A stretch of 47,526 nucleotides of DNA from Chloroflexota bacterium (GTDB taxonomy: Bacteria > Chloroflexota > UBA4733): assembly GCA_023381555.1 (NCBI GenBank), contig JAMCRV010000087.1:1-47526 (forward strand). Reading direction: 5' to 3'. How positions within the stretch are numbered: position 1 is the stretch's first letter; each line of letters opens with the position of its first letter. Of the stretch, positions 1 to 47,526 are shown one piece after another. The notes under the pieces are model-generated. The model did no database searches. It saw nothing but the letters and a program-made list of their open reading frames with translations, and was not told where the DNA came from. Both the position numbers and the translations under genes were made by a program.

Positions 1-529
1 GCTTGACATCACGTTCGAAGTAGAGGCCGCGAAGCGTTGCGCTCAGCACCTCACAATATTGGTTGACGCGTAAGGCGAACCGTTCCGGATCGATCACCGA
101 GATGGCAGGAGTAACCCATTGGTACAGTGGCCAGTCTCCCACGACGACGGAAACCTGATGCGGTAGGATTCCCTGGGTCACCGCGATACTACGGCGACCA
201 TCGCGACCAACGATGAAGACAGCACCGTCGTCTTGAATAGCAACAAGCTCTTGATGCAACGACTGCACTGGGGGCCGAAGCACGAGTGAAGAAGGCGTCG
301 TGAGCGTCTGAATGAGATTGCCCACCGACGGCAAGCGAGCGAAGATCAGACCGACCAAACCGGCTTCCCGCCCATCGCTGTGAGCAAACACAAGGGTGCG
401 GCTCAGCGGTGAAGGAAGCGGAGCATCGGCCACCAGCGCCACGCTGACCCCATTCAAGAGCCACCGGCGCAACGCTTCGACCTGCTCGACCACGACCTCC
501 GGCTGGGACGATGAAGGAATGACGGACAT
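1..529 (-). CDS. Hypothetical protein, 3'-truncated by window edge (MSVIPSSSQPEVVVEQVEALRRWLLNG...)
   Basis: Manual translation gives an ATG at 529, 41 bp after the queA stop, and an open frame of 176 codons to the window edge. It is absent from the ORF track because there is no stop. No family recognised. Confidence 0.6.
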   Translation of the reverse strand, partial: MSVIPSSSQPEVVVEQVEALRRWLLNGVSVALVADAPLPSPLSRTLVFAHSDGREAGLVGLIFARLPSVGNLIQTLTTPSSLVLRPPVQSLHQELVAIQDDGAVFIVGRDGRRSIAVTQGILPHQVSVVVGDWPLYQWVTPAISVIDPERFALRVNQYCEVLSATLRGLYFERDVK

Positions 530-570
530 TGACCTTGCTCCTCTTCCAGTTGCGCCTCAGAATCAAGCCC

Positions 571-1596
571 CTACTCGATCAGCATTGCATCACCGAGACT
601 GAAGAATCGGTAGCGTTCTGCAACTGCAACGTGATAGGCCTCCAAAATGAGGTCATGGCTCGCAAAGGCCGAAACGAGCATGAGTAGAGTAGAACGCGGT
701 AAGTGAAAGTTAGTAATTAACGCGTCGACCACGTGAAACTGAAACCCTGGTGTAATGAACAGCCGGGTACTCCGCGGCCCCGAGCGCAGCCCACTAGGCG
801 ACCACGCGCTCTCGAGCGCTCGGGCAGTTGTTGTGCCCACAGCAACAACGCGACACCCTTGCTGTTTCGCACAGTTGATGCGCATCGCAGTCTTCTCCGT
901 GATGCTGTAGCGCTCCTCGTGCATCGTGTGGTCCTCGATGCGTTGGGCACGCACCGGAGCGAAGGTTCCTGGTCCCACGTGCAAGGTTACGAAGAGCCGC
1001 TCGACACCAGCATCGTCAAGCTCATTCAGGACCTGCGGAGTGAAGTGGAGTCCAGCCGTAGGTGCGGCTACAGAACCCTCTTCCCGAGAGTACACCGTCT
1101 GATAGCGCTCTGGGTCAGAAAGCTCTCGGTGAATGTAAGATGGAAGCGGCAACACGCCAGACTCTGTCATGACTTGTTCAAACGAATATTGACCGTCAAG
1201 CTGTAGCACACTGAGACCATCATCACACCGTGCCACGACGCGAACCGTCGCCGCCTCTCCAGATCGACCGAGCAGGACGTGAACTTGGGCTCCGGGAGCA
1301 AGACGGGGGCGCGTCATTGCCAGCCACGAGTCGCCTTCCTGCCGTTCGATGAGCAGGAGTTCAACACGACCTCCGGTTGTCTTCCTGCCAGAGAGTCGGG
1401 CAGGTATGACCCGAGAGTCGTTTGCTACCAGGAGGTCCCCCCGTCTCAGTAGGCAGGGAAGATGCCGGAACAATTCGTGGCGTAACGTTCCGCGCTCGCG
1501 ATTGACGACGAGCAGGCGGGCAGCGTCCCGCTCTTGGAGGGGCTCCTGAGCGATCAGCTCGGTCGGAAGGTCGTAGTCGAAGTCATCAACGTTCAT
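571..1596 (-). CDS. queA: S-adenosylmethionine:tRNA ribosyltransferase-isomerase (queuosine biosynthesis)
   Basis: Motifs FDYDLPxELIAQxP, NDSRVIPARL, YQTVY, GSVAAPTAGLHFT, TLHVGPGTF, AVGTT, TNFHLPRSTLLMLVSAF, YRFFSLGDAM. Confidence 0.97.
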   Translation of the reverse strand: MNVDDFDYDLPTELIAQEPLQERDAARLLVVNRERGTLRHELFRHLPCLLRRGDLLVANDSRVIPARLSGRKTTGGRVELLLIERQEGDSWLAMTRPRLAPGAQVHVLLGRSGEAATVRVVARCDDGLSVLQLDGQYSFEQVMTESGVLPLPSYIHRELSDPERYQTVYSREEGSVAAPTAGLHFTPQVLNELDDAGVERLFVTLHVGPGTFAPVRAQRIEDHTMHEERYSITEKTAMRINCAKQQGCRVVAVGTTTARALESAWSPSGLRSGPRSTRLFITPGFQFHVVDALITNFHLPRSTLLMLVSAFASHDLILEAYHVAVAERYRFFSLGDAMLIE

Positions 1597-1624
1597 GCCA
1601 TCCTCAGTATCGGCCAGATCGCGC

Positions 1625-3604
1625 TCAATGGGTAATCACAAGAATCTGGGCCAGGTCAGAGGAAGGTGGCTGCCCTGTAACCTGGGGTCGAAGGTTGATG
1701 AACTGGCCCGGCTTGGGCTGATAGTAGAGCAGGACATCTAGAGTGTACCGACCGTGGGGAAGCCCCTCGAGCGAGAGTTCGTAGTAATCTGCTACAACTT
1801 CCCCCTCAGCCCAAGTTGAGGTGGGGGCGAGGCCGTACACTGGGCTCGAGCGGTCTTTCGTCCTGACAACCTTGCCCTCATTGCTCAGCAATCGCAGTGA
1901 CACGGAGAGATTGTGGGTCTGCGTCCGGTCCGCACGCCACACCAGTAGGACCGGCAGGATGGGAGAGCTACGCGGCAGCGTCGATACGGTTGCGCCGCGC
2001 TCGTCAAACAGCTGGTATCCCACAAGGGAAAAGCCTCCCGTAAAGCGCACGGGATGGACCACAAGGGGCGACGGTAGTTGGAAGCGTGGCTTGCTCGCCA
2101 GACCGATGAGCGGTCCCACAGCCGAAGGATGATGTCCTGCCGCCCACGGCACGCTCCGGCCCAGCACGATAGGTAGATCGCCATACCGTTTCCGCAGCTC
2201 GCTGTAGCTCAGGCTAGACAGCGAGCCGTTCCCAAAGTCGATATGTATGTGGGGGAGGGTCCGGCTCACCAGTTTCGCGTACCAAGCAATTGTGGCCTGC
2301 TCCCAGTCAGCTGCCACAACGGCGTCGCGAGGAAAGTAGGGTAGAGCGGCGGTGATGAGCCGATGCCCTCGCCATCCGGCGGTGATATGCTGATGGTAGG
2401 CGTTAAGAGTCGCGTGCGCTGACGCGACCTGGGAGGTGTAGGCTGTGCGAGCAAGCTGAGCGCTCAGCACGAGCCCAGCAGCGAAGACAAGAGACGTCGC
2501 CACGATTCGTGGCATCCCCACCCAAGCAAGGACTGTCACACACGACTCTATGCCCCACCCGACGAAGACAGCGGAAATGACGTAGACGGGGATCAGATAG
2601 ACCACATTGAGCTCATTGCCAATGTTCCAGTTCACCACCTGTGCGCTGATCAGCGCTCCGAACAGCGCCAGGGAGAGTGTCTCGGGGCGCCGGCGCAGAG
2701 CCCCACCAATCAGCCCGATCGCACCCAGCGGCCAGAGCCACCCCAAGCTCACGCGCAAAGTCTCCCCCAACAGGAGTGCACGCCCCCACCATTCACTAGG
2801 GGGCACACTCAAGAGTGATCGGGTCAGCTGGGGCGCAAAGACGAGATCCACGAAGCGATTCCAGGTCGTGGGATGGAACTGGTCGTATGGTGCGCCTAGA
2901 GCAGAGCGAATAGGAAGATACAGGTACAGGAGCAGCGGAGCCACAAAGAGCACTACGCTCTTGAGAGCCGTGTAGATGGAGGGCCGGCTGCGCGGCAGAA
3001 AGGGCGCATAGACTGCGAGCGAACCCGCGAAGAACATGCTGGAGCGGTGGTGGGCTAGGGCGAGCCCAAAGGTGAGGCACAAGAGCAGCCACCACCGCCT
3101 AGCTAGAGTTTGGGATGAAGAACCTCCAGAACGCACCGCTTGCCCCCAGCGGAACATCACCAAGAAGAGCAGCGCGGTGAAGGTGCCAGCTGCCGCCCGC
3201 ACACCTGCAATCGTAGACCACCGCCAGTCGAGCGGGATTACGGCGACCGTGAGACCCGCTATGACACTGGCCGCAACGGTGCCGCCCATCACACGGACAA
3301 CGGCAAATACTAGAGCACCAGTCATTGCGCCGAAGACCGCAGAGAGGCTGTTCAGCCTTATTGCTGGTGTACCCACAACAATGACGTGACTCCACAACCA
3401 CCCGAGGAGGGTATAGAGCGGGTAGCCGGTGTAATGAGGTATCCCAAGCACGTAGGGCACGACTTGGAACTCACCCGCGTCACCGCCGACCTCTCCAGGA
3501 GCGAGGGTGCGAAGGTAGATGGTGAGAGCGAACAAGGCGACACATGCCGCTGCGGCCGGTGGAGAGTATGCGGCGAGCTTAGCTGGCTTCTTGATGGTAC
3601 TCAA
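1625..3604 (-). CDS. DUF2723 / TMEM260-like GT-C membrane glycosyltransferase with C-terminal beta-sandwich domain
   Basis: N-terminal YLRTLAPG..GDAGEFQ....LGIPHYTGYPLYTLLG signature, GLALAHH, and many TM segments. The soluble C-terminal domain has PTSTWAEGEVVADYY...GRYTL. Confidence 0.8.
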   Translation of the reverse strand: MSTIKKPAKLAAYSPPAAAACVALFALTIYLRTLAPGEVGGDAGEFQVVPYVLGIPHYTGYPLYTLLGWLWSHVIVVGTPAIRLNSLSAVFGAMTGALVFAVVRVMGGTVAASVIAGLTVAVIPLDWRWSTIAGVRAAAGTFTALLFLVMFRWGQAVRSGGSSSQTLARRWWLLLCLTFGLALAHHRSSMFFAGSLAVYAPFLPRSRPSIYTALKSVVLFVAPLLLYLYLPIRSALGAPYDQFHPTTWNRFVDLVFAPQLTRSLLSVPPSEWWGRALLLGETLRVSLGWLWPLGAIGLIGGALRRRPETLSLALFGALISAQVVNWNIGNELNVVYLIPVYVISAVFVGWGIESCVTVLAWVGMPRIVATSLVFAAGLVLSAQLARTAYTSQVASAHATLNAYHQHITAGWRGHRLITAALPYFPRDAVVAADWEQATIAWYAKLVSRTLPHIHIDFGNGSLSSLSYSELRKRYGDLPIVLGRSVPWAAGHHPSAVGPLIGLASKPRFQLPSPLVVHPVRFTGGFSLVGYQLFDERGATVSTLPRSSPILPVLLVWRADRTQTHNLSVSLRLLSNEGKVVRTKDRSSPVYGLAPTSTWAEGEVVADYYELSLEGLPHGRYTLDVLLYYQPKPGQFINLRPQVTGQPPSSDLAQILVITH

Positions 3605-5908
3605 CTACTTCACCATCCCCACCGTCACGTTGCCAAGGGATACCAGGCTTTGTCCGTTGGCGAGCGTCAGCCGCTGACCAGTTCTTGATACGTACACTCC
3701 AAGCGAAACTGGATAAGTGCCGGGCGGCAGCGCAGAAGGAATCGGTACCGTGATGTCATCGGTAACCGTTTCGTGGGCCAGCCACTGCGTTGTCGGGAAA
3801 GCACCATCAAGCGGTGGAGAATCCTTCTGAGCGAGCGGAGGCTTAGTAGGCGGGCCGACGTGGACGAATACGGTGTAGTCCGCTGCAGGGTGACGCTTCG
3901 CGTACCACACGACTTGCGTGTGGAGCGTCCCGCCAGGCAACACGACCGCTGGAGTAAGGCGTGCACGAACCAGCACCAGTGTACTGGCAAAGGATACTCC
4001 GAGTGGCTCAGGTGTGCGAGCAGCACCAGGCTGTTCGACGATGACGCGCCCTACAGTCGCTGGGTTCACCGGGACGCCCGATGGTGCTCGTGCAACCAAG
4101 GGGCTGCTTGGCTCACCGACCGGGTAGACGATGACCTGAAGGAAGACCGGGACAGGAGTCGTGAGGTGCTCTGACAGCCGTACAGGGACGTGATCAATCA
4201 GCTCGTATCCAACCGGCCAGCGCGAGGTCAACACCTTGCCTCCGCCCGGAAAGGCATCGTTCTGCCGGACGCCGGCTGTGGCGTCCTTTCCTGTTGGGTC
4301 GAAGGCACGGACCGACACCATCAAATTCTGAGTGATCGGTCCAGTCGCCATCCAGTCTAGTCCTACGAGAAAACGATCTCCTGGTCGAAGAGCACTCTGT
4401 GGAAGCTGCACCGAACGAAGCTCCAGATTCCCGTAGTGCCAGTCCAGATACTGGCCTGTAGGCCCACTGGACGCACGAACGAGCACCGGTGTAGCATAGG
4501 CGGGTAGGATGGCGAGCGGCAGATCGGCCAAAGTGATGGCTGCAAGCAACGAGGAAAGAACAGCTACAGCCAATCCACCACCTCGGCGCAGGAACGTGAG
4601 GAGCCCTGAGCTCAGGAGAACCGCAGCCGAGCCAATTACGGGGTAGAGAAGACGTCCTGATGATGCCTCTGTCGACGCGGTCCAACGGATGAGTAGGAGA
4701 AACTCCAGGACGAGTGACGCAGCGAGGAGGGTAATGTGCTCCGCGCTGCCGCCGAACTCCAGCCTCCGGCGCCCCGTGAGATGGCTATACAGGATGAAGG
4801 CTAACCCTACCCCACTCAGAGCCGCTAGCACGTCATAGACCGTGTACTGCCAGGCCGGAAGCAGGACGTCGTAGGCGCCGAGCACGCCCCAGAAACCAAT
4901 CCAGATACCAGGAAGTTCTTTCAAGAGCTCCTGGAAACTCAGCGGCGTAGAGCGTCCTCCTGCGAGCGCTACAAACTTGGTCAGTCCAAGAGGATCACCG
5001 TAGAGCACCCAGTTGCGCGCAAACCACCATCCCGTCAGTGCCACGACTGGGATAGCCACCAACACGTACCATCGAGCGAGCGCACGCCAAGAACGCTGAC
5101 GCCAGGCTTGCCGGGCGAGCACGACGGCGGTGGGAAGCCCTAGCGATGCCACGCTGAGCTTGGTGAGCGTCGCCAGCCCCAGGGAGAATCCAAGCAGAAG
5201 CGTATCAACTGTCGTGACAGCTCGTCTCATCAACACACGGGCCAGCAAGAAGAGGATGATCGTCCCGAGCAGAATAGCCAAGCTGTCGTTATCGACTGAG
5301 GATGTGATGAAGACGAACATCGGGTTGAATGCAACGAGGCTTACGGCGAGTGCCGCGCCGCTGATACTCTCCTTGAGACTGATTCGTGCTAGGTTCCAGA
5401 GCACCGTCAGGGCAAGTGCACCGAAGAGAATAGAGATAAACCGGTGAATGTGGACAGCCAAAGGTAGTCCGTGCCAGGGAAAACTCTCCGCATTCGTGTG
5501 AACAAAGAGATTCTTGTGCCAGTTGCTACGGCTGGGGATCCCAATGTCTGGGTTCGGGCTTGGCATTTCCACAGTAGCAGGATTCGGCTCGTGCAACATC
5601 CACGTCGCTGCAGCTTCGATGAGATAGTAGAGAGGTGGCTGACCGGCTTCTTGGGCCGGAACGAGCAGCTTTCCCTTGTCCGCTGTGCGAAGAACCGGAA
5701 GTCCACCACCCGATGCGATTGTCCATACCGCCGCCTCGTGCCAGTTCTCATCACTCGACTCCAGAATGGGCATGGTGATGCTGAAATCCACGGCCAGGGC
5801 AACGTAGGCAACGAGAAGAGCGATGAGCGCCAGCCTGCTCGAGGTGTGCGAATGGGGCGCGGAACTTGGCTGGGTAATGTCACGATCACCAGCGGTCTCA
5901 ATGCGCAC
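3605..5908 (-). CDS. GT-C (ArnT/PMT-like, DUF2142-like) membrane glycosyltransferase with two C-terminal beta-domains
   Basis: DExxH in the first loop (SDENWH), QPPLYY, DNDSL, GLATLTK, WWFARNWVLYGDPLG and GRLLYP, with about 12 TM segments. Two repeats of the D..P..G...T..W domain follow. Confidence 0.78.
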   Translation of the reverse strand: MRIETAGDRDITQPSSAPHSHTSSRLALIALLVAYVALAVDFSITMPILESSDENWHEAAVWTIASGGGLPVLRTADKGKLLVPAQEAGQPPLYYLIEAAATWMLHEPNPATVEMPSPNPDIGIPSRSNWHKNLFVHTNAESFPWHGLPLAVHIHRFISILFGALALTVLWNLARISLKESISGAALAVSLVAFNPMFVFITSSVDNDSLAILLGTIILFLLARVLMRRAVTTVDTLLLGFSLGLATLTKLSVASLGLPTAVVLARQAWRQRSWRALARWYVLVAIPVVALTGWWFARNWVLYGDPLGLTKFVALAGGRSTPLSFQELLKELPGIWIGFWGVLGAYDVLLPAWQYTVYDVLAALSGVGLAFILYSHLTGRRRLEFGGSAEHITLLAASLVLEFLLLIRWTASTEASSGRLLYPVIGSAAVLLSSGLLTFLRRGGGLAVAVLSSLLAAITLADLPLAILPAYATPVLVRASSGPTGQYLDWHYGNLELRSVQLPQSALRPGDRFLVGLDWMATGPITQNLMVSVRAFDPTGKDATAGVRQNDAFPGGGKVLTSRWPVGYELIDHVPVRLSEHLTTPVPVFLQVIVYPVGEPSSPLVARAPSGVPVNPATVGRVIVEQPGAARTPEPLGVSFASTLVLVRARLTPAVVLPGGTLHTQVVWYAKRHPAADYTVFVHVGPPTKPPLAQKDSPPLDGAFPTTQWLAHETVTDDITVPIPSALPPGTYPVSLGVYVSRTGQRLTLANGQSLVSLGNVTVGMVK

Positions 5909-8900
5909 TCTTCGATCCCACCGTCACTGTGCCTAGGGTCAGGGTCGGTTCGCGCGAAACGGTATATCTCTGACCAGTGCGGCCATTGTAGAGAATGAGA
6001 ATGAGCTGATAGTTTCCTGGAGCGAGACTGGACACGTCGATGCGGTGAGAGCTCTCGAGGATCTCATTCGCGACCCAGCCCGCCGACGGCGCGTTATTTT
6101 CCCCCACTGCGCTATCTGATTGGGCGATGAGGGCACCTTGTGAGTTGAGGATCTGCACGGACACCTTTAGGAGATCGCTCGTCGCACCAGGAACACGCCA
6201 GAACGCTGTCACATCAAGCTTCCGCTGCACGTGAAGGTTACTCAGCTTCGAAGGAACACCGTCAGCACGGAGCGTCAAGCCAACCAGAGTCATCCCATCG
6301 CTGAACCGATCTCCCAAAATTAGCGCGGGATGGGCGGCAAATACGTGCGGCCGTGAGGTAATCTTCAGCGTTCCTACGACAGCGCTGGCCAGAGTTCCAT
6401 CAGTGTGGACGACTGTCACGCCGACTTGGGCTAGGCCGGGGGGAGCACCTGGAGGCAACTGAACATCGAACCACTGCTGTTCCGTTTCGCCAGCTCTCCA
6501 GGCTTTCGCGGGAAACGTGGCGCCGCCCAACGGCTGATCTGTTGCGGCGAGCTTGACACCGCGCTGCGCGATAGTCACCGCAACTCGGGCAATTGGCGGA
6601 GCGGCCTGGGGAGACTGGATGAGGAGCGCAACACCCACTCTTGATCCTGGGTCTGCGGCCGTCGGGAGAGAACCGACTGCAACGTTCAACCCACCGACGG
6701 CCATTGCCGGAGCAGTGAGCGCTGCTGAGACAGCAGGAGGCAAGACTCGCACCTCTCCAAGGGTGAGCTCATCACCTATCGCGGCACCTTGCGGAGAGAC
6801 GGCAGGGAGCGGCCCTCCAGGACCGTCGAGCCCAAGATGTACTTGATAATCTCCTGGAAGCAGTGTTGGTGGCACCCTTAGTGAAAGCACCTCGCGCACA
6901 CTGGAACCCGAACTCCAGAATGGACTCGGAAAATAGCCACCGGCTGGAAGTGCATCGCGCGCCACAACGGTCCTGCCCGCAGTATCTACCAGGTGCACCA
7001 CCTCTGTCAGATTCTGACGCTTCCAGTGTTCACTGACGTTCCATTGCCACGAGAGTGTCAGCATTGCACCAGCGCGCACGCTTTGCGGCACCGCCGCATC
7101 CAGAGGCCGTGCCGCACCATGCCAGCCAGCGTGTGGCGTTGTAGATGCCCTAGTCGTGGAAGGCAGCACCGCAAGCGGCCCCAACTCCAAGGAGCCATTT
7201 ACCGGTAAGAGATCCACGAAGCTTGCTCGAGACAGCTTCCACGGGATCACTGTGGAGCTACTATCCGTAGCGCTCAGCCGGACTGTGTACAGTCCCGCGG
7301 GCAAGTGTGAAGGCAACGAAGCTGCCACGTGGACGTGGTGGGGTCCAGCGATCACAGGAACGGACCACGTGGCCCAGACCGTGCCGCTCGGATCAAGCAA
7401 CTGAGCCAGTAGCTGGCCATTGCCGCTACTGTGCAGAAGAAAGGTCATGGCAAACGTGTGCCCCGCCTGCACGGCCGGGAGGCCAGCGCTGACTCCTGGG
7501 GTGCTCCAAGCGTAGCCTTGAAATTCTATACTCCCGATGCTCGCGTCCAGAGGGGCAAGCGACCCGGTACGCTCTACGGACGCTCGAAGTGCCACCACCG
7601 CAAGAGAAGTGGCCGCAGTGAGTAGCACCACGACGGAAAGCGTCACAAGCCACACGTCGCCACCAATATGCCGTATCGCTTCGCCCCCTGGGAGACGCAA
7701 CGCGGCACGGAGGAACCAGCAGGCCGCAATCAGAAAGGCGACGAGTGTCAGCACAGTGATGGCGTCTGCGAGACGCACCACATTCGTACCGTCATAGGTA
7801 AGCTGGAGAGTGTGAGCGCCCGCTGGCAAGCGTACTTGCACAAGTCCGGACTGCGGTGCTGAGGACACCGGCAATCTCCGGCTCGCATCTCTGACGACCC
7901 ATCCAGGAGCGGCGAGCACCGGCAACGTCACCACAGCAGTGGAAGGCTCGTCGAGGGTGAACTTCGGATGAGTGCTCGGTGCTAGTGACAACTGAACATC
8001 GGCGATTGGGTCTGCGGGTGGCTTCCAGCCGATGGCCTGCTCTAATGACCAGGCAGAAACGCGCGCCCTGTGGGTGACTGATGGCGGGAGATACTCCCCC
8101 GCGGCCGATGTGCCGGTGAGATTATATGTCATTTCGAACTGGGCTATTCCTGCCGCGCTGTTGATGTTCGCTGGAACATGGAAGCGGAGCGGGTGAAGCA
8201 GCGCTAAGGACGAGATCACTGTGACGGCCAGCATGGCAGGTGCTACGACTGCTCGCCATCGGGGTTTCAACGCCGAACAAGTGGCCGCACCACAGAACGA
8301 CGCTGCCAGCGCCGCTATCGAGAGCCACCGCCAGGGAAACTGCGCGAGTTGGAGTGGTTTGAAGAACATCCACATTGGTGCAGATACGGCAGTACACGCC
8401 AGCAGAGATCCAAATCCAACGACCAAGAACACGAGGAGTCTGGCTGTGGCTCGACTACGGGCCTGACGGAGTGCGAAGAGCACTGTGGGCACCGCCAGAA
8501 CGAGTGCCGCGCTCTGCACAATGCCGAACTGGTATCCCGGCTGATCGCCGAACGAGAATACCGGTGCATAGGTCTGCAAGAGACCGTGGGCCAAGAGCTG
8601 GGCAGGGGTGACAAAGTTTGCGCGGTAGTTGTAGAAATGCAGGAGCTTACCCAGCGTTGCCGCCGGGGCACTGGCAACGCCTGGTAACCAGCAGGTCGCT
8701 GCCAGCAGGGCGGCAGCCACAGCAGCACCCGTCAAGGCTGCAATTCGCTTGATAGCGGCACTCACGTGACGGTCGCAGACCTCGAGTCCGGCATCGAGGA
8801 GAAGAACGGGAGCTATCAGTAGCGCCGAGAGCAAGTGTGTGGAGAGAAGGAGTGCTCCGACGAGAGCAACAACGAGACCGCGCCCGAGTGAGACCTTCTG

Positions 8901-9488
8901 GGCGAGGCGCTCGGCCGCAAAGAGCAATGCCGGCAGCAGCGCCTGGGCCAGGAACTCCGCAAGATCTCCCCGGAAGTACAAGTTGACCAAGTGATAGGGA
9001 GCCAGAGTGTAGAGAGCCGCCCCAATGGCACTCGACCATGAGTCGAAGTGGGATCGCAGCCACGCGTAACTCAGAATCGCGCTCGCCACCATCCCCATCG
9101 CTTCTTCGGCGCCCATAGCCTGCACTGGAGTCAGACGAAACAGCTCGAGGCTCACTCCCAAGGCGTACGGCAGATACGGCGTGAAGACAAACACAGGGTA
9201 GCCATAGCCAAGGTAGAAGTCAGGGGCCCAGCGGGGAAAGAGATTGGTGAGCGACCAAATGCGACCAAACTCTACGATCCGCAAGAGGTGGAACATACCG
9301 TCGCTTGTAGCTGGAAAGCCACTCCTGAGGAGCGGCACGAGACCGAGAAGGCTAACGGCGGCGACAGCCAGAGAGGGGAAGAACTCAGCGAGCGTTCGCG
9401 ATCTCACAGACTGGGAGGATGGCTGTGCCAGCCAGCTACTCAGCGAGAGCAAGTGGGCTGAAGTTTGTCGAGTAGTCGAAAGTGTCAA
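5898..9488 (-). CDS. Large GT-C membrane protein (PTPS-related/YfhO-like family) with multiple C-terminal beta-domains
   Basis: SDGMFHLLR, FPRWAPDFYLGYGYPVFVF, APYHLVNLYFRGDLAE, QFPWRWL and GEYLP are typical of the '6-pyruvoyl-tetrahydropterin synthase-related' membrane family. Three to four C-terminal repeats follow. The start codon is uncertain (it overlaps yhhQ). Confidence 0.78.
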   Translation of the reverse strand: MTLSTTRQTSAHLLSLSSWLAQPSSQSVRSRTLAEFFPSLAVAAVSLLGLVPLLRSGFPATSDGMFHLLRIVEFGRIWSLTNLFPRWAPDFYLGYGYPVFVFTPYLPYALGVSLELFRLTPVQAMGAEEAMGMVASAILSYAWLRSHFDSWSSAIGAALYTLAPYHLVNLYFRGDLAEFLAQALLPALLFAAERLAQKVSLGRGLVVALVGALLLSTHLLSALLIAPVLLLDAGLEVCDRHVSAAIKRIAALTGAAVAAALLAATCWLPGVASAPAATLGKLLHFYNYRANFVTPAQLLAHGLLQTYAPVFSFGDQPGYQFGIVQSAALVLAVPTVLFALRQARSRATARLLVFLVVGFGSLLACTAVSAPMWMFFKPLQLAQFPWRWLSIAALAASFCGAATCSALKPRWRAVVAPAMLAVTVISSLALLHPLRFHVPANINSAAGIAQFEMTYNLTGTSAAGEYLPPSVTHRARVSAWSLEQAIGWKPPADPIADVQLSLAPSTHPKFTLDEPSTAVVTLPVLAAPGWVVRDASRRLPVSSAPQSGLVQVRLPAGAHTLQLTYDGTNVVRLADAITVLTLVAFLIAACWFLRAALRLPGGEAIRHIGGDVWLVTLSVVVLLTAATSLAVVALRASVERTGSLAPLDASIGSIEFQGYAWSTPGVSAGLPAVQAGHTFAMTFLLHSSGNGQLLAQLLDPSGTVWATWSVPVIAGPHHVHVAASLPSHLPAGLYTVRLSATDSSSTVIPWKLSRASFVDLLPVNGSLELGPLAVLPSTTRASTTPHAGWHGAARPLDAAVPQSVRAGAMLTLSWQWNVSEHWKRQNLTEVVHLVDTAGRTVVARDALPAGGYFPSPFWSSGSSVREVLSLRVPPTLLPGDYQVHLGLDGPGGPLPAVSPQGAAIGDELTLGEVRVLPPAVSAALTAPAMAVGGLNVAVGSLPTAADPGSRVGVALLIQSPQAAPPIARVAVTIAQRGVKLAATDQPLGGATFPAKAWRAGETEQQWFDVQLPPGAPPGLAQVGVTVVHTDGTLASAVVGTLKITSRPHVFAAHPALILGDRFSDGMTLVGLTLRADGVPSKLSNLHVQRKLDVTAFWRVPGATSDLLKVSVQILNSQGALIAQSDSAVGENNAPSAGWVANEILESSHRIDVSSLAPGNYQLILILYNGRTGQRYTVSREPTLTLGTVTVGSKSAH

Positions 9489-10113
9489 TGCCCTCAGCCC
9501 GCTTCAGCACCGACACCACGAGGTAGGTGACCGGCGTTGCGATGATCTCATAGGCTGACTTGGCAATCCACTGCGAAAGAATTGCCGCGACGATCACCGG
9601 TGAGGGGAGAGTGCCCACGAACGCAAGGGTGACAAAAATCGCTGAATCCAAACCCTGGCCAACTAGTGTCGAGGAGATCGTTCTCGTCCAGAGCCAGCGT
9701 CCTTGGGTGGCAATTTTGAGCTTAGCGAGGACGAAGCTATTGACGAACTCTCCCACCAAATATGCTGCGAACGAAGCTCCAAGGACGCGGGGTGTCGCAC
9801 CCAAGATGGCATTGTAGGCCTGCTGGTCTTTCCAATAAGAGGAAGCCGGAATAGCCCCGCCAACGGAGATGGCAATGACGGCGATGACGTTGCAGGCGAA
9901 TCCAAGCCAGATGATGCGTCTCGTAGTGCTGTATCCGTACACCTCTGTGAGCACGTCACCAAACAGGTAGGAGAGCGGAAAGATGACTATTGCTACGGGC
10001 ACGGTAAGGGGCCCGATGACGCCGATCTTTACAGCGATGATGTTCGAGGTGATGAGTAGGGTGACAAAGAGCGCTGCAATGATCATGAGCCACGGCGACT
10101 GGCGCGCGGTCAC
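9436..10113 (-). CDS. yhhQ: Queuosine precursor transporter (YhhQ/VUT family)
   Basis: SNIIAVK, FPLSYLFGDVLTEVYGY, ASFAAYLVGEFVNS, LWTRTISSTLVGQGLDS, K..YE...TP. GTG start at 10113 is preceded by GGAGG. Confidence 0.9.
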   Translation of the reverse strand: MTARQSPWLMIIAALFVTLLITSNIIAVKIGVIGPLTVPVAIVIFPLSYLFGDVLTEVYGYSTTRRIIWLGFACNVIAVIAISVGGAIPASSYWKDQQAYNAILGATPRVLGASFAAYLVGEFVNSFVLAKLKIATQGRWLWTRTISSTLVGQGLDSAIFVTLAFVGTLPSPVIVAAILSQWIAKSAYEIIATPVTYLVVSVLKRAEGIDTFDYSTNFSPLALAE

Positions 10114-10296
10114 TGCGAAAGCCCCTCCCACACACTGAGTCCACCATGGGGAGTAGTGTACCTGACCGCCTTCTGTGTCTCAGAGACTCTCGTCACCCCG
10201 GAAGCTGCCACTGCACCTGCGCAGGAACCCAGAACCTCCCAACCTTGTGGCAAGGCACATCCATCCGAGACGTATTCTCCAGTCGATTCAGGACGG

Positions 10297-11403
10297 TCAG
10301 TGCCACTGGGCGGCAGCATCTCTTACTGCACCGTATACCAGCTCCGGATTGAAATCGGGATCGACCATATCGAAGTAGTAGGCGGAGTCTGTCTTTGGAA
10401 TGGAGCCTACCTGACGGAAATACCAGATGTTCACCACTCCTACGTACGGATATTGTTTTTTCGCGAGCTCGATCCCTTGTACCGTGTATGTAGCTTGTTG
10501 CTCGCGAGTCACCCGTCCCCAGATGAGTTGATCTGGTGGCATCTCCTTCGGCGATGCATTCCACCCGTATTCGTTGAACCACATCGCCTTGTTCCCATCG
10601 CCATTCTTTTCCGTGACCGCGTGGAGCAAGGTGAAGCGCAAGAAGTTGAGCCGGTCGGGAGATGGAGGATCATTTGGCGGGTACGCCAGCCCATACGCAT
10701 TAGCTGCGAGGACGTCGAAGCTACCCTTGGCCCCACTATCGTACATCTGCTGTAGGTAGTCTGTCTCCACGAGCGCACGAGGCGAGCGCTCGAGGGTCTC
10801 TGCGAGAGGGGCACTAATAACCACGATATGTTGGTCGGCATCCTTAGCCCGCGTGTAGCTCAGCTTCAGTAGCTTGGTGTACTGTGCCGGATTCGGGGGC
10901 TGGCCGCCCCATTCAACTGCTAAATTCGGCTCGTTCCAGATCTGGACGGCAGACACCTGACCCTTGTAGTGACGGACAAAGGTGTTGACAAAGTCGGCGT
11001 AGTCTTCGTAGTTATCAGGCGGTGCATTGAAGTCCGGCTTTTTCTGGGTCCACGCCGGCGGATAGTCGAGCCGAGCTATAACCTTGATGCCGTACTTCTG
11101 CGCAAGCCCGATAATCTCGTCATACTTGCCCCAAGTAAACTGCCCTCGGTTGTGCTCGATCTGGTCCCAGATAAACTCTTCCTTCATCCATCCAATGTGG
11201 GCATCCCTCATCATCTGAATGGTACGTTCTCGCTTAGCAATTTCGACTTCCTGACCAAGGAACGTGTTTGCCCCGAAGGGGTACTCGTTTGCTAGCGGGG
11301 AAGTCTGCGTGCCTGTCTGTCCGCCGATCGAGGCGCAGCCAGCCAGAGCCAGGGTAGATGCGACAGCCGCACCGAGAAATTGCCGCCGCGACGTTTGATT
11401 CAC
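10297..11403 (-). CDS. Tat-exported lipoprotein glycoside hydrolase (clan GH-A; GH5/GH39-like)
   Basis: Twin-arginine SRRQFL plus lipobox LAGC. Acid/base motif WNEPN and nucleophile region WFNEYGW. Confidence 0.8.
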   Translation of the reverse strand: MNQTSRRQFLGAAVASTLALAGCASIGGQTGTQTSPLANEYPFGANTFLGQEVEIAKRERTIQMMRDAHIGWMKEEFIWDQIEHNRGQFTWGKYDEIIGLAQKYGIKVIARLDYPPAWTQKKPDFNAPPDNYEDYADFVNTFVRHYKGQVSAVQIWNEPNLAVEWGGQPPNPAQYTKLLKLSYTRAKDADQHIVVISAPLAETLERSPRALVETDYLQQMYDSGAKGSFDVLAANAYGLAYPPNDPPSPDRLNFLRFTLLHAVTEKNGDGNKAMWFNEYGWNASPKEMPPDQLIWGRVTREQQATYTVQGIELAKKQYPYVGVVNIWYFRQVGSIPKTDSAYYFDMVDPDFNPELVYGAVRDAAAQWH

Positions 11404-11447
11404 ACTTGCACTCCTCGTAGCTGAGAGAGAACTTCGTAGCCTACTAG

Positions 11448-12143
11448 CTAGCCCACCGTTTGGCGCGCTAGCGCAAGGCCATACACTTTAGACGCACCTG
11501 CATTGCGCAAGGCTGCAGCGCAGGCACTGAGTGTACTGCCCGTCGTTGCAACGTCGTCCACGATAAGCACTGTCTTCCCAGTGATGTCGCATTGTCCGGA
11601 CACAACAAACGCTCCAGTCATATTGTGACGGCGCTCAGCGACACCAAGGCCAATCTGATCTGCAGTAAAGCGGACGCGCAGCAGAAGATGATCCCGGAAG
11701 GGGATGCCGAGTGCACGCGCCAGCGGTCTGGCGAGCGCGGTAGCTTGGTTATATCCACGCGACCTCTCCCGTCGAGGGTGAAGGGGCACAGATGTCACAA
11801 GCTGAGCGTGCCATCCTTGCAACAACCACGTCTGCAGCAAGAGTTCAGAGAGTGCGCCTGCCGTAGCCGTACGGTTGCCATATTTCAGCCGGTGCACGGC
11901 CTCACGAACCGGCCCTTCAAACAGAGCTACGGCACGGAGCGCGGTGAACGAGGGGCGCTGCTCAAGGCAGATGAGACATGGGCTGATCGCAGAGGGCTGG
12001 CCACACACCGCACACACTGGCTGCGGTACTGGCACGCACAGCGCTTGACAGCGATCACACCACCAAGCGCCAGGGCTGTCACAGCCAGCACATCGAGGTG
12101 GATAGAAGAGGTCAAGCGCATGCTCAATGGGAGTAGACCTCAC
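11448..12143 (-). CDS. comF: ComF family phosphoribosyltransferase (double zinc ribbon)
   Basis: N-terminal CxxC pairs, VPLH..RERSRGYNQA, and PRTase loop IVDDVATTGSTL. Confidence 0.9.
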   Translation of the reverse strand: MRSTPIEHALDLFYPPRCAGCDSPGAWWCDRCQALCVPVPQPVCAVCGQPSAISPCLICLEQRPSFTALRAVALFEGPVREAVHRLKYGNRTATAGALSELLLQTWLLQGWHAQLVTSVPLHPRRERSRGYNQATALARPLARALGIPFRDHLLLRVRFTADQIGLGVAERRHNMTGAFVVSGQCDITGKTVLIVDDVATTGSTLSACAAALRNAGASKVYGLALARQTVG

Positions 12144-13249
12144 CGGCTCTCCCGCCGCTGGAGCAGCCAGCAGTACGCTTCGTACGTCTTCCCCGCAATC
12201 TCACGCTGAGTGTAGTGGGCGAGCACTCGCTCTCGCCCCCGGCGAGCCGCATCCCGTCGCCGCGATGAAGAGCGAGCGAAGATCTCGAGCGCGTGCTCCA
12301 AGGCAGCGGCGTGGCCTTCCGGGACAACGTATCCGACATCTCCAATAACGTTCTGCATCTCTCCTGAGTCACTGACGATGACAGGAATGCCGCAGCACAT
12401 AGCTTCGCCGACCGACCGGTTGAATTGCTCTTTCCAGTTGGGCCGGGTAAGCGAAGGGGCCACGTAGACGTGCCAGCGATGATACAGTTGAGGCATATCC
12501 TGCGAAGGGCGCTGGCCAAGCAGCGTGAGTCGATCAGCACATCCGAGCGATGCCGCGAGTGCCTGCAAACGGCCGCGTTCTGGCCCTTCACCAACGATCT
12601 CAAGTTTCCAACGAAAAGGGAGTCGTGCGGCAGCTCGTAGCAGCACATCGAATCCTTTCTCAGGGACGAGCCGGCCACTCGCACCAATGACGAACGTCTC
12701 TACCGCAGGCTCGTCTGCCCGCCAGGTATAGAGCTGAGGATCGAAGCCAAACTGTGGCACGAGGCGGACTTCTCCAGCGTACCCCTTCGCGCGAAGCACT
12801 CGCACGGCATCCGCATTTCCACAAAGTGCAAGATGGGCTCGCCGGAGAGTGAGCGCTTGGATGAACCGGAACGGTGGTGGAACCCGCCGCAGTATATTTT
12901 GCCAGGTAAAGAAGAGCAGCTCACTACTTCCACTCGCCAGCACGGTCTGAAGAGCTACGGCATCAGCAGGCTCTTCGTCAAGATGGATGATGTCTGGTCG
13001 AAACTGCCGCACCACTTGCCCTAGCCCACGGTAGCTATGCAGATGAAAGTGGCCGTTGAGACGCATAGGTAAGACGGCAGTGTGATACCCACACGTGAAG
13101 AGTGGATCGTAGCGCAACACGCGACCTGGCTCACGCCACTCGGGCGGAACAACGAGCATAAGCTCGATGTCTGGAAAGCGAGACAACTCCTCGAGCTTGC
13201 GCTGATACGCCCCTACGACGAGTGCTTTGGCGATCATGAGGACTCGCAA
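12140..13249 (-). CDS. Glycosyltransferase family 4 (GT-B)
   Basis: GRLVPEKGFDVLL and WKEQFNRSVGEAMCCGIPVIVSDSG (EX7E-like motif). Confidence 0.88.
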   Translation of the reverse strand: MRVLMIAKALVVGAYQRKLEELSRFPDIELMLVVPPEWREPGRVLRYDPLFTCGYHTAVLPMRLNGHFHLHSYRGLGQVVRQFRPDIIHLDEEPADAVALQTVLASGSSELLFFTWQNILRRVPPPFRFIQALTLRRAHLALCGNADAVRVLRAKGYAGEVRLVPQFGFDPQLYTWRADEPAVETFVIGASGRLVPEKGFDVLLRAAARLPFRWKLEIVGEGPERGRLQALAASLGCADRLTLLGQRPSQDMPQLYHRWHVYVAPSLTRPNWKEQFNRSVGEAMCCGIPVIVSDSGEMQNVIGDVGYVVPEGHAAALEHALEIFARSSSRRRDAARRGRERVLAHYTQREIAGKTYEAYCWLLQRRESR

Positions 13250-13354
13250 GGCTTGGTTCTACTTTTCTCAGGTCAACGCCGTCGACAGCGGAGAGATCGA
13301 CGTGCGGAAGCGGACAAGCATACGCGCGGTCACGCGACTCAACCCATGCTCTTG

Positions 13355-15253
13355 TTAGCCTCGCGCACCACTGCTTTGGGTCAGCAGATTCGTGAGAAAC
13401 TCAGCGTTGCTCCGGGTACGCTCCATCTGCTGCACGACTCGCTGCGTTCCCGATGTTTGATCAGGTGACATTGCCAGGACCCGCCGTAGGCGCTGCACCG
13501 CCATCAACTCATTGGGAGGTAGCAGGAGTTCCTCCCGGCGAGTGCTCGACTTGACGATGTCGATGGCCGGGAACACGCGCTCCTCTGCCAGACGCCGGTC
13601 GAGCACGAGCTCCATATTGCCTGTGCCCTTGAGTTCTTCATAGACCACATCGTCAAGACGGCTGTTGGTGTCAACGAGACACGTAGCAATGACAGTGAGG
13701 CTACCACCTTCCTGCAATGCTCTGGCAGCACCAAAAAACCGCTTGGGTGGATAGAGTGCTGAAGTTGCCATGCCTCCAGAGAGACTGCGGCTGTCGCCAG
13801 GCGCCGCCAGGTTATACGCGCGGGCCAAGCGCGTAATGGAGTCAAGTAGCACGACGACGTCGAATCCTGATTCCACCAGCCGCTTGGCTCGCTCGACAGT
13901 GAGTTCGGCAAGATCCGTGTGGTGGCTGATCGCCTCGTCAAACGTAGAGCTGATGGCCTCGCCTTTGATGCTCTTAGAGAGATCGGTGACTTCCTCCGGT
14001 CGTTCGCCAACGAGACAGACGATGAGCCGTACTTCAGGGTAGTTGGTGTTGATACTCCGCCCGATCTCCTTGAGTATGGTCGTCTTTCCTGCCTTCGGAG
14101 GCGACACGATGAGGGCCCGTTGACCGAACCCTATCGGCGCGACCAAGTCGATGAGCCGCGCTGTGATGGAGTCAGGACGCTCCAGCCGGATCTGACGTTC
14201 CGGATAGATCGGAGTGAGCTCATCGAAGTGTCTGCGCTTGGGCATCTCTTCGAAGGGAATACCATTGATGCTCTGAACGTCGAGAAGCTCGCCGAGGCGG
14301 CGACCTGGAAGCGGCCCGCGGACAAGGCCGACTACTTCGTCACCAGATCGCAGACCGTACGTACGGACCACGTGGTTCGGAATGACGGCGTCGCTGGCAC
14401 TCGGCAGATACCCGTGGATCCGCAGTGTCCACTGTGCACCACCCTGCTCCACGGAGACGACGAATCCTCGTGTGATGACTTCCGCCGGCCGTTGATACGT
14501 AGTGCCATCGAGCGCTCGATCGTGCTCCTGCGATTCACGTGCTGTTTGGTCTCGATAGCCCGCGGCTTCGCGAGACTGTGCGCTCCCTTCACGCTGCCAA
14601 TCGCGTCCGCGTCCGCCGTTTCCGTTCCGTGAATCTCTCCCTTGGAAGTTACCGCGATCGCGGTCCCGTCCATCTTGCTGGCTCCGGTTTCCATTCGGTC
14701 GCCCGGAGTCGCGCCCTTCTCTATTCGCCGGGCGATCACGGAAGTCACGGCGCTGAGAGCGATGCCCCTGACGCGACTGTTCACCAGAAGCCGGCTCCCG
14801 GTCGCCAGGACCGGAAGCGTGCTCGGAGCCGCTGTCACGGCGCTCATCCACAGGAGCGACCGTCGCGATGGTGTCATGCTTCAAGCCGGCCTGCGCGAGG
14901 TTGATGTCATTCACCTCTTCAACTCCAACGGAGACATTTCCGATATCGTTCGACGTAGTGACGGCAGCGGGGGGAACAGCAGCTTGCGCAACACTCTTGG
15001 AGTTTGCGGTCTCTTCTGTAGAACCAGTGGGAGGCTCCGTCATCGCATCAGCTTCGCTCGCGTTGCCTACGGAGGCACGAATATTCGACGATCTTGATCG
15101 GCGAGACCGGCTTCGACGGCTCGCCGGCGCCTGTTCGGCGGGTTGTAGCTCAGATTGGTTAGCATCTCTCCGAACGGCAACGTCAGCAGCGGTCTTGCTC
15201 AGGGCGTCGTTACCGTTGTGGAGAGGCTCTTGCACGGGTTGATCAATGCTCAT
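13355..15253 (-). CDS. rho: Transcription termination factor Rho with long disordered N-terminal extension
   Basis: [68 protein letters not shown]. Confidence 0.95.
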
Positions 15254-15505
15254 AGAGAGATTTTTCTAGCGGGCCTTGGAGCGTAGCCTAGCGCTCGAGC
15301 GCCCTAAGAGAACAGCGCGACGGCCTTAGGAAGAGAGGAATCGCAAGAACTGCACAGAACCTGTTCGACGCGAGACGGAGCCCTCTGGCACCTATCCAAA
15401 CCACACATACCCCCCGATGTACCCACACGAGGGGATAAGGATTTCCGCGTTCTCTGCTCTCAGCTACACGCAAGCAGTCACTGTGCTTGCATAGTGCTCT
15501 GAATG

Positions 15506-15534
15506 ACTATACCGTACCCTGACACTTCTGTCAG
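15506..15534 (-). promoter_or_regulatory. Putative sigma70 promoter of rho (CTGACA-17-TATAGT) overlapped by a CTGACA-N4-TGTCAG palindrome
   Basis: Minus strand reads ctgaca-gaagtgtcagggtacgg-tatagt with a 17-bp spacer. The inverted repeat spans 15519-15534. Confidence 0.55.
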
Positions 15535-15627
15535 CGTCTAGCAAGCGCACGCACCTTCTCGCGGCAAATGTTGCTTGGCCGTCATAATCACAAGGTAAGC
15601 TGCCGCTGCGGCTGTCCAGATCACCCC

Positions 15628-16590
15628 TCAGGAAGTGACGGAATAGAGCGGCGGCTGGCCATCGAGCACCCGCGCAACCTCTTGAACGGCCGTCACCGCC
15701 ATCGCTCTCGTAGATTCTTCACTCACTCCGGCCATGTGCGGACTGAGTAGCACGTTCGGCATATCGCGCAGCGGGCTCTCTGCTAAAGGTTCGGTCTCAA
15801 ACACGTCAAGAGCTGCCCCACCAACAAGGCCGGAGTGCAGCGCTGCGATGAGCGCAGTCTCGTCGATCACCGATCCCCGGCAGGTGTTGACGATGAGCAC
15901 ACCACGCTTGGCCCGACCATCCTGGAGGTGCTCGACACCGACGAGGTGATGCGTCTGGGGTGTCAATGACACGTGCAGCGTGATGATGTCGGCTTCGCTG
16001 AAGAGACGATCAAGGTCGACTACTTCTACCTCGTATTGCTTCGCATGATCCACGTCAACGACGACATCGTAGCCCAGAATCCGGCACTCGAAGCCGTAGA
16101 GGCGGCGAACCACTCTCTTCCCGATACGTCCTAATCCGACGACACCAACGGTCTTACCGTGTAAATCACGGCCGGGGGAACGCTGCCAGTGACCGCTGGT
16201 GACAGACAGATGATTTTCGACGACCCGTCTGGTCAAGGCGAGCATCAAAGCTAGCGTGTAATCTGCGACGGAATGATCGTTTGTACCTGGCGTTATCGTC
16301 ACCGCAACGCCAAGAGCGTGTGCTGCTGCCACATCGATGGCGTCATACCCCACACCGGTGCGAGCAATGATTCTCAGTCTTTGCGCGTCAGATAAGTCTG
16401 CGGCCGAAATGCGATCGCTCGATGCGATGACGGCATCGACGCCGGCAAGGAGCGCGGCCATCTCACCAGGTTGCCGGGTACCCGAAAAGGGTCGGAAGAG
16501 GAACTCCGCTCCCAGGTCCCTTAGCGGCTTTAGGGTCTCACCGTCCTCTGGATCAATGGCCAGGGATGTCACCAACACACGAAGAGACAC
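15628..16590 (-). CDS. D-isomer-specific 2-hydroxyacid dehydrogenase (phosphoglycerate dehydrogenase-like, no ACT domain)
   Basis: RTGVGYDAID, GVVGLGRIG Rossmann motif, NTCRG, ALDVFETEP, SPHMAG. Confidence 0.88.
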   Translation of the reverse strand: MSLRVLVTSLAIDPEDGETLKPLRDLGAEFLFRPFSGTRQPGEMAALLAGVDAVIASSDRISAADLSDAQRLRIIARTGVGYDAIDVAAAHALGVAVTITPGTNDHSVADYTLALMLALTRRVVENHLSVTSGHWQRSPGRDLHGKTVGVVGLGRIGKRVVRRLYGFECRILGYDVVVDVDHAKQYEVEVVDLDRLFSEADIITLHVSLTPQTHHLVGVEHLQDGRAKRGVLIVNTCRGSVIDETALIAALHSGLVGGAALDVFETEPLAESPLRDMPNVLLSPHMAGVSEESTRAMAVTAVQEVARVLDGQPPLYSVTS

Positions 16591-16700
16591 TGGGAGCTCC
16601 TCTGCTCACTCGGCCATCAACTTACGGAAACAGAGGGTAGCGCACGTGCGGTGAAGGCCACTCCCGTCAGTGGTATCTCCACCGCACGTACCCTTCCTCG

Positions 16701-16868
16701 CTAAGAGGAAGGAGTAGGGGTTGCATTAGCGGCTTCAGCCGCCTCGAGCTCCTTCTGTCGCCGCCGAACGAGGTAGTCATCGACAACGAGGTAGGCTATT
16801 GCGGCACCGACACTCAGCAACGTTCCAGCGCCGACGGCCATGAGAAACCACTGAATGACCTTACCCAT
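16701..16868 (-). CDS. 55-aa single-pass membrane protein (MGKVIQWFLMAVGAGTLLSVGAAIAYLVVDDYLVRRRQKELEAAEAANATPTPSS)
   Basis: Manual translation: ATG preceded by GGGGG, one clean TM helix, then RRRQK and a charged tail. Not in the ORF track, whose shortest entries are 60 aa. Confidence 0.65.
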   Translation of the reverse strand: MGKVIQWFLMAVGAGTLLSVGAAIAYLVVDDYLVRRRQKELEAAEAANATPTPSS

Positions 16869-16947
16869 CAGAATCCCCCAATTCGCACTTTATCGCACAC
16901 ATCGTAACGGATAACACTAGAAATCGTGCGTGATGGAGAATCGGATG

Positions 16948-16976
16948 TTGACAGCGCCTAGCCACCGTGGTATAAA
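16948..16976 (+). promoter_or_regulatory. Near-consensus sigma70 promoter TTGACA-17-TATAAA with TGn extended -10
   Basis: ttgaca gcgcctagccaccgtgg tataaa. No protein-coding gene lies downstream on this strand. Confidence 0.75.
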
Positions 16977-16982
16977 TGTATA

Positions 16983-17258
16983 GGTAGCGGGTGACCAGCT
17001 ACCAAGTAGTTCTAGAGGCTGGAGGTAGTTCTTTGAGGCAACGCAAGGAACCCCGGTCAGCTTTGGGAGTCTGGCAAGTTGACCGATGAGGCCCTCGCCG
17101 CGAGTGGTGGTGCAGGGTCGGGACAACCCCGGGTAGCACCCTGAAAGTTTGATTCAGAGGGAGGAGTTTTTACTCCTCTAGGTATGAGACTGTTCAAAGT
17201 CCCTAAGGGTGGGCGCCGGTAAATGTAAAGGCGGGAAGCATACGCTTCCCGCCTTTTT
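16983..17258 (+). ncRNA. Structured non-coding RNA (6S-like candidate or unclassified)
   Basis: Flanked by a strong promoter and an intrinsic terminator. Stems: GGTAGC/GCTACC, GTTCTTTG/CAAGGAAC, CGGTCAGCTT/AAGTTGACCG, CAGGGT/ACCCTG, GAGGAGT/ACTCCTC, and long-range CTAGAGG/CCTCTAG. No long ORF. Confidence 0.6.
17227..17258 (+). terminator. Intrinsic terminator of the ncRNA unit
   Basis: Perfect 13-bp stem AAAGGCGGGAAGC-atac-GCTTCCCGCCTTT running into TTTTT. Confidence 0.85.
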
Positions 17259-17268
17259 CCGTTAGCAG

Positions 17269-17313
17269 TGTTCTCGGCGGCCATATAGTGATACAGTGTG
17301 GCCGCCGAGAACA
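17269..17313 (-). terminator. 3' hairpin directly after the stop of the zinc-ribbon gene
   Basis: Perfect 15-bp inverted repeat TGTTCTCGGCGGCCA/TGGCCGCCGAGAACA abutting the TAA at 17314. No strong U-tract. Confidence 0.5.
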
Positions 17314-17862
17314 TTAGTGCACAGGTTCAGAGCCAACAGTTCCAGCAGATTCTGGGGAAGTGGGCTGTTCTGACAGCTCCGGGCCAAGAGAGTCTGCGGG
17401 AGCGACAATCTCCTCATCCATGTCAACTTCGGGGTATAGCTTGGCAATTTCGTCAGGAAGCCGGTCAGGGTCCACAAACTTTAGTCGATACACCGGATCA
17501 CTCGCCAACGGGTACAGCGGCTCGATGATCTCGACCCATCCGTCGTCAATCCCACGAGCAATAGCCCGCGTCACCGTGAATACGAAAATCGAGTACGGTG
17601 TACTCTTCGGAGCTGTGGCCTGATAAATCCGCTCCCCCATACCGTTTGCGGTCCAGAGCATCTCGAGGACGTGCATAGGATCAGGCCGAATGATGTCCTT
17701 ACGCCACTTCTTCGTCTCGTACCACTGATCCAAGAGCGAATTGAACCGATACCACTTGCCAAGTGGATGATCACAAGATGGACAGGTCAACGACGCCACA
17801 GAACCTTGGACGTTGACCCTTTGCCCGCATCGCGGACAGGTAAGCGCCGAGAGCATTTTCAA
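17314..17862 (-). CDS. Hypothetical protein with N-terminal zinc ribbon
   Basis: CPRC...CPSC, GAGG upstream of the start, acidic C-terminal tail. Confidence 0.75.
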   Translation of the reverse strand: MKMLSALTCPRCGQRVNVQGSVASLTCPSCDHPLGKWYRFNSLLDQWYETKKWRKDIIRPDPMHVLEMLWTANGMGERIYQATAPKSTPYSIFVFTVTRAIARGIDDGWVEIIEPLYPLASDPVYRLKFVDPDRLPDEIAKLYPEVDMDEEIVAPADSLGPELSEQPTSPESAGTVGSEPVH

Positions 17863-17991
17863 CTACCTCGTCTGTACTTGCAGAGCACACGCTGATAGGT
17901 AGGCACCGAGGTGCCTCTTCGGATTCTAGCACCTTCGCAGGCTCGCACTGCTAAGCTGGAGCAACGAGGCTACGCAGAGGCAGCTGGAGTC

Positions 17992-18040
17992 AAAGACAAA
18001 CCCCACCAGCCTCTCACAGATCAGCGAGAGATTGATGGGG
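17992..18040 (-). terminator. Intrinsic terminator after trxA
   Basis: Minus strand CCCCATCAATCTCTC-loop-GAGAGGCTGGTGGGG followed by TTTGTCTTT. Confidence 0.6.
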
Positions 18041-18046
18041 AAGGTT

Positions 18047-18379
18047 CTACTTAGCTGCGATATAAGGCTGGAGCTGGGCGACAAGCCGCTCCTTTGGCTT
18101 GAAGCCGACGATTCGCTCGGCTGGCTTGCCATCCTTGAAGAGAATCAACGTCGGAATGCTCTGCACCTGGTATTTGAACGCGGTGTCGATGTTCTCATCA
18201 ACGTCGAGCTTGAATACACGGAGGGTGTCCTGGTAATCCTTGGCAATCTCCTCGACGATCGGCGCAACCATGCGGCACGGACTACACCACGCCGCCCAGA
18301 AATCCACCAACACCGGAGTATCAGACTTCAAGACCTGGGTCTCGAACTCCTTGTCAGTCACCACACTTACCGTCGCCAT
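18047..18379 (-). CDS. trxA: Thioredoxin
   Basis: VLVDFWAAWCSPCRM, VQSIPTLILFKDG. The active site is WCSPC. Confidence 0.95.
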   Translation of the reverse strand: MATVSVVTDKEFETQVLKSDTPVLVDFWAAWCSPCRMVAPIVEEIAKDYQDTLRVFKLDVDENIDTAFKYQVQSIPTLILFKDGKPAERIVGFKPKERLVAQLQPYIAAK

Positions 18380-18420
18380 ATGGCACCAGTCCTTTACTAG
18401 TAGTCAGCGCACCGAATGCG

Positions 18421-18672
18421 CTATTTGAGACGAAGAAATGATCGCAGGGCTTCATTCAATGCTTCGCGGGTTTCCTCCGATAGCTGCCCTCCTGCCAGGC
18501 AATGATGCATATGGTCCGTGAGCAACGAGATACTGACACTGTCGATCGCGGCGCGCACCGCCATGAGCTGCGTGAGCAGATCAGGACAGTTGCGACCGTC
18601 CTCGATCATCCGTTGTATGCCCCGGACTTGCCCTTCGATCTTGCGCAATCGAAGGAGCACGTCATTATCCAT
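18421..18672 (-). CDS. csoR: CsoR/RcnR family metal/thiol-sensing transcriptional repressor
   Basis: RLRKIEGQVRGIQRMIE...C.D...Q..AVRAA...H..HC with a Cys-His-Cys fingerprint. Start reassigned to ATG 18672, because the promoter lies inside the longer ORF call. Confidence 0.85.
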   Translation of the reverse strand: MDNDVLLRLRKIEGQVRGIQRMIEDGRNCPDLLTQLMAVRAAIDSVSISLLTDHMHHCLAGGQLSEETREALNEALRSFLRLK

Positions 18673-18686
18673 CGCTCTCTCTAACC

Positions 18687-18701
18687 TACCCCCATGGGGT
18701 A
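18687..18701. promoter_or_regulatory. CsoR-type operator TACCCC-CAT-GGGGTA
   Basis: Palindrome with C/G tracts flanked by TAC/GTA, the known CsoR operator architecture, located at the predicted TSS of csoR. Confidence 0.75.
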
Positions 18702-18706
18702 TCTCC

Positions 18707-18735
18707 AGTGTAGCGAGGGGGCCTCTTCCTGTCAA
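18707..18735 (-). promoter_or_regulatory. sigma70 promoter of csoR-trxA (TTGACA-17-TACACT)
   Basis: Minus strand ttgaca-ggaagaggccccctcgc-tacact. Confidence 0.7.
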
Positions 18736-18748
18736 TGGGTTGCCGAGC

Positions 18749-18778
18749 TTGACCATTTGCAAGCGCCGGCGCTATAGT
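18749..18778 (+). promoter_or_regulatory. Divergent sigma70 promoter TTGACC-18-TATAGT
   Basis: Back-to-back with the csoR promoter and upstream of the 71-aa ORF. Confidence 0.5.
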
Positions 18779-18898
18779 GCATCAGTGGTACTGTAGTTCT
18801 TTCAGCGTTACACACTCGAGTCAGCTGGATGACCATAGGGAGATGCGAAGAGCGTCCCCTGTCAATGACATAAGACAACCTTTGAGGAGTGAATCACT

Positions 18899-19114
18899 GT
18901 GGGTGTGAGTGCGAACACCGTTGTCAAGCCGTGGCAAAAGCCAAAGCGCTTCCCCTTCGGCAGCTCTACCGCACGTCCCTCGCCAGGGAAGAAGCGCCAA
19001 GCTCACGACAAGTGGCACGTGGGAGATCCTCTGCCAAAGCGAAGCCGGGCTGCTCGTCAGGCTCAGCATCGCCGTGCGATTGCCCGCACCGCACAAGCCC
19101 ACGCTAACCAGTAA
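18899..19114 (+). CDS. 71-aa basic hypothetical protein
   Basis: GAGGAG ribosome-binding site 9 nt before a GTG start, an upstream promoter, and it fills an otherwise empty intergenic gap. K/R/P-rich. Confidence 0.5.
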   Translation: MGVSANTVVKPWQKPKRFPFGSSTARPSPGKKRQAHDKWHVGDPLPKRSRAARQAQHRRAIARTAQAHANQ

Positions 19115-19130
19115 GAGCGCCTGCCCCCCT

Positions 19131-20219
19131 TCACGAGATGACCGCTTCCAGCGCGTTTTCTCGAGTCGCTTGGACGAGTTCACGAGCGATGCGGCGGCCG
19201 ACGCTCATTTCCTCACCAAAGAGGTAGCGCGTGTAGGGTGATGTCGTCAACAGAATCGGCGCGCCAGGCACTCTCAGGCTCACATCGAAGCAGATGAACT
19301 CGCCTTGGTCGTCAAACACGCCTTGAAGCGCGAACGGACCAATAATTCCTGGAGGCAACAGCCGCTGACACGCCGCAGCGAGCTTGTCACCAAGTCCAAT
19401 GACGTGATCGAGGAGTGACTCTCGCACTGTGACGCCGCGGTGCCCCACAGGGATGAGCGTCGGCTGCACAGACACCGCCGCCTGCTGCGAAGCAGTCATA
19501 TGCAACAATCCTTCGATGTTCGACTCGATGCGCTGATCGGCCCCCAGAAACTCGCTGCGCTGACTAAGCGGCGACCAGAAATAATCCAAGTTGAACTGCG
19601 CTCCGATCACGAACTCCTCAATAGTTGCCAACTTGAGGTCATCCTCTCGAATCAGTCCTTGGTCTAGGAGATTCCGGCTCACCGCCTCGTAGTCTTGCGT
19701 GCTCCTGGCGGTGAAGAAGCCGCGCTCAACGGTGCGCACCGCCTGGGGCAGTTTGACCATCACGAGGCGATCGATTGCTGATGGCGTTGTAAAGTGGCGA
19801 GGTCTGCGAATATCCGCCTCTTCGAGGAGATCGTACTGGTTCGGCGACGCAGTACGCTCTTCGGCGCGGAGAAGTCTCCGGCCGCCAAACAGCGGCACCG
19901 GGAAGCGCTGCTCAATGGCATCACAGCCCACGTACACCGCGAAGGAGCGATTTGGAACAAAGATCGTGTTGAATGCGCGGAGACGCCCGATAGCTGCGTG
20001 GCCCACGACGTCAGCGAAACGCGGCAGCACAAGCACCTCATCGAATAGGTGCCGGTACTGCCCGACGTAGGGCCCCTCGCGCCCAGCCTGGCAGACCACG
20101 AGTGTCCGGACTCCCTCCTGATGCGCACCGTAGGCCACTTCGAGAGCCGAATGGCTACCAATGCAGCCAATCGTTAGATGCTCAACGTCATACCCCTCGA
20201 GCAGTGCCCGTCTCTCCAC
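19131..20219 (-). CDS. purP: PurP-like ATP-grasp protein (5-formaminoimidazole-4-carboxamide ribonucleotide synthetase family, DUF1246+DUF1297)
   Basis: GSHSALE...GA..EG..T, FVPNRSF..YVG, ERGFF, EEFVIG, D.RIESN..G, GH...TVRESLL, PPGIIGPFALQ, FDVS.RVPG. GTG start after GGAGGAG. Confidence 0.85.
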   Translation of the reverse strand: MERRALLEGYDVEHLTIGCIGSHSALEVAYGAHQEGVRTLVVCQAGREGPYVGQYRHLFDEVLVLPRFADVVGHAAIGRLRAFNTIFVPNRSFAVYVGCDAIEQRFPVPLFGGRRLLRAEERTASPNQYDLLEEADIRRPRHFTTPSAIDRLVMVKLPQAVRTVERGFFTARSTQDYEAVSRNLLDQGLIREDDLKLATIEEFVIGAQFNLDYFWSPLSQRSEFLGADQRIESNIEGLLHMTASQQAAVSVQPTLIPVGHRGVTVRESLLDHVIGLGDKLAAACQRLLPPGIIGPFALQGVFDDQGEFICFDVSLRVPGAPILLTTSPYTRYLFGEEMSVGRRIARELVQATRENALEAVIS

Positions 20220-20423
20220 CGATGACTCCTCCCACACGCAACCCCCTCATCCTACCGCTCTGACAATCACCCGACCTCTTCTCTGCAGCGGCGCACAGGC
20301 ACTCTATCGTTCTCCGTGCTCCACGGGTATCTGGCAACATGAGATAGCACAACCACGAGGGGCCGGTTGGGGAGCGCGAAAGAGCTCCGGCCACAAGAGC
20401 CGGAGGAACCGCTGCTCATTGGG

Positions 20424-20452
20424 TTGAGCCCTTCGAGCAAATGTTCTACACT
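20424..20452 (+). promoter_or_regulatory. ruvB promoter (TTGAGC-17-TACACT) containing a LexA/SOS-like box CGAGC-AAAT-GTTCT (20434-20447)
   Basis: One mismatch to the Gram-positive/Chloroflexota GAAC-N4-GTTC box, lying in the promoter spacer upstream of a DNA repair gene. Confidence 0.55.
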
Positions 20453-20508
20453 AGACATGCTCGAGCTACAGGAAGAGATAAACGATCCTAGCGCCTGACT
20501 CGCGAGTC

Positions 20509-21516
20509 TTGACACCTTCGCCTCTCGATGATGACGCTCACGCTGAGGGCTCGCTCAGGCCGGCACGGTTTGAAGACTTCCCCGGGCAAGATGCCGTGAA
20601 GGAGCAGCTGCTCATCCAGCTTCACGCGGCACAGGCTAGAGGCGACTCGCTTGATCACATCTTGCTGTATGGACCACCAGGCCTTGGCAAGACGAGTCTG
20701 GCTCACGTTCTGGCTCACGAGATGGGTGTCTCCATCCGGGAAACATCTGGACCGGCAGTTGAGAAACAGGGAGACCTTGTGGGTCTTCTCAGTTCTCTCA
20801 AGGAACACGACATCTTCTTCATCGACGAGATCCACCGCCTGAACCCGGTGCTCGAGGAAGTTCTCTACCCAGCAATGGAAGACTTCGCTGTAGATGTTCT
20901 CGTCGGTCAAGGGCCAGGAGCGCGCGCCATACGAGTGCCTCTTCCAAAGGTAACCGTCATCGGTGCTACCACCCGCTTCGGCGCATTGACAGCGCCCTTC
21001 CGAGCGCGTTTCGGATCGACGCTGCGACTGGACTACTACGAAGCCGATGCTCTCTGCCTGATCCTCGAGCGTTCTGCTCGAGTGCTGCGCGTGGAGGCCA
21101 CGGATGAGGGGCTCGAGGAGATTGCGCTCCGTGCACGCGGCACTCCTCGCATCGCCAACCGTTTACTGCGTCGCATCCGTGACTTTGCGGCGGTGCGCGG
21201 CAGCGGTGTCATTGACAGGGCTAGTACAGAAGCAGCCCTCGACCTCCTTGGTGTCGATAAGCTTGGGCTTGACGCGATTGACAGAGAGCTTCTACGAACA
21301 CTTATCTTCAAGTTCGAGGGAAGGTCAGTAGGGCGCGATACGCTTGCCGCGGCAATGAGCGAAGCGCCGGAGACTGTCGAAGACGTGTATGAGCCCTATC
21401 TCCTTCAAATGGGCTTCCTGGAGCTCTCACCGCGAGGCCGTCGAGCCACACCCCAGGCTTATCGACTTCTGGGACTTGAGCCACCCGTTCCGCGCGAACA
21501 GCCGCGACTCATTTAG
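20509..21516 (+). CDS. ruvB: Holliday junction branch migration helicase RuvB
   Basis: [60 protein letters not shown]. Confidence 0.97.
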
Positions 21517-21599
21517 CATCCGTGGGGCAAACAGCCTTGATTTTTTCGACTTCTCGGGTATCATCCCTCTTTCCCTAAACGTGAACGGGGAGCCAACAA

Positions 21600-22514
21600 G
21601 TGAAACACAGCATTCTTGGTGTTCGTGATCTCGAAGTCAATGAGGTGGATCTTCTCTTCGACGTCACCGCATCGCTCAAGCGTCACCGTGCTCCTGCCGA
21701 GGATCGCTCGCTCTTCGGCAAGACTGTGGCCCTACTCTTTCAACACCCCTCTCTTCGCACCAGAGCATCGTTCGATATCGCCGTACACGAGCTCGGAGGG
21801 CATCCTCTGTACTTCGGGAACGATGAAGTGAGGATGGGCAGTCGGGAGGCCCCCGAAGACGTGGCGCGTGTCTTGGCACGCTACGCTCACGCAGTGGTAG
21901 CACGCCTCCGGAATCACACGGAGCTACAGCGATTTAGTGACGCCTCGACTGTCCCTGTTATCAACGCCTTGACGGACAGGGAACATCCTTGCCAGGCCCT
22001 TGCCGATCTCTTCACTCTGCAAGAGGCCCGAGGGACCTTGCAAGGGGCCCATCTTGCCTACGTAGGCGATGCTGACAACAACGTTGCCACCTCGCTTCTG
22101 CTTCTGGCTCCGCTGCTCGGGGTGAGAATGACGATGATCGCTCCGCGTCAGCATCAGCCCCAACCCGGTGTCGTTGTCCAGGCACGTCAAGGTGCACTCG
22201 CTCCAGTCGATGTCGTTGACAGTCTGGGCGACGCCGAGCTGTCCTCAGTCGATGCGCTCTATACCGACGTTTGGGTAAGCATGGGGCAAGAAAACGAAGC
22301 GCGGGCTCGTCAGGTCGCCCTCGCTCCTTTTCAAATCAATGACGAGCTTCTCCGCCGGTGTCGACCGCAGTGTATCGTGCTGCACTGCCTGCCAGCGAAG
22401 CGCGGTCAAGAGATCACGGACAATGTCCTCGACGGACCGCAATCGCGTGTGTTCGACCAGGCGGAGAACAGACTGCACGTGCAAAAGGCACTCCTCAAGA
22501 TGCTCGTCTCATAA
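21600..22514 (+). CDS. argF: Ornithine carbamoyltransferase
   Basis: PSLRT, HPCQALAD, YTDVWVSMG, HCLP, QAENRLH. Adjacent to argH. Confidence 0.93.
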   Translation: MKHSILGVRDLEVNEVDLLFDVTASLKRHRAPAEDRSLFGKTVALLFQHPSLRTRASFDIAVHELGGHPLYFGNDEVRMGSREAPEDVARVLARYAHAVVARLRNHTELQRFSDASTVPVINALTDREHPCQALADLFTLQEARGTLQGAHLAYVGDADNNVATSLLLLAPLLGVRMTMIAPRQHQPQPGVVVQARQGALAPVDVVDSLGDAELSSVDALYTDVWVSMGQENEARARQVALAPFQINDELLRRCRPQCIVLHCLPAKRGQEITDNVLDGPQSRVFDQAENRLHVQKALLKMLVS

Positions 22515-22525
22515 GACACAGAACG

Positions 22526-23944
<1,419 letters not shown>

Positions 23945-23993
23945 CGCCACACCACAGGACCGGCGTCTTCCTGTAAATTCAGAGAGCTTCTCC

Positions 23994-25892
23994 TCAGCCA
24001 CCCTGCACAGTAACCGCTCCCAGGCTTACAGTCGTGCCAACAGGCTCTCCACTGGCAGCGAGTACCGTCAACCTCTGAACAGTGGCTGAAGTGTAGAGTC
24101 CGAGGACAACCGGGTACCGCCCCGGAGGCGTGGCTGGTGGAATCGGCACCCGGAAGCTGTCCAGCATCTCATCTCCAGTGCGCCAGGCCGTCGTAGGCAC
24201 AGCGTCCTTCAGCGGCGGTCGATCCCTCTGGGCGTAGAGCTTGCCGTCGCGCTCCAGATGCACAAAGGCTGTCAGGACTTCCGAGGGATGCTGCACGACG
24301 CGCCAGCACACAGTGACTGTCAGCGTTTGCCCTGCGTGCACTGATGGCGAGCTGAGTGTGTAAGCGAGCGCTTGAATCTGACCATCGAACGTCTGTTGCG
24401 GAAGACGTACCGCATCTTTGAGAAAGCCGGACGGAGTCTCGAACACCCGAAAGTCTATGCCAGCCAGCCGTTGCGTCGGTTCCTGAATCGTGTACGTCTT
24501 GAGCCACCGCTCCGCCTGGTGCTTGGGATCCCACGAATTCTGGCCGAGCGTCCAGAACCATATACGGCTGTAGCGCTGGGCGATTGGCTGGAAAGCGGCA
24601 TCAAGCTGAGCGGCAGAAATAGGCTCGAACGCTGGCTCGAGCGTGACACGCAAAGGTCCTTGTAACTGCTCCTCATAGTCCCACTTCAACGTGGGATCCG
24701 GATAGTTCGTCACGATGACATCATCTGGCCCGGCGCGAATGAGAAGCTGCTGGGCGGCTGAAGCGAACTGGGCATTCTTGTCACTCCGCGCATAGACGGT
24801 GAGCGATCTCGCTGCAACGACGGTTGCAGCGCACACAACGACGGGGCCCATCAACATTCGTACACGAGGCTGCGCACCTAATGCAGTCCAGCAGAGTAAC
24901 AGCGGACAGACGATCACGGCTGTATATGGGGCTTGAAACCCAGGGCGTAGCAGTTCGAGTACCAGGAGCAGCGCGATCGGGGCCATCAGCGCTCCACCAA
25001 CAGCAAGGAAGACGTCTCGATTCCGGAGGGCAAGGCAGGCAGCTCCTCCAACGGAACACCCCACCGCACCCAGTCCCACTGCAAGCTGCCAGTGTGCCGG
25101 TAGCGTCAGCCCACCGGCGGCGGTGGCTCCGAGCTCGAGCAAGAGTGTGGCAGGAGTCAGCGAAGGGAAGGGAAAGTGCGCCTGGAGAGCTGGCCAGCCG
25201 TGAACGACGAAGGGAATGCCCACGACAAGAGCCACAGCGGTGAGGACCAAGAAACCCGCCAGCGCCCGGCGGCGCGTACCGGCATTGGTGACAACGACTG
25301 CAAGCAACCCTGCAGCAGCACCGGCCACGACGGCCAGACCATAGAAGTGGCTGAGAACCGTGAGAACGCCGGCGCAGCCGAGCAGCACGAGTCCTCGCTT
25401 GGATCGGGATTCCGTCAGCACGAGCACCATTCCGGTCACAGTGAGCGCAGATGCCCCTTCCAGCTGCGCATACATGCGAGCGTCCTGCGCCTGCCAGACG
25501 AGCAGGGGGTTGACTGTAGCGAGAAGGGCGGCGAGAACTGCTGCAGAGCGCCCCCACACGCGCCCCGCCGCCACAGCCAGGGCCGGTATACAGAGCGCAG
25601 CAGGAAGGACTGACAGATAGCGAAGGTTGAAGCTGGATGGGCCGCCAAGATCGATCCACCAGTGAAGCAGAAAGTAATAGCCCGGAGGATGCGGCTCACT
25701 GGTGTGGAGTGAATGCCAGATGATGGCGAGCGACTGGTGAGCGAACACAGCCGCAAAGCTTTCATCCCCGCGCAGATTCTTGGCTCCAAGGGCAAAAGAT
25801 CGTATGCCAAAGCCAATGAGGGTCAGTGCGAGAATAAGCCAGAGGACTGCGCGGTTGGCCCTTTCCGGTGAGCTGTGGCGCTCAGCGTGCAC
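23994..25892 (-). CDS. GT-C (GT39/ArnT-like) membrane glycosyltransferase with C-terminal beta-domain
   Basis: LRGDE, EPHPPGYYFLLHWW, QDARMYA and multiple TMs. C-terminal AFVHL...AQRD.PP....PTTAWRTGDE...PPGRY...GLY. Confidence 0.8.
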   Translation of the reverse strand: MHAERHSSPERANRAVLWLILALTLIGFGIRSFALGAKNLRGDESFAAVFAHQSLAIIWHSLHTSEPHPPGYYFLLHWWIDLGGPSSFNLRYLSVLPAALCIPALAVAAGRVWGRSAAVLAALLATVNPLLVWQAQDARMYAQLEGASALTVTGMVLVLTESRSKRGLVLLGCAGVLTVLSHFYGLAVVAGAAAGLLAVVVTNAGTRRRALAGFLVLTAVALVVGIPFVVHGWPALQAHFPFPSLTPATLLLELGATAAGGLTLPAHWQLAVGLGAVGCSVGGAACLALRNRDVFLAVGGALMAPIALLLVLELLRPGFQAPYTAVIVCPLLLCWTALGAQPRVRMLMGPVVVCAATVVAARSLTVYARSDKNAQFASAAQQLLIRAGPDDVIVTNYPDPTLKWDYEEQLQGPLRVTLEPAFEPISAAQLDAAFQPIAQRYSRIWFWTLGQNSWDPKHQAERWLKTYTIQEPTQRLAGIDFRVFETPSGFLKDAVRLPQQTFDGQIQALAYTLSSPSVHAGQTLTVTVCWRVVQHPSEVLTAFVHLERDGKLYAQRDRPPLKDAVPTTAWRTGDEMLDSFRVPIPPATPPGRYPVVLGLYTSATVQRLTVLAASGEPVGTTVSLGAVTVQGG

Positions 25893-28152
25893 GTGTCACT
25901 CCACGGGCCGCTGCTACGAGCGCAGTGCCAGCACAAAGAACGAGCGCGGCAGCGGCAATCAACAACGCGATGTGGAAGTGTGGCGGAGCATACGTCAAGC
26001 TGACGAGATGTTCTCCAGCGCGTAACGGAACTCCCATGAAGACGTAGTCTGCGCGGTATAACAGCACCGCGTGACCATCGACCCTGGCACTCCAGCCTGG
26101 GACGAGTGGCTCGGAAATCACGAGGAAGGCATTGTCAGTCACCATCGCCCGGATCTCCAAGTGCTCAGGCCCCTTGCTGACCCAATCTTCGTGCTGATTT
26201 CGTGGCAGCTGAGGACCCGTGATGGAGAGTGGGATCGCCTGTTCGACGACAGCAGCTGCACCGGGGTGCTCCAAATGCTCCGTGAGACGTCTGGCTTCCG
26301 CCGGATTCGCAGCGACGATGAGCTGCCGCACGGCGTAGGCCATGGGCAGAGGGTAGTCCATGCGAAAGAGCTTGAAAGAGCCGTCTCGTTGCACGAGCTC
26401 GAATCCGCGGCCGGGATCCTGCCGGGTCAGAACGTACCGGACACCAAAGAGCTGCCACACCTGGTAGCGATCCGTGAACCGAGCCAGTCTCGCCGCTCGG
26501 GTCACATACAGTGGGTCATTCCCTTCTGGAAACGAGAGGTCCGCGATTGCGCCATCGTTTGCAGGCAGCTCACCAAACCGGAGCTCGTCAACACGAAAAG
26601 GTCCTGTTTGCTCGTGGAGAAAGGCGACCGCTCGCCCGGGGAGCGGCTGGATTGGGTCTACACTTGTTCGACCCAGTGCGCCGTTCGCCCCGAGAAGGTT
26701 GAGGGTTGGAAGGGCAACCAGCAAAGTCACCGTCAGCCAGGGTCGCTGGTAGCCTCTCACGATGCAAAACCCCGCGGCAACGCTGCTTGCGAGCAGGAGC
26801 ACGAGGCCCCCCACACCGACCAGTCGCGGCGCCGTGGCGGCAAAGTCAGAGCCGGCAGGGGCGGTTGCCCGGAGAAGCAGGGCAGCTGCTACGACGAACA
26901 TCAGTGCAAGACCACCACTGACGAGGGCGGCAATCCTCTGGGAGGAGCGTTGATGACCGATCTCCCGGCGGCGAGCGTTCCAAAGGTCGGCCGCACCCGC
27001 CCCTGCGAGGGTCGAGAGGGCAATACTTGTGAGAAACGCTGCTCTCTCCTGGTCCTGAAACAGCGAGAACGGGGGGACGAGCTTGTAGAGCACGGGGTAG
27101 AGAGGACCGTGTCCACCAAGAGAAAGAATCATCGCCCCCAGGGCAAGGCCGGCCCACCACCACCGCGATCGCTTCCGCAAAGCGAAGATCGCGAGCAGTA
27201 AGGAGGGGATCCCGACGTAGAGACTGCGGACAAAGTAGCCCCCTGGCACCAGGACCTGCGTGAGATCCTGCCAGCGGAACCCGCTGGCAGCCTGCGCGTA
27301 GGGAAGTGCGACGCGGTTGGTGACGGGGAGATACGTCAGCGTGGAAAGCCATTGAGGCGTGCTTATGGCGAGCCCCATCAGTGCGAGGGCGCCGAACTGG
27401 AGAAGTGTGGGAACAACCGCGCGGCGCAGCTGCATCCAGCGAGCGCAGGCAAAGCAACCTGCACCGATGAGAGCATAGAGTGTCGTCTGCTCGTGGCCCG
27501 CAAAGACGAGACTGGCAGCTGCCAGCCCACCCAGCGCAGCCCACAACCAGGAGCGCTGACCCTTCGCCGGTTCCTCCAAGAGCATCTCACTACACAGCAG
27601 CACCGCCGGAAGCCAGATAGACGCCTCGAGCACAGGGAGCTGTAGCACTGGATAGCTCGTGAGATACCCACCAAGGCTGAACGTCACGGCGCCGACGATT
27701 CCCCCGAGAGTAGACCGCGTAAGCTGGCGGACCAGCAGAAGCATGAACAGTGCACCCAGAGCGACATCGAGCACAACCCGCCACTCCAGCGCGACAAAGG
27801 GTAGCCCTCCGTGCCCAGCGAGGAGGTTGATCAGCAGCCCGGTCGGAGAGAACACAGCTGTCTGAGGATCAGCAAGGTGCGGCTGACCACCAAAGATGTA
27901 CGGATCCCAGAGGGGAAGCTGCCCAGACACCAGGCGCGACGCGCCATAGTGCTGGAACGGATAGAACTGCCGTGTGAGGTCGCTCGCCACGAAAAAGGAA
28001 CGTTGCCAGGGACCCGGCAGAACGATAGGTGCATACACGACGAGAATCAAGAGCACGACCACGCTACAGGCGATGAGTAGGCTCATCCGGCCATCGGTGC
28101 GTTGGAGGCTCGCAGAAGCCGGCGCGTCAATCGTGCCGGTCGTGTGTATCAA
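25882..28152 (-). CDS. YfhO family GT-C membrane protein
   Basis: SDLTRQFYP, GQLPLWDPYIFGGQP..ADPQ..VFSP, GHEQ, LYVG, and C-terminal PGWSARVDG......ADY.FMGV....GEH.V..TY.P. Confidence 0.85.
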   Translation of the reverse strand: MIHTTGTIDAPASASLQRTDGRMSLLIACSVVVLLILVVYAPIVLPGPWQRSFFVASDLTRQFYPFQHYGASRLVSGQLPLWDPYIFGGQPHLADPQTAVFSPTGLLINLLAGHGGLPFVALEWRVVLDVALGALFMLLLVRQLTRSTLGGIVGAVTFSLGGYLTSYPVLQLPVLEASIWLPAVLLCSEMLLEEPAKGQRSWLWAALGGLAAASLVFAGHEQTTLYALIGAGCFACARWMQLRRAVVPTLLQFGALALMGLAISTPQWLSTLTYLPVTNRVALPYAQAASGFRWQDLTQVLVPGGYFVRSLYVGIPSLLLAIFALRKRSRWWWAGLALGAMILSLGGHGPLYPVLYKLVPPFSLFQDQERAAFLTSIALSTLAGAGAADLWNARRREIGHQRSSQRIAALVSGGLALMFVVAAALLLRATAPAGSDFAATAPRLVGVGGLVLLLASSVAAGFCIVRGYQRPWLTVTLLVALPTLNLLGANGALGRTSVDPIQPLPGRAVAFLHEQTGPFRVDELRFGELPANDGAIADLSFPEGNDPLYVTRAARLARFTDRYQVWQLFGVRYVLTRQDPGRGFELVQRDGSFKLFRMDYPLPMAYAVRQLIVAANPAEARRLTEHLEHPGAAAVVEQAIPLSITGPQLPRNQHEDWVSKGPEHLEIRAMVTDNAFLVISEPLVPGWSARVDGHAVLLYRADYVFMGVPLRAGEHLVSLTYAPPHFHIALLIAAAALVLCAGTALVAAARGVTRAR

Positions 28153-28394
28153 TCCAACAGTTCCACGTCTAGCGTCCGGGAACCGGCCCTCGCTCGCCCA
28201 ACTCCCCCACGCGTGCGAGTCAGTCGCTCTTCTTGTAGCGTATTGCTACTGCTCCTCCAACGGTTGCAGTTTCCCCGCAGCCTCCGCACACTGCCGTACT
28301 ATACGCCACATCAGATACCCATCGAAGCGAGCACACTCCAAGGCGACTGGCGCGACGCAGGAAGGCGCGGTAGGATTTGGGGGCTCCGCCGGCT

Positions 28395-28468
<74 letters not shown>

Positions 28469-28510
28469 CGTTATTCTTCGGGCGTTTGACCGCCATAAGG
28501 AGTGGTTCAA

Positions 28511-28849
28511 CTACTCGATGATCCGGGCGCAGCAGATGGTCGCCAGCTCGTTGGGGCGAAAAGCTGGGTGCTCGGCCTGGAGGTCGACGATGGCCTGGCG
28601 GAGCAGTGGCGCGAGCGTACGCCAGTCCTTACCTTGGCCGCCAGGGACATCAGCGAACAAGCTCACCATCCCCGGCCGATCGAAGCGCTCGGCCGGGGAG
28701 CGCCCGAAGAGCACCACCGGGCGGAACAGTTCGTAGGCGAGTTGCTCTAGCCAGTGCAGCAACAGACGGAGTTGCTGCCAATCCTCCGTCGGCTCGACCT
28801 GGGCGCGTTTGGATGGACGCATCTCGCTCTTCCCCACACCGCCGCCCAA
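28511..28849 (-). pseudogene. Degraded N-terminal fragment of a transposase/integrase
   Basis: YEL.RPVVLFGRSPAER..F...GM.SLF and RQAIVDL.AEHP.FRPNELA resemble the HTH N-terminus of DDE integrase-type transposases. It is short, lacks a catalytic domain and lies just 3' of a tRNA. Confidence 0.5.
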
Positions 28850-29322
28850 GCAGCAATCAGGGGTAGGCCGCTATCGTAGGTGGCTGCCACGCTCTCTGCA
28901 ACCATGGTATCAAGCGTCGTGTGACGAGCACTGGTCTGTCAACCGCACGAAGGGAGATCCAAGCCTCATTGACTAATCCCACCCGCACGCCATTGCATCC
29001 GCGCTTGGTGCGCTGCTGGACCGATGATCCCGGTGACCCCGGCCGTTTGCCCCTGAACCATCCGGACGTGCAGCGGCTTGGCGCCGCCATTGCCCCGGGT
29101 GCATGGCCCACCCCACAGTGCTGGGCGGCTAGCTGACAACCCTCCGCCAACTCCGGGAGGACGCCGTCCCCCCACCATTACGTCGTCGTTAAGCACGCTG
29201 GTTCTGCCCAAGATTGTCAACGGCAAGCCCACCGCCGACCATCCCTGGAAACGCGCCCTCACCAAAGCCGGCTAACGGCGATCCATGCAATAGTTTGCGG
29301 CGCACTCCTTAGGGCCACCTCG

Positions 29323-29352
29323 TTGACCTCGGTGACGATGCGTCCCTATACT
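29323..29352 (+). promoter_or_regulatory. sigma70 promoter of tRNA-Thr (TTGACC-18-TATACT)
   Basis: Good -35/-10 match ending 19 bp before the tRNA. Confidence 0.6.
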
Positions 29353-29371
29353 GAATACTGAACTGCGACGC

Positions 29372-29443
29372 GCCGACGTAGCTCAACGGTAGAGCGGCGG
29401 TTTTGTAAACCGCGGGTTATGGGTTCGAATCCCTTCGTCGGCT
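29372..29443 (+). tRNA. tRNA-Thr (anticodon UGU)
   Basis: Acceptor GCCGACG/CGTCGGC, anticodon arm GCGGT-TTTGTAA-ACCGC, GGTTCGAATCC. CCA not encoded. Confidence 0.95.
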
Positions 29444-29845
29444 CAACAGGAAGCAATCTATGTAGGCTGGCTCCCGTGATCGCACGAGGGTGTCTCAGCA
29501 TCTCGATGGTGTGCGCAGCTCTCCCCACTGGACGGCGTTGTTGGGCGCCCTATGCACGTGGTGGACGGTGCGCGAGGAGAGGCTGGTAGCGAGCACGGGC
29601 ATTGGGAGCTTGCAGCATGGAATGAGCAATCCGATAGCAAACCTAGTGATGACTCGCCGCGAATCCATCTGTCACGCTCAAAGCACCGAATGTCGCTTTC
29701 TTGCTTGCCGAAACAGCGTTCACGGGGCGTATACTGGATGAACAGGCTGCGCTAGCGGTGCACGTGCCTCATGACGTCGCTCAGGAAAGCGGCTCGCACG
29801 CCGGCATGCGCCAAGTTCCGCACCTGCTCAGAAAGGTAGTAGGCC

Positions 29846-30484
29846 ATGTCCACAGTCCCTGAGTCTTCCCCTGTTCAGGAAGTCGAGAAGGAGCCAATGC
29901 TCTTGCTCGACGTAACTGGGTCGATGAACTATGGCACGTCGGCGAATGATCTGACACCGCGGAAAGACACGATCAAGGAAGCCATTGGCATTATTGTCGC
30001 TACATTGGCAAAGGAGGACAGCCAGGCTGAACACGAAGAAGGTGGCGGTGGCCTGCGCACGGTAATTTTTGCCGGCGGCCAGGCGGAAGATATCGGTGAT
30101 CTGAACCCCGACAACCTCGAAGACCGCTGGCGAAGTATACGTTGGGCCGGGGGCACGCGCATCATTCCGGGGTGGAACAAACTCATTCAGTGCTATACGG
30201 ACGAGTTCGGGCAGACGCTTCCAGCTGAGCGCCCGCTCTTGATGGCACTGGTGATCACCGATGGCGAGGCCGACGACAGCGACGCGTTTGCGCAAGCGCT
30301 CGCGAAGGCAGCAGGCGGCGTCTACGTCACCCTCGCGATCATTGGCTATGGGCCAGAACACGACGCCGCGCTGCGCTCGTGTCAGCAGATTGCGGCGAAG
30401 AACGCGCACGTGAAGGTCTTATCCTTCGGTTCCGAGACTGATCCCCAGGTCATTGCTCGCGCTCTGTTGAAAATGATCGAGTAG
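29846..30484 (+). CDS. Stand-alone VWA domain protein
   Basis: MIDAS-like LLLDVTGSM, GGT and LVITDGE with an alpha/beta pattern. Confidence 0.8.
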   Translation: MSTVPESSPVQEVEKEPMLLLDVTGSMNYGTSANDLTPRKDTIKEAIGIIVATLAKEDSQAEHEEGGGGLRTVIFAGGQAEDIGDLNPDNLEDRWRSIRWAGGTRIIPGWNKLIQCYTDEFGQTLPAERPLLMALVITDGEADDSDAFAQALAKAAGGVYVTLAIIGYGPEHDAALRSCQQIAAKNAHVKVLSFGSETDPQVIARALLKMIE

Positions 30485-30507
30485 CAGCCAGTTTCAGGAT
30501 CGACAGC

Positions 30508-31656
30508 ATGACTACGTGGACAGAGCGAATCAGAGCGGCGCTGGCAGGAGACGTAGCCAGCGCCGATGTGGCAGCCCTGTTTGGTGTCACCAAGCCTCTC
30601 GACGATCTTCACCAGCAGTTGGGAGATGCCCGGCTCTCCGCCGAGATCACGCACGGCGGCGGGAACTGGCAAGTGACGGTACAGACTGGCCCCATCGCTG
30701 CTCCTCTCTGGCTAGCCGATCAGCTGGTTGCACTCGCCCAGAGTCTGTGCGAAGCAGAGGCCGAATATCACCAGGGACAGCCTACGATGCTCAGCGCTGC
30801 GTCACACGCGCTCGCCGTAGCGGTACTCGAACCCCTCGAGACGATCATCGCGGAGGTTAGCGCTGCACTCATCGATCCACATCGCCCATCGCGATTGAAC
30901 TTGCCGTGGACTGTCGGACCGGACGGGGATATCGCCCACCTGCCGCTTCCAGTCCCTACGCCCCCGGGTTACCTCCGCGGGCTCTTGCTGGCGGTCGAGC
31001 GTATCCAAAGTGCCACCGGGATGCTCCTCACGGACGTCAAAACCCTCGGTCACGACGCTGCAACGCCCTCTTGGCTAATCGCCACCGTTCAACGCCTAGA
31101 AGGTGAGCTCGCGGCGGCTAGTGCTCGCCGCGCAATGCTAGATGCCCGGCTGAGCCCGCTCCTGTCGGGCCACAGTCCCGCTCTACCTTCTAGTGCGACT
31201 ACCTCCTCGGTTAGTCTGGATCTGTGGTCAGTTCTCAACACCGCGCTGGTGAGCGGGCAGCAACTTGCCGATCCGCGCTTACTGCCGGGTGCGCCGTCTT
31301 CGGCATTCTCATCTACGGACGGGGCGGCAGCGCGTCCAGGCACAGTCGCCGTCACAACAGTACCGCCCTCGGAGGTCGCAACTCCTCCGGCCGCGCCGCC
31401 AGGTCCACCTTCTACACCGCCGCCTCTGCGCCGCGGGTCGCCGGCGTCTCAGCCGGGGACGGAGGCACCACCCGAACAGGTCCGTGACCTGCCGGACATT
31501 CAAGCTGAGCTGGCGCCCCAGAGGAGCGCACACCGGCGACCTGACCGCGCAGAGGATGATGCGTCGCCGTTGCCAGACATCGGCGAGGGACCGATCAAGG
31601 CCAAACACGAAGAGCCCCTCGTGCGAGAGCTGCCACAGATTGGACCGGATTCGTAG
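30508..31656 (+). CDS. Hypothetical protein, helical N-terminus plus Pro-rich tail
   Basis: 382-aa ORF 23 bp after the VWA gene. The C-terminal tail carries three LP(D/Q)I repeats. Confidence 0.7.
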   Translation: MTTWTERIRAALAGDVASADVAALFGVTKPLDDLHQQLGDARLSAEITHGGGNWQVTVQTGPIAAPLWLADQLVALAQSLCEAEAEYHQGQPTMLSAASHALAVAVLEPLETIIAEVSAALIDPHRPSRLNLPWTVGPDGDIAHLPLPVPTPPGYLRGLLLAVERIQSATGMLLTDVKTLGHDAATPSWLIATVQRLEGELAAASARRAMLDARLSPLLSGHSPALPSSATTSSVSLDLWSVLNTALVSGQQLADPRLLPGAPSSAFSSTDGAAARPGTVAVTTVPPSEVATPPAAPPGPPSTPPPLRRGSPASQPGTEAPPEQVRDLPDIQAELAPQRSAHRRPDRAEDDASPLPDIGEGPIKAKHEEPLVRELPQIGPDS

Positions 31657-31774
31657 CGTTCCTGCTGTTACTGCCACCCTGTACCAGGCGACTGAGAGAC
31701 GTGTGGCTGGGACTGAGCAGGAGACGGCGGGAACGGCTAGCGTAAGGACCTGAGCAGCGAAACCACCGAACCCG

Positions 31775-32746
31775 TCAGCTCCAACGGCTCTGTTCAGGAT
31801 CTGAGTAGTCCGGTTCGGCTACCGCTTCCACGGCCTGCCAGAGGTCATCCGGGACATCAGTCGAAGCGAGCTCCACCGTCTGCTGGAGACGCTCTGGCTT
31901 CGAAATGCCCACTATGGTCGAGTGAATGCGCGGGTCCCGCAGAGAGAGCTGGAGGGCTATGGCTGCCAGCGGCACTCCAGCATCGGCGCAGAGAGCCTCA
32001 ATATTCTCGACGCGCCGTATCACCGACTGTGTGGCGTGCCGGTAGGCATACCGCGGGTAGGCTTTGGAGCCTTTGGCCAGAATGCCACTGCCATAGGGAG
32101 CGGCGTTGAGCACACCCAAACCGAGCGCAAAGGATTCAGTGAGCAACTCATCAGCGCTTCGATTGAGCAAGGTGAAGCGATTGTGCGTGATGACAGCATC
32201 GAACGCCCCAGTGCGGACATACCGCAGCATGAGATCTGCCGGTCCGCCGGCAACACCGAGGGCCCCAACGATGCCTTCGTCACGCATCTTGGTCAGCGCC
32301 TCCACTGCGCCCCCTGGCGCCATGATCTCTTCGAACGGTGCGTGCTCCGGATCGTGAAGATGTAGCAGGGGAAGGTAATCGAGGCCAAGGAGACGAAGAC
32401 TGCGCTCGACGCTCCTCCGCATCTGCTCACCACTGAACTCACCAGTCCGCAGGTTGCGGTCTGCTTTGGTCGCCAGGAGGAATCCGTCCGGTACCTTTCC
32501 AAGCTCCCTGAGGACCAGGCCAATACGCCGCTCACTCTCTCCATCACCATAGGAAGCGGCAGTGTCCACGCAGTGAATGGGTCCTGCGAAAATCGCCCGG
32601 ATCGTCTCCAGGGCCTGAGCTTCAGTCACAGCGTAGTCGAAAGTCTCAGGCATATTGCCGAGCTCGGCACAGCCGATCGTGAGAGCATCAATCATAAGTC
32701 CCGTCTTGCCGAGCACTCGTTGCGGAGCCGGCCAAGAAGTCACCAC
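31775..32746 (-). CDS. Aldo/keto reductase (D-threo-aldose 1-dehydrogenase-like)
   Basis: LGKTG, DTAASYGDGESE, ATK, SLRLLGLDY..L.HLHDP, GIVGALGV. Confidence 0.9.
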   Translation of the reverse strand: MVTSWPAPQRVLGKTGLMIDALTIGCAELGNMPETFDYAVTEAQALETIRAIFAGPIHCVDTAASYGDGESERRIGLVLRELGKVPDGFLLATKADRNLRTGEFSGEQMRRSVERSLRLLGLDYLPLLHLHDPEHAPFEEIMAPGGAVEALTKMRDEGIVGALGVAGGPADLMLRYVRTGAFDAVITHNRFTLLNRSADELLTESFALGLGVLNAAPYGSGILAKGSKAYPRYAYRHATQSVIRRVENIEALCADAGVPLAAIALQLSLRDPRIHSTIVGISKPERLQQTVELASTDVPDDLWQAVEAVAEPDYSDPEQSRWS

Positions 32747-33309
32747 GTGCCAGGTCCTTTACACTCATGAGCACAAAACTGACCCAGAATAGATCGTAGC
32801 GTAGCGCTCCGCCGCTCACCTGACAACAGTTCCCTGGGCTGGGCTCCGCGCATCAGCAGCAGTGTCAAGAAGGACGAGCGCCCCGCCCGTTCCACTCCGG
32901 CTCATACCCCACTACTGATACTGACTGCCCCTACCGCAGCCTGGAGATGAAGCAATGATCGTGCTGCTCCCTGACGGTGAGGCAGACGCACGGCGTCGCG
33001 AAGGCCTATGGAGAGCGCCTCCCACTAAGGGACGTCGCTGACATAGCCAGTCACTCTAGACCCGAGGCTGCTCGGGAATCGTGAGCGGCGTACATGGCGT
33101 ACATTATGATGGCAGTTGATGCTGATCGAGAGCGCGGGCCGGACCATCCTCATTTCTTCGGTGCACACAGCCGGCCTGCTGTCGCGGATCGAAGCCGGCA
33201 CGTATGATTGGTGAAGGCATGAGTGCTGAGGCAAGAGGCAGCCTAATCACGATGACCAGCGTTTGTACGTTCTGTTTCCGTAGATCAGCTGTACTGGTAG
33301 GCAACGGCG

Positions 33310-33615
33310 ATGGGATTCTATGATCAACTCCCGTGCCGAAGAGACCTCCGATCGCGCCTTGCTGCCGGCTGGCGCCATCGCACCTGCCCACTACCGATGT
33401 GTGTGCGATCACGGCCGCACCAGACGGTCAGAAGACGGAAACTTTATAGCTGCACTGGGTCACGCCCACTGATCAGCGAAGTCGCTCCAATCCTGAAGCC
33501 GCGGCCGCGTGCCTCCTTGGCGCCGCAGGTGACGGTGATCCTGCGCATCGTGTTGGTACTTACCTTGCTCGCCTACGTGGTTCTCATGGGCCCCATTGCG
33601 TTCATTGGCCGTTGA
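33310..33615 (+). CDS. Possible small membrane protein (only the C-terminal ~50 aa look coding; start uncertain)
   Basis: The C-terminal VTVILRIVLVLTLLAYVVLMGPIAFIGR is a clean TM helix preceded by a basic stretch. No clear RBS. Confidence 0.35.
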   Translation: MGFYDQLPCRRDLRSRLAAGWRHRTCPLPMCVRSRPHQTVRRRKLYSCTGSRPLISEVAPILKPRPRASLAPQVTVILRIVLVLTLLAYVVLMGPIAFIGR

Positions 33616-33630
33616 AGCTGCGCTCAGATC

Positions 33631-34440
33631 CTAGCTCGACCCCCGGCGAGAGCGGCCAGTCCGGGAACGCTGCGCTTCCGGAGAGACGGGCACCACGTTG
33701 TGGCGTCCAATCTCGGCGAGAGGACTCCGGCTCTGCCCATCACCGTCTTGCTCATTCCGACGGGCATTCGGATACTTTGCCAGTAGTCCGTCAAGCACGC
33801 GCGTCACCCACATGGCACCAACGAGGCCAGAAAACGCAATGAGGGGGAGCAGGAGAAGCACACTGATAGCCTCTACAATGACCCCCACGAAGAGGAGAGA
33901 GAGGGAAGTCCCCAAATTATCGAAGACGAGCAAGAAGCTATTACGCACAGTATTTCTCAGCCGGCGATCAGTCTGAAAGACGAGTAAGCCAAACGCGAAC
34001 GGCTGAACGAGGAAGAAGAACAACAGCAGATACAGCCAGATGATATCAATGAGCTTCACGAACCCGGTGCCGTGCGTACCATAGAACCAGATGTTCACGA
34101 TAACGAGCGCACCCACGACCACATCCACTAGAGCAAGCTGCCAGGACCGCCAGAAGAACTGCCGGAAACCCGTGAAAAAGTCGCGAATAGCGATGTTCTC
34201 GCCATCTTCGTAGCGACGAGCAACGTAGAAGAGTGCGGCAACACTCGGCGGCGCCGCGATGCAGAGCACAAACGCGAACAGCAGCGAGAGAAGGAACGGC
34301 GTCCGCAGAAACGTCGCGATTCCGAACGCCGGCAGTACGACGCCTCCCACGAACCACAGAAGATTGATTGCGGTCCAGGTGATTATCTCATAGTAGTACG
34401 CTCCCAGAGTGCCCCACAATGAGCTCACAACTCGCCACAT
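33631..34440 (-). CDS. YesL / DUF624 family membrane protein
   Basis: INLLW, PP..AALFY, FF.GFRQ.FWRS, R..VRNS.LL, with GGAG RBS and 5-6 TMs. Confidence 0.7.
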   Translation of the reverse strand: MWRVVSSLWGTLGAYYYEIITWTAINLLWFVGGVVLPAFGIATFLRTPFLLSLLFAFVLCIAAPPSVAALFYVARRYEDGENIAIRDFFTGFRQFFWRSWQLALVDVVVGALVIVNIWFYGTHGTGFVKLIDIIWLYLLLFFFLVQPFAFGLLVFQTDRRLRNTVRNSFLLVFDNLGTSLSLLFVGVIVEAISVLLLLPLIAFSGLVGAMWVTRVLDGLLAKYPNARRNEQDGDGQSRSPLAEIGRHNVVPVSPEAQRSRTGRSRRGSS

Positions 34441-34495
34441 TGTGCCAACTCCTCCGTGAGTCTCACTTTATTTTCCCGTGCTACCATTTGCCGCG

Positions 34496-35629
34496 ATGAC
34501 TGACCAATCTTCGCCTTTACGCACAGAGCCCACTACCGCTGATGATACAGCGTATTGGGTAGCACTCTCTCAGGTCCCTGGTCTCGGTCCGGTGAAGTTT
34601 AACCGGCTTCTCACCTATTTTGGCTCAACCGTAGCGGCGTGGGAAGCCCCGCCTCGCCAGTTGCTCGATGCCGGACTGGATACGCGCACTGTTCGAGCTC
34701 TCGAGGAGCGCCGCTTGCGACAAGCGCCCGATCGTGATCTACAGACAATCGTCGGCCGCGGAGTTATAGTACTCACTCTCGCGGATGAGCGCTATCCGCG
34801 ATTACTCCGCGAAATCACTGCTCCTCCACCGGTGTTGTACGTGAAGGGCTCCCTGGAAGCTAGCGATGAGCAGGCCATTGCAGTGGTCGGTACCCGTACC
34901 TGCACCCCCTACGGCAAGATGGTGACTGAGCAGCTTGTGCGCGCTCTTGTCGGTGCCGGCTACGTCATCGTCTCAGGGCTGGCGCGCGGTGTGGACAGTC
35001 ACGCCCACCGCACGGCCCTCACTGAGCACGGACGGACGATGGCTGTCCTCGGCAGCGGGGTCAACGTCATCTACCCCAGTGAACACCGTCAGCTTGCTGA
35101 GCAGGTGAGCCGCTCAGGAGCACTGATCTCAGAATACCCTCCCTTCGCCAAGCCGGAGCGAGACAATTTCCCGGCACGTAACCGCATCATCGCGGGAGTG
35201 TCCTTGGGGGCGCTCGTGGTCGAAGCAGGCGAGGTAAGCGGAGCACTGATCACGGCGCGCATGGCGCTGGAACAGAATCGAGAGGTCTTTGCAGTTCCGG
35301 GGAGCATCACCAGCCCAGCGAGCGACGGTACCAATGGGCTCATCAAGCGTGGCGAGGCCAAGCTCGTCTCCAGAGTGGAAGATATCCTGGAGGAACTCGA
35401 GCCGGCTACCGCGCAACGAGTCGTCCAGCACGCGCTCACAGAAGTGCTTCCTGAAAATGAACTCGAAGCCACTCTCCTGCGGCTGCTTGCCGCTGAGGCA
35501 CTCCACGTCGACGAGCTGAGCCGGTCGGCAGAGCTTCCCGTAGCCACAGTGTCGGGCACGCTGACGGTACTGGAGTTGAAAGGACTCGTCCACCATTTGG
35601 GCGGCATGGTCTACTGCCGCAGCCGCTAG
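34496..35629 (+). CDS. dprA: DNA-protecting protein DprA
   Basis: YP.LLREI..PPPVLYVKG, AVVGTR, IVSGLARGVD, FPARNRII, SGALITA, VFAVPG, LELKG. Confidence 0.96.
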   Translation: MTDQSSPLRTEPTTADDTAYWVALSQVPGLGPVKFNRLLTYFGSTVAAWEAPPRQLLDAGLDTRTVRALEERRLRQAPDRDLQTIVGRGVIVLTLADERYPRLLREITAPPPVLYVKGSLEASDEQAIAVVGTRTCTPYGKMVTEQLVRALVGAGYVIVSGLARGVDSHAHRTALTEHGRTMAVLGSGVNVIYPSEHRQLAEQVSRSGALISEYPPFAKPERDNFPARNRIIAGVSLGALVVEAGEVSGALITARMALEQNREVFAVPGSITSPASDGTNGLIKRGEAKLVSRVEDILEELEPATAQRVVQHALTEVLPENELEATLLRLLAAEALHVDELSRSAELPVATVSGTLTVLELKGLVHHLGGMVYCRSR

Positions 35630-36315
35630 CTGCGGTTGAGGGCAAGCCCGGTCGGGCACAGCTTCAATAGAGGACAGCTGTGGCAGAGCGGCTTGCGCGC
35701 CTGGCAGATCGCTCTTCCGTGTGCAATCAGCGCGTGGTTGACGAATCCCCATTCACCACGAGGAAAGATCGCCACGAGGTCGCGCTCGATCTTATTTGGG
35801 TCACTCTCTGGAGTAAGACCAAGCCGCTGAGCAAGCCGGGCAACGTGCGTATCGACTGCGATCCCTTCGAAAACACCAAAGGCATTGGAGAGCACGACGT
35901 TTGCGGTCTTGCGCGCGACACCAGGTATGGTCAACAGTTCTGGCATCGTGGCGGGAACGTTACCTCCAAATTCAGCGGCGATCTTGCGGGCAGCAGCGAC
36001 GACGTTCTTTGCCTTATTGTGAAAGAATCCCGTCGACCGGATTATCTGCTCGACCTCGCCGAGGTCTGCGGTTGCCATGAGCGCCGGCGTAGGAAACCGA
36101 GCGAAGAGCGCCGGCGTAACCAGGTTGACGCGCTCGTCGGTGCATTGTGCTGAGAGCACGGTAGCTACGAGGAGCTGAAAAGAGGTCTTGAAGTCAAGCG
36201 AGCATCGGGCATCGGGGTAGGTGCGGTGTAGCAGCTCAAGGATCTTGGGCACCCTGACCTGACCTGGCTCTGCCGAGCTTCGAGATTCACCAGCAGACGG
36301 GTTTGCGTCTAGCAT
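35626..36315 (-). CDS. nth: Endonuclease III
   Basis: LLVATVLSAQCTDERVN, HhH PGVARKTANVV, VDTHV, and the 4Fe-4S motif C-x6-C-x2-C-x5-C. Start reassigned to ATG 36315 after GGAGGGAG. Confidence 0.95.
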   Translation of the reverse strand: MLDANPSAGESRSSAEPGQVRVPKILELLHRTYPDARCSLDFKTSFQLLVATVLSAQCTDERVNLVTPALFARFPTPALMATADLGEVEQIIRSTGFFHNKAKNVVAAARKIAAEFGGNVPATMPELLTIPGVARKTANVVLSNAFGVFEGIAVDTHVARLAQRLGLTPESDPNKIERDLVAIFPRGEWGFVNHALIAHGRAICQARKPLCHSCPLLKLCPTGLALNRS

Positions 36316-36481
36316 CCCAGCTCCCTCCAAGTCGCATCTCCACACAGACCCCGCCGCCTCGTCCGCACGCGAACCTCGCACGGTAATCGCGTTTGACCAA
36401 GATGCGCGACAAGCCCCGCCGTTCAGGGCGGGGAAGGATAGCGCGGCGGGACAGAGGCTCGATGCCCCTGTCCCGCCTAGT

Positions 36482-36892
36482 CTATGGTGTTTTTTGCTGT
36501 TCAATGTACTGCCGCACGATGCTGATCGGCGCGCCGCCGCAGGATGCGGCGAAGTAGGAAGGGGACCAGAGGACACCTTTCCAGTACCGGCGCTGAATAT
36601 CGGGGCACTCCTTCCGTAGCAAGCGGCTGGATACGCCTTTTCGGCTGTTTACCAGCGCCGAAACCGCTACCTTGGGCGGGTACTCCACTAGCAGATGCAC
36701 GTGGTCATCTTTGCCGTCCATCTCCACCAGGTGCGCATCGAAGTCGAGGCAGACCTTTGCGAAGATGCGCCGCAGCCGTTCAATCGCGTCGCCGTCAAAC
36801 ACCTTGCGGCGATACTTGGTCACAAAGACCAAATGGACGTGAATCTTGAAAACGCAGTGCCGTCCGTGCCTAACGTCGTTGTCATTGTCCAT
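36482..36892 (-). CDS. tnpA: IS200/IS605 HUH (Y1) transposase TnpA
   Basis: HVHLVFVTKYRR, DHVHLL (HUH), KGVSSR, LWSPSYF, YIEQQ (catalytic Tyr). Confidence 0.95.
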   Translation of the reverse strand: MDNDNDVRHGRHCVFKIHVHLVFVTKYRRKVFDGDAIERLRRIFAKVCLDFDAHLVEMDGKDDHVHLLVEYPPKVAVSALVNSRKGVSSRLLRKECPDIQRRYWKGVLWSPSYFAASCGGAPISIVRQYIEQQKTP

Positions 36893-36913
36893 AGGCTAAA
36901 TATAATTAAAGAT

Positions 36914-38188
36914 ATGAAACGCCTGCAAGCCTTCAAATACGAACTCATACCGACCGGCGAACAGCGGCGGCGGATGAGCCGCTTCGCGGGATCATGCCGC
37001 TTCGTGTTCAACAAGGCGCTGGCGTTGCAGAAGGCGCGCTATGAGCAAGGCGAGAAAAAGCTCGGCTATGCCGGGTTGTGCAAGCTGCTTACCGAATGGC
37101 GTCATAGCCCGGAAACGGCGTGGCTGGCAAATGCCCCTACACATCCCTTACAGCAGTCGCTCAAGGACCTGGAAAGGGCTTATGCCAATTTCTTCGCCCA
37201 GCGAACCGGCTTCCCGTGCTTCAAGAAGAAAGGCTGGGGCGACAGCTTCCGCTACCCCGACCCGAAACAGATCAAGCTTGATCAGGGCAACAGTCGTATC
37301 TTCCTGCCCAAGCTCGGCTGGCTGCGCTACCGCAACAGCCGGGAGATGCTCGGTACGGTGAAGCAAGTCACCGTACCGGCCAGCGGCGGCAAATGGTTCG
37401 TGTCGATTCAGACCGAGCGCGAGGTCGAGCAGCCTATCCCACAGGGTGGCGCAGTCGGCATCGACATGGGCATCGCCCGCTTCGCCACGCTCTCGGATGG
37501 CATGTTCTACGCGCCGCTCAACAGCTTCAAGCGGCACGAGGGCGCCTTGCGCAAAGCACAACAGGCGATGAGCCGCAAGGTGAAGTTCAGCAACAACTGG
37601 AAGAAGGCAAAAGCCCGCGTCCAGAAAATTCATTCCCGTATCGGCGATACCCGCCGCGACTACCTGCACAAGTGCTCAACCGCGATCAGCCAAAACCACG
37701 CGATGGTGTGTATTGAGGACTTGCAGGTGAGGAACATGTCCAAGTCGGCGGTAGGCACGCTCGAACAACCGGGAAAGCAGGTTCGGGCCAAGTCCGGCCT
37801 GAACCAATCCATCCTCGATCAAGGCTGGTTCGAGTTCCGTCGCCAGCTGGACTACAAGCTGGCGTGGCACGGCGGTCATCTCATCGCCGTGCCGCCGCAG
37901 AACACGAGCCGCACTTGCCCATGCTGCGGCCACGTGTCGGCGGACAACCGCCGCACGCAGGAACGGTTTGCATGCGTCGAATGCGGCTTCGAGGAAAACG
38001 CCGATGTTGTCGGCGCGATCAACATCCTTTCTCGCGGGATGCAAAAGCTGCGAGACGAAAGGCAGGACACGAGCGATGCTTCACTCGGGTGCGCAAGCAC
38101 AGCCCGGATCGCCTGTGAAGTGAGCGGTGCGGTAAGGCCGCCAGCAGCAGGAACCCGCCGAAGCGGCTCAATCAGGCTCAATGCCTGA
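36914..38188 (+). CDS. tnpB: RNA-guided endonuclease TnpB
   Basis: HTH N-terminus AFKYEL.P, RuvC-I GIDMG, RuvC-II IEDL, zinc finger CPCC...CVEC, RuvC-III NADVVGAINI. True start is ATG 36914, just after TATAAT. Confidence 0.95.
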   Translation: MKRLQAFKYELIPTGEQRRRMSRFAGSCRFVFNKALALQKARYEQGEKKLGYAGLCKLLTEWRHSPETAWLANAPTHPLQQSLKDLERAYANFFAQRTGFPCFKKKGWGDSFRYPDPKQIKLDQGNSRIFLPKLGWLRYRNSREMLGTVKQVTVPASGGKWFVSIQTEREVEQPIPQGGAVGIDMGIARFATLSDGMFYAPLNSFKRHEGALRKAQQAMSRKVKFSNNWKKAKARVQKIHSRIGDTRRDYLHKCSTAISQNHAMVCIEDLQVRNMSKSAVGTLEQPGKQVRAKSGLNQSILDQGWFEFRRQLDYKLAWHGGHLIAVPPQNTSRTCPCCGHVSADNRRTQERFACVECGFEENADVVGAINILSRGMQKLRDERQDTSDASLGCASTARIACEVSGAVRPPAAGTRRSGSIRLNA

Positions 38189-38301
38189 TTGAGCCGCCGC
38201 AGGAATCTCCGGCCTTCAGGCCGGGGAGGATGTCAATGTACCCTACGTCCAGGAGAGGCGAGGAGTTCGCCGGGAGCGATCAGCCGGGGATGTGTTCTGC
38301 C

Positions 38302-39522
38302 ATGGACAAGGCTCTAAACATTATCGGCGTCATGTCTGGCACGTCAGTTGATGCAGTCGATGCCGTATCGGCACTCGTGCGCGGATCAAGAGAGACTCTC
38401 AGCGTTGAGGAGTTGGGAAGCGCTTCTGTACCATACCCTGCCCTGCTCCGTACGCGCGTGCTCCAAGCTTGCGATCCTCGCCAGAGCGTATCATCCCAGC
38501 TCATTTGCGAGCTCAATGTCGAAGTGGCCGAGCTCCACGCACGAGCCGTCCAGGAGTTGCTGCACAGCACGTCAAGTGAGCAGAGCGCAATCGACGCCGT
38601 GTGTACCCACGGCCAGACCATCTGGCACCAGGGCAAGCCCTCTCCCGGCCATCCTGCGAGCACGTTACAAATCGGGGAGCCGGGTGTCATCGCGGAGCGG
38701 ACCGGCATCACAACCGTGGCAAACTTCCGCCCCAGGGACATCGCCGCAGGAGGACAGGGTGCTCCGCTGGTGAGCTACGTCGATTGGGCGCTCTATCGCA
38801 GTTCGACGCAGCATCGCGCGCTTCAAAATCTTGGTGGCATCGGCAACGTGACGGTTCTTCCGGCGAATTGCTCGCCGGATCAGGTGTTCGCCTTCGATAC
38901 TGGGCCGGCGAATGTGCTGATCGACTCCATCGTGCGCATCGCGACAAAGGATACGCAGGCGTTCGACGTCGATGGGCAGATGGCACAGCGGGGCACTATT
39001 GATCCTGAACTACTGGAGAGCATACTGTCGCATCCCTTTCTCCACACCCCTCCTCCCAAGACAACCGGTAGGGAAGACTTCGGCATGCACTACGCCGAGG
39101 CAGTGTGGCAATTAGGGGAAGGACGAGCACTCCCGGCAGAAGACATCATTGCCACGTGTACGGCGGCTACGGCGCATTCCATTCGCAACGCATATGTCGA
39201 TTTCGTCCTCCCCCGTGTGCCAGTGACAGAGTGCTATGTGAGTGGAGGAGGGTTACGCAATCCCACACTGGTTGATCAGCTGCGAACACTGCTCGCACCA
39301 GTGCGAGTGCTACCCATCGAGGTCCTCGGTATCGATGGGCAGCATAAAGAAGCGCTCGCCTTCGCGGTGCTCGGCGCGGAGACACTTCGCGGTGTGCCGA
39401 GCTCAATTCCTGGTGCAACAGGCGCCGCTCATTCCTCAGTCCTCGGAGTCATCTGTCCTGGCCGGAACTTTCCGGCGCTGATGGCACGCCTCTACACGGG
39501 GATGACCGTCGATGTCTCCTGA
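38302..39522 (+). CDS. anmK: Anhydro-N-acetylmuramic acid kinase
   Basis: IGVMSGTSVDAVD, HGQTIWH, TLQIG, DIAAGGQGAPLV, NLGGIGN, FDTGPAN, PPKTTGRE, KEALAFA. Confidence 0.93.
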   Translation: MDKALNIIGVMSGTSVDAVDAVSALVRGSRETLSVEELGSASVPYPALLRTRVLQACDPRQSVSSQLICELNVEVAELHARAVQELLHSTSSEQSAIDAVCTHGQTIWHQGKPSPGHPASTLQIGEPGVIAERTGITTVANFRPRDIAAGGQGAPLVSYVDWALYRSSTQHRALQNLGGIGNVTVLPANCSPDQVFAFDTGPANVLIDSIVRIATKDTQAFDVDGQMAQRGTIDPELLESILSHPFLHTPPPKTTGREDFGMHYAEAVWQLGEGRALPAEDIIATCTAATAHSIRNAYVDFVLPRVPVTECYVSGGGLRNPTLVDQLRTLLAPVRVLPIEVLGIDGQHKEALAFAVLGAETLRGVPSSIPGATGAAHSSVLGVICPGRNFPALMARLYTGMTVDVS

Positions 39523-40507
39523 TGCCATTTCCCGAGATGACGGTGCTGAAACGGTCTTCCTTGGCATCGATGGCGGCGGCACCAAGACGGCTGTTGCCAT
39601 CATCAACGCCAAGGCAGAGCTCGTGGGATCTGGCAGCGCCGGCGCATCCAACATCAACGTCTGTGGCGCGGCAGCAGCAACCAAGAGCTTCCAGCACGCC
39701 ATTGCGGAGGCTGTGACAGCGCTTCCACCAGGCACTCGAGCTGGAGGAGTGTGGGCAGCTGTTGCAGGCGCCGGTCAGCCGGCGCAACAGCGCCGTGTGC
39801 AGAGGATTCTCCGGCGTGTCCTCAGAACTCAACCCCTGGGTAACCGCAGCGGGCTCGGTCAGGCACCGTTGCGCGTCACCGATGATGCCTGCGCCGTACT
39901 CGCGGCTTCTGACCTTTCTGAAGGGATTGTAGTGATCGTGGGGACAGGCTCATTCGTCTGGGGCCAGCGCCACGACGGTGTCAGCGCCAGAGCAGGTGGT
40001 TGGGGCTATCTGCTCGGAGACCCGGGCGGTGGGTTCGATCTCGGTCGCCGCGCCGTAGTAGCGGTGCTTAGCGAGTCAGACGGATTCGGACCCTCGACAG
40101 CACTCACACCGCTGCTCCTCGATCGTTTTGCGATACCACGACCGCTCGACCTCATTCCCCTGGTGTACGCTGGAGCGGAGGGACGAGCGCATCTCGCTTC
40201 CCTCGGAGAGGCGGTGCTGTCGCTCGCCGGTCAAGGCGATCCGGTGGCTCGAGGCATCGTTGATCACGCAGCGAGTGAGCTTGCCCAGCAAATCATCGCT
40301 GTGGCTACATCCCTGCACATCTCCGACGTCAGCATCGTACGCTCCGGCAGCATCGCCCGGCACCCAGTGATGGAAGACGCGCTACACCGCAGCGTGTCGC
40401 CGTTCCTGCGAGTGCACTGGCAACTTCCACTGCGAACACCAGCAGAGGGCGCTGCCACGCTCGCCCGCACACTGGCAATTGCAGGGGAGACGGTAATCGG
40501 GGCATAA
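39512..40507 (+). CDS. BadF/BadG/BcrA/BcrD family sugar kinase (N-acetylglucosamine/MurNAc kinase-like)
   Basis: LGIDGGGTKT, GTGS, RAGGWGYLLGDPGGG. Confidence 0.85.
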   Translation: MSPDAISRDDGAETVFLGIDGGGTKTAVAIINAKAELVGSGSAGASNINVCGAAAATKSFQHAIAEAVTALPPGTRAGGVWAAVAGAGQPAQQRRVQRILRRVLRTQPLGNRSGLGQAPLRVTDDACAVLAASDLSEGIVVIVGTGSFVWGQRHDGVSARAGGWGYLLGDPGGGFDLGRRAVVAVLSESDGFGPSTALTPLLLDRFAIPRPLDLIPLVYAGAEGRAHLASLGEAVLSLAGQGDPVARGIVDHAASELAQQIIAVATSLHISDVSIVRSGSIARHPVMEDALHRSVSPFLRVHWQLPLRTPAEGAATLARTLAIAGETVIGA

Positions 40508-40564
40508 TCGGCCTAATCAAGAAGGCGATGCGGCACCCGGAGCAAGAGAGAAGAGAGGGCGAAT

Positions 40565-41974
40565 ATGGCGCAACAAGCTGGCCTCATCGGATTAGCTGTC
40601 ATGGGCGCCAACCTCGCCCTCAACATCGCTAGTCGCGGCTTCCAGGTAGTCGTCTACAACCGGACAGCTGAGCGCACACGGCAGTTCCTCACAGGCCCTG
40701 CCTCCGGTACTAGCATCATCGGTGCTGAAACTCTCAGCGGCTTTGTCGCGAAGCTCGAGAGACCACGCCGGATCATTCTCATGGTGCAGGCCGGTGCTCC
40801 CGTAGACTCGATGCTGAGTCAGCTTACACCACTACTTGAACCCGGCGATGCAATCATGGACGGTGGCAACTCTTTCTACCAAGATACGGAGCGGCGTAGC
40901 AAGGAGCTTGCTCAGAAGAGTTTGCGGTACATCGGTACCGGCATCAGCGGCGGTGAGGAGGGCGCTCTCCACGGCCCTTCGATCATGCCCGGTGGAGATC
41001 GTGCTGCGTACGATGAGCTGTTCGCGCCCATCCTCACGAGAATCGCGGCGCAAGTCGAAGATGGACCCTGCTGTACGTACATCGGTCCTGGTGGTGCGGG
41101 ACACTACGTCAAGATGGTGCACAACGGCATCGAGTACGGCGACATGCAGCTCATCGCCGAGGCCTATGCGCTCTTGTCCGGCGGCTTCGGTCTCTCAGCA
41201 AGAGAACTCAGTGACATTTTTGCGGACTGGAACACCGGGATACTCGAGTCCTATCTCATCGAGATCACCGCCAAGGTGCTGGGTTACACCGACCCGGACA
41301 CCGGTCTGCCTCTCGTTGATCTGATCCTCGATGCGGCCGGCCAGAAGGGAACTGGACGCTGGACGTCGCAAGATGCCCTGCAGCTCGGCGTGCCTATTCC
41401 TACCATTGACGCGGCTGTTTGGTCGCGAAATATTTCAGCGCTAAAGACAGAGCGTATTGCCGCTGCGAAGATGCTCGGCACAACTCGCAAGGAGCCATTG
41501 GGACGCGATGAGCAGATCATCGGCGCTGTTCGCGATGCCTTGTACGCAGCGAAAGTCGCCTCCTATGCCCAAGGTATGGCTTTGCTCGCAGCAGCAAGCA
41601 AAGAATATGGCTTTGAGCTCAATCTGAGCGACCTCGCTCGTATCTGGAAAGGTGGCTGCATCATCCGGGCACGCTTACTCAACGAAATCCAGCGGGCATT
41701 TCGTAGTCAGCCTGGCCTGGTGAACTTGCTACTCGATGAAGAGTTTCGCAACCAGCTCCTCGAGCGGGAGCGCGCGTGGAGGACCACTGTTCAGCTTGCC
41801 GCCGAACGTGGAATCCCCTGCCCTGCCTTGAGTGCATCGCTTGCCTACTTCGACAGCTATCGCAGCGTGAGACTCTCGGCAAACCTCATCCAAGGCCAGC
41901 GGGACTTCTTCGGTGCCCACACCTATCAGCGCACCGACAAACCCGGGACGTTCCACACGCAGTGGGAGGGCTAA
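40565..41974 (+). CDS. gndA: 6-phosphogluconate dehydrogenase, NADP-dependent, decarboxylating
   Basis: GLIGLAVMG, SGGEEGA, GHYVKMVHNGIEYGDMQLIAE, GQKGTG, WKGGCIIR, QRDFFGAHTY. Confidence 0.97.
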   Translation: MAQQAGLIGLAVMGANLALNIASRGFQVVVYNRTAERTRQFLTGPASGTSIIGAETLSGFVAKLERPRRIILMVQAGAPVDSMLSQLTPLLEPGDAIMDGGNSFYQDTERRSKELAQKSLRYIGTGISGGEEGALHGPSIMPGGDRAAYDELFAPILTRIAAQVEDGPCCTYIGPGGAGHYVKMVHNGIEYGDMQLIAEAYALLSGGFGLSARELSDIFADWNTGILESYLIEITAKVLGYTDPDTGLPLVDLILDAAGQKGTGRWTSQDALQLGVPIPTIDAAVWSRNISALKTERIAAAKMLGTTRKEPLGRDEQIIGAVRDALYAAKVASYAQGMALLAAASKEYGFELNLSDLARIWKGGCIIRARLLNEIQRAFRSQPGLVNLLLDEEFRNQLLERERAWRTTVQLAAERGIPCPALSASLAYFDSYRSVRLSANLIQGQRDFFGAHTYQRTDKPGTFHTQWEG

Positions 41975-42114
41975 CGCTCCTCCAGCATTGCCAAGCTACT
42001 CGTACAAGCTTCGCGAACACGCTCTGCGCAACGTCGTCGCTCGATTTCCACAGCGGTGCTCATCACGATGAGAACAGACGGACCGGTGCGACAGTCCGAA
42101 TTCCCAGGTAGCAC

Positions 42115-42495
42115 TCAGTTGAGATGCGCACTGAGGGCTGCGCGAACCTTAGCAATAAGCTCATCGATTTCGAATGGCTTGTAGAGATAGTCAAAGAACT
42201 GGGTCCGCTTCTCCAACGGCAGATTGTCGAACTCTCCGTGCTTTGCAGTCACAAAGACCACTGGAATCGATTCTGTCTCGGGGTCGATACGTAAGAGCTG
42301 CAGCTCGTCCCATCCATCCAGATAGGGCATCATGATATCGAGCAGGATCACATTGGGACGCTCACGTTTGGCGGCATCATAGACACGAAGTGGCTCCAAC
42401 GCCGTAACGACAGCGAAGCCCTCTTCTTGGAGGATTTGGGTCATCATCTGCACGATGACTGCGTCGTCATCCACGATGAGGACCTTGTTGTTCAT
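42115..42495 (-). CDS. Single-domain response regulator (receiver)
   Basis: VLIVDDD, LLDIMMP.LDG, VTA, KPF. Confidence 0.9.
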   Translation of the reverse strand: MNNKVLIVDDDAVIVQMMTQILQEEGFAVVTALEPLRVYDAAKRERPNVILLDIMMPYLDGWDELQLLRIDPETESIPVVFVTAKHGEFDNLPLEKRTQFFDYLYKPFEIDELIAKVRAALSAHLN

Positions 42496-42732
42496 CTCAG
42501 TTCATACCTACCCTGAAGTGCCCAACCGCTGAGTCAATCGCATAGACGATAACACGAGTCGAACGAATCCCTAAGAGCAATAGCCAGTATTGATTTTAGT
42601 ACTGATCTCTCCTCAAGCTTCTGGTAAGCGTTCATCCGGACCTCCCAGGGCCATCAGCTCGTGCGGCGATTGACGCTCGACCACAATGGATGCGGCGGAC
42701 GCGGTGCAGGCAACACGGCAGCGGGCCAGGAA

Positions 42733-43098
42733 TCAGAACGAAAGATGCGGAAGGGTGAAAGAAACGACAATCAGGAGCACGAGTGCCGTGATGACCAGAA
42801 CCAGGATCCTCCGCAGGTCCTTGTACACGTACTCATAGCCGCCAAACAGCGCAGACGTGCTGCGGCTTCGCTGCGCTCGCGACCGCTCGTGTGCCCCGGC
42901 GGCCGCCGGCGGGGCCAGCGTGAGGCGGTGAGCGTCCGGTGGCATCGCTGGCGGTATCGGAATAGCAGTTGTGCGGGGAGTCGTGGCTGACGACGCTGGC
43001 TTTTCTTGAGCGCCCTTGATGCCTCCAGCGCTGCGATGAGTGGGGGGTCGAGGTGAACGCGCGGCCCCGCCCTGACGAGCGCCACTGCGTCTCGGCAT
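42733..43098 (-). CDS. Hypothetical protein with basic disordered N-terminus and C-terminal TM helix
   Basis: ATG 43098 after GAGG. YEYVYKDLRRI is followed by a hydrophobic helix. Confidence 0.65.
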   Translation of the reverse strand: MPRRSGARQGGAARSPRPPTHRSAGGIKGAQEKPASSATTPRTTAIPIPPAMPPDAHRLTLAPPAAAGAHERSRAQRSRSTSALFGGYEYVYKDLRRILVLVITALVLLIVVSFTLPHLSF

Positions 43099-43315
43099 GT
43101 GCCTCTTCCCCAATCGTTGTGGCAAGGTATCAGTCTTGTCCGTGCTGCCAGTATACCGAGCAGTGCTTGCCCCCGGCCCTGACCGGACCCCAGACTATCC
43201 GGCAGGTGGGATGGGATCAGTCGGATGATACACTCGCTTCGTCTATGGATGGGGCCGGATCGGCACACCGCGACAAGAGATATCTCCCATCCTTCAAGAA
43301 GGGGAGGAGTTCCTA

Positions 43316-44287
43316 GTGAATACAACGCTCGACCTTGCGCTTGAATGTGCTCGAGTCACCGAAGCAGCGGCCATCGCAGCTGGTCGCTGGCTCGGCCACG
43401 GAGACAATCACCGCGCCGATCAAGCGGCGGTAGAAGCCATGAGATCGACGCTGGACTCCCTCGATCTGCACGGCACCGTCGTCATCGGTGAAGGTGAGCG
43501 CGATGAGGCACCAATGCTGTTCATCGGCGAGCGGATCGGCAAGGAAGGCAACTTCGAGGTCGATATTGCGGTCGACCCGCTCGAAGGAACCAACCTCGTC
43601 GCTCGAGGGCAACCAGGATCCACCGCCGTCATCGCCGTCGCTGAGAAAGGCGGGCTCCTACACGCGCCGGACACCTATATGGAGAAGCTGATCGTCGGAC
43701 CGACAGCCGCCGGCAAAATTGACCTGAACTTCCCCGTGCGAGCCAATCTTCGCATCGTTGCTGATTCCCTGAGCCGGCGCATCGAGGAGCTCACCGTGGT
43801 CGTCTTGGACCGTGAGCGCCACCGCGACTTGATTCGAGAAATCCGGGAAGTAGGCGCACGGATCAAGATGATTCCTGATGGCGATCTTGGCGCCGCAATC
43901 TCTGTGGCAGTCTCAGGTACGGGTGATCACGTCGTCATGGGCACAGGCGGTGCTCCAGAAGGGGTCCTTGCCGCAGCTGCTCTCCGGTGCCTCGGTGGAG
44001 AGATCCTTGCTCGCATCAAGCCACGGAACGCCGAGGAAGCAACCCGCGCCGAAAGCATGGGGATCGCGCTCGATAGAGTCTACAACACGCGTGATCTTGC
44101 GAGTGGAGAACACGTCTTCTTCTGTGCCACAGGGGTCACCAGCGGAGACTTGCTCAAGGGGGTGCAGTACTTCGCGGGAGGCGCACGCACGCACTCGTTG
44201 GTGATGAGCCTTCAATCGGGCACGTTTCGGTTCCTCGACACGGTCCATATGTTTGATCGGTCGAAAATCCCTGGAGTGCGTCTCTAG
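43316..44287 (+). CDS. glpX: Class II fructose-1,6-bisphosphatase
   Basis: [50 protein letters not shown], with a strong GGAGGAG RBS. Confidence 0.96.
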
Positions 44288-45351
44288 CCTGTTGCCGTAG
44301 GGTGGAGCGGGATCGGCTCCGGCCCTGGCTGGGAGAAATGGCACGCAACGAGATGTCCGCGCCCTGAAATGTCACGCCACACCGGAATCTCTTCGCGACA
44401 GATATCCTGCGCGATAGGACAGCGAGTGTGGAAGACGCAGCCTGACGGGGGATTTACTGGGCTGGGAACGTCACCTGCCAGGATGATCCGCTCCCGCCGC
44501 TTCTCGAGCTTCGGATCGGGGATCGGGACCGCAGACAGGAGAGCCCGGGTGTACGGATGCTTTGGGGTTTCGTAGAGTTCATTGCGATCGGCAAGTTCCA
44601 CTATCTTTCCAAGATACATCACGGCTACTCGGTCTGAGATATGGCGGACGACTGAGAGATCGTGCGCGATGAAGAGGTAGGTCAGATCAAACTGCCCCTG
44701 CAAGTCCTCGAGAAGATTGATGATCTGGGCTCGGATAGATACATCCAGGGCGGAAATCGGCTCGTCGCAGACGATGAAATCGGGCTGCAGAGCGAGAGCG
44801 CGGGCGATACCGATGCGCTGGCGCTGTCCTCCCGAAAACTCGTGAGGGTAACGGTTCGCAAAGTACGGGTTGAGTCCGACGATCCGCAACAGTTCTTGCA
44901 CACGTTCCCGCAGCTCTGTTCGATTCGACACGAGGTGATGAATCTGGAGTGGTTCTCCAATGATGCTTCCGACCGTCATGCGGGGATTGAGCGACGCGTA
45001 GGGATCTTGGAAAATCATTTGCACGCTCTTCCGCATCCGCCGCATCGCTTCCCCTTGCAGTTGGGTGAGCTCAGCGTCTCCGAAGAAGACTCGACCAGTC
45101 GTAGGACGCGTCAACTGGAGAATGGCACGACCTGTCGTCGACTTACCACAGCCAGACTCACCGACGAGTCCCAGCGTCTCGCCCTTGTTGATCGTGAACG
45201 AGATATCGTCAACAGCTTTGACGGCGCCGACTCGCCGCTGAAGGAGGATTCCCGAAGTAATCGGGAAGTAGACTTTGAGATGCTCAACGCGCACCAGCGG
45301 CTGAGCGGTCGCTACTGATGCTGTGCTCGCTGCACTCGCTGCCGTGACCAT
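44284..45351 (-). CDS. oppF: Oligopeptide/dipeptide ABC transporter ATP-binding protein (OppF/DppF)
   Basis: [26 protein letters not shown], and the C-terminal oligo_HPY domain with PPSGC.FHTRC. Confidence 0.9.
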
Positions 45352-45399
45352 GACAGACTCTTCCTTCGCTGCTCGAGGAAACCTACACTGTGGTCAGGA

Positions 45400-46410
45400 T
45401 TAAACGGCTGCACCCAGCGCAGCGTAGCTCTCTTTGTTTACATCTCGGATGCACGCAGCATAGTGATCGGGTCCCACGATCCGCAACTCAGGCACCCCCT
45501 CCCGGCAGCGATCAATGGCAAAAGCGCAACGCGGCGCAAACGGACAAATCGCCGGAAGCGAAATGAGGTCTGGTGGCAGTCCTGGAATCGGGACGAGGCG
45601 TTCCTTGCGTTCTTCATCCAGACGTGGAATAGAGTTCAAGAGGCCCAGGGTGTACGGGTGTCGCGGATGCTCAAAGAGCACGTCCGTCGACGCCGTCTCG
45701 ACTGGCCGGCCAGCATACATCACCACAATGCGATCGGAGACACCAGCGACAACGCCCATGTCGTGGGTGATCAGAATCACCGCGGTGTTGAACTCCTTGC
45801 GTAGCTTGGCAATGAGCTCCAAGATCTGCGCCTGGATGGTCACGTCGAGGGCGGTTGTGGGCTCATCGGCGATGAGCAGCTGCGGGTTGCAAGAGAGCGC
45901 CATGGCAATCATCACGCGCTGGCGCATTCCCCCCGAAAACTGATGCGGATAGTCATCGATGCGACGCACTGCCGCAGGAATCCCTACGAGCTGCAACAGC
46001 TCGATTGCCCGCTTCTTCGCCTGCTTTGCGGTCATCCCCATGTGAAGCTGAATTGCCTCAGTGATTTGGCGCCCGACCGTGAGCACCGGGTTCAACGACG
46101 TCATCGGATCCTGAAAGATCATGGCGATCTGCTTGCCACGGACTCGGCGCATCTCTGCATCGCTGAGTTTCAACAGATCGCGACCAAGGAAAAGAATCTG
46201 CCCAGATGCAGTGCGGGCCGGTGGATGTGGTACCAACCGCATGATGGACATAGCAGTCACGCTCTTGCCACATCCGGACTCACCTACCAGGCCGAGCGTC
46301 TCTCCAGGCTCGACGGAGAAGGAGATCCCATCCACCGCTTTCACGATGCCGTCGCGTGTGTCGAAATAGACTCGCAGGTCGCGCACCTCGAGTAACGGCG
46401 CGCCAATCAC
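45400..46410 (-). CDS. oppD: Oligopeptide/dipeptide ABC transporter ATP-binding protein (OppD/DppD)
   Basis: [42 protein letters not shown]. Confidence 0.92.
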   Translation of the reverse strand: MIGAPLLEVRDLRVYFDTRDGIVKAVDGISFSVEPGETLGLVGESGCGKSVTAMSIMRLVPHPPARTASGQILFLGRDLLKLSDAEMRRVRGKQIAMIFQDPMTSLNPVLTVGRQITEAIQLHMGMTAKQAKKRAIELLQLVGIPAAVRRIDDYPHQFSGGMRQRVMIAMALSCNPQLLIADEPTTALDVTIQAQILELIAKLRKEFNTAVILITHDMGVVAGVSDRIVVMYAGRPVETASTDVLFEHPRHPYTLGLLNSIPRLDEERKERLVPIPGLPPDLISLPAICPFAPRCAFAIDRCREGVPELRIVGPDHYAACIRDVNKESYAALGAAV

Positions 46411-46795
46411 GTCTGGACTCCTCTCCCTAAGCCCGCAGAGACGTTCAGTTCAACGGCCTTGCTCAGTATAAAATCGGGGGTATGGACCTAGATCACGGTC
46501 ACAACCCCGACCCGTGCACGAGGAGCCCTGAGCACCCGCCGAACCAAATGACACAGAGCACACGCCGGTGGATGCTCAACACACTCCTTAGAGTACCAAA
46601 TTGTAGGCTGGTGATTCCTAAGGAATTGCTCGTCCGCATCTGACAGCCAGGTCTCGTGACTGCAATTCCTCTTCCTGGTACGGCTCCGGAGCCGTCGCGC
46701 TTACCCACATCTCCGCGGGAGCGGTGGTTGAGGCTCCGTCTGAGGTTGTACCTTGGCGGTGTTGAGCCAAACCAAGGAACAGCGGAGACGGAGCC

Positions 46796-47526
46796 ATGGA
46801 CACGATAGCGGATGCCGCAGCGATTGCCAACCTGCCGACGGCGGAATTAGAGGAAGCCCTGGCGGAGTTTTTAGCGCCGGTGGCGGCGGAGCTGCCGGAC
46901 GAGCGCTTGCGGCGGGTGCTGGTGCAGGCAGTGCAGGGGATCGTGGGCAGTCAGTCGCCGGTGGTGACGGCGGTAGCGCGCGGGGTGGAGCGGGAGCAGG
47001 AGCATGTCTGGCCCCTGGCGAAGCGCATCTACCGCTTCCTGGCCAACGGGCGCTTCGGACATCGCCAGCTCTTGCGGGGCCTGGTGCGGATTGCCCGGCG
47101 AGCGGTGGCGGCGGTCAACCCGGCATATCTGGTGGTGGCGCTGGACCCGGTACACTTCGAGAAGCCCTACACCAAGCAGTTGGAGGCGGTCAGCACCGTT
47201 ATGAAGAGCACCCCGCCGGGACCGGACGGCGAGAAGCGGCTCACCCCGGGCTATCCGGCCGTCACCGCGGCGGTCGTCAATCTCCCGTCGCCGGTCGTCT
47301 GCTACGCCCGCTGGTTCTCCTACAAGACGAAGGACTTCCTGAGCGAGAACCGCGAACTCTGGCGGGCGATCGGGCAAACCAGGCGACTGTTCCCCCGGTC
47401 GGGTACCCCCTGGGTGGCGCTTTGTGGCGGACAGCGGCTTAGACGACCAAAAACTGTTCGGGCAGATGCGCCAGGCGCAGGCGGAATGCATCATCCGCGC
47501 CAGCCATCTGAACCGGATCGTCGAGG
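46796..47526 (+). pseudogene. Frameshifted DDE transposase (IS4/IS701-like), running off the window edge
   Basis: Manual translation from ATG 46796 (GGAG RBS) gives MDTIADAA...KRIYRFL...VVALDPVHFEKPY...FLSENRE. The second catalytic motif RFVADSGLDD (from 47418) lies in the +1 frame. GC is higher than the flanks. Confidence 0.7.

Follow-up and report, generated by a model that had tools for sequence, protein, structure and literature searches.

The region 16948–17258 of the window (the whole 47,526-nt stretch analysed) is a genuine gene that is conserved, had no earlier description and occurs in many Chloroflexota. The unit consists of a promoter, a 5′ hairpin, a ribosome binding site, a micro-ORF ending in the near-invariant peptide GVWQVD, a hairpin designated P1, a multi-helix domain closed by helix P2, and a terminator; its mechanism is inferred from this anatomy. 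We give somewhat less than an even chance to the reading that it is a stand-alone, strongly promoted and translated small RNA, in which an arrest-like peptide and P1 would hold the ribosome and so gate a 3′ domain acting in trans.

Organization of the transcription unit

The window comes from the chromosome of a Chloroflexota MAG (G000; 1.64 Mb in 129 contigs, 67 % complete). The features of the unit and of its flanks are as follows.

16701–16868, − strand: flanking gene for a 55-aa predicted membrane peptide
16948–16976, + strand: sigma-70-type promoter, with −35 TTGACA (16948–16953), a 17-nt spacer and an extended −10, TGgTATAAA (TG 16968–16969, TATAAA 16971–16976, read from the sequence)
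near 16983, + strand: putative transcription start, placed from the promoter
16983–17003, + strand: 5′-terminal hairpin GGUAGC...GCUACC, present in the minimum free energy (MFE) fold
17021–17025, + strand: Shine-Dalgarno (SD) sequence GGAGG, separated from the TTG start by 7 nt
17033–17089, + strand: micro-ORF of 18 codons plus TGA, MRQRKEPRSALGVWQVDR (TTG start 17033, TGA 17087–17089)
17066–17083, + strand: near-invariant hexapeptide GVWQVD, in the C-terminal part of the micro-ORF
17090–17119, + strand: hairpin P1, GGCCCUCGCCGC / GUGGUG-C-AGGGUC, present in the MFE fold and beginning at the first base past the stop codon
17129–17219, + strand: folded 3′ domain closed by helix P2, which encloses hairpins 17161–17178 and 17188–17201
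P2 pairing, + strand: CCGG 17129–17132 with CCGG 17216–17219, and CACCCU 17137–17142 with AGGGUG 17206–17211
17227–17258, + strand: intrinsic terminator, with a 13-bp stem AAAGGCGGGAAGC/GCUUCCCGCCUUU, an AUAC loop and a U-tract
17314–17862, − strand: convergent flanking gene, whose 182-aa product has a CxxC...CxxC zinc ribbon at the N-terminus and matches no family

The promoter is the only site on either strand of the 47.5 kb that matches TTGACA-N17-TATAAT in at least 11 of 12 positions, with 0.03 expected by chance, and the convergent gene has a separate hairpin of its own (17270–17312). Both signals recur in homologs: a promoter-like site occurs 60–100 nt 5′ of the Gly codon of the hexapeptide in 86 of 114 loci (23 of 114 in the reverse-complement control), and a terminator-like hairpin with a U-run in 80 of 107, mostly 160–220 nt 3′ of the same codon. 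The first-pass annotation was thus right in describing a TTGACA-17-TATAAA promoter, a perfect 13-bp terminator with a U-tract, a distinct 3′ hairpin for the convergent gene and, from these, a dedicated promoter-to-terminator unit. Its statement that the region has no long ORF holds in that no ORF of at least 60 aa lies on the + strand inside the unit, but the conserved 18-codon ORF was missed. The minus strand contains ORFs of 85, 69 and 46 aa within the unit, none of which matched a Pfam family.

Collection of homologs

BLAST comparisons with relatives located the unit, with conserved structure, in a member of the same genus, at 70 % identity, and also in another genus of that family, in agreement with its earlier annotation as a gene. 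A strict, narrow pattern run over 185,579 species genomes returned 50 stretches, six of which were kept while L050 and 43 others were judged to be chance matches; all six real matches are from Chloroflexota MAGs. A codon-degenerate pattern with up to three mismatches matched 50 of 401 Chloroflexota genomes, versus five for the reversed control, and six of its matches (L080, L081, L091, L092, L093 and L100) were excluded as chance before counting. The exact degenerate pattern found at least 120 stretches in metagenome contigs, 80 of which were examined. The pooled set contains 123 distinct loci from Chloroflexota genomes and metagenomes, with the metagenome share taken from among the matches listed; it includes L104 (genome G230, flagged as unpublished), on which no claim depends. 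Two loci lacking P1 (L166 and L184) were excluded from the terminator-duplex counts and from those of the residue following Asp, and the related genomes counted throughout are not independent of one another. We found no description of the GVWQVD motif, or of such an element in Chloroflexi, in the literature available without subscription.

The unit is usually present once per genome, with two variant copies in each of two genomes, G029 (L090/L129) and G055 (L089/L128). These belong to one family, and their variants have peptides of the form G[CR]WQ[VI]D and a different 3′ domain.

Conservation of the micro-ORF

Among the 119 loci with enough upstream DNA, all have an in-frame start and 115 an SD-like site. 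The deduced peptides of the 123 loci range from 8 to 33 residues, the commonest length being 14 and the shortest peptide M-GVWQVD-R; the extension before GVWQVD varies from 0 to ca. 25 residues, always keeping the frame, and the N-termini are unrelated, with hydrophobic residues at positions −1 and −2 relative to Gly. GVWQVD itself hardly changes, although its codons differ freely at the wobble position: the first Val codon is GTT in 32 loci, GTA in 31, GTG in 25 and GTC in 31, Gln is encoded by CAG (95) or CAA (28), and Asp by GAC (94) or GAT (29), a codon table that is biased because the search patterns leave wobble positions free and penalise other changes. The only loci free of this bias are the ten found with a model of the 3′ domain (see below), of which four carry amino-acid changes. 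Codon changes between the micro-ORFs of the window and of genome G001 are mostly synonymous, including the two-base changes AGA/CGG (Arg) and CTT/TTG (Leu). The unit therefore has the short ORF, ribosome binding site and conserved C-terminal peptide under amino-acid-level selection of an arrest-peptide leader.

The end of the ORF is less constrained. The stop lies one codon past Asp in 107 of the 123 loci (TGA 57, TAA 33, TAG 17), immediately after Asp in five and farther downstream in 11, and different residues can follow Asp (R in 48 loci, S in 22, C in 9, G in 9, K in 7, others less often). The codon after Asp (17084–17086 in the window) is AGG, AGT, AGA or AAG in 68 of 121 loci, and together with the stop it often reads AGGUGA, which is SD-like and may reflect an extra constraint at the RNA level beside that on the peptide.

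Some loci depart from the common pattern. In G003 (L098) the Trp codon is replaced by TTC (Phe), giving GVFQVD in an otherwise intact unit, and L259, which the model of the 3′ domain detected, has the same change. In one subtype (L064, L148, L172, L182, L183, L193, L199 and L211) the beginning of the ORF, AUG-ARG-CUU-CA (M-R/K-L-H), is conserved at the nucleotide level; the GCUUC of these first codons is repeated just before the SD sequence, and both copies are complementary to a GAAGC at the 5′ end. By eye, all three elements are changed together in L172 (GGAGU / ACUUC / ACUUC), and these leader repeats may form a switch controlling initiation.

Two other interpretations of the ORF were discarded. 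A type I toxin mRNA would encode a hydrophobic membrane peptide of ca. 20–60 aa, whereas these peptides are of 8–33 aa, with a basic N-terminus and ending in GVWQVDx. A selenocysteine or read-through ORF extending past UGA does not agree with the frequent TAA and TAG stops, nor with the GGUAGC motif, which by eye falls in differing frames among relatives.

Secondary structure of the RNA

The RNA of the unit folds with −124.6 kcal/mol, compared to −99.8 ± 5.4 kcal/mol for shuffled sequences (z = −4.6; none of 200 shuffles was as good). The opposite strand folds nearly as well (z = −4.4), so that folding energy cannot tell which strand is the relevant one. The 5′ hairpin has an identical stem and a different loop in G001, and in other relatives a hairpin of different sequence occupies the same place, as judged by eye.

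Hairpin P1 is positioned with respect to the coding sequence. A stem of at least five stacked pairs begins 3–9 nt past the Asp codon in 117 of 119 loci. Measured from the base at which the usual stop begins, the first paired base is 0–4 nt away in 115 of 118 loci, and the distance to the Asp codon is kept wherever the stop falls. The first four of its pairs hardly change (GCCC/GGGC), and different pair types occur at stem positions 5–9.

Downstream of P1, the 3′ domain contains the long helix P2 around at least two hairpins, conserved junction bases and then the terminator. The two strands of P2 changed in step between relatives, from CCGG..CACCCU/AGGGUG..CCGG in the window to CCGG..CGCCC/GGGUG..CCGG in G001 and CCAG..CGCCUC/GAGGCG..CUGG in G005, G003 and G002. 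Enforcing P2 on the window RNA costs 1.1 kcal/mol (−123.5 versus −124.6 kcal/mol for the MFE fold). In the best-sampled subtype (alignment A4, 42 sequences), the fold tested, composed of P1, a 14-bp P2, P3 and P4, had 89.1 % of cells paired, compared to 34–47 % when the partner columns were slid; changes on both sides were seen in 24 of 37 pairs, and none of 500 shuffles was as high as the observed values. Support was modest in the window's own subtype, with five sequences (68.8 % of cells paired, versus 32–56 % when slid). Pairs were not pooled across subtypes because a single MAFFT alignment misaligned P2. These results indicate that the 3′ domain is a real structure.

Other pairings were not supported. 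The rod fold proposed in the first-pass annotation (CTAGAGG/CCTCTAG, TTCTTTGA/TCAGAGGG and GGGAGT/GCACCC) had 55.9 % of cells paired in five family members, no improvement on the 36.6–55.4 % obtained after sliding, and 428 of 500 shuffles reached the same value, in a test bounded by the MAFFT alignment; by eye, its first stem has a counterpart only in G001 (GAUGAG/CUCAUC). For a long-range helix closing the 5′ and 3′ ends, RNAduplex results were noisy and the registers ambiguous by eye. Among alternative pairings that a stalled ribosome could switch, none proved to be conserved; the local helix considered within the 3′ domain was only 45–76 % paired, and was rejected as not conserved.

Coupling of the micro-ORF and the 3′ domain

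We built a covariance model of the 3′ domain alone (R1), with no ORF columns, and used it to search 151 genomes of one class. It found ten loci, and in all ten an SD sequence, a start and the ORF lie directly upstream, showing that the micro-ORF and the 3′ domain are coupled. The hexapeptide is exactly GVWQVD in six of them and GVWNVD, RRWQVT, GVFQVD or GVWQTD in the others; the stop is missing from its usual place in two of these four variants and in one of the six exact loci. R1 detects only its own subtype (six strong matches among 70 sources) and not that of the window, which indicates that the 3′ domain diverged in sequence and the peptide did not.

This divergence bears on the idea that the functional part is the 3′ domain, which would bind a ligand or a protein in the manner of a riboswitch-like sRNA, the micro-ORF being an accessory 5′ ribosome-binding "stabiliser". 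In Bacillus, stalled or bound ribosomes near the 5′ end of ermC stabilise the downstream RNA, which sets a precedent for such a role, and the junction of several helices with conserved bases, followed directly by a terminator, would suit a binding domain. Nevertheless, a domain differing strongly in sequence between subtypes next to an invariant peptide is the reverse of the pattern expected from a ligand pocket, and there was no match to any Rfam riboswitch; we consider this explanation distinctly unlikely.

Comparison with known RNA families

At gathering thresholds, no Rfam family matches the body of the unit. With permissive filters and E up to 10 there were nine weak matches, all at 17217 or beyond and in terminators; among the terminators, that of the unit (17227–17258) partially matches the CsrC terminator. 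In the same type of scan, the terminator hairpin of the convergent gene (17258–17325, − strand) gave a spurious match to mir-3118 (E = 8.6e-4), from which it follows that long perfect hairpins can mislead permissive Rfam scans.

The first-pass annotation had noted the absence of SRP RNA, RNase P RNA and tmRNA signatures, and this agrees with our results. SRP RNA is encoded elsewhere in the genome of the window (contigs C26 and C10) and in three relatives, and both tmRNA and RNase P RNA lie outside the unit in carriers G002, G049, G262 and G287; neither of the latter two was found in the 67 % complete genome of the window itself. tmRNA contains an internal short reading frame with a hairpin after its stop, and the unit resembles it (RF00023) in being a structured RNA with these same elements, but it has its own SD sequence and start codon, and lacks tRNA-like ends and a tag of the ...LAA type. 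The two SRP RNA genes of G000 are full-length and of the large type (C26:1142–1407 and C10:1652–1917; L007 and L009; 165 and 153 bits), which suggests strain heterogeneity or some contamination of the MAG.

The unit had been read as either a divergent 6S-like RNA binding RNA polymerase or an undescribed class of ncRNA. It shares with 6S RNA (RF00013) being single-copy, strongly promoted, highly structured and provided with its own terminator, and most genomes with the unit have no detectable canonical 6S RNA: RF00013 matched in just two of 41 carriers (G049, 66 bits; G362, 37.5 bits), compared to 26 of 101 genomes sampled across the phylum, and in none of five genomes of the window's family. 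This negative association is weak, however, because most non-carriers are also without a detectable 6S RNA and related genomes are not independent, and G049 contains both the 66-bit 6S RNA and a complete copy of the unit (L111). Additionally, the unit did not match the 6S model at E up to 10; the rod with a closing stem and a central bubble is not conserved, the conserved fold being P1 plus a multi-helix domain; and its conserved core is a translated ORF. A 6S-like function is thus extremely improbable, and the unit looks like a ribosome-gated riboregulator instead of a 6S-type RNA binding RNA polymerase. The other half of the earlier reading is partly correct, since the unit is absent from Rfam and undescribed but is not purely non-coding.

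Genomic context

The window neighbours with Pfam matches are ordinary housekeeping genes: Rho, a 2-hydroxyacid dehydrogenase, thioredoxin, CsoR, a PurP-like gene and RuvB. A prophage origin was considered with PHROGs searches of the neighbours and, set against the Pfam results, was rejected in favour of a chromosomal region. In three genomes (that of the window, one of the same genus and one of a second genus of the family) the unit lies between the same two genes. The convergent 182-aa zinc-ribbon gene adjoins the unit only in the window's family (f1), where it is syntenic, and its protein is conserved only there. The 18 downstream neighbours with a Pfam match comprise 12 convergent and six same-strand genes, the latter encoding FAD_binding_2, DUF362, Transketolase_N, Pyr_redox_2 (twice) and tRNA-synt_1e. 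Because neighbours differ between families, the unit appears to stand alone and not to be the leader of a particular gene. In G049 (L111), the SRP54 gene ffh and the unit share a strand, the unit following immediately downstream of the 3′ end of ffh.

The succession of leader peptide, hairpins and terminator has the layout of an attenuator, which would act in cis through read-through into a downstream gene or as antisense to the convergent gene; the six loci with a same-strand gene downstream and the synteny of the 182-aa gene in family f1 would accommodate this. Nonetheless, the variety of downstream genes, with 12 of 18 convergent, gives no sign of cis control of a specific gene, and the 182-aa gene is next to the unit only in f1. 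No covarying antiterminator was found: the 5′ arm of the terminator pairs with the P1 region of its own locus at −10.6 kcal/mol, and the P1 region pairs with terminators from other loci at −10.3 kcal/mol, the own duplex being better in just 40 of 83 loci, without the specificity of an attenuator or riboswitch. We therefore assign very little probability to a cis-acting leader.

A model for ribosome engagement

The combination of a tiny ORF set against a hairpin and a conserved folded domain suggests that the unit probably acts by engaging ribosomes. The nascent GVWQVD would probably be an arrest or pause signal inside the ribosome. When the Asp codon occupies the P site, P1 starts ca. 10–11 nt downstream, which in the geometry of the ribosome corresponds to the mRNA entrance, and the GC-clamped hairpin would at that moment stand there. 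Together, GVWQVD and P1 would keep the ribosome in place where the ORF ends; its occupancy would in turn determine the folding of P1 and the 3′ domain, and possibly the survival of the RNA. Once folded, the 3′ domain would be the trans-acting part, directed at a partner. The lack of a conserved alternative pairing and of an antiterminator leads us to favour an effect on how the 3′ domain folds or how long it persists. We also considered a more ambitious version, in which the unit represents a new class of ribosome-gated RNAs made of a minimal arrest ORF (M-GVWQVD-x), a hairpin roadblock and an effector domain, where translation state or a small molecule sensed in the tunnel would switch a trans-acting RNA with no downstream gene. 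Such an RNA would be, for translation, a counterpart of what 6S RNA is for transcription, conserved across a bacterial phylum; this is possible, if rather doubtful.

Several observations suggest that the peptide acts inside the ribosome and not as a free product: the conserved block consists of the six C-terminal residues, which can be preceded by the start codon alone; the residue after Asp is free to vary; the stop codon can differ in type and in place; and the distance to a strong hairpin is fixed. One of the two main competing views, the other being a ligand- or protein-binding 3′ domain, is that the micro-peptide with its GVWQVD end is released and acts in trans on some conserved target in the cell, P1 and the 3′ domain only stabilising its mRNA or tuning the translation; it seems to us fairly unlikely. 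It would explain why the peptide is under strong purifying selection while synonymous changes occur, and the good ribosome binding sites (SD-like in 115 of 119 loci), as well as a locus in G362 where the ORF apparently runs straight into a terminator with no 3′ domain, in a sequence with three pattern mismatches that reads GVWQED. Yet the active peptide would have to range from 8 to 33 residues with unrelated N-termini, and neither a fixed spacing between P1 and Asp whatever the stop position nor the tolerance to a lost stop in 11 of 123 loci would be expected. Likewise, a 130–190-nt domain with covarying helices exceeds the needs of a stabiliser, and there is no linked gene for maturation, export or reception of a peptide.

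If the ribosome-gated small RNA is as proposed, Chloroflexota would possess a gene, widespread and strongly expressed, with a conserved core made of six nascent residues that are set at a constant position against an RNA hairpin, and GVWQVD would be a new arrest-type motif, unrelated to the examples from model organisms. It would also be the first such motif with no tie to a downstream gene, suggesting ribosome stalling as the input of a trans-acting RNA. The model supplies a defined and easily tested sequence of 8–18 codons plus a hairpin. More generally, "orphan structured RNAs" noticed by eye or in intergenic screens can hide micro-ORFs bearing most of the conservation.

Similarity to characterized systems

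TnaC stalls the ribosome at or next to its stop codon, and the candidate stall in the unit would be similarly located. As in the arrest leaders ErmBL, TnaC, PepNL and MifM, a short ORF with a ribosome binding site, in which a few C-terminal residues matter, is followed directly by RNA structure. ErmBL stalls with Asp10 on the P-site tRNA, Val9 to Lys11 being critical, and MifM likewise has an Asp on the P-site tRNA (PMC4935803); Asp is also the last conserved residue of the unit. PepNL is a short ORF that arrests at its own stop codon (PMC11890864), close to where the stall is predicted here. In contrast to these leaders, the unit has neither sequence similarity to them nor a conserved downstream gene, its stall is a prediction from the sequence, and its ORF is followed by a conserved folded domain of 130–190 nt and a terminator.

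The dual-function RNAs SgrS/SgrT, RNAIII/hld and SR1/SR1P encode peptides of 26–43 aa that are free proteins, and the RNAs act by base pairing. The unit resembles them in standing alone and spanning a few hundred bases from its promoter to its terminator, and by sequence it has the traits of a dual-function sRNA, an independent unit that is both translated and structured. It differs in that its conserved peptide has six residues, at a fixed distance from a hairpin.

Other features of the window

Two further genes of the window deserve mention. The Rho homolog (13355–15253, − strand) has 632 aa, with the RNA-binding and ATPase domains starting from ca. residue 277, and hence a long N-terminal extension. 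The PurP-like gene (19131–20237, − strand) codes for a DUF1246/DUF1297 protein, an ATP-grasp of a type known mainly from archaea, here in a bacterial genome.
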